The translations under genes and the position numbers were made by a program. A stretch of 64,000 bases of DNA, taken from Spirochaetia bacterium. GTDB taxonomy: Bacteria; Spirochaetota; Spirochaetia; SP-2023. The notes under the pieces are model-generated. The model did not search any database, was not told the DNA's origin, and was given only the letters and a program-made list of their open reading frames with translations. The DNA lies in assembly GCA_965263295.1 (NCBI GenBank), contig OZ253665.1, positions 1,728,001 to 1,792,000 on the forward strand, in the 5' to 3' direction. Positions 1-64,000 of this stretch are shown in pieces. How positions within the stretch are numbered: position 1 is the stretch's first letter; each line of letters begins with the position of its first letter.

Positions 1-144
1 TTTGCCGAAAAACTCTATAGTCAGCCTGGTAGTCCGTCCGGCAGCGAAGCTGCCGCGCAATCAGAAACTCCCCATAACGACAACCATAACAAAGGAGGAG
101 ATCAGGGTGCTCAGGACGCTGATTTTGAAGTGGTAGACAAATAA
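1..144 (+). CDS. dnaK: Chaperone DnaK, C-terminal end (partial)
   Basis: Frame 1 reads FAEKLYSQ...QDADFEVVDK*, the typical DnaK C-terminal motif; lies directly upstream of dnaJ. Confidence 0.9.
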   Translation, partial: FAEKLYSQPGSPSGSEAAAQSETPHNDNHNKGGDQGAQDADFEVVDK

Positions 145-325
145 GATTGCAAGTGCTAGACGCTTGAAGCCAGGCCGAGGCACACGTCAAGCGGGCGACG
201 CTGTGTCTAGGCGCCAGGCCCGTATTTGCCTTTTATATCGGGCATGTCTAGGAATTATAAATTCTATATCCAATAAACTTCTAGATAAAATCACATAAAA
301 CCGGAACCAGAGCAAGGAAAACGCC

Positions 326-1456
326 GTGCCGAAACGAGACTATTACGAAATTCTGGGTGTCAACAAAACAGCCAGTGCCGAGGAAATAAAGAAGGCCTAT
401 CGCAAGCTGGCAGTCAAATATCATCCGGACCGCAATCACGGCAATGCCGGCGCGGAAGAGAAGTTCAAGGAGGCAACGGAAGCCTACGAAGTGCTAGCCG
501 ATCCCAAAAAGCGCCAGACCTACGATCAATTCGGGCATGCCGGCCTCGGTGGCATGGGCGGCGGCATGGGCGGCAGTGGTTTTGACTCTTCAATCTTTTC
601 GGGTTTTGAAGACCTCTTTGGCAGCGACTTAGGTAGTATTTTCGGCAGCTTCTTTGGCGGCGGGGGGCGCTCGGCGACACGTGGTGCACGCGGCAACGAT
701 CTACGCTACACCATGGAGCTGAATTTTTCAGAAGCTGTTTACGGCTGTAAAAAATCGATTACTTTTCGCCGTATTATTTCTTGCAGTACCTGTAATGGTA
801 CCGGCAGCAAAGATGGCAAGAGGCAAATATGTCCTCAGTGCAATGGCACGGGTCAGATACGCCGCTCGCAAGGCCTTTTTTCCGTAGCCACCACTTGCCC
901 TACTTGTCAGGGCTCAGGGCAAATTATCACTAATCCCTGCAGTTCTTGCCAAGGCAGCGGCCAGCAACATACCGAACAACACGTCAGTGTGACTGTGCCC
1001 GCCGGTGTCGACAATGACAGCCGCATTCGCCTGGAAGGTCAGGGCGACTATGGCCGCGGCGCACGTGCCTCGACGGGTGACCTCTACATTGTTTTTGTCG
1101 TGCGCCCTCACTCCTACTTTGAGCGCCATGAGCACGACTTATACTGCGCCTTGCCGTTGAGCCTCTCTCAAGCCGCCTTGGGGGGCACCATTTACCTGAA
1201 GACTCTGGATGACAAAAAAGTAAAACTTAAAGTGCCGGCGGGCTGGCAATCGGGCAAGAAAATGCGGATCAAGGGTGAGGGAGTCCCTTTTCTCGGCAAC
1301 AGCAGTCGTCGGGGCGACCTGTATGTCCAATTGACGGTGCGGATCCCACAAAGAATTTCCAGCAAAGCCAGAAAACTACTCGAAGACCTGGCGCGCATCC
1401 AAGCGGACAGCGATGATCCCGGCCTGATCAGCTTGCGAGATCTTAGCGGAGAATAA
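326..1456 (+). CDS. dnaJ: Chaperone DnaJ
   Basis: J-domain with HPD, G/F-rich linker, four CxxCxGxG zinc-finger repeats; GTG start. Confidence 0.98.
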
Positions 1457-1475
1457 TAAATATCAGCCTGGATTC

Positions 1476-1508
1476 CCGAAGCGGCACATAGCGCCGCTTC
1501 GGTTTTTT
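1476..1508 (+). terminator. Rho-independent terminator after dnaJ
   Basis: CCGAAGCGGC-7 nt loop-GCCGCTTCGG followed by T6. Confidence 0.85.
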
Positions 1509-1525
1509 ACTTTTTTTACAATGAT

Positions 1526-1554
1526 TTGCACCAATTGGGGAAAAATTCTATATT
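1526..1554 (+). promoter_or_regulatory. Putative sigma70 promoter of recA
   Basis: TTGCAC-17 bp-TATATT. Confidence 0.5.
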
Positions 1555-1669
1555 TCCTAAGCAGATCCGCGGCATGCACGGCATGTTTTGCAGAAACGCA
1601 TCCTTTTCACAAATAGAGTCGCGGGCAGCTTCAACTGCACATACGGCCCAAACTTAGAGGAGTCCAACA

Positions 1670-2821
1670 ATGGCCAAGAAAGCCGCCTTACAAGGCATTG
1701 CCAGTCTGGAAACGAAAGAAGCAAAGGACAAAGCCTTAGGAGTTGTTCTCGAACAGATTGAGAAACAGTATGGCAAAGGCTCATTAATGCGCATGAGCGA
1801 AGACCAAAAGATCGAAGTTGACACCATTCCGAGCGGCTCCATTTTGCTCGACGAAGCGCTGGGAGTCGGCGGCTACCCCAAGGGACGCATTATTGAGGTC
1901 TACGGCCCTGAATCTTCAGGCAAGACGACTCTGACTCTGCACGCCATCGCAGAGTGCCAAAAGCGAGGTGGTACAGCTGCCTTTATTGACGCAGAACACG
2001 CCCTTGACCCCCAATATGCCAAAAAGCTGGGCGTAAGGATTGAAGATCTTTGGGTCTCGCAGCCTGATAGTGGTGAACAGGCCTTGGAAATTTCTGACTC
2101 TTTGGTGCGTTCTGGTGCCGTGGACATTGTTGTCATCGACTCGGTGGCCGCTCTGACACCCAGCGCCGAGATCGCGGGAGAAATGGGAGACTCCCACGTG
2201 GGCCTCCAGGCCCGACTAATGAGCCAGGCTCTGCGCAAGCTGACCGCAAATATTTCCAAGTCAGGTTGCATTGTATTTTTCATCAACCAGATTCGCATGA
2301 AAATTGGCGTAATGTTTAGTAGTCCAGAGACCACAGCCGGCGGCAATGCCCTAAAATTCTATTGCTCGGTGCGCCTGGATGTACGCAAAATAGAAACACT
2401 CGCCAAGGGTTCAGAGGACGCCTACGGCAACCGCGTGCGCGTCAAAGTAGTAAAAAACAAAGTGGCCCCGCCATTCCGCAAGTGTGAGTTTGACATCATT
2501 TTCGGCAAGGGTATTTCCGCCCAGGGTTGCCTAGTGGATGCCGCACTTAAATGTGAATTGATAAAAAAGAGCGGCAGCTGGTTCTCGCGCATCACAGATC
2601 AAGGCGAAGAAAAAATTGGTCAGGGTCGTGACAACGTAATTCAGTTCTTCAACGAAAATCCGGACATTGCCTCAGAGCTCGAGACCACGATACGACAGAA
2701 GCTATTTGCGACAGAAGGAGCGGCAAATCCTGCTCCTGCAGGATCAGGCGGTAACCGAGCCAGTAAAAAGCCTAGAACTAAGCCTGTCGAGGATAATGAA
2801 GCACTCGAAATAAAGGCATGA
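1670..2821 (+). CDS. recA: Recombinase RecA
   Basis: GPESSGKTT Walker [26 protein letters not shown]. Confidence 0.99.
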
Positions 2822-2840
2822 TTAAAAAAATAAAAATGGA

Positions 2841-2873
2841 AGAAAAACCGGGAGCAAAGCTCCCGGTTTTTCT
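2841..2873. terminator. Bidirectional terminator between recA and the convergent gene
   Basis: AGAAAAACCGGGAGC-AAA-GCTCCCGGTTTTTCT perfect hairpin with A/T tails on both sides. Confidence 0.9.
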
Positions 2874-3155
2874 CTAAAGATCCAGACTGTTCTTTTGACT
2901 AAAATTGAAGATGCGATCAATATACCATTTTTCTTCTGCATAACGATATAGACGAATATACAAGAATATAGAAATTAAAGTTCCAAATAACAGAGCCAAA
3001 ATATAAACCAAGCTTCTATCAATAAAATCTGTAGGAAACTTATTTAATACTAATTCACTAATTACAATAAAACTCAACACTACAATTATTGAGATAGCGA
3101 CATTCATTGTAATAAAAATGACCGAAAAGAATAAGTATTTTATTTTTCTGTTCAT
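2874..3155 (-). CDS. Small two-TM membrane protein downstream of lspA
   Basis: 93 aa, two hydrophobic stretches, GGAGG RBS; similar to 53728..53982. Confidence 0.75.
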   Translation of the reverse strand: MNRKIKYLFFSVIFITMNVAISIIVVLSFIVISELVLNKFPTDFIDRSLVYILALLFGTLISIFLYIRLYRYAEEKWYIDRIFNFSQKNSLDL

Positions 3156-3187
3156 TTCCCCTCCTAACAGAAAATAAAACTATTTTA

Positions 3188-3871
3188 TTATAGTCTTTTT
3201 ATCCTAGTATCCTCCTTTGAATCAGATTTGATGCGATAACCATCCTTATCTTCAGACTTATGCCTAGTCCCAATATTATTGAGCTGGAATATTCTATCTT
3301 CTTTAGACAAGAAAAATAATGTATAAATAATCAAGATAATCATGCCAACAAGGATGGAAGCGTCAGCAACGTTATATGTCGGCCAACGATGCATGCTGTA
3401 ATGCAAGCTTCCCCATTCGATATCAATATCCCAAAAGTCGGTATCGACAAAATCGACAACTCCTCCGGATCGAAACAGACGGTCGGCCATATTTCCCATC
3501 CCCCCGCCAATAATTAAGGCCAGACAAGTCCGCTGTAGTCGATACAGATATTGATCGACAAAAACTATATAACTAATATACAGTAAAATAATCAAAGGGA
3601 AAAACTTAAATAATACTGCCTTCAAAGCATCTGGAAGACCGCTACCAATGCTAAAGGCAATAGCCGGATTGCGCACATGAATGATATTCAGATAGCCACT
3701 CCACATGGAAAAATAAGGAGTATGGAAATCGTTGAGAGGGACATTGGCGACAATAAACCACTTACTCAGCTGATCTACAACAATAATTGCCAGGGTCCAT
3801 AAGAAAACCAGAAAATGATGATTGCCCGCTTCTGGATTCAGCTCTCTGACTTGTTTGCCTTTTTTCGACAT
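3188..3871 (-). CDS. lspA: Lipoprotein signal peptidase II
   Basis: DQLSK, RNPAIAFS, GNMADR, VVDF, WPTYNVAD motifs. Confidence 0.95.
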   Translation of the reverse strand: MSKKGKQVRELNPEAGNHHFLVFLWTLAIIVVDQLSKWFIVANVPLNDFHTPYFSMWSGYLNIIHVRNPAIAFSIGSGLPDALKAVLFKFFPLIILLYISYIVFVDQYLYRLQRTCLALIIGGGMGNMADRLFRSGGVVDFVDTDFWDIDIEWGSLHYSMHRWPTYNVADASILVGMIILIIYTLFFLSKEDRIFQLNNIGTRHKSEDKDGYRIKSDSKEDTRIKRL

Positions 3872-3889
3872 TATGGCATCCTTGCTGAA

Positions 3890-4711
3890 CTAAAGTCCCG
3901 TAGGCAGATCAATGAAATCGGTGCTAATACAGGGCCACTTTTCATTGATCAGGCCGAGCAGACGTGTTACACCGCCGATCTCACTGCGGTAATGGCCCAT
4001 AACCAGGACATGCAAACCTAACTCACGGGCACTGTGGTAATCCTGGTGGGCAATTTCTCCCGTAATGAGTAGCTCACAGCCCTTAGTGGCGGCCTCTTCC
4101 ATAGCCAAAGCCCCAGCGCCAGATACGATGCCGACATTGCGAATACCACAGGCTTTAGCTTTGCGCGAGAATTCCAAAGATAGAGTCTCTGGTGGCAGAT
4201 TCAAGATATCACAAATGTTAGACATGCTCTGAGGGCGCTCAAACTCACCCCGACAACCTATGAAGTGGCCTTTATAGGTTCCGAAACTACATATATTCTG
4301 TAAGTCCAAACGTTCGGCCAAGTGGATATTGTTGCCATACTTTAGGTGGGCATCCAACGGCAGATGGGCGGCATATAAGGCTAGCTGCTTCTCTAATAAA
4401 AGAGCCAGGCGATGATAGTTTGGCCCCGTTACCGGGGCGATCTGGCCCCAGAAAATGCCATGGTGCGTAATCATTAAGTCGGCGGCAACGTCGGCGGCAC
4501 GCTCAAAACTCTCTAGCGAAGCATCGACTGCCGCAACGACTTTACGAATCCGGCGCTGGACATCGCCAACCTGCAAACCGTTCAGCGCTGCGTCTATACC
4601 CTTGAAATCAGCACACTGCAGTTGTTCATCCAACAGACTGGATAATTCAGCCAGGTACGGATATTCGCCCTGTGAAACGAGCGTAGTAGAACTAGGTATT
4701 TCCGTCGTCAT
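3890..4711 (-). CDS. Nif3-like dinuclear metal centre protein (YbgI/DUF34 family)
   Basis: NGLQV, THHGIFW, HLPLDAH, ITGE, GHYRSE motifs. Confidence 0.93.
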   Translation of the reverse strand: MTTEIPSSTTLVSQGEYPYLAELSSLLDEQLQCADFKGIDAALNGLQVGDVQRRIRKVVAAVDASLESFERAADVAADLMITHHGIFWGQIAPVTGPNYHRLALLLEKQLALYAAHLPLDAHLKYGNNIHLAERLDLQNICSFGTYKGHFIGCRGEFERPQSMSNICDILNLPPETLSLEFSRKAKACGIRNVGIVSGAGALAMEEAATKGCELLITGEIAHQDYHSARELGLHVLVMGHYRSEIGGVTRLLGLINEKWPCISTDFIDLPTGL

Positions 4712-4826
4712 AATCCCCCCAAAAGACTAGCCAACAGCTAATTTGTGCAAAATTAATACCTCTAGCAAGACGTCATTTGCGACGGTGAGAGAGTTTAGAC
4801 CAGGCGCCCATTTTACTCAACGCATT

Positions 4827-5510
4827 TTACAGTTGTTTTCTTTCTTTTTTATACACATTCGCAGATTCGCCCACAGTACGATCTTGAATATCTCGCGCCG
4901 AAGAGGCATAACGCTCAGAGTTCAAGCGACGAATACGATAGACAAGGTAGGCGACAATAGCGATGAAAATCAACAGCAGGACCAGCTGGACAATGCGGAT
5001 GTCTCGCGGCAATTGTTTGCTATAACGTTTACTCAAGTAATAAATAACCGAGATACTAAAAGAGGCCGAAATTGTGTCGAAAAGCAGGAATTTCCAAGCG
5101 GGCAGGCGCGTAATACCGGCAAACAGAGAAATACAATTGCGCACACCAAAAGGAATGAGACGGCCTAATAAAATCATCAGAGCCGAATGACGGGCAAAAT
5201 GAGCGTCTAACAACTCCAGACGATGCGGCGAAATCGCAGCGCGAAATAAACGCATTCCCAGCAAAGGTCGACCAACTTTTCGCCCCATGGTATACGAAAG
5301 CATATCCCCAACGACAGCCCCGGCTATTAATGCTAAATGCATCAGAGCATCGCTTTCACGGCCTACGAGCGGGGGTAGAGCAACAATAAACAGGCCGGAG
5401 GCAATCACTGTCAGGTCTTCTGAAATCGGGATGTTAAAAGCCGCAATTACGAGTGCCAAAAATACTATCAGTGGGGCTATACTTGCGTATTGCTCAAGCA
5501 ATTCCTGCAT
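4827..5510 (-). CDS. DedA-family membrane protein
   Basis: IPISED, GDMLSYTMGR, GRLIPFGVR motifs. Confidence 0.9.
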   Translation of the reverse strand: MQELLEQYASIAPLIVFLALVIAAFNIPISEDLTVIASGLFIVALPPLVGRESDALMHLALIAGAVVGDMLSYTMGRKVGRPLLGMRLFRAAISPHRLELLDAHFARHSALMILLGRLIPFGVRNCISLFAGITRLPAWKFLLFDTISASFSISVIYYLSKRYSKQLPRDIRIVQLVLLLIFIAIVAYLVYRIRRLNSERYASSARDIQDRTVGESANVYKKERKQL

Positions 5511-5723
5511 TGTGTATCACCTATATAAAAAACATTGCAAAAACTTTAGAGTATCCACTATTCATTATATGATTAACAGAGACTTTGCAAAACGCCGCCA
5601 AGATTCTAGTTAATTTCACTAATTAAGAAAATTACCTACCGAAACATTTATTACCAGTTTAATTGTTAATATACTGCATATTTTATACTGATATTTATGG
5701 CAATCAGATTCAGTATCTATCAT

Positions 5724-6266
5724 CTACGGCTTACGGTCGCCAACATATAAAATATAGTGATCAATTTTCCTACGCAGCAAATAAATATGATTCTGCTCGA
5801 AATAGAGCAGTTCAAGTTTTTCATCACTGCCAACAAGCTCTCTACTGGGGCCGATATCCCAACCCCACTGGGCAACTTGCGAACGCAGTTGCGTATCAGA
5901 GAACGATTGCCCAACCAAAGAATCCCAGCGGGATTTGACAAAGTCTTCTCTATCGAGCTTCCAGAACACCCGTAAATGACGGGCCTGCCTTTCTAGCCAA
6001 CGACTTCCCCACTCCAAAGCAGTCAGTTGACCCCGACGCAACTCAAGCCTCAGCCCAATGGTCAATACACCGAAAAGGATGGTAAAGAGCGTCAGTTGGA
6101 CATAATTGCGCCTCAGACGCGATTTGAGTGCCTGCTTGCGCCGCAGGTAGTCTTGCCAAGGTTCTATTTCCTGTAAACCCGCTCGTGTCGTGGCTCTTTC
6201 GCCCTGTTCCCGTTCTCTCTGGTCTTCTGTCTGATTTTGCGATATATATTTGCGTTTCAATAGCAT
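5724..6266 (-). CDS. Hypothetical single-TM protein (start uncertain; ORF extends to 6347)
   Basis: Long ORF with one hydrophobic segment after a basic stretch; no recognised family. Confidence 0.55.
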   Translation of the reverse strand: MLLKRKYISQNQTEDQREREQGERATTRAGLQEIEPWQDYLRRKQALKSRLRRNYVQLTLFTILFGVLTIGLRLELRRGQLTALEWGSRWLERQARHLRVFWKLDREDFVKSRWDSLVGQSFSDTQLRSQVAQWGWDIGPSRELVGSDEKLELLYFEQNHIYLLRRKIDHYILYVGDRKP

Positions 6267-6421
6267 AGAGCAGCTCATGCACATGGGCACATATTTGAAG
6301 CTTAGTGTTAATTCTGTTAAAATTCGCTGCCGATGCCGGCCGGCCATCAGTTAAAATTGTAAGTCTGAAATAGAAGCAATACAAGCTTTGCAGAGCAAAG
6401 AGCATATTTAAAGGAGTATAT

Positions 6422-8116
6422 ATGAGTTCAGTTACACATAAAAGTACCGCGAATATCAATCTGGGTGAAGACGTCATCATCTGTGGCCACCGCAACCCGG
6501 ACACCGATTCGGTTTGCTCGGCTTATGCCCTACAACATTACAAGAAAGCCATCGGAGAGCCCTCACGCCACGTCGCCGTGCGTTGCGGCCATTTGAACCA
6601 CCAGACAAAGTTCATTTTTAGCCACTTGAACGTTGAGCCCCCGCCGTTACTACCCGATATCAACTACCGCGTTCACCATATCATGTCCCCAATATATCTG
6701 TCAAATCCTCTCTCAGCTATCGCCGAGGCCGTTCAAGTAATGAAGGAACAAAGCCTGCGCCTAATTCCTGTCCAAGACGAAGAGGGCCGCTATCAAGGTG
6801 TATACACATTGGACGAAATGACAAATTTCCTGATTGAACGCACCCGCAGCACCTATACGAACTACGAGATTGTCGTAGACAACCTGGTTCAAATACTCAG
6901 AGCCCAGATTGTCCTTCGCGCTGCCCGTCCAGTTATCCACGCAGGCTTCCTCGTGGGCAGTATGGACCGCGACCAAATTGAAGACTATTTCAGCGAGCTT
7001 GACCTTTCCCAGTTTATATTAGTCATTGGACGGCGCAGCAGCATTATCCGCAATGCGATGGAACGTGGTATCGCCGGTATTATCATCACAGGGGACAGCC
7101 TGAACGACGAAGAAATTAAAGCTCTATGCCCCAGTTATCAAGGTTGGATCCTCCGCAGCAGCCTGCATTCCGAAAATGTAATCCGCGCCAGCGCCATGGC
7201 CTCTTCGGTACGCGCCCACCTCAGCCGCGATGCCGAAACCATCAGTCCCGAAGCCCTAATTGAAGAAGCGAAACAGATACTGCAACGTCAATCAGGCCTG
7301 CCCGTAGTCGACGAAGAGGGCAAGCTTCATGGCATGGTGCGCCGTATGGACGTGATTAACGTCAAGAAGCCTCGCTTAATCCTTACGGACCACAACGAGC
7401 CCGCTCAGTCCATCCTGGGCAGCGAGAATGCCGAAATTGTCGAAATTATCGATCATCATCGCCTTTCTCCCAGACCAACTACCAAGCCTATCAATTTTTT
7501 TACAGCTCCAGTAGGCAGTACCTGTACCTTGGTGTCCGAGCTTTTCCTGCGTTCTGGTACGAAAATCCCTATGGATGCGGCTAAAATTTTGCTCTCAGGG
7601 GTAATTAGCGACACCGTAATGTTGCGTTCACCAACCACTACCGACCGCGACAGCAAGGTAGCGGCGCAGCTCGCCGAATATACCGGTCTGGATCCCATTA
7701 CCCTCGGTAATGAAATTTACACCAACGGCTCAATACTCAAGGGCATGCCCATTGAAAAAATAATCAAGAATGACTTTAAAGAATTTGCCCATAACGGCGT
7801 CCAATTTGGCGTCGGTCAGGTTGAAGTCGTCAACATGCGTGAAATCGACGGTCTGGAAAAAGACCTGATCGCCGAACTGGACCGGCTCTCCCTGCCTCAG
7901 GGCGGCCCCTACCACTGGGCCGTATTGCTCGTAACCAATATTCACACGTGCGACAGTATTCTACTGAGTTCAAGCTACGCGCGCGGCCAGGCCAAACTTA
8001 GCTACGAGAAGACCGCCAAGCAGATTTATGACCTGCCCGGCGTCATGTCACGCAAGAAACAGCTGCTGCCAGCGCTCATTGAAGCTCTTACAGACCAGGA
8101 GCTAGGGCGTAATTAA
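6422..8116 (+). CDS. Mn-dependent family II inorganic pyrophosphatase with CBS/DRTGG insert
   Basis: GHRNPDTDS, LTDHNE, IIDHH, VGSTCT, SRKKQ, with a central CBS-DRTGG region. Confidence 0.93.
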   Translation: MSSVTHKSTANINLGEDVIICGHRNPDTDSVCSAYALQHYKKAIGEPSRHVAVRCGHLNHQTKFIFSHLNVEPPPLLPDINYRVHHIMSPIYLSNPLSAIAEAVQVMKEQSLRLIPVQDEEGRYQGVYTLDEMTNFLIERTRSTYTNYEIVVDNLVQILRAQIVLRAARPVIHAGFLVGSMDRDQIEDYFSELDLSQFILVIGRRSSIIRNAMERGIAGIIITGDSLNDEEIKALCPSYQGWILRSSLHSENVIRASAMASSVRAHLSRDAETISPEALIEEAKQILQRQSGLPVVDEEGKLHGMVRRMDVINVKKPRLILTDHNEPAQSILGSENAEIVEIIDHHRLSPRPTTKPINFFTAPVGSTCTLVSELFLRSGTKIPMDAAKILLSGVISDTVMLRSPTTTDRDSKVAAQLAEYTGLDPITLGNEIYTNGSILKGMPIEKIIKNDFKEFAHNGVQFGVGQVEVVNMREIDGLEKDLIAELDRLSLPQGGPYHWAVLLVTNIHTCDSILLSSSYARGQAKLSYEKTAKQIYDLPGVMSRKKQLLPALIEALTDQELGRN

Positions 8117-8238
8117 GGCAGGGGCAAGTTAAGGGCAAGTCTCAGAGGCAAGACGCGGCCAACGTTGTAATCCGTGGCTACGATTCCCGCATTGCGCACA
8201 AACCCTTCCGCTTATCGCCCTCCCGCAGCGACTCCGCC

Positions 8239-9747
8239 ATGCCTCGCCCAACTGTAAACGCCCGCTACACTTGCTCCCCACGGATACTCTTCTGCTCCCT
8301 GCGAATCCTCCTCAGGCTGGGAACTATGTGCAGCTTGCTGCCCTGGCCCGTAGATTCAAGAGCTGTCCCACCGCCAATGTGGGGACAAAATATCCCTCAA
8401 GCTGTCTACGAAAATGGTTTTGCGCGCAAAATTCACGAAGCACCTAGCAAAGAAGGAACCTTAGTCATACAAATGCTGGTGCGCGGATTAAATGAACCAC
8501 AAAGTGCGATTTGGGTCCCCATGCGTTCGTTTCAAAAATTCTACAGCGACCCCTATGCCCGGTTTTCAGGCGGGGCCTGGCTAATCAGCGAACGCAAGGG
8601 CGGCATTTGGGTCTTGTACCAGGAAAACCTTTACCCCCTGCTGGATCTGCCGCCAAATGTAGAGCCGCGCGGCGAAGGCGGATACCTCGACCTCCTCTAC
8701 AACCCCTGGTCAGGGGGCGTTTTCCTGAGCTACGCCCGCCAACTCAGCCAGACGCTCAGCACCGTTTCCGTCCAAGCCTTTACTTTGAAATACAGCTCCA
8801 ATCAATTTCACGCCGTCGGCGTGACCGAAGTATTCCAAGCCCAACCGCCACTGCAGAAACCTGCTGGCTACGGCGGGGCCCTAGCCGCCAACCGGGAGTT
8901 TCTCTACATAGGGCTCGGAACCGGATCGCAACCTCAAGAGGCCCAAAACCTGCAAAGCCATTGGGGCAGCGTCAATAAAATTTCTTTGCATCAAGACCAG
9001 CAAGCTCTTCGCGAGGTGTTTCCCGGCTCCCGACACTACTTGAGTCCGGCTCTGGCCGAACAAGCATCGGCCACCAGCCAGATGGTCAGCATAGGGCACG
9101 CCGAGATATACGATCTGTTCTGGGACAATCACCGACACCAGCTTTGGAGTGTCGAGCAGCTGCGCCTACATAACGGCATTGTACTCGCCGACGAACTCAA
9201 CTTGTTCGGTGAAGGCCACAACTATGGTTGGGGCCTAGAACCAGCACCGCATGAAGTCAATACGGAATCGGGCCAAGCGTCAAGTCTCGGCCGCGATCAG
9301 GCGGCAATACTCAGCTGGACTCGGCCGCCAGGAGTCATCTCAAACCGATATCACCGCAAAATTGACAATAGTGCAAATACCATCGCAAATACTATGGCGT
9401 CGAATGCGAGGCCGGGCATGGGCGGTAGTGCCGGCTGGGGAGCTGTGCTTGTGCTGCCGCCACAGGCTTCGCGCAGCCCCAACCTATTTGCCGCTTGGGC
9501 CGGCGACTTAATTATTGCGGGCTTAGAGGGCCAGAGCCTCTATCGCATGCGGCGCAACCCTGACCCCACGCAGGAGTCAGGATTTCGCCTGGAGTTCCGC
9601 GAGCCAATGCTCAAAGGTCTCCTGGGCCCGATACGCTGGCTGGGTCTGGGACCAGATGGCGCCATTTATTTACTGACATACAGCCACGCGGCTAGCGGCA
9701 GCCGCATGTTGCGTTTAAGCCCTAAAAGTCGTATGTTTCCGCGCTAA
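8239..9747 (+). CDS. PQQ-dependent sugar dehydrogenase-like beta-propeller protein, divergent (start uncertain)
   Basis: GEGGYLDL, DELNL...GHNYGW, WAGDLIIAGL, GPDGAIYLLT. Confidence 0.7.
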   Translation: MPRPTVNARYTCSPRILFCSLRILLRLGTMCSLLPWPVDSRAVPPPMWGQNIPQAVYENGFARKIHEAPSKEGTLVIQMLVRGLNEPQSAIWVPMRSFQKFYSDPYARFSGGAWLISERKGGIWVLYQENLYPLLDLPPNVEPRGEGGYLDLLYNPWSGGVFLSYARQLSQTLSTVSVQAFTLKYSSNQFHAVGVTEVFQAQPPLQKPAGYGGALAANREFLYIGLGTGSQPQEAQNLQSHWGSVNKISLHQDQQALREVFPGSRHYLSPALAEQASATSQMVSIGHAEIYDLFWDNHRHQLWSVEQLRLHNGIVLADELNLFGEGHNYGWGLEPAPHEVNTESGQASSLGRDQAAILSWTRPPGVISNRYHRKIDNSANTIANTMASNARPGMGGSAGWGAVLVLPPQASRSPNLFAAWAGDLIIAGLEGQSLYRMRRNPDPTQESGFRLEFREPMLKGLLGPIRWLGLGPDGAIYLLTYSHAASGSRMLRLSPKSRMFPR

Positions 9748-9784
9748 AGCCAGGGGTCTGGCCTTTTGAGAATAAGGAACTTCA

Positions 9785-10807
9785 ATGCCCAATACTAGTT
9801 ACAAGATATTTGCCTGTGATATGGATGGCACACTGCTCAACTCAGCCGGACAGGTCACGAAGGCGAGCCGGTCGGCCTTACATGACTTACATCAGCGTGG
9901 TTACTGGGTCGTACTGGTCTCTGGTCGTCACCCCAGTCTGATGTTGAGTTACTATCGCCAGCTTAAGCTCCAGGGCCCTCTAATCGGCTGTAACGGGGCG
10001 TTCATTTACCTCCCCGCTCCCGCCACTTGGGTTTCTTCCGCTGCTTCTCTTGTTCCCATGGCGTCGCAAGCCCCCCAAAAAATCAAGGCTGCGGTGGGGA
10101 CCCAAAACGAGCAGGAGCAGACTAGACGAGATGCGAAAACCATGCGGCAAGATTTTCAAGGCATGGCCGCAGAGCTTGTCTCCCAACTGATTGAACTAGC
10201 CCTGCCCTATTCGGTAGACATATTTCTGGACTGTGACTGCGGCATAGTTAAATACCGCGATCGCCACAACCTGCTGCGCGATTACTCTGTGGCAAAACCT
10301 TTTGCCATGTATGACACCAGCGCCTACCGACAGGGAAATTTTGCCGTGTGCAAAGTCGTCTATGCCGCCAAGGAATTTGGACGGCGGCACAACGGGCCCG
10401 GCCCGGCAGAGACGAGCCGCGGGCAACTAGAGGAACTACAACGCAAGGTATTGCAGCTAGGACAATATTATGGTGGCCTCAACGCAATTTTTCCGGACCA
10501 CTTGTTACTTGACATTATGACTAGCCAAGTCAACAAACTGCAAGGCATACAGCGGGCCTTACACAGCTTCAGTTTTTCAAGCGGCTCAAAAGGCGACTCT
10601 CGGCTAGATTGCCGCCTGATCGCCATTGGCGATGGTGAAAACGACCTAGCGATGCTACAGGGCGCAGACTATAGCATCGCGCATGAGTAATACATGGGCA
10701 ATGCTTCCCCAAAAGTACAGGCTGCGGCTTGCTATGTCACCGCTCATCACGACAAAGACGGCCTGGCTCAAGCCGTGACTCACCTTAAACAGCAAGGTTT
10801 ACTGTGA
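9785..10807 (+). pseudogene. Cof-type HAD phosphatase interrupted by an in-frame TAA at 10688-10690
   Basis: DMDGTLL, SGR, GCNGA, GDGENDLAML; the conserved tail MGNA...YVT..HDKDG continues in frame from 10694 to TGA at 10807. Confidence 0.75.
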
Positions 10808-10860
10808 GCCCAGTAGTTTCAAGACCGCCAAACCATAGCGGGCGACTGTTTTTCTCGGCG

Positions 10861-12285
10861 TCAGTACGCCTGACCAATGGCTCTGGGAAAGGGGATCACG
10901 TCGCGAATATTCTTCATGCCCGTGACGTATTGGACCATGCGTTCAAAACCCAGGCCAAAGCCGCTGTGCGGCGTTCCGCCGAAGCGGCGCAGATCCAGAT
11001 ACCACTGATAACGATCCAGCTCCATGCCATCAGACAACATGCGGGCCTTTAACTTGTCGTAATCGTCCTCACGCTGCGAACCACCTATAATTTCCCCCAG
11101 GCGGGGAACCAAGACATCCATGCCGCGCACTGTCCGGCCATCGGCGTTTTGCTTCATGTAAAAAGCCTTACCCGCCGCGGGATAATCATAGACAATCACG
11201 GGTTGTTTAAAATGTTCCTCGGTCAACCAACGTTCGTGTTCGGTCTGCAATCCATCTTCCCAAACTGGGCGGTACTCAAATTTACGGCCTGCGGCGCTAG
11301 CCGCTTTGAGCAATTGAATGGCCTCGGTATAACTGACACGCACAAACTCCTGACTGCGTATCAGCCCATTTAACGAGCTGAGTAACTCCGCCTCAATCCA
11401 CTTGTCCAGCAACTCCAGTTCCTCGGCACAATCGGCTAGAACGCCAGCCACCAGGTGACGGATAAAAGCTTCGGCCAGCCCCATCAAAGCGTCCAGCTCC
11501 ATAAAAGCCACCTCCGGCTCAATCATCCAGAATTCGGCCAGATGGCGTGCCGTATTGGATTCTTCGGCGCGGAAAGTCGGGCCAAAAGTGTATATGCGCG
11601 AATGGGAGTGGGCATATACCTCGCCCTCCAACTGCCCAGAGACGCTCAGATAGGCCTCCTGGCCGAAAAAGTGCCCGCGCCTTTTACCCTCTGTTTCCTT
11701 TAAGTAGGCTGTGGATTCCACCTGAAACAGTTCCCCGGCACCCTCGGCGTCGGAGACGGTAATAATTGGGGTGTGCACATAATAAAAACCGTGCTGCTGG
11801 AAAAACTCATGCACCAAGATGCTCAGGCGGTTGCGCACCCGCATCACCGCGCCAATACTGTTGCTACGGCTGCGAAGATGACTGATTTCTCGCAGAAACT
11901 CAAAACTGTGGCGCTTTTTTTGTAGCGGGTACTCCCCCTGGGGGGCCACGCCCAGGAGCTCAACACTCTGGGCCCTGATTTCCACGGCCTGCCCCTGGCC
12001 CTCGCTGGCAACGAGCATGCCGCGCACGCGCACGGACGCCCCGTTGTCCACTTGCTCAAAGTCGTCGCAAACGCTGCGGCAATCGTTATCCACCACGACC
12101 TGAATACCACTGACACAAGAACCGTCGTTTAAATTCAGGAAACAAATGTTTTTAGAGTCGCGCCGGCTGCGCACCCAGGCGCAGAGCTCAATATCTTTTG
12201 CGAGCTTCCCACCGGGATTTTCGCTGGCGAGTAACTCTTTCACGTTTGGGGCCAGGGTAAAGGTAAACAGCGGACTCATGAGCAT
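10861..12285 (-). CDS. asnS: Asparagine--tRNA ligase
   Basis: LNDGS, YPLQKK, DAEGAGELF, GPTFRAE, RHLAEFWMIEPE, GFGLGFER; start placed at ATG 12285 behind an AAGGA RBS. Confidence 0.96.
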   Translation of the reverse strand: MLMSPLFTFTLAPNVKELLASENPGGKLAKDIELCAWVRSRRDSKNICFLNLNDGSCVSGIQVVVDNDCRSVCDDFEQVDNGASVRVRGMLVASEGQGQAVEIRAQSVELLGVAPQGEYPLQKKRHSFEFLREISHLRSRSNSIGAVMRVRNRLSILVHEFFQQHGFYYVHTPIITVSDAEGAGELFQVESTAYLKETEGKRRGHFFGQEAYLSVSGQLEGEVYAHSHSRIYTFGPTFRAEESNTARHLAEFWMIEPEVAFMELDALMGLAEAFIRHLVAGVLADCAEELELLDKWIEAELLSSLNGLIRSQEFVRVSYTEAIQLLKAASAAGRKFEYRPVWEDGLQTEHERWLTEEHFKQPVIVYDYPAAGKAFYMKQNADGRTVRGMDVLVPRLGEIIGGSQREDDYDKLKARMLSDGMELDRYQWYLDLRRFGGTPHSGFGLGFERMVQYVTGMKNIRDVIPFPRAIGQAY

Positions 12286-12527
12286 ATCCTTTGCAATCAG
12301 AAATTTCGGCCGCGATTGTAGCAAAGTGTGCGGGCTTTGTCAGGCCGGGCTGCCACTTGGTTTTATCGTTGGGATAGATTTTTTCCAGCTTAACGATCAA
12401 TTAAGCAATTATTACAATTTTAATCAATATTTTGCATTATAATATAAATTATTTAATTCTATTATAGATAATTTTCTTGATATATGAGTGTATAATATGT
12501 TAGAATAATTATAAGGAGATTATATTC

Positions 12528-13454
12528 ATGAAAAATTTTTACTTTTACTTATTATCATTTTTAATTTTATACTCTTGTAATCAAAATAAATCTTCAATTG
12601 ATAATGGAAATTCAGCAAATAAAATTGTAATTGGAATGTCATTCCAAGAGATGAATAATCCATATTTCGTCGTCATGCTTGAAGCATTTGAAACTGCGGT
12701 AGCTTCCGTAGGAGGTGTTGCACATACCGCTGACGCACAGCATGACGTTACAAAACAAATTAATGATATTGAAGACATGGTGCAAAAGGGAATAGATATT
12801 TTGATTGTCAATCCTACGGACACAGAAGGGGTTAAGACGGCCGTCGAGACAGCTAAAGCTGCCGGGGTAATTGTCGTCGCTGTCGACGCCCAAGCCGCAG
12901 GTGTCAATGTATTTGTCGGTTCGCGCAACTATGATGCCGGCGTGCAAGCCGGTGAGGCTTTAGCCCAGGCCATAGCGGGCAGCGGAGAGGTCGCAATACT
13001 AGATGGCATACCGGTAGTGCCGATCTTGGAACGCGTGCGGGGATTCAAAGATGCGATAGCCAAATACCCCGACATTCAGATTGTGAATACTCAGAATGGC
13101 AAGCAGGCACGCGACGTGGCAATGACCGTGACAGAAAACATATTGCAGGCTGCCCCAGAGTTAAAAGGCATATTTTCTGTAAACGACGAGGGTTCCTTGG
13201 GGGCATTGGCCGCTATTGAAGCTTCTGGCCGCGATGTCAAGCTGACCAGCGTAGATGGAGCGCCTGAAGCAGTCAAAGCGATAGCTAAAGGTGGGGCCTT
13301 TGTCGCCACTTCAGCGCAATTCCCACGCGATATGATTCGCATTGGCTTGGGAATGGCCTTGGCCCAATATTGGGGAGCCAGGGTCGTGCCTGAGACAATT
13401 CCGTTGGATGTTAAGCTCATTGATAAAACCGCAGCCACAACATTTAGCTGGTAG
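12528..13454 (+). CDS. Sugar/polyol ABC transporter substrate-binding lipoprotein (RbsB-like)
   Basis: Lipobox-like LILYSC, NNPYF, periplasmic binding protein type I motifs, AAGGAG RBS. Confidence 0.92.
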   Translation: MKNFYFYLLSFLILYSCNQNKSSIDNGNSANKIVIGMSFQEMNNPYFVVMLEAFETAVASVGGVAHTADAQHDVTKQINDIEDMVQKGIDILIVNPTDTEGVKTAVETAKAAGVIVVAVDAQAAGVNVFVGSRNYDAGVQAGEALAQAIAGSGEVAILDGIPVVPILERVRGFKDAIAKYPDIQIVNTQNGKQARDVAMTVTENILQAAPELKGIFSVNDEGSLGALAAIEASGRDVKLTSVDGAPEAVKAIAKGGAFVATSAQFPRDMIRIGLGMALAQYWGARVVPETIPLDVKLIDKTAATTFSW

Positions 13455-13482
13455 ATTTACCGCAAACGAGAGATTTCTTTGT

Positions 13483-14937
13483 ATGGAGCCAGTAATTGAA
13501 TTGCGCAAGATCACCAAAAGTTTTTTTGACGTCAAGGTGCTGCACAATGTCGACTTGGCCGTTGGAAGAGGCGAAATACACGCTTTGCTAGGCGAAAATG
13601 GCGCCGGGAAATCGACACTGATGAAAATTCTTTCCGGCCTCTATCCGGCATCTTCAGGCAAGATAATCAAGGATGGAGAACCGGTCACCTTGACCTCGGT
13701 CCGGGACGCCCATAAACATGGTATCAATACCATATTTCAGGAACTCAGTCTCATAAGCAATATGAATACATGGCAAAATATTTTTTTAGGTCGGGAAAAG
13801 TTTTCAAAATATCATCTTGATAAAAGATATATGCGGAAAAAAGCGCGCAGCATATTGCTCTCGCTCGAAATTGATCTGGATATTGACTTGCCTGTCTGCA
13901 ATTTAAGTATTGCGAACAGGCAGTTTGTCGAGATTGCAAAGGCCCTGCTTGAGGATTCCGATGTATTAATTCTGGACGAGCCGACTTCCACATTGACTCC
14001 CAATGAAGTGGAACATTTGTTCAACGTAATGCGCAGACTGAGGGACCGTGGTGTCGCCATGATATTTATCAGTCACCACCTAGATGAGTTATTTGAGATC
14101 TGCCAGAGGGTGACAATATTGCGAGACGGAAATTGCGTTGGCGTTTACCAGTTGGCCGAATTGAATCAAAAACAGCTGATATCTCTGATGGTTGGACGTG
14201 AAAACACGACAAATTATCCGAATAAACGGGAAATTCCGAAAAATCCACAAGATCTTTTCAGAGTAGGCCCCGAGCCGGCAAGGCAGAGCGGATTTCAGGT
14301 TAGGCGAGGCGAGATACTGGGGGTCTTTGGTCTCGTAGGTGCCGGGCGCACCGAATTAATGTTGAAAATCTTGGGCCTGCGGGGAAAATATGGCGGCACA
14401 ATTGACTTCAAGGGCAAGCCTGTCGGCTTGAGAGACTCCGTGAAGGCTTTAAAATTGGGCATAGGACTCTTGCCTGAAGATCGAAAGTTCGCGGGCTTAA
14501 TGCTTAATACGTCAGTCTTTTACAATACAATCATCAACAATATACAGGGCTTCTTTTTTCGCAGAAATAGGGAAAGAACCAAGGCCATCCAGTCAACGCG
14601 CAAAATACATGTCAAATCGGCCGGCATCGACCAGGAAGTCAAGTATTTAAGTGGGGGCAATCAGCAGAAAGTCATAATTGCCCGATGCTTATGCGCCAAT
14701 TGTGAGCTCTTGATTTTCGATGAACCGACACGTGGGATTGATGTGGGGGCAAAGCATGAGATTTATAACTTGATGGATCAGTTTGTCCGAGAAGGAAACG
14801 CGATAATCATGATTTCATCTGAGATGAATGAATTGGTTGGGATGAGCGATCGTATTATTGTAATGAAAAATGATGAGATTACGGCCACGCTCAATTCTGA
14901 CTTTGAACCCAAGCAAATTTTGGCAAATGCAATATGA
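13483..14937 (+). CDS. Sugar ABC transporter ATP-binding protein (RbsA-like, two ABC domains)
   Basis: GENGAGKSTLMK, ILDEPT, LSGGNQQK, DEPTRGIDVGAK; start moved to ATG 13483. Confidence 0.96.
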   Translation: MEPVIELRKITKSFFDVKVLHNVDLAVGRGEIHALLGENGAGKSTLMKILSGLYPASSGKIIKDGEPVTLTSVRDAHKHGINTIFQELSLISNMNTWQNIFLGREKFSKYHLDKRYMRKKARSILLSLEIDLDIDLPVCNLSIANRQFVEIAKALLEDSDVLILDEPTSTLTPNEVEHLFNVMRRLRDRGVAMIFISHHLDELFEICQRVTILRDGNCVGVYQLAELNQKQLISLMVGRENTTNYPNKREIPKNPQDLFRVGPEPARQSGFQVRRGEILGVFGLVGAGRTELMLKILGLRGKYGGTIDFKGKPVGLRDSVKALKLGIGLLPEDRKFAGLMLNTSVFYNTIINNIQGFFFRRNRERTKAIQSTRKIHVKSAGIDQEVKYLSGGNQQKVIIARCLCANCELLIFDEPTRGIDVGAKHEIYNLMDQFVREGNAIIMISSEMNELVGMSDRIIVMKNDEITATLNSDFEPKQILANAI

Positions 14938-14949
14938 GGTTCATATAAT

Positions 14950-15873
14950 ATGTTTAGCAGAATTCTCAAGAACAGTTATATTTTGCCACTATTAGCATTG
15001 TTAATGATTTTTTTAGTATTGTCATTCTTATCAGAGCACTTCCTGGATTTCAAGAATTTAAATGCCGTTCTGCGTCAGTCATCAATTTATGCGTTATTGG
15101 CCTTCGGCATGACTATCGTGATATTGACGGGCGGCATTGATCTCTCGGTGGGGGCTGTCTCCGCCTTGATTGGAACGCTTTTCGCGGGAATGGTCGCGAG
15201 CTCAATGCCGCCGGGAATGGCCGCGGTTATCGCACTTGGTTTAGCGGCAATAATAGGATTATGCAATGGTTTAATCGTCACCCAATTACAGCTGCCATCC
15301 ATTGTTGTCACGCTGGCCATGATGTTGATTGCGCGGGGAATAGCCTTGGTTTATACCGGGGGCTATCCCATATCTGGTTTGCCGGATTCTTTTAGAATGA
15401 TTGGGACAAAAGGCTTCCCTTTTTTGATTGCCATCACAACATTTATGCTGTTTTGGTACTTTTTGACACAAACGCGGGCAGGTAAGTATCTGTATGCAAT
15501 TGGGGATAATGAAACAGCTGTCTTGTATTCGGGCATAAATATAAACAAATATAAGCGATTGGCCTATATCTTGTGCTCATTGTGTGCTGGTATTGGGGGA
15601 ATTGTCTTGGCATCGCGCACGGGTAGTGGCCAGCCAAATTCGGCAAATGGTTTTGAACTCACTGCCATTGCCGCAGTTGTTCTGGGGGGTACCTTAATTA
15701 CTGGCGGCAAGGGAAGTCTGCTGGGGACTCTAATCGGGGCCTTGACGCTCGGTTTTATCAATAATGGGCTGAATCTTTTAGGTATTAATCCGTTTGCCCA
15801 ACAAATAGTTAAAGGGGTGATCATACTCCTGGCCATATCTGCAAGTGCTTTAAGGACAAAAATAAAATATTAG
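14950..15873 (+). CDS. Sugar ABC transporter permease (RbsC-like)
   Basis: GGIDLSVG, AIAAVVLGGT, multiple TM segments. Confidence 0.96.
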   Translation: MFSRILKNSYILPLLALLMIFLVLSFLSEHFLDFKNLNAVLRQSSIYALLAFGMTIVILTGGIDLSVGAVSALIGTLFAGMVASSMPPGMAAVIALGLAAIIGLCNGLIVTQLQLPSIVVTLAMMLIARGIALVYTGGYPISGLPDSFRMIGTKGFPFLIAITTFMLFWYFLTQTRAGKYLYAIGDNETAVLYSGININKYKRLAYILCSLCAGIGGIVLASRTGSGQPNSANGFELTAIAAVVLGGTLITGGKGSLLGTLIGALTLGFINNGLNLLGINPFAQQIVKGVIILLAISASALRTKIKY

Positions 15874-15880
15874 AGGAGAC

Positions 15881-16978
15881 TTGATCATGAAGGATATTCC
15901 CCAAAAAATACTGGCTATTGTCAATCACGGACCGAATGATTACCGGCTAGAGACGCTACCTTGTCCGCGACCCCAAGCCAGGGAACTATTAGTAAAAGTA
16001 GAAGCTTGCGGTATTTGTGGTTCTGATGGTAAATGCATGCACGGTGCGGCCATGTATTGGAGCGGAGAAAACCCAGGAGCTGATTCCTGGGTTAAGACTC
16101 CTGTGATCCCTGGGCATGAGTTTGTCGGTCATGTAGCCGCGGCGGGAGCTGGGGCAGAAGAACACTTCGGCGTAAAGGTGGGAGATCGGGTTACCGCGGA
16201 GCAGATCATTCCCTGCGGGAAATGTATGTTCTGTAAATCTGGTCGATATTGGATGTGCGAACAGCACGACATATTCGGTTTTCAAGGGGGGCGCTCCGAT
16301 GGTGCCATGGCCGAATACATGATCTTTAATCAAGATTGTATCGTTCACAAGGTGCCGGCGGAATTGACGTTAGAAGATGCCGCTTTTATTGAGCCCTTGG
16401 CTTGCGGGATTCATGCGGTGGAGCGAGCCCAAGTCTTCTTGCGCGACGTTGTCGTGGTGGCCGGTGCGGGGCCTATCGGTTTGGGTATTATCCAGACTCT
16501 GGCATTACAGAACCCCAAAGAGTTGATTGTTCTAGATCTGGATAATAAGCGTCTAGAACTATGTCGCCAGTTCGGGGCCTCAATCACTCTGAACCCCAAA
16601 GACGTCGATGTGGTCGGAAAAGTAAAAGAGCTTACCGGCGGCTACGGGTGCGATATTTACATCGAAGCCTCTGGGCATCCTGCCGGTGTCCGGCAGGGAC
16701 TGGAGATGATCCGTCGTCTGGGGCGCTTTGTCGAGATGAGTGTATTTGGCGAGGATGTCAAAACCGACTGGTCGGTGATCGGCGACCGCAAGGAACTCGA
16801 TATCTTGGGGACCCATTTAGGTCCATACTGTTACCCGATCGCCATTGACCTTCTGCGCAAAGGGAAAATCTCGGCTCGTGATATTGTGACGCATAAATTT
16901 GCCCTCAAAGACTTTGCCGAGGCGATGGAAATGGCTTCACAGCCAGATAAGAGCATTAAAGTATTACTTTTGCCGTAA
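15881..16978 (+). CDS. Zn-dependent polyol dehydrogenase (erythritol/L-threitol/xylitol dehydrogenase-like)
   Basis: GICGSD, GHEFVG, four-Cys structural Zn site, GAGPIG; DWSVIGDRKELD...HLGPYC tail recalled from EltD-like enzymes. Confidence 0.85.
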   Translation: MIMKDIPQKILAIVNHGPNDYRLETLPCPRPQARELLVKVEACGICGSDGKCMHGAAMYWSGENPGADSWVKTPVIPGHEFVGHVAAAGAGAEEHFGVKVGDRVTAEQIIPCGKCMFCKSGRYWMCEQHDIFGFQGGRSDGAMAEYMIFNQDCIVHKVPAELTLEDAAFIEPLACGIHAVERAQVFLRDVVVVAGAGPIGLGIIQTLALQNPKELIVLDLDNKRLELCRQFGASITLNPKDVDVVGKVKELTGGYGCDIYIEASGHPAGVRQGLEMIRRLGRFVEMSVFGEDVKTDWSVIGDRKELDILGTHLGPYCYPIAIDLLRKGKISARDIVTHKFALKDFAEAMEMASQPDKSIKVLLLP

Positions 16979-17035
16979 GGCCGTTCCACAGTTTTTCAGT
17001 GGCTACGTTGCGCCAGCCATAATTAAGGAGCCCGT

Positions 17036-18712
17036 ATGCAAGCAGAGGGGCCGACCCAATGCGGCCAAAACTATTTGGGAATTGAGCTGGGTTCGACACG
17101 CATTAAAGCGGTATTGATTGACTCGACGGGCAAGGTGCTGGCCGCGGGAGGGCACCGTTGGCAAAGTAGCCTGCAGGGCGGCACATGGACCTACCCCCTG
17201 GCGCAAGTTCACGGCGGCCTGCAGGCCGCCTATGCCGAGCTGAAGCAAAACTTCCACCAGAATTATGCTGCGACCCTGCGGCGAATCAGTGTCGTGGGCG
17301 TGAGTGCCATGATGCACGGTTATTTGGCCTTTGACGCCCAGGAGCGCCAACTGGTCGAATTCCGCACTTGGCGCAATACGACGACCAGTCGAGCCGCCGC
17401 GCGGCTCAGTGAGTTGTTTGAGTGCAATATCCCGCAGCGCTGGAGCATCGCCCACTTGTATCAGGCGATATTAAACGGTGAACCCCACGTTGCCGAACTG
17501 GCCCACATAACGACATTGGCCGGTTACATCCACTGGCAGCTGACAGGTGAAAGGAATTTGGGAATTGGCGATGCCTCAGGCATGTTCCCCGTTGGTGGAG
17601 ACGACTGGGACACCAGCATGCTCAAGCAATTTGACGAGTTGCTCCATGGAGTCGATGGGAGCCATGGGGGTCATGGGGGCCATGGGGGCCAATCGACACA
17701 GGGGACCCAATCGACCCAGGGGACACAGGGGACACAAGGGCGCGAGTTCCCGTGGAAGCTCAGGGATCTGCTGCCGCAAGTAAAGCTTGCCGGTCAAGAA
17801 GCCGGCCGGCTCACACAGCGCGGGGCCCTCATGCTCGACCCCGCTGGCGATCTGCAGCCGGGCGCCTTGCTTTGCCCCGCCGAAGGTGACGCCGCGACAG
17901 GAATGGTGGCGACGAATTCGGTGGCCGCGCGCACGGGCAACGTTTCGGCGGGGACCTCAATATTTGCCATGTTGGTACTGGAAAAAAAACTTTCCCAAAT
18001 TCGCCGTGAGGTTGACTTGGTGTCGACACCACAAGGCCTACCGGTCGCCATGGTCCATTGCAACAACGGTTGTAGCGATATCGATGCCTGGATCGGGCTC
18101 TTCGGCGAGGCCGCCGAGCTCATGGGGGCCCGCTTTGACGTCGACAAGCTGTTTCAGGCCATGTATCGCAAGGCGCTGGAAGGCAAACCCGATTGCGCCG
18201 GTTTTTTGCACTATGGCTATGTCGCCGGAGAAGACATGGTCGAGCTTCTTGAGGGGCGGCCACTATTCGTACGGCATGCAGGCAGCCCGCTGAATTTGGC
18301 CGACTTCATGCGCAGCCAAATCTATGCTTCGCTATGTGCCTTACGCATCGGCCTCGACATTCTGATGAAAGACGAGGGTGTGCGGGTAGACGACATTCGC
18401 GGACACGGCGGTTTTTTTAAGACGGCAGTGGTGGGTCAACGGATGATGGCGGCGGCGACAGGAATCCCTGTCACGGTAATCGAAAGCGCGGGCGAAGGCG
18501 GAGCCTGGGGTATGGCATTGTTGGCCTACTTTGCGGCGCAGACGAACAAATCTAGCCTGCCGGAATTCCTGCAGGGCATCTTTGCGGGGCGCATGGGCGT
18601 GCCACTGCCGCCCGATCCTGCAGATGCCGCAGGTTTCGAACAATATTTGGCCCGTTTCTGCCAGGGGCTGGAAATTGAGCGGAGCGCAGTGGGGCAGCCA
18701 GTAGAGAAATAA
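17036..18712 (+). CDS. FGGY-family pentulose kinase (xylulokinase/ribulokinase-like)
   Basis: LGIELGSTRIKAVLID, SAMMHGY, NVSAGTS, GHGGFFKT, GEGGAWG. Confidence 0.9.
   Translation: MQAEGPTQCGQNYLGIELGSTRIKAVLIDSTGKVLAAGGHRWQSSLQGGTWTYPLAQVHGGLQAAYAELKQNFHQNYAATLRRISVVGVSAMMHGYLAFDAQERQLVEFRTWRNTTTSRAAARLSELFECNIPQRWSIAHLYQAILNGEPHVAELAHITTLAGYIHWQLTGERNLGIGDASGMFPVGGDDWDTSMLKQFDELLHGVDGSHGGHGGHGGQSTQGTQSTQGTQGTQGREFPWKLRDLLPQVKLAGQEAGRLTQRGALMLDPAGDLQPGALLCPAEGDAATGMVATNSVAARTGNVSAGTSIFAMLVLEKKLSQIRREVDLVSTPQGLPVAMVHCNNGCSDIDAWIGLFGEAAELMGARFDVDKLFQAMYRKALEGKPDCAGFLHYGYVAGEDMVELLEGRPLFVRHAGSPLNLADFMRSQIYASLCALRIGLDILMKDEGVRVDDIRGHGGFFKTAVVGQRMMAAATGIPVTVIESAGEGGAWGMALLAYFAAQTNKSSLPEFLQGIFAGRMGVPLPPDPADAAGFEQYLARFCQGLEIERSAVGQPVEK
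17644..17742 (+). repeat. In-frame 9-bp-period tandem repeat tract (about 11 degenerate units) in the kinase
   Basis: CCATGGGGG-type then CCAATCGAC/ACAGGGGAC-type units encoding HGVDGSHGGHGGHGGQSTQGTQSTQGTQGTQG. Confidence 0.9.
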
Positions 18713-18746
18713 TTTAATAAAATAAATAAATTATTTCTCTACTGGC
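18697..18746. terminator. Perfect 20-bp inverted repeat between the convergent kinase and transaldolase genes
   Basis: GCCAGTAGAGAAATAATTTA-10 nt-TAAATTATTTCTCTACTGGC. Confidence 0.75.
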
Positions 18747-18785
18747 AGGGGAAGGCCCTTTTAAAATCTATACAGTGACTATGAT

Positions 18786-19733
18786 CTAAATTTTTTCGCC
18801 GATCATCTGCTTTAGCTTCAGTAGATCCCGATTGAAGAGCCGGATGCCTTCGCCCAGCTTTTCGCTGGCCATGGCGTCTTCATTGTGCAGCCACCGAAAG
18901 TCTTTTTCTTCCAGGTGAATTTTGGCGTCCGCACTCTTCTGTTCCGCGCTCAGTTTGACGGGCAGCTCGCCGTCAAGGGCTTGCAACTCGGACAACAATT
19001 GCGGGGAAATCGTCAGGCGGTCACAACCACAGAGCTCTTCAATCTCGCCGACATTGCGAAACGAAGCGCCCATGACAATGGTTTTGTAGGCGTAAGTCTT
19101 GTAATAGCGATAAATCCGTTGTACCGACACCACGCCTGGATCCTCTTGGGGAGCAAATTCACGGCCTTCTGCCTTTTTGTGCCAGTCCATGATGCGGCCG
19201 ACAAACGGTGAAATCAAGGTCACGCCCGCCTCGGCACAGGCCACGGCCTGGGCAAAAGAAAATAGCAAAGTCAAGTTGCACTGGATAGCTTCCTTTTCCA
19301 AGACGGTCGCGGCTTGAATGCCGGCCCAAGTCGCGGCCATTTTAATCAGGACACGATCGCGTGAATAACCCAGTTCTTCATACCAGGCAATGATCTGACG
19401 GGCTGCGGCTACCGAGGCATCGCGGTCAAAGGATAAAGATGCATCGACTTCCGTCGAAACATAACCCGGCACAATTTTTAGTAGTTCCGCCCCGAAAATA
19501 ACGCCCAGGCGCTGGCAGACCCGGCTAACGAGCTCTGCATTGCCGGCACCCTGCCGCCTTCCCCAGTCGATGGCCGCGTCAAAAAGTTCTTGATACCGCG
19601 GCATGGAAGCGGCACGGAAGATCAACGAGGGATTAGTCGTGCAGTCCTGGGGCTGAAATTCCGTAATGCTGGCGATATCACCAGAGTCGGCAACGACCAC
19701 AGTGTGCTGTTTCAGCTCGTCTAATCGAGACAT
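18786..19733 (-). CDS. tal: Transaldolase (long TalB type)
   Basis: [46 protein letters not shown]. Confidence 0.97.
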
Positions 19734-20120
19734 AGGCTCTCCTTGCTTAGCCCCGTCAGCATTTCCAGCTCCTTATCAGAGTGACATTCTCTCTGTTTGT
19801 TTTCGCATTTGTCTTTTCAAAGGCATTTGAAATAGGCGGCTGCAACACAGGGCATTTCCTGATATTCGGTTTTCAAAACCCTAGAAATCATATCGTAATC
19901 AAACGACTTTGCCTATAAAACAGCAGCACTCAATTCAGCAAATCCAGATAATGTGCTAGGCGCTAGATTTGACTCTAAAATTCAATGCCAAATTATTTTT
20001 GGCAAATGGCTATAGATAGCATGACAAAGACTGCGATCTGCGCTAGTATCTTCAGGCTGTTTTGCAACGGCCTATCACTTTGCCATTGAGGCCAGTTTTG
20101 GCAAAGAAAAGAGAGGCGGG

Positions 20121-21176
20121 ATGAGAGAAGAGCGCGAAATCTCACGAAATAACTATGGCAGTGGGGCCTTAGGGACAGCTGGAGAGGGCCAGATTCACGC
20201 GCAAGTCAAGCGCCGCGCCGCTGCCATACTGCGCGTTTCACTGTTCAGCATCTGTGGCAATGGGCTCTTAGCCTTCTTCAAAGTTTCGGTTGGGCTTCTG
20301 GGAAATTCTTTGGCTTTGCTAGGGGATGGCATCGACAGCATTGCCGATACGACTTTTGATATTATCGGTTTGTATACCGCAAGATTATTGATAAAGCCGC
20401 CAGATGCGACTCATCCTTGGGGCTATGGACGGATTGAGGCCATAGCAACGAAGGTATTGTCGATGCTGATGATCTTTGGCTCCCTGCAATTGCTGTTACG
20501 GACGGCCCGCGAGTTGGGGCAAGACTGGGGCTGGCTGGCTGACAGCATCAATACGGCCGTGCTGCCCAGTGTGTTTACCTTGTATATAAGCTTTTTTTCT
20601 TTTCCCATAAAGATCTTACTGGCCTGGTACAAATACCGTGTGGGCAAGCGCATTTGCAGTAAGATGATTGTGGCGGATGCGCGCAACATGCTGAACGACA
20701 GTATTTTGTCCTTGTTGGTGCTGCTCGGCCTGGGCCTGACCTTATGGACTGAGTTGCCGATGCTGGAACATCTATTCGGTCTGGGTGTCGCCTTTTGGAT
20801 TTTGTATGGCGGTCTCAGAATTTTTTTTGAGAGTTCGCACGAATTGATGGATCGCAATGAGGATACCGGGCATTATCATCTGGTCTTTGAATCGGTAGAG
20901 AGTATTCCCGAACTAAGCCACCCACACCGCTTGCGCATCCGTAAGATTAGTAATCTGTACGAAATAATTCTAGATGTCCTGGCCCCAGCCGACTTGCGAC
21001 TGGACGAAGCCCACATACTTGTCGAAAGGGTTGAAGCTGCCATTCGCCAACGTATACCCAACATTTTTGACATCGTTGTGCATTTGGAACCTCAAGACAT
21101 TTCTGCGGATCACGAAAAAGAAGAAGGCTTCGGCATAAGTCCTGAAGCTTTAGAAATTCTTGAGGGCGATAGCTAG
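20121..21176 (+). CDS. Cation diffusion facilitator family transporter
   Basis: SLALLGDGIDS, PPDATHPWGYGRIE, C-terminal VVHLEP. Confidence 0.92.
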   Translation: MREEREISRNNYGSGALGTAGEGQIHAQVKRRAAAILRVSLFSICGNGLLAFFKVSVGLLGNSLALLGDGIDSIADTTFDIIGLYTARLLIKPPDATHPWGYGRIEAIATKVLSMLMIFGSLQLLLRTARELGQDWGWLADSINTAVLPSVFTLYISFFSFPIKILLAWYKYRVGKRICSKMIVADARNMLNDSILSLLVLLGLGLTLWTELPMLEHLFGLGVAFWILYGGLRIFFESSHELMDRNEDTGHYHLVFESVESIPELSHPHRLRIRKISNLYEIILDVLAPADLRLDEAHILVERVEAAIRQRIPNIFDIVVHLEPQDISADHEKEEGFGISPEALEILEGDS

Positions 21177-21272
21177 CATTGGGTTTCCTGGCGCTCTGCA
21201 TCGTGTTCTCCATGTTCATCCATGCTGGCTGGACTGGCGGCATGATGCTCAAAAGCCTGTAAATCGCGAAAT

Positions 21273-22424
21273 ATGAGTCAGGAAATAATGGAGATCATGC
21301 AAGCGGATATTGATATAACGTCAGCTTACGAACAGGACTTTGCAGCCAGGGCAGAGCAATTTGAAGAGAAATTCCGTGCGTATTTGCCGCGAGCTCCACA
21401 GCGCTTTCCGTCGCCGGCGCGGCACTACCGTGCGCGCATTGAATTTGCGCTCCACCGTGTGGAAGACGCACGCTTGTGCTATGTGATGTTTGACAAGCAG
21501 GCGGATGGTGGCAAACGGGTGCGCCGTCTTGAAACTTCTGAGTTACCGCTGCGCTGTATCAGCGAGCGCATGCACCCATTATTACGTTTTTTGGAACGGA
21601 GAGATGTCCTGTCCCGGCGCCTGTTCCAAGTGAACTGGCGCGCTGATCTGGACGGTCAAGTTATGCTCAGCCTACTCTACCGCCGGCAGCTGGAAGGCGA
21701 AAGCGCGGCCTGGCTTGCCGCTGCCGCGCAGCTAGCGGCTCAGCTAGGTTTCTATAGCATCCTGGGGCGGAGCAAATCACAACGGCTACACGTCGGCCCC
21801 GCCCACCTCGACAGCCGGCTGGACTTGCCGGATGGCTTGAGATTGCACATGCGGCAAAGTGATACCTGTTTTTCGCAGCCCAATACTTATGTGAACCAGC
21901 ATATGTTATCTTGGGCGCGCTCCCAGTTCCGCGATCCCAGCTCCGATTTGCTTGAGCTATATTGCGGCATTGGCAATTTCACATGTGCCTTGGGCGGAAA
22001 TTTTCGGCGCGTTCTGGCTACCGAAGTAGTGCGGCAGTCCATTCAGCTTTGCCGCCATAACCTGGCTCAAAACGGCTTGCAAAATGTCGAAATGGCGCGC
22101 CTGTCGGCGGCTGAAACAGCCCAGGCTTTGGCCGGAGAGCGCAAGTTTACACGGCTGCAAGGTCTGGACCTTTCGGGCTATCGCTTGCAATATTTACTCT
22201 TAGACCCGCCGCGTAGTGGCCTCGATGAACCGTGCCGCCGCCTGGCCATGAACTTTGCTAATATTCTGTATATTTCTTGTAATCCCAATGAATTACTTCG
22301 TGATTTAAACTACTGGCGACAGCGGGGCACTCCCTACCGGGTTAGCGCTACAGCCCTTTTTGATCAGTTCCCCTACACAAAGCACCTGGAAGCGGGGCTC
22401 TTGCTGCGACGTGAAACTCGTTGA
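21273..22424 (+). CDS. trmA: tRNA (uracil-54-C5)-methyltransferase, TrmA type
   Basis: YRARIEF, FSQPN, DLLELYCGIGNFT, LDPPRSGLD, YISCNP, FDQFPYTKHLEAG. Confidence 0.88.
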   Translation: MSQEIMEIMQADIDITSAYEQDFAARAEQFEEKFRAYLPRAPQRFPSPARHYRARIEFALHRVEDARLCYVMFDKQADGGKRVRRLETSELPLRCISERMHPLLRFLERRDVLSRRLFQVNWRADLDGQVMLSLLYRRQLEGESAAWLAAAAQLAAQLGFYSILGRSKSQRLHVGPAHLDSRLDLPDGLRLHMRQSDTCFSQPNTYVNQHMLSWARSQFRDPSSDLLELYCGIGNFTCALGGNFRRVLATEVVRQSIQLCRHNLAQNGLQNVEMARLSAAETAQALAGERKFTRLQGLDLSGYRLQYLLLDPPRSGLDEPCRRLAMNFANILYISCNPNELLRDLNYWRQRGTPYRVSATALFDQFPYTKHLEAGLLLRRETR

Positions 22425-22435
22425 CAGTTTCTTCA

Positions 22436-22464
22436 TTGACACACTTGTCACGTTCCAGTATGTT
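22436..22464 (+). promoter_or_regulatory. Putative sigma70 promoter of the tRNA operon
   Basis: TTGACA-17 bp-TATGTT upstream of tRNA-His. Confidence 0.6.
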
Positions 22465-22540
22465 TAATTTAGCATTGCTCTGGGGGCCGGTATCGTTGGC
22501 TTCATCAACAGTAAAATCTCAAAGCCCTCAAAGCAAAGAT

Positions 22541-22614
22541 GGTGGATGTAGTTCAGTTGGTAGAACCCCAGATTGTGGTTCTGGTTGTCGCGGGTTCAAG
22601 TCCCGTCATTCACC
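22541..22614 (+). tRNA. tRNA-His(GUG), with G-1, no encoded CCA
   Basis: Cloverleaf; anticodon arm CCAGA-TTGTGGT-TCTGG; GGTTCAAGTCC T-arm. Confidence 0.95.
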
Positions 22615-22633
22615 TGCTTTTTAGCGTTTAAGT

Positions 22634-22707
<74 letters not shown>

Positions 22708-22738
22708 TTTTTAAAATAAAACGCTTAAATTAAGTAAA

Positions 22739-22811
22739 GGGCCGTTAGCTCAGCTGGTAGAGCAGCAGACTCTTAATCTGCGGGTCCTAGGTTCGAACCC
22801 TAGACGGCTCA
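22739..22811 (+). tRNA. tRNA-Lys(CUU)
   Basis: GGGCCGT/ACGGCTC acceptor stem, GCAGA-CTCTTAA-TCTGC anticodon arm. Confidence 0.95.
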
Positions 22812-22821
22812 TAACAAGTGC

Positions 22822-22902
22822 GCGAGAGTGGTGGAATTGGTAGACACGCTAGATTTAGGATCTAGTGCCTATGGTGTAAGGGTTCGAGTCCCTTCTCTCG
22901 CA
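22822..22902 (+). tRNA. tRNA-Leu(UAG)
   Basis: GCGAGAG/CTCTCGC acceptor stem, CTAGA-TTTAGGA-TCTAG anticodon arm, long variable arm. Confidence 0.95.
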
Positions 22903-22936
22903 TTCTGGGAAAAGGGCTTTTCTCTCAGAATGCTTT
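22900..22936 (+). terminator. Probable terminator hairpin after tRNA-Leu
   Basis: GCATTCTG...CAGAATGC stem followed by TTT. Confidence 0.5.
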
Positions 22937-22954
22937 AATCTTCAGAATTATACG

Positions 22955-23254
22955 GAAATAAAATCTGCCCTTATTACGGATGAATACAAGGGATATATAC
23001 TTATGACTGGAAATGGTGTTACTCATGTTGTTATTAACCATCAGGTTTCTTATACAAACGGCAATATACATACAAACACAATAGAGGGGTTCTGGGCATT
23101 AATTAAACGTGCATGGTACGGTTCCCATCATCACTACAATAGGGAGAATACACACTTATATATAGCTGAAACGAGTTATGTATATAATAATAGGAAGAAT
23201 GATAATCTGTTTATGAATACGATTAAGAGAATGATAGGGGGATATTATGTTTAA
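22955..23254 (+). pseudogene. IS1595-family (ISXO2-like) DDE transposase, C-terminal fragment only
   Basis: ITDEYKGY...VINHQVSY..GNIHTNTIEGFWALIKRAWYGSHH...LYIAETSYVYNNR; the N-terminal zinc-ribbon/HTH and first catalytic Asp are absent. Confidence 0.88.
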
Positions 23255-24194
23255 TGAGCTATTTCCTGAAACATATATACAGATAAGAAATGAAAAATGG
23301 AAAGATAATCCTTATATCCCGACATGGGTCAATATTGATAATGTCAAATTAGACCAATTTTACACGAATCCCGATATAGCAACTTACCTATATTCATCTT
23401 TGATGGATATAGTAGAAAAGGACGTAAGAATCAATGTAAATGATTTCCATATTGTAGAGCCCTCTGCTGGAATGTGTGCTTTTTATGATAGGTTTCCTAA
23501 AGATAGAAGGATAGGTATTGATATAGTTCCACATAAGATGGGTATTATTCAGGATGATTTTTTATCATGGAATCCGGGTAAAAAGAAAAAGTATATTACT
23601 GTTGGAAACCCTCCATTTGGTTATAGGGGATGGCTTGCACTCTCATTTCTGAACAAAGCTGCACAATTTTCAGAATATGTAGGATTTATATTGCCTATGT
23701 CTTTTCAGAGTGACGGAAAAGGAAGTCCAAAACATCGAGTAAAAGGAATGAGATTGCTGTACTCCGAGTATTTACCAGATAATACATTCTTATCCGCTAA
23801 TGGAGAGAGCGTCAAAGTAAATGCTCTATGGCAAGTATGGAAGAAGGGCAAAAATGAAAAGCAGGAAAGTAAAACATGTAAAGAATGGATAGACTTATTT
23901 ACTGTAGACATGAGAAAAGAAAGATTATGTGGTCAACGCAGATTAAATGAAGCGGATTGTTTTTTACAAAGGACATTTTATACTGATCCCCCATTACCTG
24001 TTAAAACATTTGATGAAGTGAAATACGTATGTGGATATGGGATAGTCATAAAAAAACAAAAGAGAGAGGTTAAAAGAGCCTTGTACAATATTGATTGGCG
24101 AGATTATAGCAATTTGGCTACACATAATTGTAGACATATTAGTATGTACCATATAGAAAAAGCTATGACGGATATGGGTTATGCAGATGTCTGA
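23247..24194 (+). CDS. Amino (probably N6-adenine) DNA methyltransferase, gamma-type motif order
   Basis: DQFYT (motif X), EPSAG (I), GIDI, DFL, GNPPFG (IV), GFILP. Confidence 0.88.
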   Translation: MFNELFPETYIQIRNEKWKDNPYIPTWVNIDNVKLDQFYTNPDIATYLYSSLMDIVEKDVRINVNDFHIVEPSAGMCAFYDRFPKDRRIGIDIVPHKMGIIQDDFLSWNPGKKKKYITVGNPPFGYRGWLALSFLNKAAQFSEYVGFILPMSFQSDGKGSPKHRVKGMRLLYSEYLPDNTFLSANGESVKVNALWQVWKKGKNEKQESKTCKEWIDLFTVDMRKERLCGQRRLNEADCFLQRTFYTDPPLPVKTFDEVKYVCGYGIVIKKQKREVKRALYNIDWRDYSNLATHNCRHISMYHIEKAMTDMGYADV

Positions 24195-24734
24195 GCAATA
24201 CAGAGATTTATTTATTGAGGCTCTTTCTAAACATAACAATCATTCAAAATGGGATAATGCTTTATTCGGCCAAATAAAGATAATATCAAATACAAAAGTC
24301 GGTTCTGTTGGGCAGGATTTCATTATATTACTTTGTGATAAATTAAGAATTCCATATGAATTGCCAAAAACAAAAACTGGTCAAAATGCAACGCAAAGTC
24401 CCTGGGACATAAAAATAATGGATATTACTTTTGAACTAAAACAGCAACGGAAGATACTAACAACCATTTCCAATTTAACCATATTAGGTATCATAGAAAA
24501 TATCAAGCATTATTGTGTCTTGGGGTTTCCCCTGATTCTTTATGTTTTGGAGCATGGTCAAAAGCAGATGTTACAACAGGCAAAGCAGGAAACATGGTTA
24601 GCATGGAAAAGAACGCAAATGCGTCCTATAAGCTGACAAAAGATAGGGCAGGGTTGTTTCCTATAGAATCATTTAATGATAGAATTAGGGACTTAATAGA
24701 GGAGGTCTTAAACAATAAGCCCTATTCCGTATAA
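24187..24734 (+). pseudogene. PD-(D/E)xK nuclease, putative type II restriction endonuclease, split by a 1-nt frameshift at 24438-24441
   Basis: PWDIKIMDITFELK joins TATEDTNNHFQFNHIRYHRKYQALLCLGVSPD if A4 is read as A5; overlaps the MTase stop; its own stop lies inside IRR. Confidence 0.7.
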
Positions 24735-24807
24735 TTCCGTTAATCTTTATGCCCTCCCCACTCAAAAAAAGGTGACAAAACCCCAATAGTAAAGGATAAT
24801 ATGTTTC

Positions 24808-26286
24808 GTGGTAGAGCAACATACACTGGAAACTCTGGAAGGAGCCAAGGCGCGCATCACCTTTCAGGTGTCTGGCGAAAACACGGCAGGCGAGTATCAA
24901 AAGATTGTCAAAAAGTATGCAAAGAGCATTGATCTGAAGGGTTTTCGCAAGGGAAAGGTACCCGTAGACTTATTGGAACGCAAGTTTGGCAAGGAATTTC
25001 GCGCGGAGGCCTTCCAGCAAGTGCTGGAGCAATGTACCAAAGAAACACTGCCCAATGTAGAACCCAAGGCTCTCGGTTACAGCCAACCTTTTTTATGTGA
25101 TGCAGAGGGCAATGAATTGCCAAGCTCTGAGGCGGCGGTTCTGATTCAGGGCTTCCAACCCGGCCAGGGTTTGGAATTTGCCCTCGCCTATGAAACGAGC
25201 CCGGAAGTACCTTTAGCCACTCTCGATGGTTTGGATTTTGAGGCGCTGACAGTCGCAATCAGCGATGCCGATGTCGACACTGAGTTGCGGCAATTGCGCG
25301 AGCAAAACGCTGTTATGATTGAGCGCAACAGTGGAGTCGGCAGCGATGGCGATCTACTCTCTATGCAGTTTGCCCTTCTAGGAGAGGGTCAGACTGAAGT
25401 TGCCGAAATTGCCGAAGATGCCAAGTTGCGTACCATAGTCCGCTTGGGAGAAGAAGATGCCCACGGCTTTCAAGACAAAGTCAAGGACATGCAGAAAGGT
25501 GAGACCAAAGTACTGAAGGGACACAGTTTCCCCGACGAGACTCGCGTGGAAGGAGAGCTGCGCGGTAAGAGTGGCGATGTATGGCTTGAAGTCAGCCACA
25601 TCCGCACTCGGGAACTGCCTGAACTAGATGACGATTTTGCCCAGGATATCGACGAAAAATACGAGACCGTTGCCGATTTGCAGGCGGCCACGCGTGAAAA
25701 ACTGCAACATGACGCTGAGCACGTGGCAGAAAGTTACGCTTTGTTGCAGATATACCGACATTGGGCATCTAGCCTGAATTTTGCTATCCCTAGTTCAATG
25801 GTAGCTTATCAGACACAGAGCGTCATGGACAAAATTAAACAGCGCATGGGAGGCAAGGAGCAGGATTTGATGATGTACCTGGCCATGCAGCACGGCGGGG
25901 ATGCGCAAAAGGGCCTTCAAGCTCTGGAGAAAGAGACACTGTTGAGTTTGTTTATTGATCTGGTACGCGATAATTTGCTGGAAAGTAAGAATTGGCAGGC
26001 CAGCGACGAAGAAATAGAAAAGGAACTTGAACAAATGGCTCGCCAGCGCGGAGGCACGGTCAGCGAATTAAAAGAACGTTATAAAGATCAATGGGAGCAG
26101 GTGGAGGAATATTTGGGCCAGCAGGCTCTCTTCGCCAGACTGAACAAACAGATGATTGCTGAAGCTTCAGCGGGAACGACAGCTGTTGAAATGACAGTCA
26201 GCGAGCTAAAGAAAAAACTGAGCGAGCTGGAATCAGTTTGTCAGGACTTAGTTTACCAGAAATTTTCGCCCTTTGCCAAGGTGTGA
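24808..26286 (+). CDS. tig: Trigger factor
   Basis: GFRKGKVP ribosome-binding motif, LPELDDDFAQDI. Confidence 0.93.
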   Translation: MVEQHTLETLEGAKARITFQVSGENTAGEYQKIVKKYAKSIDLKGFRKGKVPVDLLERKFGKEFRAEAFQQVLEQCTKETLPNVEPKALGYSQPFLCDAEGNELPSSEAAVLIQGFQPGQGLEFALAYETSPEVPLATLDGLDFEALTVAISDADVDTELRQLREQNAVMIERNSGVGSDGDLLSMQFALLGEGQTEVAEIAEDAKLRTIVRLGEEDAHGFQDKVKDMQKGETKVLKGHSFPDETRVEGELRGKSGDVWLEVSHIRTRELPELDDDFAQDIDEKYETVADLQAATREKLQHDAEHVAESYALLQIYRHWASSLNFAIPSSMVAYQTQSVMDKIKQRMGGKEQDLMMYLAMQHGGDAQKGLQALEKETLLSLFIDLVRDNLLESKNWQASDEEIEKELEQMARQRGGTVSELKERYKDQWEQVEEYLGQQALFARLNKQMIAEASAGTTAVEMTVSELKKKLSELESVCQDLVYQKFSPFAKV

Positions 26287-26464
26287 CAGAAAGCGGGAGG
26301 CCTGGTTAATATAACGGCGGAGCATGGAAGCACATAGTGTTTACAAAAAGAGCCATTCAAAAGAGGGCTCGTTTTGCCCCTTGTTTCAACCGCCATTCAA
26401 TTGGGCAAAAGCCATAGAATTTTAGAGCTTCGCAACTTCCCCTGCTCTCGTAGACGGCCATTCC

Positions 26465-27565
26465 ATGAGACAATTAGTCGAAACTTACCAATTTGACAAT
26501 TTCACCAGCGCTCTAGTTCTGAGCAGCTTGGACGAAGCCGTCAGTGGCTGCGATTTCATCGTCGCCGACCCGGATGTGGCTGACTTGCTGCCCGCCCCCG
26601 CCAATATGCTTCTCGCCGGGGGCGAAAGACATAAGACACTGGGCGAGCTCGAACAGTTGATCGGGGCCTTTGTTCGCCAGCGCTTGTCGCGCAACAGCAC
26701 CGTTTTAGCTTTTGGCGGCGGTTTACTTTGCGATTTGGCCGGCTTCGCCGCTGCGGTCTACATGCGTGGCTGTGGCTTAATCCTGGTACCAACGACATTA
26801 CTGGCGATGGTCGATGCCGGGCTCGGCGGCAAAACCGCCTGTAACTACCAGAATTATAAAAATATGGTGGGGACATTCTACCCTGCCGGCGAAGTGCGAA
26901 TTGTGCCTGAGGTCCTGGCCAGCCTGCCCCCGCGTCAATTTCAGAGCGGTTTGGCTGAATTATGCAAGCATGCTCTACTCAGTGAATCGCCCCAATTGTG
27001 GCATAAGCTGCAAAAGGCGGGAGGCCAATTGCGAGCACCGATTCTAGAAGCTTCTCCAAGTGAAAGTGCCTTGCGGCTGAGCGAATTGCTAATTGAAGCT
27101 GTGCGGGTCAAAGGCCAAATTGTCCAACGGGATCTTTACGAACGTGGGGAGCGGGCTTTTTTAAATTTAGGGCATACCTACGCCCACGCGTTGGAAACAG
27201 TTACGACTTTTGCCTGTACCCACGGCGAGGCTGTGGCCTGGGGCATAAATCAGGCACTGCAGCTGAGTGCTCACCTTGGTTATTGTCAAGATGACTATGC
27301 CCAAGAGGTACGAAAGTTATTATTGAAACTTGGCTTTCAATTGAATTTGGCCCGCTTGTGCCCGGACTTTTTCTCGGTGCACGCGGGTTGTGACGAAGCA
27401 TCTGCGAGGCAGAAGTTGACCTCTGATTTACTCGCAGCCATGCATTTTGACAAGAAGCGCAGTCGGGACGGCATTCGCCTGGTCTTACAGCGCGGACGAG
27501 GCCAGACCTTAATTGAGGCACTGAGCGCCGAGCAAATTCAGCCTTGCCTGGTCCAGAATCTCTAG
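26465..27565 (+). CDS. aroB: 3-dehydroquinate synthase
   Basis: GGGLLCDLAGF, PTTLLAMVDAGLGGKT, KNMVGTFY, LNLGHT, HGEAV. Confidence 0.94.
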   Translation: MRQLVETYQFDNFTSALVLSSLDEAVSGCDFIVADPDVADLLPAPANMLLAGGERHKTLGELEQLIGAFVRQRLSRNSTVLAFGGGLLCDLAGFAAAVYMRGCGLILVPTTLLAMVDAGLGGKTACNYQNYKNMVGTFYPAGEVRIVPEVLASLPPRQFQSGLAELCKHALLSESPQLWHKLQKAGGQLRAPILEASPSESALRLSELLIEAVRVKGQIVQRDLYERGERAFLNLGHTYAHALETVTTFACTHGEAVAWGINQALQLSAHLGYCQDDYAQEVRKLLLKLGFQLNLARLCPDFFSVHAGCDEASARQKLTSDLLAAMHFDKKRSRDGIRLVLQRGRGQTLIEALSAEQIQPCLVQNL

Positions 27566-27603
27566 ACAAAGTTCACTCGCTGGGCACTAAAAGGAAAAAC
27601 AGC

Positions 27604-28725
27604 ATGAGTCTCGCGCCTAATGTTTTTAGTACTTGGCCCAAGCGCAGGTCGCACAGCCTGTGGCAACCGTTGCCGCAGTATATTCGTTCTTGTCCGGCGG
27701 CAAATGAATGTGGCCGTCTGATTCCTGCGGCTTCCGAATTACACCGTTTTCTGCGCGAGAACGAATGGCGGCATTTGTACTTAAGTTCAATGTTTGTGCC
27801 CCAGCAACACGCCGCGGCCAAGCGGCAAGAGTTGTTCTGCGCAAAACCGCAAGGAGCCAAGGCCTATGTCTATAGCTCAGGAGCCGGGGGAAGTTCTAGA
27901 GTTGCGGCAATGCTTTTGTGGGCCGAGTACGACCGTCTGTTATTTGACTGTCGCAACTTGTTCCTGGGTCTAAATTCTGACCGCGACAGCTCCCAATGTG
28001 CAGGCGCACTGGAAGAAATATTGCCCGATCAATGCACCAAAGAACTAAAGCGTTTGCTCCAACGCCACCTGACGAGACAATTTATCGGGACTAGCAGCCA
28101 TTATGAGTTTCTACTGCAATACCATGATTTTCAGTTTGAACGGCGTGAATACTGGATGATGGTACGCAAACCGGACGGCCCCAATATGGCCTTGACTGCA
28201 ATTCCAGATCGTCGCACTGCTTCTGCACAACAAAGGTTGCATCGCCGCGCGAGTGCGGCACACAGCGACCTCTGCCTGCCGACAGGTTTGCGCCTGGAGC
28301 GCTTGGGCCCCGACCACTTTGGCCAGCTGTTGCCACTAGAGCAAGCCTACTATGTGGAAGAAAGGCTGCAGGGCGACAATGTTACGCCTGCGATCAAGAA
28401 AGCGCTGGAAAAGTATTGTGCGAGGCGACTGGAAAAGTTCCTGCAGTACGGTATCTTCGCCAGGGATCAACTAGTTGCGCGCGCCATGATTAATGCCTAC
28501 GGCCTTTATTATTGGCAAATCGGAGGCATTTACACCGTGCCGGACTGGCGCAGACAGGGCTTGGCCCACTACCTTTTGCAAAAAATTTGCAGCGCCATAG
28601 AACAGGCAGGGCGCTCGGCTACGCTATTTGTCCGCTTAGAGAACGAGAATGCCTTGGGCCTATACTACAAAAACTCATTTGAGTGCCTAGACATGATGGT
28701 CATTGCTCAGGAATCCATTTATTGA
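27604..28725 (+). CDS. GNAT-family N-acetyltransferase (C-terminal GNAT domain)
   Basis: QIGGIYTVPDWRRQGLA, LFV...NENALGLY. Confidence 0.85.
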   Translation: MSLAPNVFSTWPKRRSHSLWQPLPQYIRSCPAANECGRLIPAASELHRFLRENEWRHLYLSSMFVPQQHAAAKRQELFCAKPQGAKAYVYSSGAGGSSRVAAMLLWAEYDRLLFDCRNLFLGLNSDRDSSQCAGALEEILPDQCTKELKRLLQRHLTRQFIGTSSHYEFLLQYHDFQFERREYWMMVRKPDGPNMALTAIPDRRTASAQQRLHRRASAAHSDLCLPTGLRLERLGPDHFGQLLPLEQAYYVEERLQGDNVTPAIKKALEKYCARRLEKFLQYGIFARDQLVARAMINAYGLYYWQIGGIYTVPDWRRQGLAHYLLQKICSAIEQAGRSATLFVRLENENALGLYYKNSFECLDMMVIAQESIY

Positions 28726-28949
28726 ACCATTTAGAATGCAGCAGCGGCAACTCTTTGCTTGATTTTATTTGCCTGCCTTGTATCTTTGTGATATCCTCTT
28801 GATATTCTTGGTAGCCTGGCGGGGAATTTACCAGTGACCAAGTTTCCAGTTGCCTAGCGTAACAATTCGCAATAAAAATCTATATTCTTAATTAGATTTT
28901 AGCAGGGAATCATTATTTTACTATCAGCTTCTAGCTGAGGCAGGGCAAT

Positions 28950-30581
28950 ATGGCGGAAAAATTTATCTTTGTAACGGGCGGCGTGTGTTCCAGTCTAGGT
29001 AAGGGTATTGCCGCCGCATCTCTGGGGACCTTGCTTGAGGCCCACGGCTACAAAGTTTCAATGATTAAAATTGACCCATATATTAATGTCGATGCAGGTA
29101 CTATGAGTCCATTTCAACATGGTGAAGTTTTTGTAACGGATGACGGTGCCGAAACGGATTTAGACCTGGGGAATTACTCGCGCTTTACCAATACTAAACT
29201 GAGTGGCCACAACTCCATCACGACAGGGCAGATTTATCAGGCCGTGATTCAAAAAGAGCGCAAGGGTGAATATCTGGGAAAATGTGTGCAGGTCATCCCT
29301 CATATTACGGACGAAATTCGCCAGCGCATCTACTTGGCCAGCGCCGAGGCGACCATTGCGATTGTCGAGGTGGGAGGCACGGTCGGCGATATTGAGTCCA
29401 TACCATTTTTGGAAGGTTGCCGTCAGATCATCTTGCAGAAGGGGCATGCCAACGCCATGACAATTCACTTAACCTTAGTGCCCGAAGTTGGTGGAGAGTT
29501 GAAGACCAAACTTACCCAACATGCCGTCAAGGAAAGCCTGGCTATCGGTTTGCAGCCAGACATCTTGCTTTGCCGTTGTCCAGAGCCTCTGAACACTAGT
29601 ACAAAACGCAAAATTGCCCATTTCACGAACATCCATGAGAGTGCCGTAATCTCGGCACACAATGAACCGAGCCATATCTATCGTATTCCTCTAAATTATC
29701 GCGCAGAAAAGCTGGATCAGTTGGTTATTCGGCACCTGGAGCTGGAAGCTACGCCGTTGGACCTGAGTGCTTGGGAGCAATTGGATCGCAATTATCAGGA
29801 GGCGACTCAGACCTTGGATATTGCCGTAGTGGGCAAGTATATCAATCTTCCCGACACTTACAAGTCGATAGATGAAGCTTTGGTTCACGCCGGTCTGAGC
29901 GAAAAGCTGCGCGTTAATATATGCAAAATTGATGCCGAACAGCTGGAAAGAGGCGACATCAATTTAAGCCAGACTTTTTCTTGCGTTGCGGGTATTTTAG
30001 TGCCCGGCGGTTTTGGCAACCGCGGGATTGAGGGAATGATCCAGGCGGTTCAATATGCCCGCGAGAATTTAGTGCCGTTTTTGGGTATCTGTCTTGGAAT
30101 GCAAGTTATGGTCATCGAATTTGCCCGCCATGTGCTGGGTTTGAGTGGCGCCAATAGTACCGAGTTTGTCGAAAATTGCGCGGACCCGGTTGTCAGCTTG
30201 CTTGAAGAGCAGGGACGTGTCGATATTATGGGAGGGTCAATGCGCTTGGGGCTTTCGGCTATGGAACTAAAGCCGGGAGGCAAGTTGGCCCAAGCTTATG
30301 CCGCCTATGGTTTGTCGGAGGTGCAAGAAGTTCATCGCCACCGCTACGAGGTCAATAATAATTACCTGGAACAGTTAGAAGCGGCAGGATTGATGATCAG
30401 CGCAAGCTATTCATCCCAGAACCTGGTTGAAGGCTGTGAGTGGCAGGAACATCCCTTTGGTCTGGGCACCCAGGCCCATCCCGAATTCCATTCCCAGCCG
30501 GTGGGAGCTCACCCGCTGTTTCATGCTTTTATTAAGGCCTGTTACCAAAACGCAGACAAAATTAGGCTCAAGATCCATTGA
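28950..30581 (+). CDS. pyrG: CTP synthase
   Basis: FVTGGVCSSLGKG, DPYINVDAGTMSP, PGGFG, GICLGMQ, HRHRYE, QAHPEF. Confidence 0.99.
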   Translation: MAEKFIFVTGGVCSSLGKGIAAASLGTLLEAHGYKVSMIKIDPYINVDAGTMSPFQHGEVFVTDDGAETDLDLGNYSRFTNTKLSGHNSITTGQIYQAVIQKERKGEYLGKCVQVIPHITDEIRQRIYLASAEATIAIVEVGGTVGDIESIPFLEGCRQIILQKGHANAMTIHLTLVPEVGGELKTKLTQHAVKESLAIGLQPDILLCRCPEPLNTSTKRKIAHFTNIHESAVISAHNEPSHIYRIPLNYRAEKLDQLVIRHLELEATPLDLSAWEQLDRNYQEATQTLDIAVVGKYINLPDTYKSIDEALVHAGLSEKLRVNICKIDAEQLERGDINLSQTFSCVAGILVPGGFGNRGIEGMIQAVQYARENLVPFLGICLGMQVMVIEFARHVLGLSGANSTEFVENCADPVVSLLEEQGRVDIMGGSMRLGLSAMELKPGGKLAQAYAAYGLSEVQEVHRHRYEVNNNYLEQLEAAGLMISASYSSQNLVEGCEWQEHPFGLGTQAHPEFHSQPVGAHPLFHAFIKACYQNADKIRLKIH

Positions 30582-31238
30582 CTTCAGGAGAGCAAAATGA
30601 AATACCTCTAGAGGTGTCGCGTCTTAAACCCCATTTCCCAAAGTCCAAACGGGGGCGTCTCATGGTCGATGACAAAAGTATCCTGAGCGCGGTATTATCT
30701 TCATTATTCCCAATGGTTTCGCACTGCTGCGGTGCACCTGCCTTAATACGGCCTCGATCAAACACTTTACAACCGTTTTGTGCCCGTTTTGTGCCCTGGT
30801 CAAAAAACGGTGTTTTCAAGTAGATATTTAAGAACTGGTCAAGCCAAGCGCTGCACAGACGACATGCTGATGATTGATGCCTCTCGTCTCAAGGCACTCC
30901 GCACGGCATCTAGCCTTAAAAAAGGGGGGCGAGCCAGACTTTGATTGGGCGTACCATTCAACCAATATCTCTAAAGGGAGGTATGAATAGCAAATTGCAT
31001 GTTCTGAGCGATGGTGCAGGGCGCCCGCTCTGGCTGCATCTAACAGAAAGGCAGAGAAGTGATTTCCAAGGTGCGGATGTTTTGCTTTCTGAATTGTAAA
31101 ACGAGTTATAAAGTCGAAAATATTTTTGCTAAACTGGACATGGCGCATTGCGATACGATATGAACGTTGCGCGTACACTTTTGAATCAGCTAATTTACAT
31201 TGCGATAATCGTCTTGTTCTGGATATGAGTCCTGAGCC
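30565..31238 (+). mobile_element. Degenerate IS5-family (IS427-like) insertion sequence remnant
   Basis: IRL GGCTCAAGATCCAT and IRR ATGAGTCCTGAGCC, each flanked by TA; broken transposase motifs GRxxVDD, RWSKNGVF-like, MLMIDAS, A-rich/G-rich frameshift run (LKKGG), VENIFAKL, IAIRYERCA. Confidence 0.82.
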
Positions 31239-31554
31239 TAGTAAGCTTGCCGGAAAATTGACCAAAAGATGCTGACGGCCTGAAAGAGACAGGTAAATCA
31301 AACTGAACCCATCTTATATAACCGACCGTGTCGCTACAATTTCATCAAAATCGTCAAGCCGCTCAGGGTTTTCCAATATGCCGAGCGGAACAACAATACC
31401 TCATATCGCCATATCTTGTGGTCTCTGGCAGACACTGACCGTCGTGCGACAATGACCGAACCAAAACTGGAATTCTAATTGTCTTTCAAGAAAGTATTAT
31501 TTCTTTGAGCACTGCCAATACCGCTCACAAAACCACCTTTGCCCAGAATTAATT

Positions 31555-33282
31555 CTATTTTTCTTTCAGCAGATCGCCTAAAGTGAATCCAGTGTGATCG
31601 TCGTCATTTTTGACCAAATATTGACTGATGCTCTGCTGCTCTTCACTCCGCTCCAGAGCCTTGATGGATAATCCTAAGCGACGTTTCTTTTCATCAATCT
31701 CAACTATCAAGGCACGGATTCTGTCCCCGTCCTTGTAATTTTTCAACAACTCTTCACGGTCTATTGAACGGTCGTTACTCAAGTCATTCTTATGGATCAA
31801 ACCCTCAATGCCACCAGTCACGGAAACAAAGATACCAAAGTCAGTTTTATTTACCACTGTGCCCTCAATCACTGTTCCTTTTTTGAACTTCTTCAATTCC
31901 TGCCATGGATTACTCTCAAGCTGTTTTACTCCCAAGCGAATTCGGCGTTCTTCGGGATCGACACTCAAGACCTGGACTTCCAGCTCTTCACCCACCTTGG
32001 CCACATCATAAATATTCATTCGCTTCGCCCAAGATAGATCGTCTTGGCGCAAAAAGCCATCAATGCCCTCTTCAAGGACTAAAAACGCACCACTCTTAAT
32101 GACGTTTTTTACTTTCAAGGTCAGACGAGTACCGACTGGGTAGCGCTCAGCAATTGACAACCAAGGGTTAGGCTGTGTCTGACGAAGTCCGAGACGAATG
32201 CGCTGAGCTTCCAGGTTGAACTCCAAGACCTGGACTTTGACCTGGTCGCCTATGCCCAGGACTTCCTTGGGGTGCTTAATTTGTTTAAGCCACGACATCT
32301 CGGAAACATGAATCAAACCCTCAACACCTGGTTCCAGCTCGACAAATGCACCATAAGTTTGCAGGCGGACGACACGCCCTTCCACAACCTTTTCGAGTTG
32401 GTATTTGTCCGCCGCGTTGTCCCAAGGATTTTCCCTCAAAGCCTTCAGTGACAAACCAATCTTCTTTTTCTCAGAGTCCAGGTCACAAATCTGCAGATCC
32501 AATTCTTCACCCAGCTTAACGCAGTTTGCGGGCTTCTTGACCGAATGCCAAGCCATATTCATGACGTGCAACAAACCAGAGAAACCGCCCAGGTCAATAA
32601 AGGCACCGAAATCGACAAAGCTGCGCACCTGGCCTCTGACTACGTCTCCGACCTTGTGATTAGCAAAGAAATCCTTTTGTTTGTTCTGCAACCTTTCTTC
32701 CAGGAGCTTACGGCGGTTGACCACAATATTCTTATTCTGGCTGCGACCCTTTTCTTCAATGCGCTCAATGCGAAACTCAAGCCTACTGCCAATATAACTT
32801 TCCGGTGGTGCCGGATACATATCAATCTGCGAAAGCGGCACAAAAGCGGTTAAACCGGGAGCCAGGTCCACTTGAAAGCCGACGGGAACAGCCTGCTCTT
32901 CATTTTCTTTTTTACGCGTAATCAACTTGCCAACCTTGGCTTGTAAGACGTTGCCAACTTCCAGCTGAGCTTCTAGCTCCGCACGCTGTAACTCAGCGTA
33001 AGAGACGCGCACATTACCTTCGGCATCTTCACCTTTAAAAATCACTTCAATATTGTCATTTTCACCCGGTACCTTATCGCCAAACTCAGAGCGCGGGACG
33101 CGCCCTTCCGCCTTATAATTGATATCAACAAAAACTTCATCATCTGTTACCTTGACAACAACGCCGCTAACCTTACTCCCCCGATCAAGCTTGCGGTCTT
33201 CAGCAGCCAAAGCTTCTTCAAAGCTCGAGTGATCAAATTCTGTGTTAATACTTGCTGTCGAAGATTTTAAGCTGTTTGACAT
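31555..33282 (-). CDS. rpsA: 30S ribosomal protein S1
   Basis: Tandem S1 repeats (FGAFIDLGG, YGAFVELEPGVEGLIHVSEMSW, FGIFVSV). Confidence 0.97.
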   Translation of the reverse strand: MSNSLKSSTASINTEFDHSSFEEALAAEDRKLDRGSKVSGVVVKVTDDEVFVDINYKAEGRVPRSEFGDKVPGENDNIEVIFKGEDAEGNVRVSYAELQRAELEAQLEVGNVLQAKVGKLITRKKENEEQAVPVGFQVDLAPGLTAFVPLSQIDMYPAPPESYIGSRLEFRIERIEEKGRSQNKNIVVNRRKLLEERLQNKQKDFFANHKVGDVVRGQVRSFVDFGAFIDLGGFSGLLHVMNMAWHSVKKPANCVKLGEELDLQICDLDSEKKKIGLSLKALRENPWDNAADKYQLEKVVEGRVVRLQTYGAFVELEPGVEGLIHVSEMSWLKQIKHPKEVLGIGDQVKVQVLEFNLEAQRIRLGLRQTQPNPWLSIAERYPVGTRLTLKVKNVIKSGAFLVLEEGIDGFLRQDDLSWAKRMNIYDVAKVGEELEVQVLSVDPEERRIRLGVKQLESNPWQELKKFKKGTVIEGTVVNKTDFGIFVSVTGGIEGLIHKNDLSNDRSIDREELLKNYKDGDRIRALIVEIDEKKRRLGLSIKALERSEEQQSISQYLVKNDDDHTGFTLGDLLKEK

Positions 33283-34076
33283 TAGATGGTTCCTTTTGTT
33301 ATCCTTGCTTGCCCGTCGCCGGCTGCTCCGTTGAAAAGGGCGGCATTTAATCGGCCATTGACGGCAGTAGGCGCAATATGGTTGTTAAGACTGCCCGCAA
33401 TTATCTGACAAACGGCTTCAAAAGTCAAGTTACTTGTATCAATCAGCTGTGCACTTCTGGCTGGTTTAAGAGCCCCTTCTTTTTTATTGCGATCTATTTC
33501 ATCGCGCTCACAAATCCGTTGCTCTAGCTCTGCGAAACTTAACGAGGCACGCTGCTCATCATTCAACTGCTGCCAACGGCGCTGGGCTCGCACAGAAGTA
33601 CTGGCGTCTAGGAAAAATTTGAATTCAGCCTCAGGGAAGACCACGGTCCCCATATCTCGTCCTTCGGCGATTAAACTATGACTCTCCGTGTGCCTGCGCA
33701 GCATTTGATTTATAAAATGACGAACTGGCGGCAGTTTGGAGAGTATTGGAGTCAAGGCATCAAGTTCTGGTGTTTGCAGCTTTTCAGTAACATCCTGGCC
33801 ATTTAACAGGATTTTCTCACCTTCCTGAAATATGCGCACAGTCTGAACCGCTCGCCATAAATCCTGCCAACGCGCCTTGTTTTCTTGGCTCTCTCGACCT
33901 TCATATATATTGTTCAACTGCGAAATCGGCAGGGCTTCAAGATATCCACGAATACCCAGGCACAAAGCGCGATAAAAAGAGCCGGATTTGAGCAGCAGAA
34001 TTTGTCGGTCACGCGCCAGAAAACTGGCCACAGAACTCTTGCCCACACCGGCAGGGCCATCAATCGTGATAATCAT
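33282..34076 (-). CDS. cmk: Cytidylate kinase
   Basis: ITIDGPAGVGKS, EGRDMGTVVFP, RAQRR; TAATG overlap with rpsA. Confidence 0.96.
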   Translation of the reverse strand: MIITIDGPAGVGKSSVASFLARDRQILLLKSGSFYRALCLGIRGYLEALPISQLNNIYEGRESQENKARWQDLWRAVQTVRIFQEGEKILLNGQDVTEKLQTPELDALTPILSKLPPVRHFINQMLRRHTESHSLIAEGRDMGTVVFPEAEFKFFLDASTSVRAQRRWQQLNDEQRASLSFAELEQRICERDEIDRNKKEGALKPARSAQLIDTSNLTFEAVCQIIAGSLNNHIAPTAVNGRLNAALFNGAAGDGQARITKGTI

Positions 34077-34108
34077 TCCTCAGTTGTATTGAAAGCAATG
34101 ATGAATGT

Positions 34109-35275
34109 CTATTCAGAATTACCCTGCCCAGAAATTTTTAAAATTTTTGAATCACTGCTGCGTGCGCGAGGATGCGCGGTGCGATGCACCTCAAGCAAAC
34201 GTTGTATGCTGACATGCGTGTATATTTGGGTGCTACTGAGCGAACTATGTCCCAACAGCTCTTGTACCGAACGAATGCCTGCGCCACTGTTGAGCAAGGT
34301 GGTGGCAAAACTGTGTCTGAGCAGATGAGGATGCAACGGGCGCTCCAAGCCGGCCATGCGACCCAGCTGCGCCAAAAGCCGATGGACGGAACGCGGTTGC
34401 AACCTTGTGCCATAACTATTGCAGAATAACGCCTGCCACTCAATCTGCCGCCGGGCGCATTCTTTCCCTGACTTTTGGGTCAACTTTGGCTCTAAGGCCG
34501 TCAGAAACTTCTGCCGCTCGGGCAAATAAGCGGCGAGAGCCGCACGGCTACCGTCACCCAGAAATACTAGCCTATGTTTAGACCCCTTGCCCACAATGCG
34601 CAATTCTGCCTGAATATTCCCAGCCAGCAACTGCAAATTGTTTAGCGGCTGCCGCCATATCGGATTCTCTCCGGACGGCAGGCGCAAAAGTTGCTGCAAG
34701 TTCAAGGCGCAGAATTCACCGACGCGCATCCCGCTGGAAAATCCCAATTCCAGCACGGCAAGACAAAGTTTTTGCAGATAAACACTGGGAAAAGCCCGTT
34801 CACAAGCGGCCACCAGAAGTTGCAATTCTTCCAGGCTCAAGTAGTTCGGCAAACGGCGCGACTGGGGCAACAAGGCAATACTGTCCCAAGGATGCATAAG
34901 TTGATTTGATGTCTGCGGATACAAATCTGGGCTAGCATTTTGCAGACGTCGCTCCAAATACTTATAAAAACTCTTAATGGCCGACAAGCGACGGTTAATA
35001 CTGCGGGCAGACAAGTCAGTGCGGCGCAGTGCCGTCAAATAGCTTCGAGCCAACGGCATACTGATTCGCGCTAAAGAGGCCCCCTGTTTTACCAGATAAT
35101 CCTGCCAATTGCGCAAATCACGCTCGTAGGCTTTCAACGTGTGAGGACTATAGCGCCGTACAGCGGCCAAGTAATGCAAAAAAATCGGGATGTATTCCTT
35201 TTCTTCAGCTTGTCCTTCAATGAGGCCTTCAATGAGGCCTTCAATGGGGCCTTCAATTGGACCTGGGAGCTCCAT
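34109..35275 (-). CDS. xerC: Tyrosine recombinase, XerC/XerD type
   Basis: [47 protein letters not shown]. Confidence 0.85.
35214..35261. repeat. Four 12-bp tandem units CCTTCAATGAGG in the 5' end of xerC
   Basis: Encodes [16 protein letters not shown]. Confidence 0.9.
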
Positions 35276-35620
35276 GCCTATATAGGATACAAAGTGTCAG
35301 AACTACGTACAGTCCAAACTTAAAAGACAAAATCACAAGATTTTGCAGATTAGAAAAGTCGGGCTATCAATGTGTCCGAATCCCATCAAAAAAAGAATGA
35401 TCATTGACTCAAGTTCAATTTAAATATTTCACAAACGCCTTTCTAAGGTTTTATGCCGATATGTCACGGTGTTCATTCATTGAGACAAGCCCGTTCCCAA
35501 GCCCTGTGGTTCACCTTCCATACACAGCACAGGCAGGTTTCTGAACGCCATATGAATTTGCCGATTGGTCAGCCAGGATATATTCTTTAATGTAGCCGAA
35601 ATGACAATTTAACAATACAA

Positions 35621-38071
35621 TTGTCCCTTATGTCCAGAAACTTAAATGAAGATATACTGCGCTTAAACCCTAATGCCCAATTACAAATTGGCTCCTTTGT
35701 TTTATATCGCAGTGAAGCGGCTCTCGTCAAAGACATTAGCAATGAAAAAAAACAAATTAAACTGCAGATACAAACCGAGAGCGGCAAAAAAGTCAGCGTG
35801 CGTCCCAAAGACATTATGCTGCTCAGCAGTGCACAGAAGCAAGCCCTAGCAGAACTGACACAATTACTCAGTCGCAGTGAGTTGGAGGATGGCTGGCAAC
35901 TATTACAGGAAATAGGCCGCAGCTGCAGCCTACAAGACCTCGCCGAAGCTATATTTTCTGGCTCTGGGCCCCGTGAAATGTACAATGCCTTCTGCTTGAT
36001 CAACGAGACTCCATACTTTAAGGGTCGTCCCGAATGTATAATGGTGCGCAGCCGCGAAGAAGTGGCCCAAGAGCTGGGGCGAAAACAGCGTAAACAGGCG
36101 GAGGCCGAGCGCTGGCAGCGGTTTTACCAACACTACCAGGCCAAAATGTACGACGATGAAGATAGCGATTTTATTGAAGAAATTGAAGCCATTGCCTATG
36201 GAGAAAAGCAAAACTGCCGACTTTTCCGCGAGACCAAACTGGAGGCGACACCAGAGACTGCCCACGAGTGGTTGCTGCGACAAGGCCTGTGGCATGAGCG
36301 CTTCAACCCTTATCTGCGCCGCAACCAGGTGCACGAGCAGGCCCCACGCCTGGAACATTTATTTGATGCGGCCCAACTGAATGAATTACAACAACTAATA
36401 CGAGATTATCAGGCGGTTCAAGCTGGCCTGAAATTGGCATGCGAGGCCCCAAGCCCGGCCGGTAGTGCCGCAGTGAGTTCACAGCAGGAGGCGGCTCCAC
36501 CCAGGTGCCTGCAACAGCTAGAGAAGATCGTCGGGCGCTTTGTTGCCAAACAGCCGTTGCTCTATCCTAGCGGGCAACAAGCTGAAGGCAAGTCCCACAT
36601 AGTAGCGCCACAACAGCCACAGCCCGACCTGGCTGACGCCTTACCATTTTTGCCGACAGCCACCCAACGAGCGACAGAAGAAGCAGGGGCCGACAGCAAC
36701 GTCAAAGACGGCACAAACGCCGGCAACAAAGCCGAAATTGCGCACGACATATGGCACACAGAGTCACGTAAGGATCTGACCCACCTGGCGGCCTGGGCCA
36801 TTGACGACCCCTGGAGCAATGATCCGGACGACGCAATTAGTTTAGAACTAGCTCACGACAACAGTTCCGGCACTGCCCCTTACCTGTGGATCCACATTGC
36901 CGATCCAGCCAGCCTCATGCCCTTCGGCAACCCCCTAGCCACAGAGGCGATGCAGCGTGGCGCCACTATTTATATTCCCGAAGGCGCTACCCCCATGCTT
37001 AACCGCGAGCTGGTGCAGATACTGGGGCTCGGATTGCAGCCCGTCAGTATGGCTTTATCTGTCAAGGCACGCGTCCTGGATGCGGGCACCTTGCCCCCAC
37101 ATGAAGAACATGGCACAAGTCCCACCCCGACACTAGAAGTTATAGATATCTGCCGTTCTTGGGTGCGCGTCCGGCGCATTAGTTATGGTCAAGCCGATAA
37201 GATCCTGGCGGCCACTCAAGCACACCCCCTGCAGCAAATCTGGAAGCTTTGTCAGAGTCACGAAATATTGCGGCGACGCAACCATGCCGTGCAGTTTAAC
37301 ATGTACAATACCAAAATAGTAGCTGGCGATCCGATTCAGGTAGAATCCCTACCCAACACAGCAGCGCGCGACCTGGTAGCCGAGGCCATGCTTATGGCGG
37401 GGACAGCCATGGCGCAGTTTGCTCATCAAAAGCAACTGCCAATCGCCTTTCTCTGCCAGGCACCTCCCAAAGGGGAATTGCCACCGCGGGACAACATGGC
37501 CAACATGTTTCAGACCCGCAAACTGATGTCGCCCAGCATGGTGCGCTGTGAGCCTCAGCTCCACTCCAGCATTGGCGTGGCGATGTACACGCGCGGGACT
37601 AGCCCGCTGCGCCGATACTTAGACCTATTGACCCACCAACAGTTGCATGCTTTTTTGCTCTCTGTCGAGGGTCGCGAACTGCGGCCTCTGAATGCAGAGG
37701 AGCTGCTGTACGGCATTGCCCAAGCCGAGATGCAGATCAGCCGGGTCAACAGCGCACAACGCGCTGCCCAACAGCATTGGCAGATGCTCTACTTCAAGCA
37801 GGAAGGCAAGAAACGCCTGTATCGGGCCGTCGTTCTGGAAATTCGCCACGCGCACAATTCGGGGCGCCAGCAATCAGGCTGCAAGGCCCTATGCAGTTTG
37901 CCCCAAGTCGGCATTGAAACTTTAGTCTACACCAAAGAGCCCCTGCACTTGAACCAGGAAATTATGGTCAACCTAAAAAGTGTCAACCTCAGCTCGCGAG
38001 AAGCTCACTTTCAGGTAGCGGTGACAAACCAAAGCAATCCGGCAAAAATTAGCCAGGATACTCATGTATAA
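35621..38071 (+). CDS. RNB-domain exoribonuclease (RNase II/R family; start uncertain)
   Basis: AIDDPWSNDPDDAIS, IHIADP, VAEAML, TSPLRRYLDLLTHQQL. Confidence 0.92.
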   Translation: MSLMSRNLNEDILRLNPNAQLQIGSFVLYRSEAALVKDISNEKKQIKLQIQTESGKKVSVRPKDIMLLSSAQKQALAELTQLLSRSELEDGWQLLQEIGRSCSLQDLAEAIFSGSGPREMYNAFCLINETPYFKGRPECIMVRSREEVAQELGRKQRKQAEAERWQRFYQHYQAKMYDDEDSDFIEEIEAIAYGEKQNCRLFRETKLEATPETAHEWLLRQGLWHERFNPYLRRNQVHEQAPRLEHLFDAAQLNELQQLIRDYQAVQAGLKLACEAPSPAGSAAVSSQQEAAPPRCLQQLEKIVGRFVAKQPLLYPSGQQAEGKSHIVAPQQPQPDLADALPFLPTATQRATEEAGADSNVKDGTNAGNKAEIAHDIWHTESRKDLTHLAAWAIDDPWSNDPDDAISLELAHDNSSGTAPYLWIHIADPASLMPFGNPLATEAMQRGATIYIPEGATPMLNRELVQILGLGLQPVSMALSVKARVLDAGTLPPHEEHGTSPTPTLEVIDICRSWVRVRRISYGQADKILAATQAHPLQQIWKLCQSHEILRRRNHAVQFNMYNTKIVAGDPIQVESLPNTAARDLVAEAMLMAGTAMAQFAHQKQLPIAFLCQAPPKGELPPRDNMANMFQTRKLMSPSMVRCEPQLHSSIGVAMYTRGTSPLRRYLDLLTHQQLHAFLLSVEGRELRPLNAEELLYGIAQAEMQISRVNSAQRAAQQHWQMLYFKQEGKKRLYRAVVLEIRHAHNSGRQQSGCKALCSLPQVGIETLVYTKEPLHLNQEIMVNLKSVNLSSREAHFQVAVTNQSNPAKISQDTHV

Positions 38072-38247
38072 ATCTCATCAATAAATTAGGCACTAGACCT
38101 CTCAATAATCATCGGCGCCAATGAGCAAGATCAGCCCTTAATTGAATTAGGGGGATACGCCAGCTTGCCCTTTTTGCGCCTCAAGCTAAAATATCATGGT
38201 ACCCACATTCCGGCAAAAACAATAATTTCAAAAATTGAAGGCAGATT

Positions 38248-38991
38248 ATGAACGCAACGGAAAATTCCAGCCCCTTGATTATCGGTCATCGGGGAGCCAT
38301 GGGCCATTACCCTGAAAATACTTTGCCGTCTTTTCGCGCGGCCTTTGAGCGCGGCTGTCACGGCATAGAACTTGACGTGCAGCAAAGCAAAGACGGAGAA
38401 ATAGTGGTCTTTCACGACTGGGACCTGGGGCGATGTTCCAGCGGCAGCGGCCTGTTGATAGAACACAGCGCGGCGGAGCTGCGCCTTTTGGACGCCGGGT
38501 CCTGGTTCCATCCCGAATTTGCCGGCACAGCAATCCCCACTCTGCAGGAGGTCCTCGACATTGTCCCTGAGGGCAAACTCATCAATATTGAAGTAAAAGA
38601 ATTGTATTCGGTCGAGCGCGGCACAATAGAAAAAATTGTCGATATCCTACACAAGCAGCCGGCAAATCAAAAGCACAACGTTATTATTTCTTCGTTTAGC
38701 CATAATTTGCTGGCCCGGTTGCACCAAGTTGCCCCAGAGATCAAAATCGGCTTGCTCTTGGGCAACACATTGGAAGCGCTGAGTGACTATGCATTGCGAC
38801 TCAGCTTTCCAATCTACAGCCTGCACCCCTATATATCCCTGTTAAAAGCCGACGAAGTTTTATGGGCCAAGAGACAAGGCCTAAAGATTTATCCTTGGAC
38901 CGTCAACCAAAAGTACCAAGTCGACAATTGCCGCATCTTGCGAGTCGATGGCATTATTACGAACTACCCTGAAATTCTGGACCTAAACTAA
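38248..38991 (+). CDS. Glycerophosphodiester phosphodiesterase
   Basis: GHRGA, PENT, IELDV, VVFHD, NIEVK, WTVN, GIITNYP. Confidence 0.94.
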   Translation: MNATENSSPLIIGHRGAMGHYPENTLPSFRAAFERGCHGIELDVQQSKDGEIVVFHDWDLGRCSSGSGLLIEHSAAELRLLDAGSWFHPEFAGTAIPTLQEVLDIVPEGKLINIEVKELYSVERGTIEKIVDILHKQPANQKHNVIISSFSHNLLARLHQVAPEIKIGLLLGNTLEALSDYALRLSFPIYSLHPYISLLKADEVLWAKRQGLKIYPWTVNQKYQVDNCRILRVDGIITNYPEILDLN

Positions 38992-39002
38992 GACCAGCAA
39001 CC

Positions 39003-40568
39003 ATGCAAATTCGCGTCCGCAAGATTGATGGCAGTCGCATCGAAATTCGTACCATCCACGAGATTGCACCGCACAGTAGCACAGGGAGAAAAAAGAACAA
39101 ACGGCGCGGCTTTGAACTGAACGCTTATTTTTTTGTCCCCAACAAGCTGACCTGCGGTGGCGGCGACGAGCTGGATGGTGCCCAAACCTTGGCTCAGACC
39201 ATAGTTTACCCCAAGATTCATCGCAAGAATTACTACGCGATTTTCGCGATGAATCTAGCAGCTATTCTCGACAGTGACAACGAGCTAAGCCCGCTAACCC
39301 GCTTGCAAAAAATGGCCAAAGAGGTAAACCTGCCTGCCGAGCAAGTGCTATACGAATTTCAGATGCTAGCCTGCGTAACCAAGAACGCCAGCATGAATGC
39401 CCGTCATTCACTGACCCAACAGCTCCGCACCCGCAACGACTTCACTGACATTGGGACACAACAGAATCAGGCTTTATCCCGCGAGGCTGAAACTGAATTT
39501 AAGAACATAAGCCAGGCCTATCTGCAAGTCCAACGGCGTCTAGATCTGCTAGGCGAGCGCTATTTACAAGAAGTACTGCAAAATATTGATGAAGCCTACC
39601 GCTGGACCCTAGAGGATTTGAACCATCAGATTCTCGACTGCATGCTGAGTACCCTGCGTTTAAGCGAACATTACCAGTTTAGTCCTGAGTTTCGTAAATT
39701 TTTGCAGACTGAATTGGGTTTGCAGTGGCGCTACCAGAAACAGCATGGCTTCGCAACCCTCAGCGACGATGAATACAACAATGAAAGTTATTTGTTTCAC
39801 CAACGCGAACTAAAGGCCTGGCGCTACAGTGGCCTGTCGATGACTAGCACCGAGGCCCGCAGTTTGAACGTCATCAATCACCTTTGGCTTTCTGTTGCCA
39901 GCGCCGTAGCCATGAGCGCTGCCTTCAGCGTGACCTTGTTAACCATGTACTACTATGGGCAGTGGTCCATTCCGTTTTTAATTTTTGGCGTGCTAGGTTA
40001 CATGTTCAAAGACCGTATCAAAGAAATTCTACGCAACTTGTTTTCCGACAAATTTTGCAACTACAATCTACTGCACTTGTATGACCCGCGCAGCAAGGAA
40101 CAGTGCGGCAGTATTCGCGAGAGCCTGGGCTTCTGTGAGAAAGTACCTGTAGAAATTCTTACCTTGCGTCATTTGCGCAAGAATCCCCTGAGCAGCCAAC
40201 TCAACCGCGAGGTCGCAATCGTGTACCGCGAACGCTTGAGCCTGAACAGCCAGAAGCTATTCGAGACACATAAACGCCTGCAGCGCGGTTGCCAGGTTTT
40301 GGAATTCAATTTGCTACCCTACTTACAAAACATCAGAGACAGCGAAGCTAAGCAATTGTGGAAACCGGCAGAATCATTGAATTTTGCGGAAGCCACTGCC
40401 AGTAATCAGCAGGCATTTGCCCAAACCTATCAAAAGTTAAAGATCAAACGCAGCTATCATTTGACCTTAGTGATCAAAAGCTCTAGCTTTAATGGCCAAA
40501 AAGTTCATGAACGCTACCGCATCGTGCTTCGCAACAGCAAAATATTCAGGATCAAAAAGATCATATGA
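39003..40568 (+). CDS. Hypothetical membrane protein (large soluble domain plus two TM helices)
   Basis: 521-aa ORF; hydrophobic pair ending GYMFKDRIKE. Confidence 0.75.
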   Translation: MQIRVRKIDGSRIEIRTIHEIAPHSSTGRKKNKRRGFELNAYFFVPNKLTCGGGDELDGAQTLAQTIVYPKIHRKNYYAIFAMNLAAILDSDNELSPLTRLQKMAKEVNLPAEQVLYEFQMLACVTKNASMNARHSLTQQLRTRNDFTDIGTQQNQALSREAETEFKNISQAYLQVQRRLDLLGERYLQEVLQNIDEAYRWTLEDLNHQILDCMLSTLRLSEHYQFSPEFRKFLQTELGLQWRYQKQHGFATLSDDEYNNESYLFHQRELKAWRYSGLSMTSTEARSLNVINHLWLSVASAVAMSAAFSVTLLTMYYYGQWSIPFLIFGVLGYMFKDRIKEILRNLFSDKFCNYNLLHLYDPRSKEQCGSIRESLGFCEKVPVEILTLRHLRKNPLSSQLNREVAIVYRERLSLNSQKLFETHKRLQRGCQVLEFNLLPYLQNIRDSEAKQLWKPAESLNFAEATASNQQAFAQTYQKLKIKRSYHLTLVIKSSSFNGQKVHERYRIVLRNSKIFRIKKII

Positions 40569-40674
40569 TATCTAATATGCCTGATATTTAACACGGCAAT
40601 GCTCAATTTAATCAAACCATGCCGCGACAAGGCCATGGCAAACTGCAATATTTTTGCCGTGATAGAGTTCTTAT

Positions 40675-41628
40675 TTAAAGTATTTGTTTAAATAAATCAA
40701 AAAAATTCTGAAACGCAATCCTATCAATATCCTTTTTTTTAAAGCCTCTAGCGGTTAGTTCGTCGATAAACATGGGCGCTTTAGAAGCATCTTCAAGACC
40801 TCTGGCCCCTTTCGCATGAAACTCCCCTGTAAGAAAATCACAGAAATCAAAACCACATGCCACATGTTCTATACCGATCTGGCCGGCTATATGCTCCACA
40901 TGGTCGACCAGAGTTTGCAAGGAGCGCCTTTGAGGCTCTGCATGAATAAATTTACCCAGGGCGTTGACACCCACGAGGCCTCCGGTGGAACCAATAAATT
41001 TCAGCTGTTCATCAGTCAAATTCCGTTGGTTTACACAAATGCTGCGGCAGTTGGAATGGGATGCGATCACCGGCTTTTCAACAACACGGGCAAGGTCCCA
41101 GAAAGTGCGATCATTGGCATGGGACAAATCGAGTATCATGCCTAACTGCTCCAGTTTGCGCACGGCTCTCCTGCCGATGGCTGTCAGCCCACGGTCTTCT
41201 GCACCATTGCAGCCCGTAGCGAGGAGGTTCTCCTCATTCCAGGTAAGGGAAGCGCAGCGCCCGCCAAACTGATAATAAAACTCCAGAAGTTCCAGGTCAT
41301 CGCCGATGCTGCTCAAACCTTCAAAACCGATCATGACCAACAGCTTTCCCCCCTGAATACCGGCTGCAATATCTTCATATCTTTTCAGCAGCTGGATATG
41401 CTCGCGGTTTGCTTCAAGTTCCAGCTTTACATTCTCAAAGATTTCCAGAGTTCTTTGATAAGGTCTCAAATCGTGGGGCGGATCTGGCCAGACGACAAAA
41501 ATACCGCCTTGAATGCCCCCGTGGGCGAGCCGGGAAAGATGGCGGGTCTGCAAGACGTTTTTCGCGGCGGCATTCAGTCTCCGTCTGGTCACATCGGCCC
41601 ATATGTCTGTATGTCCGTCAAAAATCAT
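40675..41628 (-). CDS. Membrane dipeptidase (peptidase M19 family)
   Basis: FDGHTD, GFEG, LTWNEEN, DLSHA, ASHSN, RNLTD, GFDF; start moved to ATG 41628. Confidence 0.92.
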   Translation of the reverse strand: MIFDGHTDIWADVTRRRLNAAAKNVLQTRHLSRLAHGGIQGGIFVVWPDPPHDLRPYQRTLEIFENVKLELEANREHIQLLKRYEDIAAGIQGGKLLVMIGFEGLSSIGDDLELLEFYYQFGGRCASLTWNEENLLATGCNGAEDRGLTAIGRRAVRKLEQLGMILDLSHANDRTFWDLARVVEKPVIASHSNCRSICVNQRNLTDEQLKFIGSTGGLVGVNALGKFIHAEPQRRSLQTLVDHVEHIAGQIGIEHVACGFDFCDFLTGEFHAKGARGLEDASKAPMFIDELTARGFKKKDIDRIAFQNFFDLFKQIL

Positions 41629-41636
41629 TCCCACCC

Positions 41637-42851
41637 TTAGCCCCCAAGCAAAGTGCCCATGAAAATGCCCAAATAATTGCCCAAGACATAACCTAGAGTT
41701 CCAACCAGCATTATTGGTCCAACTAGTTGCGTCCATCCTTTGGAGATGGCCAGGGCAACTGCCGTAGTCGGACCGCCAAGATTGGCGTTGGATGCCAGCA
41801 GAGCGTCTTCCAGATTAAACTTCATGACCCTTGCCGCAGTCAGGGTGAGCAAAATATTGACGCAGGATATGATGGCAGCAAACAGCAAGAGTAGAGGTGA
41901 TTTGAAAATAATCAAGGTGATGGAAGCGGGCACCCCGATGACGGTAAAAAATAGGTAAATCAGAAAAGTTCCTATTTCCTGGGAACCCCGAATTGAGCCA
42001 AAAAATTGCGGCAAGTAAGAGGCCCCCAGCACGACCAAAGTGGTAATGATTAAATATTTATTGCTGAGAAAAGATTGCAGCAGATTCAACAAAAAATTTT
42101 CTGAGGGGGGGAATACAGCCGTCAGCAATCGGGCAATTTCACTGGAGATGGCCACGATAACAAAAGATGAGCCTAAAGCATAGCCAATGTCCTTCAAAGA
42201 AATCTCTTTGGGCTGCCAGTATTGGGCCTGCAAAGTAGTTTGGACTTGCACGCCCTGACTCTCGACTTGATCTATGTGGGGATGAGAAAAGCGCTTGCGG
42301 AAAAAGGTCAGCGAAGGTATGACAATTAATGCCATGAAGACAATGCACATGATGAGGTTGTCTGCGACTACGGCGGCCGACACCAATTCTGAGGGTACCG
42401 AAAAAGAGTCGGCCATAGCGGCGAAGTTTACAGTACCACCGATATAAGTGCCTGTCATCATCGCCGCCACTTTGTCCAGTTCGGGAATTATATCCTTCAA
42501 CAAGAAATAGCCGATTGCAGCCCCCACCACGGTGCTTGCGGCACTGACGCAAAAAATGATGCAAAGCCTGCCCGCCGCCCCGCCGATTTTCCTGATATTG
42601 CAGCGGTACAGCAGCAGAGGGATGGCCAGCGGAACTATATATTGCCATATGGCATCGTAGACAGGGGATTGCAGAGGTATTATTCTTAAATTTGAAAGTA
42701 TCATTGGCAACGTGAGGGCACAGATGGCGCCGGTAATCCTGGAAGCCCATTTGTACGTCTGCTCCAAATGGATACTAGTTGCCGCCCAGGCAGTGATAAT
42801 GGCCCACAAAACCCAAGTGTTATCTGCACTGATCAATGTCTTGTCCATCAT
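41637..42851 (-). CDS. DUF819-family membrane transporter-like protein
   Basis: PLAIPLLL, GTYIGGTVNF, ASNANLGGPTTA, GTLGYVLGNY. Confidence 0.88.
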   Translation of the reverse strand: MMDKTLISADNTWVLWAIITAWAATSIHLEQTYKWASRITGAICALTLPMILSNLRIIPLQSPVYDAIWQYIVPLAIPLLLYRCNIRKIGGAAGRLCIIFCVSAASTVVGAAIGYFLLKDIIPELDKVAAMMTGTYIGGTVNFAAMADSFSVPSELVSAAVVADNLIMCIVFMALIVIPSLTFFRKRFSHPHIDQVESQGVQVQTTLQAQYWQPKEISLKDIGYALGSSFVIVAISSEIARLLTAVFPPSENFLLNLLQSFLSNKYLIITTLVVLGASYLPQFFGSIRGSQEIGTFLIYLFFTVIGVPASITLIIFKSPLLLLFAAIISCVNILLTLTAARVMKFNLEDALLASNANLGGPTTAVALAISKGWTQLVGPIMLVGTLGYVLGNYLGIFMGTLLGG

Positions 42852-43223
42852 GAATCACCCATTATATGCAAATGTTTTATGATATGAATGTTTTGCAAAT
42901 CTTACAATACATCATAAACAAAAAGGAGCATTTTATTGCTAGCAGATCCGCATAAAACATAAATCTTTTAAAATTAGCTCTTCAATCTGCAGGAGCTTGA
43001 AGCTTTAGAGTCAAAAACCTGCCGTAGAAATTTGTGAAGTAGTATGGGGCCCAGAAACTTGCTCAAGACTTGCCCAAGACTTACTTGCTCAAGGTTTACT
43101 AATGAGTTTATAATCGGGCAAAATACGCCATTGAGACTTGCATCAAGATTTGATGGCGCACTAGTCTGCAGCCGCAGACTAGTACTTATTTTAGACAAGG
43201 AAAAACAAAGGAGAGAAAATAAT

Positions 43224-43541
43224 ATGCCATTGATTATCAATGATGACAATTTTGCCTCTGAGGTAAAACAATCCGACATTCCTGTTCTAGTCGATTTCTG
43301 GGGTCAGGGCTGCCCGCCATGCGTGATGATTGCCCCGATCATTGAAGAATTGAGCACAGAGTACCAAGGCAAAGTGAAAATTGTCAAAGCTGACGTCAGT
43401 GAAGCCCAACAAGCAGCTGGAGAACTAGATATTATGGCTGTACCGACATTGGTTCTGTTCCGCGCTGGCAAAGAAGTCACACGCCATATGGGGTTTGCCA
43501 CCAAGGACCAGATTATTTCCAAGCTCCTGGCCAACGCCTAA
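43224..43541 (+). CDS. Thioredoxin with atypical GCPPC active site
   Basis: PVLVDFWGQGCPPC, IMAVPTL; AAGGAG RBS before ATG 43224. Confidence 0.9.
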   Translation: MPLIINDDNFASEVKQSDIPVLVDFWGQGCPPCVMIAPIIEELSTEYQGKVKIVKADVSEAQQAAGELDIMAVPTLVLFRAGKEVTRHMGFATKDQIISKLLANA

Positions 43542-43545
43542 GAAT

Positions 43546-44970
43546 TCAATAGAAAAAAATCGGGTTACTCAAAAGCAAGGCCTCTTCGCGCAAAAAACCC
43601 TTATCGCACAATGTATGTTGGAAGAGTTCAAAGCGCAAAAAGGCATGCTCGGCAGTTGGCCGCGCAACGGCATTGAGTGGCAACACAAAACGACAGTCAT
43701 GCTCAAGCGCTCCGTCGCGCCCACCTGCCCACGCCTCAAAATCGGCCGGAGACAATTCCTGTTCTAAAGCCAGGCCCCGTTCATTCCAACAGCGCAATAA
43801 CAACGGCTGCAATTCGGCCAGATAATCGGCAGCCACAGTCAACTCAAGCTGCAAGTCGCCCTGCTGTAGCGACCAGCGGCTGCCAAAGGGCATAAATCGG
43901 CCTCCCGTTTCCGCATCCACCTCTACTATGCGGCAGCACGCGGCAAAGCTGCGAGAAGCTAACGGCTCCGCCGTGATATAGTTGTGCCCTTGGGACAGAG
44001 CGCCCAGTATTTCGCATCTCGTCTTCCCATTGACCCAAACATTATTGCACGGATAGCCATGGCGCTTAGTCTCGGCGGAATGAAAGTCGCTATTCCCCAC
44101 GGCAGGAAGCCGGCGGCCTTGCTGCAAAAGACTTTGCCATATTTGAGTATTCGCCACATTATTGCGGTTCCAGGCGCCATTCCAGACCTCAATCCAATCA
44201 AAGGGCATGTCGTAGCTCCAGTTCCACTGGCAACCCGCAATATCTCCTTGGCGAACCGGGTGATTCAGCTGAATCCACAACTCGGAATCAATACAATTTT
44301 GTTGCTTAAGTCCCTGCAACAAGTCGCGAACTTCCTCTGAACTCGTGCACATAAAGTTGGGAATACGCTGCGGCAATCGGCCAAAAATGTTTACATGACC
44401 TCTGTATGTCGTGATTTCACAAGAAGGTAACAACAACACGTCAGGGTTACAAGGCAAACACAGGTTCTGTGACACGGAATTGTGGTCCGTAAAGCCCAAG
44501 AAATCCAGGCGGCTCTCGCGGGCCATCCGCAGCTTGTCTTCGATACTGTGGGCTCCGTCGCTGTATAACGAATGCCCATGAATATCGCCGCGCACGATAC
44601 GCGCCTGCCGCGCTCGGAGTTCCAGCTCTAATTCGACAATAATACTCTGACTGTGCTCACGACTATCCCCCAACAGAATCTCCCATTGTCCAGTCTGCAG
44701 GGGACCAGCCAGGTAGCCCAGACTAGCCTGCTCCTCCCCGATAAAAATCTGCTGCATGCGATTGAGATTGCCGCTCCAGCCGCGGATTCTGCCATCGGCA
44801 TCGGCCACGCCAATATCAATGGCACACTGATCGCCGGCTCCCCCCCGGTAGCTGCCGGTAAGTGAGATATATTCGGTGTCAGGGTAAACTTCAAACGGAA
44901 TCCGAGAATAGGTCTTGCCCGCCGCGGGTGGAAAATCCCGGCGGATTTGCAAGCATTGAGTCTGCTTCAT
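43546..44970 (-). CDS. PHP-domain metallohydrolase (CehA/McbA-like)
   Basis: GDIHGHSLYSDG, TDHN, EITTYRGH, NHP, IEVWNG, GNSDFH. Confidence 0.87.
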   Translation of the reverse strand: MKQTQCLQIRRDFPPAAGKTYSRIPFEVYPDTEYISLTGSYRGGAGDQCAIDIGVADADGRIRGWSGNLNRMQQIFIGEEQASLGYLAGPLQTGQWEILLGDSREHSQSIIVELELELRARQARIVRGDIHGHSLYSDGAHSIEDKLRMARESRLDFLGFTDHNSVSQNLCLPCNPDVLLLPSCEITTYRGHVNIFGRLPQRIPNFMCTSSEEVRDLLQGLKQQNCIDSELWIQLNHPVRQGDIAGCQWNWSYDMPFDWIEVWNGAWNRNNVANTQIWQSLLQQGRRLPAVGNSDFHSAETKRHGYPCNNVWVNGKTRCEILGALSQGHNYITAEPLASRSFAACCRIVEVDAETGGRFMPFGSRWSLQQGDLQLELTVAADYLAELQPLLLRCWNERGLALEQELSPADFEAWAGGRDGALEHDCRFVLPLNAVARPTAEHAFLRFELFQHTLCDKGFLREEALLLSNPIFFY

Positions 44971-45555
44971 ATCGGCCCATTTTAAGCAAATGCACCATCC
45001 TATGGAACAGTCGAGATGAGTAGCGAAGCTGCAAATTTACTGTGCGATATTCTTTATCTGGCGATGATGCGTGCTGCCAAAGAATATCGCCCCAATACCG
45101 CGGTAAGATATCGCAGAAAAGTATCGCAAAATCAAAACTTGACTTCGTATCCACTAACTGGCAATCTACTCACGAATATGGCATTCCTCCCCAAGCTGCT
45201 CAAGATGCTCAAGCTGCCCAACATAAGAAAAACAAATTTTATGTATCTGGCACAGGCCAAGCAGCGCGAGGCGGCGAGGCGGAGTGTAATACCCGATTTT
45301 ACAGCTACAGAGGTGGCTCGCACCACTGAGATTTGCCAGAGACCGTTTCCATAGCTGCGCTCCCCATTTGCCGTTCCTCGTTCTAATTGCCTTCAAAGTC
45401 AGCCCTGTTACAGCTTGATCCATCCTGTAATCCCTATTCTAAAAGGATTTGAATTCAGCTATGTATATTTTCAAGCCAAACGCTTCCAAGCGGCAAAGTG
45501 CGCTTAGTCATTTATAATTGAGTACATCCGGCAGTCAAGAAACAGGAGTTCATTC

Positions 45556-46785
45556 ATGCCTCAATACTTTAGCGCAGAAAAAATTTACCACAACGGCCGC
45601 TTTGGCTACGATAGCGCCCTGGCCGTCGATGACGAAGGTTCCATAATCGGCCTCCTTCCTTACCGTCATGCTCGAAAAGAAGCTGGCAGCAATTTAATTG
45701 ATTTTGGCAATCGCATCCTTGCCCCCGGCTGGGTAGATCTTCAACTTAATGGCTGTGGCGGAGGCCTCTTCAACCGCGACCTGAACCTGGATTGCTTAGA
45801 AAAAATGTTGCGCGGCAGCCTGCGCCACGGCACCACCAGTATACAACCGACATTGATCAGCTGTAGTGACGAAGACATCCTGAACGCCCTGGAAATTATA
45901 CGTGAAGCCCAGCAAAAAGCCCGTCGTGCCAGCGCAGTCCGTCAGCGCCAGCTCTACCAAGGCATTATGGGGATGCACCTGGAGGGGCCCTACATCTCCG
46001 TTGCGCGGCGCGGGGCACATCCTGAACACCAGGTCCGAGCGCTCGACGAGAGCATGCTGCAAAAGCTGGAAGCCGCCGGTCGCGACGGCGTGTTGACCTA
46101 TATTACTGTCGGTGCCGAGTCGGTGCAGCCGTTGCAGGTGGCTCGTTTGAGTGCCAGCGGCCTGACGGTCTCACTGGGGCATACCGGGGCAGCTATCCAA
46201 GACTCACGGGCCCTGCTGCTCGCCGGGGCCCGCTGCTTCACCCATCTCTACAATGGCATGGGCGGTATCGACAGCCGCGATCCGCACACCCTCAGTCTGG
46301 CGCTGGAAGATCCACGTGCCTACAGCGGCATCATTGCCGATGGCCACCACGTGGCCAAAGAAAATATCCGCATTGCCCAGCGCCTGCTGGGAGAACGCCT
46401 ATTTTTGGTCACAGACGCCACGGCCACGACTGATGTCGGAGAACGCCAAATCTTCTTTGGCGAACAAACCTGTCAGATCCAAAACGGCACAATCCGCAAT
46501 GAAGAGGGGGCACTCGCAGGTTCAGCACTGACTATGAAGCGCGGCGTCGAGATTTTATCTGACCTCTTTGGACTGAAAGTAGCTCTGGACATGGCCACGC
46601 TCAACCCAGTCTGCGCCTTGAACCCGCAGCGTCATTATAACCAACGTATTGGAACCTTTGCCCCCGGTGCTAGAGCAAATTTTGTCGTACTAGACTTTTC
46701 CTGTAGCAAAAAATGCCGCGAAGACAATTACAGCGAAATTACGGCACTGCAAACCTGGGTCTTAGGCCAGCGCTGGGAAGACTAA
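45556..46785 (+). CDS. nagA: N-acetylglucosamine-6-phosphate deacetylase
   Basis: DLQLNGCGG, HLEGP, THLYNGM, IADGHH, LVTDA, LAGS. Confidence 0.94.
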   Translation: MPQYFSAEKIYHNGRFGYDSALAVDDEGSIIGLLPYRHARKEAGSNLIDFGNRILAPGWVDLQLNGCGGGLFNRDLNLDCLEKMLRGSLRHGTTSIQPTLISCSDEDILNALEIIREAQQKARRASAVRQRQLYQGIMGMHLEGPYISVARRGAHPEHQVRALDESMLQKLEAAGRDGVLTYITVGAESVQPLQVARLSASGLTVSLGHTGAAIQDSRALLLAGARCFTHLYNGMGGIDSRDPHTLSLALEDPRAYSGIIADGHHVAKENIRIAQRLLGERLFLVTDATATTDVGERQIFFGEQTCQIQNGTIRNEEGALAGSALTMKRGVEILSDLFGLKVALDMATLNPVCALNPQRHYNQRIGTFAPGARANFVVLDFSCSKKCREDNYSEITALQTWVLGQRWED

Positions 46786-46829
46786 CTGCGAGGCGAGCGG
46801 CGAATTGTTCCAAATTGTTCTTTATATGC

Positions 46830-47447
46830 CTAGATATCAGGGCCGGAATGGCTTACATTTAGATCATGCAAATGGCCATTATCCAAACTGTAAATCCAGC
46901 CATGGACGTGCAGCGACTGACCACGACGCCACGCCTGTTGCACGATGGCGGTTGCGGCCACATTCGCCACCTGCTCAACCACGTTCAGTTCACACAAGCG
47001 GCTGCAACGCTCTTCAAAACGCGGCAAAGCCTCAATTTCCGCTTGATGAAGACGATAAACGTCGCGAATGTGGCGTAGCCAGTTATCAATCAGACCGTAG
47101 CTTTCGCCGCGTTCTTGGGCCGCAAGAGCGGCCGCCACACCGCCACAACCGTAGTGCCCGGCGACAATAATATGGCGCACCTGCAGTACTTCCACGGCAT
47201 ACTGAACGACGGACAAACAGTTAAAATCCGTGTGCACGACGACATTGGCAATATTGCGGTGCACAAAGACCTCTCCCGGCGGCAGCCCAATAACTTGATT
47301 CGGCGGCACTCGACTATCGGCACAACCAATCCACAAATATTCTGGTCGCTGTTGCTGCGACAAATGACGAAAAAACCCCGGTTGTCGCTCATCTATTTCA
47401 CGGGCCCACTGGCGATTATTATCAATAAGTTTTTTAAGAGAATTCAC
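46830..47447 (-). CDS. can: Beta-class carbonic anhydrase
   Basis: WIGCADSRVP, VFVHRNIAN, GHYGCGGV. Confidence 0.95.
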   Translation of the reverse strand: MNSLKKLIDNNRQWAREIDERQPGFFRHLSQQQRPEYLWIGCADSRVPPNQVIGLPPGEVFVHRNIANVVVHTDFNCLSVVQYAVEVLQVRHIIVAGHYGCGGVAAALAAQERGESYGLIDNWLRHIRDVYRLHQAEIEALPRFEERCSRLCELNVVEQVANVAATAIVQQAWRRGQSLHVHGWIYSLDNGHLHDLNVSHSGPDI

Positions 47448-47494
47448 CTTGCCCCCTCTGAACTTGCGAGTACTCCAAACAATCTGTGAGCTGG

Positions 47495-49387
47495 CTATGT
47501 ATCCAGTAAAATCATCAGCAACGAAATGTCACTGGGGCGCACTCCGGACACCCGCGAAGCCTGGCCCAAGGTTCGCGGCTGGACTTCAAGAAGCTTCTGC
47601 CGGGTTTCCATCGAGATGGCGCTTGCGACCATCCAGTCGAAACTGGACGGAACTTTAATGTTTTCCAAATTGCGAAATCGGTCAATCTCTCGCTGCTGAC
47701 GAGCGATATAGCCGGCATATCTGATGTCGAGAACCGCGTGCTCCAGCCAGGGAGCCGGATACTCGGCCAGTTGCGGCACAACTTCTGTGAGCTTTTCGAT
47801 GCGTATATTGGGATCGCGCAGGGCGCGGTGCAACGACGGGTCGCGGACTAGAATGCCCAGCTCGCCGCGCTCGCTTTCGCTGAGTTTGCGCTGTGCGACC
47901 AGCTCCTGAATACTTTCCAGCGCAGCTTTTTTTTGGACGCGCAGCGCTAGGCGCGGCGCGTCCAAAATGCCAATGCGCTCGGCCTGAGGCAAGAGGCGCA
48001 AGTCCGCATCGCTGTGGCGCAAAGCCAGACGGTACTCGGCGCGCGAAGTGAACATTCGGTACGGCTCCTCGGTGCCCAGAGTCACCAAGTCGTCAATCAG
48101 GACACCGATATAGGCTTCAAAGCGCCTTAGAACCAAGGGCTCAGCCGAGTGCTCACCCCGCCTGCGGCGCAGTTTGAGACCGGCATTAATTCCGGCTATC
48201 AGTCCTTGCCCGGCAGCCTCCTCATAACCGGAAGTGCCATTGATCTGTCCCGCCAGAAACAGGCCAGGGTGCAATTTACTCTCCAAGCTCGGACGCAGTT
48301 GCAGCGGACTGACAAAATCATATTCGACGGCATATCCAGGGCGCATCATTACAGCGCCCTCCATACCCGGAATACTGCGGATAAACGCCTCCTGTACGTC
48401 TTCAGGCAGCGAGGTGCTCAAACCGTTCAGATACATTTCTTCAGTACAGGCACCCTCCGGTTCCACGAAAACCTGGTGTCGTTCGCGATCGGGAAATCGT
48501 TTGAGCTTATCTTCAATTGAGGGGCAGTAACGCGGCCCGGTCCCTTGTATCTGCCCACTGAACAGCGGCGAACGCTGCATGTTTGACCGGATAATCTCAT
48601 GAGTTCGAAAATTGGTGTAGGTAATATGGCAAGGCAAGGCCGGGCGCTTTTGTAGCTGTGCCATGTAGTCGTTTTCAGCACTTTCGAACGAAAAACCGCC
48701 GGGCCTATCATCGCCGGGCTGGATTTCCATCTGGCTAAAGTCCAGACTGGAAGCCTGTACCCGCGCCGGCGTGCCCGTCTTCAAGCGCCCGATCTTATAA
48801 CCGTATTCACACAGTTTCTCACTCAAGCCCAAGGCCGCTTTCTCGCCCAAACGACCGCCAGCTGCCTGGTACTCACCGATATGCACTTTGCCATTCAAAA
48901 AAGTGCCCGTGGTCAAAACCACAAGCTCGGCCATGATTTCATGGCCGCGCTCGGTACGAATGCCACAACAGATGCTCTGGCCGGCTTCGGCTCCCGTTCC
49001 CGGGCGCAATAACAAGTCGACGACCGTGTCCTGGAAACAGCGCAAATTCGCCTGACTTTCAACGGAATATTTGGCCCGCTGGGCATACAGCACGCGGTCC
49101 GCCTGGGCACGCGGCGCCTGAACGGCAGGCCCGCGCGAACGATTCAGGACGCGGTACTGTATCATGCTGCTATCAATCAGACGAGCCATTTGCCCACCCA
49201 GGGCATCAATCTCGCGCACCATATTGCCCTTGCCCAGGCCACCTACCGCTGGGTTGCACGACATCTTGCCAATCGTATCCAGATTCTGCGTGACCAGTAG
49301 CGTGGCAAAGCCCATGCGCGCCGTTGCCAGCGCGGCTTCAATACCCGCGTGCCCCCCGCCAACTACAATTGCCTGGCAATCCAGCAT
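47495..49387 (-). CDS. mnmG: tRNA uridine-5-carboxymethylaminomethyl synthesis enzyme MnmG
   Basis: GGGHAGIEAA, MSCNPAVGG, RLKTGTP, GPRYCPSIEDK, GQINGTSGYEEAA. Confidence 0.98.
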   Translation of the reverse strand: MLDCQAIVVGGGHAGIEAALATARMGFATLLVTQNLDTIGKMSCNPAVGGLGKGNMVREIDALGGQMARLIDSSMIQYRVLNRSRGPAVQAPRAQADRVLYAQRAKYSVESQANLRCFQDTVVDLLLRPGTGAEAGQSICCGIRTERGHEIMAELVVLTTGTFLNGKVHIGEYQAAGGRLGEKAALGLSEKLCEYGYKIGRLKTGTPARVQASSLDFSQMEIQPGDDRPGGFSFESAENDYMAQLQKRPALPCHITYTNFRTHEIIRSNMQRSPLFSGQIQGTGPRYCPSIEDKLKRFPDRERHQVFVEPEGACTEEMYLNGLSTSLPEDVQEAFIRSIPGMEGAVMMRPGYAVEYDFVSPLQLRPSLESKLHPGLFLAGQINGTSGYEEAAGQGLIAGINAGLKLRRRRGEHSAEPLVLRRFEAYIGVLIDDLVTLGTEEPYRMFTSRAEYRLALRHSDADLRLLPQAERIGILDAPRLALRVQKKAALESIQELVAQRKLSESERGELGILVRDPSLHRALRDPNIRIEKLTEVVPQLAEYPAPWLEHAVLDIRYAGYIARQQREIDRFRNLENIKVPSSFDWMVASAISMETRQKLLEVQPRTLGQASRVSGVRPSDISLLMILLDT

Positions 49388-49555
49388 GATTCATCCTTTA
49401 TCTGGCCGCAGATATTAGCTGTAGAATTCATGGAAGTCAATGACCCAATATCGGCACCTCAGGCTATCTGGTGCCAGCGAACTCTTTATTTTGCGGCCGC
49501 GCCGGTCGACAAGTGCAGACCGAGCAATATCAGCGATAACTCACCCCAACAGATA

Positions 49556-50467
49556 TCAGGGAGTTTTAGACTCAAGCGCTCCCGGTGGCATCGTTCCCGC
49601 ATTTTGCTCTAGCTCTTTCACTTCTTCGGGAGTCGGTATGTAAGTGTCTATCGGCACCTCAGGCAGCGTCACTTCAGGTACCGCGTCAGGCGCCGCGTCG
49701 GGAGAATCTTGGCGCAAATCTTGCGCGGCATCCTCGATTACGATTTCTTCGCGGCCACTACTGACCCGAGGAACCATGTAGGGACCTAATCTGGCGACTA
49801 CGTAATTATTCGGAAATTCGAACGCCAACATGACTTTCTCTAGTTCATCATTGCGAATTTTCAATTCCTTAAGGGAAATGATACTTTGATAATTGGCATC
49901 CGTGAACAAAACTTCATTGTTTACTTTGTATCCAACAATTGAATACATTGAAACATCTTCAGGTAATAAAAATAATAGTTCATCTCCCTGAGGTGGCACC
50001 GCAACCACGGAGCCGAGGTCGCGCGTCGATGGGGCCTGCATTTCAAAACTGCGGGCGCTCATTTCTCCCGCTTTATCGTATATTTCTACTATATAATGAC
50101 CGCGAGGCAAGTTTTCCAAATACCCACAGCTGAATTGGTTGCTGCCAATCCAAAAGACTCTGGAACTAGTGATACTCTGCCATTGAGTGGAATCCAGAGC
50201 CCAAAAGAGGTCTTCATCCCGATTAATTAAATACATGGAATCCAGGTCTTCGAGGCCATCTTCATCCGCGGGCCGCACGAAGACGGACAAGGCTTCTCGT
50301 CCCAGTGTATTCTCATCCCGCAGAACATCGCTGGCGCGAGGAGTGAACTGGATATTTAGGCGCCAACTCACTTCAATTATAGACGGAGCCACGCCGCCAC
50401 AGCTAACGGACAAAGCCAGGAGGCCCAGACAGAACAGCAACTTGCACAAGCGAAAAATCATGCCCAT
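49556..50467 (-). CDS. Putative lipoprotein
   Basis: Signal peptide ending LALSVSC; acidic, Pro-rich tail. Confidence 0.75.
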   Translation of the reverse strand: MGMIFRLCKLLFCLGLLALSVSCGGVAPSIIEVSWRLNIQFTPRASDVLRDENTLGREALSVFVRPADEDGLEDLDSMYLINRDEDLFWALDSTQWQSITSSRVFWIGSNQFSCGYLENLPRGHYIVEIYDKAGEMSARSFEMQAPSTRDLGSVVAVPPQGDELLFLLPEDVSMYSIVGYKVNNEVLFTDANYQSIISLKELKIRNDELEKVMLAFEFPNNYVVARLGPYMVPRVSSGREEIVIEDAAQDLRQDSPDAAPDAVPEVTLPEVPIDTYIPTPEEVKELEQNAGTMPPGALESKTP

Positions 50468-50488
50468 CGCGCCACTACGTCCCGGTTT

Positions 50489-52636
50489 TTAATCGCGCTC
50501 GGCCGAACCACGCTTGGCGCGAATGCCATGCCGACCTTTCTGCTCTTTACGATTGCGACTTCTACCCAATCCGCCCTCCTGCTTTCGATGGCCTCCTCGA
50601 TCCCGTCTCTCTCCAGCTCCTCGCTCGCTCCCAGAAAATGACTTCCGGCCTCTTTCTGCGAAGCAGTCTGGCCTAGTTCCCTGGCGCCGACCATCACTTC
50701 GCCTGCGCCCTCGGTCCTGCTGTGCCTTCCGGTGCTCTGCATAATTTGATTTCGGGCGGTCGCCTGGCTCCAATTTTTGCCGGTCTGGCTGACGATTCGC
50801 ACGCTGATTGTCTCGAAGTTTACTGTCCTCTGAATAACCTTGATGTCCGGCGCGCTTAGCTGCACGATGGCAAACCTGTCTATCATTTCTTCGGAAATTC
50901 GCAGGCTTTGGCGCTTGGTTTCCCGTCCAATCTCCCGTCCAATCTCCCGTCCAATCTCCCGTCCAATCGCGGCTATTAGGATTTTCAATCCGAAGGTTTT
51001 CATTTCGAGGATTTCCATCCTGAGGCCGGCGTTGGCGCAGTCCGTTTTTCCTCTTGTAGCGGGCAAGAATGCTAGCCAAAGTTTCGTCGCCAGCCGGTTC
51101 GCGCCCAGTCTGAGCACATATTGGACCCTGCCGCCAGGCTGTACTTACATTGTCACCATTATAACAACTCGCCGCGACACAACTTGAGGAGCCGGCAGGC
51201 TGCAAGGCCCAGCCGCTTCGCAACAGAGCCTGCAGCACATGACCCTGTTCGCGGTATAAATGAGAACATGAAATGCCCCGATCGCCAGCTGCCGTCAAAT
51301 CTTCCAACAACTTGCGCCCTTGAGGTGAGATATATTCAGGACGGGCCGCGGCAGCTTCGGCCTCCGGGCGACTGCGCCGCAGAGCCGGAAACATAGCCTG
51401 CTCTGCCAATAAATAACCATCAACCTTCTGACAGCTAGCCCAAAAAACCTCGTCCACAGTTTCCATATCCAGCTTGCGGCTGCCACAAAGATATGTCAGC
51501 AAGCTCTTGAACAGGGCCGACGGGAGCAAACCATTGAGCTCATCGGCCAAAGCATTAACGGCATAACCACCAAACTGCCTCGCCCGCTGCAAAATATAAT
51601 GACCATATTTCTGAAATAATTCCCGCTTTAAGCGCCAGGCGCCCACTTGTTGCCAGTCCGCTGGCGCCGCAGAATGAGACGGGTAACGACTCTTGTGGCT
51701 CGCGCCCCAGCCGACAAAACTGGCCGCCAGGTCTTCAAGCCCGCCACAAAGGTTCTTTGGGCTATCAATTGATCCTTGCTTCCCGCAAGACAGGGGCAAC
51801 TGCGTCAACAAAAACCTGCGCAGGACAAAACTGCTGTCCACACTACTAACCGGGGCAAACAAAAATATATCCAATTCAGACTCTCGACTTGAGAATGGTC
51901 CTAGATCCTTTTCATTGCCGGCAATAAAACGCAGACCGTAGAGGCTCCGACCTGCTTCATCGCGTTTATTTTGGGGAGGCTGGTTCATGGCAATCAGGCT
52001 ACGCCGATCCAAACTCAGTCGGCCCAATAGCACTTGCTGAAACGGACCAGAGTCAACAGCATCCAAGGTATCCAAGGTATTCAGGGAGAACTGTTCGACA
52101 ATGGCCAGAAAGCCACCGATGCGGCGGCTTTCACCATCGCTTAAAGTGCGCTCTTCCAGCTCGACACGCTGTTCATTGCGGAGGCCCTGCAGATAACGGC
52201 CATGTGCCGTAGAGCAAGGCAGCAAAACATAAAAACTGCGCTCATTAACCAGCCAAACACCCTCGGAGGCAATAAATTGGCCCGCCTCCAGCTGACGCCA
52301 GGCTATGCCTTTTATACTCGCCTGCCACAAGCCTGACAATTCTCCACTCAAAACCGGACGCTTAACCGAGTCTCGCCCTTGATGTATTTGCCGCAGCTCC
52401 CGCAGCAATTGCCGTTGAGCATCCTGCGATTTATTCAGGGCTTGCAGCTTGTTGAGTTGAACCGCCTCGCAAGCGCCGTCGGCAGCGTAGAGATACCAAT
52501 TTCGTAGCGCCGTTATTTCAGTATTGAAAAAGGCAAAATCACTGCAGCCCCCCACCCCGACAGGTTGCAAGAGGAGCAGCGGCTGCTTTTCTCCAGCTCG
52601 ACGCAGATAATAGCGCAAGCGAAAAATACCGGACAT
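50489..52636 (-). CDS. Hypothetical protein with possible SelB-like beta-barrel/winged-helix segments and an Arg/Gly-rich disordered tail
   Basis: 715-aa ORF with GGAGG RBS; family assignment is a weak visual resemblance only. Confidence 0.6.
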   Translation of the reverse strand: MSGIFRLRYYLRRAGEKQPLLLLQPVGVGGCSDFAFFNTEITALRNWYLYAADGACEAVQLNKLQALNKSQDAQRQLLRELRQIHQGRDSVKRPVLSGELSGLWQASIKGIAWRQLEAGQFIASEGVWLVNERSFYVLLPCSTAHGRYLQGLRNEQRVELEERTLSDGESRRIGGFLAIVEQFSLNTLDTLDAVDSGPFQQVLLGRLSLDRRSLIAMNQPPQNKRDEAGRSLYGLRFIAGNEKDLGPFSSRESELDIFLFAPVSSVDSSFVLRRFLLTQLPLSCGKQGSIDSPKNLCGGLEDLAASFVGWGASHKSRYPSHSAAPADWQQVGAWRLKRELFQKYGHYILQRARQFGGYAVNALADELNGLLPSALFKSLLTYLCGSRKLDMETVDEVFWASCQKVDGYLLAEQAMFPALRRSRPEAEAAAARPEYISPQGRKLLEDLTAAGDRGISCSHLYREQGHVLQALLRSGWALQPAGSSSCVAASCYNGDNVSTAWRQGPICAQTGREPAGDETLASILARYKRKNGLRQRRPQDGNPRNENLRIENPNSRDWTGDWTGDWTGDWTGNQAPKPANFRRNDRQVCHRAAKRAGHQGYSEDSKLRDNQRANRQPDRQKLEPGDRPKSNYAEHRKAQQDRGRRRSDGRRQGTRPDCFAERGRKSFSGSERGAGERRDRGGHRKQEGGLGRSRNRKEQKGRHGIRAKRGSAERD
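50921..50968. repeat. Four perfect 12-bp tandem units TCCCGTCCAATC
   Basis: Encodes (DWTG)x4 on the minus strand. Confidence 0.95.
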
Positions 52637-52866
52637 AAATCAAATGCCCTCCATACAGGCAAATACAGGCAGAAGCGAGACTGCCGTCAAGACAGAACAA
52701 GCGCTCAAGAAGTCGAACTTTTAGCTGAGTCGACAGGATGAATGCCCTAAGTGACAGGATTCAACACACGAAATACGAGCTTAATCTCCGTCGAGAACAA
52801 ACAACGAATTGAGATCAAACCAGAATTTAGTCTATAAAGATTTGAAATAAATACAATTACGCGGAG

Positions 52867-53577
52867 TTATTCTGCCCCCTGCATCGGTTCACTGAGCAAG
52901 GCGCGCGCATCGTGGATACCCCACAACCATTGCTCTTTATCGCCAATGATAACGGCTCCTAAAACCGCTTCAGGATAACTAATTATTTGATTTTCTGGCT
53001 CCAAGACATTTTCGGTCTCGTAAATACGCACAACATAGCCACTACGATAATGCTCGGCGACAAGTCTGGCTATTTCCGGTAAATTCGCGTAAGTGTTTTC
53101 AATAATGTCAAATATAGCCTTGGATGGAACTTCCAGACCAAAAGCAATACGGATACCCCGGTAATCCAGGTAATAAACACCGCCCTGGTTGCTGATATAT
53201 TGTGACAAAGGCAACTGTCCCAGGCGCAGCTTCTTCTCTGTCTCCCGGCTGACAAAGACCGCAGTGCTCCAGCCCGCAGGATCTGCGACAGGATAGGAAC
53301 GGTATTGTTGAAAAGCTGAAAGCTCAATTTCAAAGCGCAACTGGCGGTAGGGCGAGCGGCCTAGATTCCCGCCGGTGAAGTCAAGGTAAATTTGCACGGT
53401 GTCACGGCGGCTATTGTCAACCGGATCTTCGGGCCGCGAAATCTGCGCCTCAAGGTTTGCGGCCACTAAAGTAAAACGGCACAATAGCAAGGCAAGAGTG
53501 CCCAAAGCGCCCAAAGTGCCCAAGATGTAAAGTTTTCCACAAATATTTTGCCATATATTTCCGGGCTTACCAAGCAT
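52867..53577 (-). CDS. Hypothetical exported protein
   Basis: N-terminal hydrophobic segment, AGGAG RBS. Confidence 0.7.
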   Translation of the reverse strand: MLGKPGNIWQNICGKLYILGTLGALGTLALLLCRFTLVAANLEAQISRPEDPVDNSRRDTVQIYLDFTGGNLGRSPYRQLRFEIELSAFQQYRSYPVADPAGWSTAVFVSRETEKKLRLGQLPLSQYISNQGGVYYLDYRGIRIAFGLEVPSKAIFDIIENTYANLPEIARLVAEHYRSGYVVRIYETENVLEPENQIISYPEAVLGAVIIGDKEQWLWGIHDARALLSEPMQGAE

Positions 53578-53727
53578 ATTCCACTCCTGCGATATCCAAG
53601 CCTAACCATAATTCATTCGCGAGTTTATTGCAATCGGAGAGGCCATCCTAACAAGTCTGGCAAGCTAGGCCTCAAGCCGTTGACACAAGGCCCCAGCTGC
53701 AAAATCTGACTCAGGTATGGCCGGCCT

Positions 53728-53982
53728 TTATTTTTGGCCCAGATACCGATTAATTTGCCACTTGCGATCGGCCCACTTCATCAAAAGCCGAGAGCTAAAA
53801 AACGAGGCGACAAATGAGAGTATCAAGGGAAGCAATATTATAGAGCTGCCATAATGCTCCAAATAATCATGCAAAAAATACAAAGTCATAAACAGCAAGA
53901 CAACAAAATACAAAATAATAATCATCAGGTTTGCAACTGTAGTCAACAGTAGCAATAATAAGGCCGTTTGCCTGTTCGTCAT
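53728..53982 (-). CDS. Small two-TM membrane protein, probable paralog of 2874..3155
   Basis: 84 aa, two TM segments, WADRKWQINRY tail. Confidence 0.72.
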   Translation of the reverse strand: MTNRQTALLLLLLTTVANLMIIILYFVVLLFMTLYFLHDYLEHYGSSIILLPLILSFVASFFSSRLLMKWADRKWQINRYLGQK

Positions 53983-54004
53983 AGTCTCAACTCCGTTTTG
54001 TCAC

Positions 54005-56368
54005 TTAAAACAAATCTCCACTGGACTTATCCGAATCATCGGCAGGGGCCGATTTCCCGCGGACACCGGACTTCAGGTTCTGTCGATGCCCCGCTCGTTG
54101 TTCCGATGACTCTTTAGGGATCTCGGTCAATTGGGATGCCCCGGATGCCCCGGATGCTCCGGACACTTTGGATATCTTCGGCGCCGGGGCCGCGGGACGA
54201 AAGTCTGGAGCCAACACAGAATCGACAGAATCGGAACTAGCGAGAAGTTCTTCTAGTTCACGCTGCGTGATCGTTTTTATCGAAACCGTTTTCTGCTTGC
54301 GCAACAGCTGGCCGCGCGCCTTGAGGTTTTTTTGCGGCAGGTCGACAAAGCGATAGTGCCACAACTGAGTCTCTTGAGGCTCAGCAGAATTAGGCGCCTC
54401 AGTCGGCTTGCCATTCGCTCCTGCGCCAGCCTGAAACAGCACGGCGAAAGCCGCGGCTTTCGCCGCGGGCTGGGCTAGCATGCCAGGCAACTCAAACAGT
54501 TTCAGCCTCTGTTCTTTGAGTGCAATTTCTTCTTTACTACCCCTATCCGTTTGCAGAAGCTGCCTTTCCAGTTGAGCCAGTTCCGCGCCGAGCTCATTGC
54601 TCTGGGCCACAAAACTCAAGAGCCTGGCCCCCTTGGGAATGATCTCATATTGCTTACCCAATATGTAGCCACCAAAACGGATGCGCTTGGCATAGGCGTA
54701 AAGATTTTCCTCGTCGCGGTAAAATACCGCAGCATCCAACTTAGCCAGTTCATCTTTATCCGCCAGGTGACAAAAAGTTAGGTCTTTACCGACAAATAAT
54801 TTTTCGGGCACATCAAAGACGCTGTAGTTGCCGTTACGGCACAGCGACAGAATGCGATCGTAGGGCGAGCAGGCAAAAAGCTCAATGCCATCCTTGAGAC
54901 CGTAACCTAAAAAACCTTCCTTGCTGTCATAACGCAAAAGCTGGTCGCGCCGGGCCGCCTGCCGCACATCCACCTTGGCAAAACTACTCAATTCCGTTTT
55001 GCGCTCGTAAGTCGAACCAAATTCTTTGAGCAGCCCATCCAGATAATTCAGGGAGTACTTCGTTAAATTGAGCAGGTGCCTTTGTACCTGACGGAGGCGC
55101 TTTTCCATCTCGCGCAGCTCTTTCTGCATCCGCTCAATATCATAAAGCGAAATTCGGCGGATTGGGATACGCAGCAAGTCGGCCAGTTCAGTCTTGGTCA
55201 CCGGCCGCCCCAATGCAGCGCCTTCGGCACAATATGGCTCTAGGCCGGCCAGAATACTTTGTTCAATTTCCTTGAGTTTCTTCAGCCCTTCAATGCGCTC
55301 GTAGAGCTTGTCCTCGATGAAAATGCGCTCCAGATTGCGACTAAAAATATGTTGCCGCAGATCGCGGGCTTCCAGCTCCAATTCGGCGCGCAGAATTTCC
55401 TTGAGGCGCTGACAGGAGTAGCGCACCACCGTGTTGACATCAAGCTCCACCGGACGTTTGTTCTCGTGGTCATCAATAGTCAGCAAGTTGCAGGAAATTG
55501 AGACCTCACAGTCGGTAAACGCATATAAAGCCTCAAGTTGTTCTTCGGCGCTGACGCCGCGCGGCAATTGCAGCACGATTTCGACTTCTTCGGCGGTAAA
55601 ATTTTGAATGGTCTGAACGCGGATGCGATTTTTTTTGACCGCAGCCTCCAGCGAGGCAATCAGTGATTCAGTAGTGACGCCGTAAGGCAGTTCGCGGATA
55701 ACAATCTGCGCGGGGCCACATTCCAGGCGGGCCCGCGACAAAACTTTGCCGCTACCGCAGTTGTATTGCGAAGCGTCGAGCAGCCCGCCGGTGGGAAAGT
55801 CGGGCAACAACTCAAAATCCTGGCCCTTCAGCTCGGCACACATCGCCTGGATGACTTCCTGAAAATTGTGGGGCATAATGCGAGTGGACATGCCCACGGC
55901 AATACCTTCGGCACCGAGTAGCAAGAGGAACGGCAACTTGGCCGGCAAGGCGATGGGCTCGTTGCGACGGCCGTCGTAAGAGGGCAGAAACTCGGTAACT
56001 TCGAGATTGAACAAGGTACGGCGGGCCAGATCGGTCAAGCGGCACTCAATATAACGGGCCGCCGAAGCCGGATCGCCCGTGTAAATGTTGCCGAAGTTAC
56101 CCTGCTTTTCAATGAACAACTCTTTGTTGGCCAGATTGACCAGAGCCCCGTAAATTGAAGCGTCACCGTGGGGATGGTACTGCATGCAGTGCCCCACGAC
56201 GTTGGCCACTTTGTGGAATTTGCCATCGTCCATGTCCCACAAGGACTGCAAAATACGGCGTTGCACGGGCTTGAGGCCATCGGCCAAACTGGGGATGGCT
56301 CGGTCGCGGATCACGTACGAGGCGTATTGGATAAAATGGTCGCAAAACAATTCTTCAATGTAGGCCAT
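54005..56368 (-). CDS. parC: DNA topoisomerase IV subunit A
   Basis: YASYVIRDRAIP, DGLKPVQRRIL, YHPHGD, AARYIE catalytic Tyr; no GyrA-box seen; start moved to ATG 56368. Confidence 0.88.
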   Translation of the reverse strand: MAYIEELFCDHFIQYASYVIRDRAIPSLADGLKPVQRRILQSLWDMDDGKFHKVANVVGHCMQYHPHGDASIYGALVNLANKELFIEKQGNFGNIYTGDPASAARYIECRLTDLARRTLFNLEVTEFLPSYDGRRNEPIALPAKLPFLLLLGAEGIAVGMSTRIMPHNFQEVIQAMCAELKGQDFELLPDFPTGGLLDASQYNCGSGKVLSRARLECGPAQIVIRELPYGVTTESLIASLEAAVKKNRIRVQTIQNFTAEEVEIVLQLPRGVSAEEQLEALYAFTDCEVSISCNLLTIDDHENKRPVELDVNTVVRYSCQRLKEILRAELELEARDLRQHIFSRNLERIFIEDKLYERIEGLKKLKEIEQSILAGLEPYCAEGAALGRPVTKTELADLLRIPIRRISLYDIERMQKELREMEKRLRQVQRHLLNLTKYSLNYLDGLLKEFGSTYERKTELSSFAKVDVRQAARRDQLLRYDSKEGFLGYGLKDGIELFACSPYDRILSLCRNGNYSVFDVPEKLFVGKDLTFCHLADKDELAKLDAAVFYRDEENLYAYAKRIRFGGYILGKQYEIIPKGARLLSFVAQSNELGAELAQLERQLLQTDRGSKEEIALKEQRLKLFELPGMLAQPAAKAAAFAVLFQAGAGANGKPTEAPNSAEPQETQLWHYRFVDLPQKNLKARGQLLRKQKTVSIKTITQRELEELLASSDSVDSVLAPDFRPAAPAPKISKVSGASGASGASQLTEIPKESSEQRAGHRQNLKSGVRGKSAPADDSDKSSGDLF
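54134..54163. repeat. 9-bp tandem repeat GGATGCCCC x3 in the parC tail
   Basis: Encodes SGASGASGAS. Confidence 0.85.
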
Positions 56369-56477
56369 ACGCCACAGACTATAATGGGGCAAGCGGCCAA
56401 TAGCAAGCAAAGGCCCGCAATAGAAAACGGGTACGGCAAATTGCCTTGCGCCTTGCGAGCCAGTAATATAGAGGCTC

Positions 56478-57752
56478 ATGCCACAAGCTTCGCCGGATCC
56501 AAGACTTCCCGCTACCCCTGTCGCCTCGCGCCAGTGGACAATTGTCGGCGGGGGCTTACAAGGTTGCCACTTCGCAACTTTGTTGATCCAGCATTACGGA
56601 TATGCCAACGTGGCCATAATCGACGAGCAACCGCGCCTGCTGCAACGCTGGCTACAACGCAGTGCGGCTTGCCGCATGAAATTCATGCGCTCAACTTCCA
56701 TGCACCACCTGGCGCCTAATCCCGGCGACCTGCTCGACTTTGCCCGACTGCGCGGCTACGGCTCAGAGCACTTTAGCGAGCCCTACCTACGCCCTTCGCT
56801 GACATTATTTAACGCCCACTGCCAAGAAGTTTTACAAAGTTTCCGCCTGGCCGCACTACACCTGCGAGGGCGGATTTACAGTCTGGAACGCAGCCGCGAC
56901 GGCTGGCTGTTGCGCTACGACAGACAGGATGGCAGCACGGCTGAACTGCAAAGTGAAAACGTGATACTCGCCTTGGGAGACCAAGGCGAGTGCTGGGGTG
57001 AATTCCAACCGAACGGGCAGACCTGGCACCTGAGCGCCCCGAACTTTTCTCTCGAAACCGTGCTGGCGCAAGTGCGCAAGCGACGCGAAATAGACAAGCG
57101 ATGCGAAAAAGAATTAGACAATTCAATGCCCGATCAGGCCGCCGACATCTGCCTAGTCGGCGGCGGCATCAGCTCCGCACAGCTGGCCATCTATCTGCTG
57201 GAACAGGGCTTCACAGTACAAATACACAGACGCTATGCTTTGCGAAGCTTCCAGTTCGACAGCGAACCGGGCTGGCTTTTCAAGTACCTGGGCGACTTTC
57301 AAGCTGAAGCGGACTTGCAGAAGCGCTGGCAGATTATCGTAGAGGAACGGCACAAAGGTACCATTCCACCCCGACTCTACGAGCGGCTACTGGAATTTGA
57401 AAGACGGGGGCAACTTATTTTAAAATACCCAGAAGACAATGCAGGTCACTCCGATTCGGCAGCAAACTTGCCGGCGGTTCTAGCCACGGGTTTACACTAC
57501 GAAACTCCGTCCTGGCTCTTGACCCTGGCCCGCGAGTTAGGCTTGCCACTGCTCGATACAGCTGCTGGGCCCAAGCCGGCTTTAAGGCAAAGTCTGGAAT
57601 GGGACAAGCAGAAAGCTGGCGGCCTCTACCTAGCCGGGCGCTTGGGGGAGCTATTCCTGGGCCCGGCAGCAGGTAACATTGCCGGAGCGCGGGTGGCCGC
57701 GCGATATTTGCCCTTGAAAATCAGGCATTCCGCATCATTTTCAGACAAATAA
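56478..57752 (+). CDS. FAD/NAD(P)-binding oxidoreductase
   Basis: Two Rossmann motifs IVGGGLQG and LVGGGISSAQ; C-terminal LGPAAGNIAGAR. Confidence 0.85.
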   Translation: MPQASPDPRLPATPVASRQWTIVGGGLQGCHFATLLIQHYGYANVAIIDEQPRLLQRWLQRSAACRMKFMRSTSMHHLAPNPGDLLDFARLRGYGSEHFSEPYLRPSLTLFNAHCQEVLQSFRLAALHLRGRIYSLERSRDGWLLRYDRQDGSTAELQSENVILALGDQGECWGEFQPNGQTWHLSAPNFSLETVLAQVRKRREIDKRCEKELDNSMPDQAADICLVGGGISSAQLAIYLLEQGFTVQIHRRYALRSFQFDSEPGWLFKYLGDFQAEADLQKRWQIIVEERHKGTIPPRLYERLLEFERRGQLILKYPEDNAGHSDSAANLPAVLATGLHYETPSWLLTLARELGLPLLDTAAGPKPALRQSLEWDKQKAGGLYLAGRLGELFLGPAAGNIAGARVAARYLPLKIRHSASFSDK

Positions 57753-57897
57753 TGCGTTGCGTAAGGACCCAGAATGCACCATGCAACGTGCCATGAAACG
57801 TGCCATGCATTTCCGGGAATCTGCGAATAACTTGTGAATAAACTTAGACATAGCTAAATATTAAAGTGAACAAAGCGCAAGTTAAGAGCAAAATTCC

Positions 57898-57926
57898 TTG
57901 TCGGCCTCTGTATCCCTCCCTATATT
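57898..57926 (+). promoter_or_regulatory. Putative sigma70 promoter of the psp operon
   Basis: TTGTCG-17 bp-TATATT. Confidence 0.45.
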
Positions 57927-57983
57927 AGAAACAAGTCAAGAAATCGAAAAATCAGTCTGACGGTTAAAAATAGGAGATCAATA

Positions 57984-58391
57984 ATGGAAATTAATGTAAG
58001 CACTGCCGGGCAGCAAAAGCTCATCGATTTTCTCGAAGATTGCGATTATCTGGTAGAACAGTTGAGCGATAATATTTTGGCGGTCAAAGCTGTCGGCGGG
58101 CCAAGTATCTATGTCGCTCAAGAGAACATTGGAGAAACAGCTAGCTTGTACTTTGAGCTGAGCCTTGGCCCCGTGGGCAAGCTAGGGGAAAACGCCAACT
58201 TGTTGTATAAGCTACTCAATTTAAACAGCGAGATTGCGCCGGTCAGCGTAGCCATCAACACTGAATGCGCAGAACCGACATTCTGCTTGGTGGAGCGTCT
58301 GTCTGCCGATAACTTGGATAGCAACGAATTGCTGGCCGTACTTGAAGGTCTGGGCTTGGCTTGCCTGCGCCTACAGCAGTTGCTTGATTAA
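57984..58391 (+). CDS. YjfI/CesT-like chaperone-fold protein associated with PspA
   Basis: Small acidic protein with LLYKLLNLN...LVERL...LDSNEL pattern; upstream of pspA as in yjfI-yjfJ operons. Confidence 0.6.
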   Translation: MEINVSTAGQQKLIDFLEDCDYLVEQLSDNILAVKAVGGPSIYVAQENIGETASLYFELSLGPVGKLGENANLLYKLLNLNSEIAPVSVAINTECAEPTFCLVERLSADNLDSNELLAVLEGLGLACLRLQQLLD

Positions 58392-58400
58392 TCGCGAGAA

Positions 58401-58657
58401 ATTTTACAGGAGATTTATTATGTAAATACTTTTACACATGTTTAAAAAATTTAAAGGAGATTCATTGTGGGAATACTTTCACGCATGTTTAAAATTGTTC
58501 AGGCCGAGGCCAATCAGAGGTTGAGCAAAAAAAAACTTTAAGCAGATTTATTAATTTTATAATCAAACTTTTGATTATTCTGATCAAATTTTTAAGGAGA
58601 TTTATTATGGGAATACTTTCACGCATGTTTAAAATTGGCCAGGCCGAGGCCAATCAG
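58401..58657 (+). repeat. Three copies of the pspA RBS and 5' coding end
   Basis: AGGAGATTTATTATG...ATACTTT.AC.CATGTTTAAAA recurs near 58408, 58455 and 58595. Confidence 0.9.
58467..58541 (+). CDS. Putative 24-aa peptide duplicating the PspA N-terminal helix
   Basis: AAGGAG RBS, GTG start, MGILSRMFKIVQAEANQRLSKKKL*. Confidence 0.4.
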   Translation: MGILSRMFKIVQAEANQRLSKKKL

Positions 58658-59284
58658 CTACTCGACAAAATGGAAAAACCAGACAAAATGATTGACCAGG
58701 CAATTCGGGATCGCGAGAAACAAATAGCCGAAGCTCGCGCGGCCATTGTCAAAGTCATTGCCACAGAAAAACAAACTAAAGCCGAGTTGGACCGAGCCCT
58801 GAGGACTAAGGACGATTGGACCCGCAAGGCGGAGCTAGCCCTGCGTGCCGGCAAAGAGGATTTAGCGGCGCAGGCGCTGCAACGCGCCGAAGAATGCGAG
58901 CGCGAAGCCGGGGTATACCAGCCGCAGTGGCAGACTCAGCATGCCGAAAGCGCCAAACTTAAACAGGCCCTGCAAGAAATGGAAAGAGATTTGACATCAC
59001 TCAAGCGCGAGCGCAACCTGATCGTGGCTCAGAGCAAGGCCGCTGAAGTCAAACAAGATATTTACAACGCCAAAGCCAAGGTCGGAAAATCCAACACGGA
59101 TGACTTGATTGAGCGCATGAGGGCAAAAGCCCAGCAGAGCTCTCACGAAGCCGACGCTGCCGGAGAGCTGCTGCAAAACGACGGCGCAAATGCCCTGGAA
59201 AAGGAATTCGCCAACCTTGAACAACAGCAAGTCTCCAGCTCTGTCGCCGAGAAATTGGCAGCCATGAAGGCCCAAATGAACTGA
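58607..59284 (+). CDS. pspA: PspA/IM30-family protein
   Basis: MGILSRMF...EKPDKMIDQAIRD, W..KAELAL.AG.EDLA..AL, coiled-coil, LAAMKA tail. Confidence 0.92.
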   Translation: MGILSRMFKIGQAEANQLLDKMEKPDKMIDQAIRDREKQIAEARAAIVKVIATEKQTKAELDRALRTKDDWTRKAELALRAGKEDLAAQALQRAEECEREAGVYQPQWQTQHAESAKLKQALQEMERDLTSLKRERNLIVAQSKAAEVKQDIYNAKAKVGKSNTDDLIERMRAKAQQSSHEADAAGELLQNDGANALEKEFANLEQQQVSSSVAEKLAAMKAQMN

Positions 59285-59369
59285 TGGCAATTAACCTTTA
59301 AAACTTAAAAAATAAAGCGGAGACGTTTCAAAAACGGCCCCCCTTATTTTAAAAAAGTTTTAAAGGATT

Positions 59370-59840
59370 TTATGCTGAATCCTTACCATTTAGTTCTTCA
59401 AACAGAACCTGTAGTTCCGCAATGGTCTTGGCGTGCCGCATCTTTTGCAGGCGCACTTCATCATCCAGCAATTCGACAACCTGCACGATGGAACTCTCGT
59501 TCTGGGTTTCGGCATCCTTTGCCGCTAAAGTCACCAGAATGTCTACCGGATCATTGTCTGGATCACCAAAATTCACTGGCGTTTTCAGCGTCACGAGGGC
59601 AAAACTGTTTTCCAACACTCCGCCTTCAGGTCGCGCGTGGGGCATGGCAATACCTGGCGCCAGAAGAAAATAAGGACCTAATGTCTCCACATTGTCGACG
59701 ATCGCACGAAAATATTCAGGTTTTACCGTTCCTGCCTTTTCCAATAGATCGGTGCCGAGTCGCACCGCCTCCTGCCAATTGGCCGCCTCGGCCTGTAACA
59801 GAATGGTATTTTTCGACAGTAAATGCTCTGTTAAGTTCAT
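59370..59840 (-). CDS. PTS EIIA component (ascorbate/UlaC-like)
   Basis: GPYFLLAPGIAMPHARPE, VNFGDPDNDPV. Confidence 0.9.
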   Translation of the reverse strand: MNLTEHLLSKNTILLQAEAANWQEAVRLGTDLLEKAGTVKPEYFRAIVDNVETLGPYFLLAPGIAMPHARPEGGVLENSFALVTLKTPVNFGDPDNDPVDILVTLAAKDAETQNESSIVQVVELLDDEVRLQKMRHAKTIAELQVLFEELNGKDSA

Positions 59841-59848
59841 AAGATATC

Positions 59849-60136
59849 TCAGTCTTTCTGAACCAGTTTTTTTAATTCTTCGCCGTAACTTTGGACATTC
59901 AGCATATTCTTTACCGCTATCACAGTCGTTTGTTCAGGCACCTTGCCCAGCTCTTCTACAAGCTGCGTCGAACATATTACCGCGTCATAATTAGGAATAC
60001 TGCTCTTTCCTTCCGACAGACCATCGCTGTCGATCACGAGATCCAGCTTGTTCTCCTTGGCAAAATTTTTGACCTTCAGTTTCATCATTACGCTGGTCCC
60101 GACTCCCGTACCACATAAAATTAATACTTTTTTCAC
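59849..60136 (-). CDS. PTS EIIB component (UlaB-like)
   Basis: LILCGTGVGTS phosphorylation loop. Confidence 0.9.
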   Translation of the reverse strand: MKKVLILCGTGVGTSVMMKLKVKNFAKENKLDLVIDSDGLSEGKSSIPNYDAVICSTQLVEELGKVPEQTTVIAVKNMLNVQSYGEELKKLVQKD

Positions 60137-60217
60137 AATCTACTCCCATCAACATTCATTATTATTGCGGGCAGAGCGATGCTCTGCCCCATCGCAAAAC
60201 TTAATCCGAAACCTATT

Positions 60218-61588
60218 TTATTGAACACCGATCAAAGTGCCAATGGCCTTCAATACCAGGGCAAATGCCAGCCATACGGTTTCAAAGTCCGTGTTGTTAA
60301 TCCAGCCTTGGAAATCGCTGATTGCGGGGTTGGCGAGGCCGCTTAAACTAGCCATAAAGGCACCCACGACAATCTGCACAAAACCTGAAAGCATACAGAA
60401 GACGACGACAGCCCGCGAGCCACCATATTTATTGGCGTATACGGCTATCGTCGCGTGGTCAAAAAACATGGCGATAAAGCCGGGGATGGCCAGGATGGGC
60501 GAACTGAAGATTATCAATACCGCAACGCCGAGAAAACTGCCTACGGCGCCGAACAAGAAGCCGAACAGAATGGTGACCGGATGGGCAAAACCGTAGATCG
60601 CGGCGCAGTCAATACCGACGTATGCGCCCGGAAGTAGCCTTTGGCGAAGCCCTTCAAAGGATTGCTGGAGCTCGGCAACAAACATCTTAACACCCAGCAG
60701 AATCATGCAAAGGGCGACGGGAAAGGCCATGGTCGTAAGAATGAGCCGCGTGATCCAATTTTTGCCGGCAAGCCCTTTCATGTCATTAATCGCCTCAGGA
60801 CCGAGAAGCAACATGATGACGCCGATAAAGATGAACATGATAATTCCCGATGAGACCGTTCTGTCTTGCAATATTCTCAAATAGGGGGGCAGGTGCTCCG
60901 ACCAGTTTTCAATGCTCTTCTCAGGAGTGCCAACTTTGGGGCCCAATTTATAGGCTAGCCAATCGGCAAACATCTGCTGGTGGGCAATGGAGAAGCCGGC
61001 ACCGCCAGTAATTTCTTCGGTGGGCTTGAGCAGCATGGTGCCTAGATAGCCCCAGTAAAGGGCGAGAAACAGACCCGCGACGGAAACGGTGCCCCACAGG
61101 CCAAAACCCAGGAAGTAGTGCACGAACCAGGTCGCGACGACAGAATGCATGTACATCATGTGCCCGGTAGTATAAATCACCTTCATCTTCGTAACCTTAT
61201 GCAAAAATACAAAGATCAGATTCAGGACAAAAGCAATCACCAGGGTATAGCCGACCCAGGCGAGGCCATCGACATTGACGCCATTGACCAAAACACTTTT
61301 CTGCAGCGCCGAACTCGCGGCGGGCAGGCCGCCTCCTTCAGGGGAAAAGAAAACTCCCTGTATGTTGAATTTATCGACAAAGGCATTGAGTATCGGACGG
61401 AAATTGACCACAAGCAAGCCCGTTCCCGCCTGCAGTATGCGAAAACCCACTATAGTTTTGATCACGCCTGCAAGGGTTTCCGAAAAACTCGACCTCAAGG
61501 CAATATACCCTATCAGAGTCAGAAAACCCAAGAAGATTGAAGGCTCGCCTAAAAAGCCTTCAAAAAATATATTTATTATTTCCTGCAT
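60218..61588 (-). CDS. ulaA: PTS ascorbate-family EIIC (UlaA/SgaT-like)
   Basis: IKTIVGF, YTTGH, FSIAHQQMF, GVKMFVAEL, IDCAAIYGF, FFDHAT. Confidence 0.88.
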   Translation of the reverse strand: MQEIINIFFEGFLGEPSIFLGFLTLIGYIALRSSFSETLAGVIKTIVGFRILQAGTGLLVVNFRPILNAFVDKFNIQGVFFSPEGGGLPAASSALQKSVLVNGVNVDGLAWVGYTLVIAFVLNLIFVFLHKVTKMKVIYTTGHMMYMHSVVATWFVHYFLGFGLWGTVSVAGLFLALYWGYLGTMLLKPTEEITGGAGFSIAHQQMFADWLAYKLGPKVGTPEKSIENWSEHLPPYLRILQDRTVSSGIIMFIFIGVIMLLLGPEAINDMKGLAGKNWITRLILTTMAFPVALCMILLGVKMFVAELQQSFEGLRQRLLPGAYVGIDCAAIYGFAHPVTILFGFLFGAVGSFLGVAVLIIFSSPILAIPGFIAMFFDHATIAVYANKYGGSRAVVVFCMLSGFVQIVVGAFMASLSGLANPAISDFQGWINNTDFETVWLAFALVLKAIGTLIGVQ

Positions 61589-61715
61589 AATAAAGTCTCC
61601 TTTTTGATTTTGAAATGCATAGTTGCGATAATCCCTCCACTAGATTTTGTCATCAACAAGATAAGATGGTCATTAGCGAAATTCCTCCTTATTTTCTCCG
61701 ATTATTTATTTTCGA

Positions 61716-61745
61716 TTAAGATCATTTTGATCACTTTAAGATCAT
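61716..61745. promoter_or_regulatory. Phased GATCA direct repeats, candidate operator
   Basis: TTAAGATCAT x2 at 20-bp spacing with a third GATCA between them. Confidence 0.4.
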
Positions 61746-62008
61746 AACACACAATTTGAAATTCACAAGAAGAAAATATCCAAAAATGTAAAAAAGAATG
61801 AAAATAACGGATTATTTGATATATAATTGCAAGCATTCCAAAGTGTAGAGGCTCGCAAGCTTATATTTCTGTATTCGCTCTATACAACGTTTTTATATCG
61901 GATTATAATAATACATTATCGTGATAAGACTTGCAATTTTTAATTCTGTTTTTCGATTCTGTCTTGTCATTCTGTCTGGATGCGCGAATCCCCTAAAAGG
62001 AGCTTGAA

Positions 62009-63031
62009 ATGAAAGCATTAGTGAAACGCGAAAGGGCGGTTGGACTCAGTCTGGAGGATGTCCCCGTTCCCGAATTTGGGGATTCAGATGTCCGTATTCG
62101 CGTTGCGCACAGCGCCATTTGCGGTACGGACGTCCATATTTACTCCTGGGATGCCTGGGCGGCCCAAACGATTCCGGTGCCCATGGTAGTCGGGCACGAA
62201 TTTGTCGGGCATATTGAAGCTGTCGGAAAGGATGTAAAGAATTATAAAGTCGGCGATCGGGTCACGGCGGAAGGGCATATAACTTGTGGGTACTGTCGCA
62301 ACTGCCTGACAGGGCGTGGGCATATTTGCCAGAACTCAAAAGGACTGGGCGTCAATCGGCCCGGAGCATTTGCCGAGTATGTCGTGATGCCGGTAAAAAA
62401 CCTGTGGGCATTGCCCGACCAGATACCGGACGCCGTGGCAGCCTGTTTTGACCCGCTGGGCAATGCCGTCCACACGGCACTTTCCTTCGACGTGCGCGGC
62501 GAAGATGTCCTAATCACCGGGGCGGGACCGATTGGCTTGATGGGAGTGGCAATTGCACGATTTTGCGGCGCTAGAAAGGTCGTCGTCAGCGATGTCAATC
62601 CATTTCGTCTGGCGATGGCAAAGCAGCTCGGCGCCCTGGTGGTGAATCCAGAGGAAACCGCCGTCGCCGATTTTGCCAAGCATATTGGCGTCAAAGAAGG
62701 TTTTGATGTGGGCTTGGAGATGTCTGGCAACCCTTTGGCTTTTCGCGATATGACGCAGAACATGATCCATGGCGGCAGAATTGCCATGCTGGGTCTGTTC
62801 AAGGAAGCCTTTGTCGTAGATTGGAACAGTTTTATCTTCAACGGACTGGTCTTTAAGGGCATTACCGGCCGCAAAATGTTTGAAACCTGGTATAAAATGA
62901 CTGGGCTCGTCGAGGCTGGCCTCAATATTGCACCGATCATCACGCATCAACTCCCTTACACAGAATATGAAAAAGGGTTTTCTACCATTCTTTCTGGTCA
63001 GGCCGGCAAAATTGTCCTCGACTGGATCTAA
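62009..63031 (+). CDS. tdh: L-threonine 3-dehydrogenase
   Basis: AICGTDVHIY, GHEFVG, EGHITCGYCRNC, DPLGNAVHTALSF, GRKMFETWY. Confidence 0.96.
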   Translation: MKALVKRERAVGLSLEDVPVPEFGDSDVRIRVAHSAICGTDVHIYSWDAWAAQTIPVPMVVGHEFVGHIEAVGKDVKNYKVGDRVTAEGHITCGYCRNCLTGRGHICQNSKGLGVNRPGAFAEYVVMPVKNLWALPDQIPDAVAACFDPLGNAVHTALSFDVRGEDVLITGAGPIGLMGVAIARFCGARKVVVSDVNPFRLAMAKQLGALVVNPEETAVADFAKHIGVKEGFDVGLEMSGNPLAFRDMTQNMIHGGRIAMLGLFKEAFVVDWNSFIFNGLVFKGITGRKMFETWYKMTGLVEAGLNIAPIITHQLPYTEYEKGFSTILSGQAGKIVLDWI

Positions 63032-63131
63032 GACGAAAAGAAATAAACAGCACGGCTCAAAGCCGATTTAAAGCAAATTTAAAGCGGAAATTGCCGCGAG
63101 CAGAAGCATTATTTTGCGAGAGGAATATTTT

Positions 63132-64000
63132 ATGTATACACAAGCACAGCCAGTATTTCAACAGAGATTACAGCAGATCCGCGCCCAGGGTTTGTGGAAG
63201 GCGGAGCGCACGATCACTACAGCCCAAGGTGCCCATATTGCAACGGACAAACAAAACGACATCCTCAACATGTGTTCCAACAATTATCTGGGCTTTGCCT
63301 CTGACCCTCGGATCATTGCGGCGGCGCAGCGCAATCTGGCAGAGTATGGCTACGGCCTCTCATCTGTGCGTTTTATTTGTGGCACCCAGAAAATACACCA
63401 AGACTTGGAAAAACGTATCAGCGAGTTTTTACACATGGAAAATACTATTTTATATTCTTCCTGTTTTGATGCCAACTGTGGCCTCTTTGAAAGCTTGCTC
63501 AGCAATGACGATGCCATCATCAGCGACGAGTTGAACCACGCCAGTATCATAGACGGTGTGCGACTTTGCAAGGCGCGGAGATACCGCTACCGGAATTCTG
63601 ACATGGAGGACCTCGAAAATCATTTAAAGGCGGCGCAATCCGCCCGCTTGCGACTGATTGTGACCGATGGGGTGTTTTCGATGGACGGCATTATTGCAAA
63701 CCTGGCGGGAATTTGCGATCTTGCCGAGCGCTATGATGCCTTAGTCATGGTTGACGACAGCCACGCCGTGGGCTTTATCGGAGACAGTGGCCGCGGGACT
63801 CCCGAACTGTGCGGTGTCATGGATCGTGTCGATATTGTCACCGGGACCCTGGGCAAAGCTCTCGGAGGCGCTAGCGGAGGTTACACCAGTGCCAAAAAAG
63901 AGATTGTGCAACTGTTGCGTCAGGTCTCAAGGCCCTATCTGTTTTCCAATTCTCTAGCTCCAGTGATTGCGGCAAGTTCCATTGCAGTGCTGGATTTGCT
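63132..64000 (+). CDS. kbl: Glycine C-acetyltransferase (2-amino-3-ketobutyrate CoA ligase), runs off the window
   Basis: [57 protein letters not shown]. Confidence 0.96.

Follow-up and report, generated by a model that had tools for sequence, protein, structure and literature searches.

A probable decayed IS1595 transporter insertion sequence with an intact adenine methyltransferase gene and a frameshifted nuclease gene in a Spirochaetia genome

Introduction

Insertion sequences of the IS1595 family are described as making 8-base target duplications, and the family includes passenger-carrying transporter insertion sequences (tISs) such as MTnSag1/tISSag10 and tISCpe8 (PMC8101967, PMC5704250, PMC3129680). 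According to the account in PMC5704250, an IS1595 tIS has a DDE transposase, ends of ~25 bp, an 8-bp duplication, AT-rich targets, and passengers behind the transposase, and the passenger of MTnSag1 and tISCpe8 is a lincosamide-resistance gene. Mobile insertion cassettes (MICs) and MITEs, as outlined in PMC3129680, have IS ends around non-transposase genes and no working transposase of their own.

Restriction-modification (R-M) genes have also been found between inverted repeats. Furuta, Abe and Kobayashi 2010 (PMC2853133) described a type II R-M system with 65-bp ends in Xanthomonas oryzae, and a Neisseria gonorrhoeae unit bounded by 26-bp ends, in which the transposase-like gene has probably been inactivated and an R-M gene is truncated. 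The same paper, whose main text does not name IS1595, leaves open whether the transposase or the R-M genes drive the movement. It also bears on the fate of such genes: given post-segregational killing, a type II system can safely lose R as long as M remains intact.

Here we analyze an element in a 64,000-nucleotide stretch of a Spirochaetia bacterium genome (the window). The element shares with the IS1595 tISs the features listed above, but its passenger is a type II R-M pair, and the window copy is defective, with two thirds of the transposase and the inner left end gone. Like the units of PMC2853133, it has R-M genes between inverted repeats, an 8-bp duplication, and an empty site; the R-M family is a different one.

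Results

An AT-rich insertion between tRNA-Leu and tig

A block of 1,797 bp (22943-24739) with 34.0% GC, compared with 49.4% for the genome, lies between the tRNA-Leu gene and tig (Table 1). Its outermost 15 bases, 22943-22957 (CAGAATTATACGGAA) and 24725-24739 (TTCCGTATAATTCCG), match as inverted repeats at 14 of 15 positions, and an exact 8-bp direct repeat, TTAATCTT, flanks the block on both sides. The block, its ends, and the repeat had been delimited in a sequence-only reading, and the coordinates and sequences given there are correct. Among 466,539 exact 8-bp direct-repeat pairs in the whole genome (spaced 0.3-6 kb), this is the one pair that encloses an inverted repeat of at least 14/15.

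Table 1 Features of the element and its host context.
Feature	Position	Strand	Basis
tRNA-Leu(TAG)	22822..22902	+	ARAGORN; last in His-Arg-Lys-Leu cluster; host context
Terminator-like hairpin of tRNA cluster	22900..22933	+	RNA fold -16 kcal/mol, z -3.2; host context
Left TTAATCTT target-site duplication copy	22935..22942	+	Single copy at X6 empty site
Truncated left inverted repeat	22943..22958	+	Outer 15-16 bp of ~23 bp
C-terminal third of IS1595-family DDE transposase	22958..23254	+	PF12762, E 5e-14
Type II N6-adenine DNA methyltransferase (predicted), 315 aa, intact	23247..24194	+	PADLOC MTase_II PDLC03280, E 3.5e-65
Type II PD-(D/E)xK restriction endonuclease (predicted), frameshifted	24187..24734	+	Intact 175-aa L016 orthologue
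Complete right inverted repeat, ~23 bp	24717..24739	-	CGGAATTATACGGAATAGGGCTT read from tip
Right TTAATCTT target-site duplication copy	24740..24747	+	Exact 8-bp pair; X6 empty site
tig, trigger factor	24808..26286	+	Pfam Trigger_N and Trigger_C; host context

The insertion point is the T-rich tail of a terminator-like hairpin, which is not listed in a consensus terminator scan. The left duplication starts 32 bp past tRNA-Leu, and the element itself 40 bp past. The earlier description of an insertion behind tRNA-Leu is right as to position, but the association with the tRNA gene looks incidental. The target is AT-rich, and the 8-bp repeat contains no tRNA sequence; of the hallmarks of tRNA-targeting islands, neither an integrase within the block nor a duplicated tRNA 3' end was found. 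The targets of sister elements are likewise AT-rich (TTTCAAAA, TTTCATTA, AAAAAAAT, TTTTAATT, and TAAATAAT), so nothing points to tRNA targeting.

Three further observations concern the surroundings. Eleven bases of the tRNA hairpin (22908-22918, GGAAAAGGGCT) are identical to the inner half of the right end of a related element, L033. This match lies 35 bp upstream of the insertion point and is probably due to chance. The same tRNA-Leu/tig spacer (loci L012 and L014) holds a long palindrome in the congener G002 and a ~200-bp element with inverted ends in the congener G001, which has a similar end upstream of its tRNA-Leu as well; small mobile elements may commonly land in this spacer. Elsewhere in the window (17036-18712), an open reading frame that appears sugar-kinase-like by eye contains a low-complexity GHG / QSTQGT insert near residues 210-240.

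An empty site in a related strain

Seven public runs contain the stretch or part of it, and four of them (X1, X3, X4, and X6) are compared here; X1 is possibly the source of the window. If the block is an insertion, relatives without it should have a single TTAATCTT. In X6, which is from another study, one 11.6-kb contig with a depth of 3.5 joins 22934 to 24740 and skips 1,805 bp. Eight letters fit either side of the junction, which is the expected empty site with a single TTAATCTT. In 761 bp of tig, the X6 strain differs at 17 letters and by a 9-base gap, a divergence of ~2%. X1, X3, and X4 (three samples from two studies) carry the insertion at the same site, and the insertion itself is confirmed.

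The contigs of X1, X3, and X4 all span the left junction in its deleted form (see below). Among the four samples compared, none has a full-length element at the TTAATCTT site, so the order of insertion and deletion is not observed. Both lesions, the deletion and the frameshift, are also present in X4, whose sequence departs from that of the window at 10 bases in 3.3 kb. No change falls in the ~880 bp of the methyltransferase gene that are covered, and five changes fall in dead parts of the element, three of them within 6 bp. In the host DNA, there are five changes in tig, all at third positions, and none upstream.

In three congeners (G001-G003, with genomes 89-94% complete), tRNA-Leu adjoins tig and the cassette is absent. 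A methyltransferase query finds no match in these genomes, and a single TTAATCTT is not recognizable in their spacers, which are too diverged.

X1, X3, and X4 also have other contigs with a second copy of the methyltransferase gene, ~86% alike (window 23803-24178). The loose end of these contigs translates to the C-terminus of protein P0002. The closest relative of the methyltransferase therefore belongs to another organism or replicon that occurs alongside in these samples, which hints at local gene exchange.

A transposase remnant fused to a shortened left end

The first frame of the element matches PF12762 over profile positions 71-153 only, in its first 103 codons (53 bits, cut-off 27), and thus covers the DDE_Tnp_IS1595 domain in part; its match to NF033547 (52 bits) is below the cut-off of 75. 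Of the catalytic residues, the fragment retains the second D and the E and has lost the first Asp; its zinc ribbon is missing as well. In particular, the zinc ribbon and D140 of the 299-aa relative L015 have no counterpart in it, so that it falls short of an autonomous member, which has a zinc ribbon and all three catalytic residues. It is 64-67% identical to the full or frameshifted transposases of G007 and G181. Relative to L033 and L015, ~640-650 bp are missing, with the junction at element base 16. An internally deleted element with the C-terminal part of an IS1595 transposase at its left end is what the sequence-only reading had proposed.

The right end (CGGAATTATACGGAATAGGGCTT) matches the ends of L152 at 20 of 23 positions and closely resembles the 22-bp end of L033. 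It has an inner GGGCTT box, as do L152, L132, L015, and L033; in the right end of L033 the box reads GGGCTG. The right end CGGAATTAT fits what we take to be the end motifs of both ISNha5 and ISNwi1, and sister elements with the same cargo mostly begin GGGAATTAT. The left end has A at position 2, where relatives have G, and lacks the inner GGGCTT box. With 15-16 bp it is shorter than the ~22-26 bp characteristic of both ends in IS1595, and the 8-bp duplication is of the length typical of the family. Complete relatives have ends of ~22-25 bp and 8-bp duplications. Viral loci have duplication-flanked ends in 14 of the 47 scanned (47 of 80, short flanks or apparent duplicates having been skipped by hand), all of 22-31 bp and with G at position 2 (14/14).

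Comparison with the 12 closest full-length transposases locates the left junction. Element bases 7-15 match the right end 9/9, and the residues that they encode, Y-T-E, occur in none of the 12 transposases, which identifies the left end as a genuine IS end joined to the transposase interior. Transposase similarity begins at element base 16, from which I, K, and S are shared with 10, 8, and 10 of the 12, respectively. The shortened left end is probably non-functional now. A 15-bp end may still work, however, as the literature examined gives no end requirements for IS1595 transposases.

An intact methyltransferase and a frameshifted nuclease

The methyltransferase frame is intact and contains the NPPF motif that had been read from it. 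The motif order is FYT-EPSAG-NPPF, of the gamma type, with a C-terminal recognition domain; a SAM-binding motif ahead of NPPF is, as we take it from the class definition, the order of gamma-class m6A enzymes. A structural model (pLDDT 90) has its best fold match in M.TaqI (E 2.2e-7). Separate M and R genes, NPPF after the SAM-binding motif, and a PD-(D/E)xK nuclease are shared with the M.TaqI-type R-M systems. The present pair, the methyltransferase included, differs from them in that neither Pfam nor NCBIfam has a family for it and the PDB contains no related sequence, and here the R gene is broken. At E<=1e-20, the methyltransferase has 3,825 relatives. A promoter scan is at chance level (8 found, 8.0 expected) and gives no + strand site ahead of the methyltransferase gene inside the element. 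The gene is intact but now an orphan, with a predicted m6A activity.

The nuclease frame overlaps the end of the methyltransferase gene by 8 bases. It had been read as a PD-(D/E)xK nuclease whose stop lies in the right repeat; both points hold, but a 1-base frameshift in the E-L-K motif (24438-24441, codons 84-85) breaks the frame, which is one base short there relative to L016. The position is covered with 0 gaps in the contigs of X1, X3, and X4 (3/3 carrier runs compared). A sequencing error is ruled out, since three samples from two studies share the break. A programmed frameshift is ruled out as well, since the breaks in the six split homologues (of 80) fall elsewhere.

The PADLOC REase_II profile recognizes both the L016 protein (E 2.3e-8) and the second half of the window nuclease (E 1.7e-6). 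Residues D74, E83, and K85 are the same in all of the 64 intact homologues. A model of the L016 nuclease (pLDDT 90) resembles PD-(D/E)xK nucleases, namely I-Ssp6803I at Z 10.5 (rmsd 2.9 over 120 aligned positions) and NhoI at Z 9.2 (rmsd 4.1 over 126). The 80 genome loci comprise 64 with an intact nuclease, 6 with a split one, 2 with a partial one, 7 with none, and 1 in which the contig ends within it; in the 64 loci the intact nuclease gene lies directly 3' of the methyltransferase gene. Such linkage of separate M and R genes is that of a type II R-M system, and the two genes represent a genuine type II R-M family that has no name as yet, with predicted activities. The window copy, with its frameshift, lacks the intact nuclease of a functional R-M system. 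Relative to L016, the synonymous and non-synonymous codon changes are 59:33 in the nuclease and 90:59 in the methyltransferase. The balance is the same for both genes, indicating that the nuclease break is recent.

Complete and decayed relatives with the same gene pair

We examined 160 loci of methyltransferase relatives, the best 80 of 155 from genomes and the best 80 of 207 from metagenomes. An informative flank is available for 100 of them, in which the IS1595 transposase beside the pair is near-full in 14, partial in 11, and missing in 75; three of the 14 near-full cases are from one genome, and a few of the partial cases may be unrelated neighbours. L022, L025, L037, L039, L208, L217, and L245 are complete transposase-methyltransferase-nuclease elements of 2,465-2,684 bp with paired ends and exact 8-bp duplications. 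Therefore, an R-M cargo between IS1595 ends, as the sequence-only reading had it, recurs in complete sister elements with the same pair (e.g. L022, L025, and L037). The lineage combines passenger and transposase in one IS, as a tIS does, and the window copy is a deleted derivative. L033, in which the duplication is 7/8, has the transposase closest to that of the window (67%), itself frameshifted; in L031, the transposase is reversed. None of the retrieved loci contains a parent element that is closer than L016 or L033.

Three near-identical complete copies (L037-L039; 4944-7627, G404) are present at different sites of one genome, which shows directly that the complete form transposes; L038 has no matching duplication. 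All three have a split nuclease, so that transposition went on although the restriction gene was broken. In the five genomes compared, the full-transposase L037-L039 element is multi-copy, and the deleted relatives L023 and L045 are single-copy.

L016 is the closest relative with context (81% methyltransferase identity). It has ~30 transposase codons left and no paired ends, and its methyltransferase and nuclease are both intact. It is a further stage of the same loss of the vehicle. The L016 pair (5452-8839) lies inside a suf-like operon, with ferredoxin-like and cysteine-desulfurase-like neighbours (labels assigned by eye).

L276 (3367-5444) is a transposase-free cassette of 2,078 bp with IS1595-type ends (17/20) and an exact 8-bp duplication. 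It contains an unknown gene (a 134-codon open frame), the methyltransferase, and the nuclease, and it makes a stronger candidate than the window element for a true mobile insertion cassette. L276, L045, and L023 have ends of ~24 bp on both sides; the duplication is 8/8 in L276, a near-match in a T run in L045, and absent in L023.

The same vehicle is found with another R-M passenger. L015 (4348-8349, G007) is a complete IS1595 element of 4,002 bp with an exact 8-bp duplication, a transposase 64% identical to that of the window, and an N6_Mtase protein (640 aa) and a Methylase_S protein (359 aa) as cargo.

In a methyltransferase tree (quick method, 88 rows), the IS-linked copies are scattered, both among the branches and over several phyla, and the labels full and decayed do not cluster significantly (47/500 shuffles as low). 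A single-protein scan of genome contigs and a close-relative scan of metagenome contigs returned no loci. Plasmids gave 10 weak matches, none covering 80% of the query.

A single copy without a detectable helper

The fragment in the window is the only IS1595 match in the genome (92.6% complete) by PF12762, a custom transposase profile, blastn, tblastn, and an end-motif scan. These searches detect no second copy of the element and no IS1595 transposase that could act as a helper. Three congeners hold other IS1595 sequences, none of which matches the fragment at E<=1e-15. A 22-mer that resembles an end of this subfamily lies outside the window, at position 730029 of G000. Neither a partner (best 14/23) nor a duplication was found in the 8 kb downstream of it, and it is possibly a solo end or a chance match.

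Discussion

The element is most likely a decayed derivative of an IS1595 transporter IS, a known class, and not a new kind of system. We consider it likely, with a probability of about 0.7, that the element arrived as a complete transporter IS and decayed where it had inserted. A complete element of ~2.45 kb (left end, transposase, methyltransferase, nuclease, right end) would have inserted by its own transposase into the AT-rich terminator tail, duplicating 8 bp, after the split from the X6 lineage. A deletion of ~640-650 bp would then have brought the outer 15-16 bp of the left end up against the transposase interior, with loss of the inner end box and the promoter region as well as of the zinc ribbon and the first catalytic Asp. 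The nuclease would have been broken by the loss of one base, with both the deletion and the frameshift preceding the split from X4. The remnant would be an immobilized insertion with one intact orphan m6A methyltransferase gene. The insertion with its 8-bp duplication, the IS1595 origin, the deletion junction, the frameshift, and the complete sister elements are direct observations; that insertion came before deletion is our inference. PMC2853133 leaves the driver open for its units, and the complete sister elements here point to the transposase.

The order would be reversed if the 1,797-bp cassette had moved in its deleted form, in trans, by an IS1595 transposase since lost or encoded on a passing replicon. 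The duplication is perfect and directly adjoins the short left end, the deleted form is present in each of the three carrier samples, and trans-activation of such cassettes is described in general terms in PMC3129680. Deleted or transposase-free versions with paired ends exist as well (L276, L045, and L023), and L276, with its exact duplication, indicates that non-autonomous forms are possible in this family. However, these three keep ~24-bp ends on both sides, whereas the left end in the window is 15-16 bp and changed at position 2. The element has one copy, no helper was found in the genome, and the fragment has no match in the three congeners. Unlike for MICs, movement in the form seen in the window is not evidenced, and the working miniature mobile R-M cassette of the sequence-only reading, with its frameshifted nuclease and damaged left end, is not borne out. 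We consider movement in trans unlikely. If it did occur, a left end of 15-16 bp without GGGCTT or G at position 2 would be a minimal IS1595 end, and such cassettes would spread an uncharacterized type II R-M family over many phyla without a transposase of their own.

The remaining two explanations concern the left end and the nuclease. The left repeat could be native transposase sequence that resembles the right end, used in one-ended transposition. It is in frame with the transposase, the Pfam match begins at the first codons, and the Asn that it encodes matches 9/12 of the closest transposases, with A at position 2 fitting the Asn context. However, the next nine bases match the right end throughout and yet encode residues found in none of these transposases, and a 14/15 match by chance is very unlikely, which makes a cryptic end highly improbable. 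Equally hard to credit is a low level of R-M activity, in which slippage on a short A run would yield some full-length nuclease. By eye, all residues invariant in the 64 intact homologues are still encoded across the two halves, and the break is recent. But the run has only four A's, the other homologues are broken at other positions, and X4 has two further first-position changes in the second half of the nuclease. Thus, decay in place of a complete transporter IS is the reading that we prefer.

A search by title and start of abstract, with most subscription journals outside its scope, found no literature on this R-M family riding on IS1595. The locus is a well-bracketed example of a type II R-M pair that arrives on an IS1595 element and then loses this vehicle. 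The stages are all visible: the empty site, the decayed copy, complete sisters, and a nearly transposase-free relative. The half-deleted left end is a natural and ready test of what IS1595 transposases need of an end. For the unnamed R-M family, the association of 25 of 100 informative loci with IS1595 transposase sequence provides a traced means of spread.
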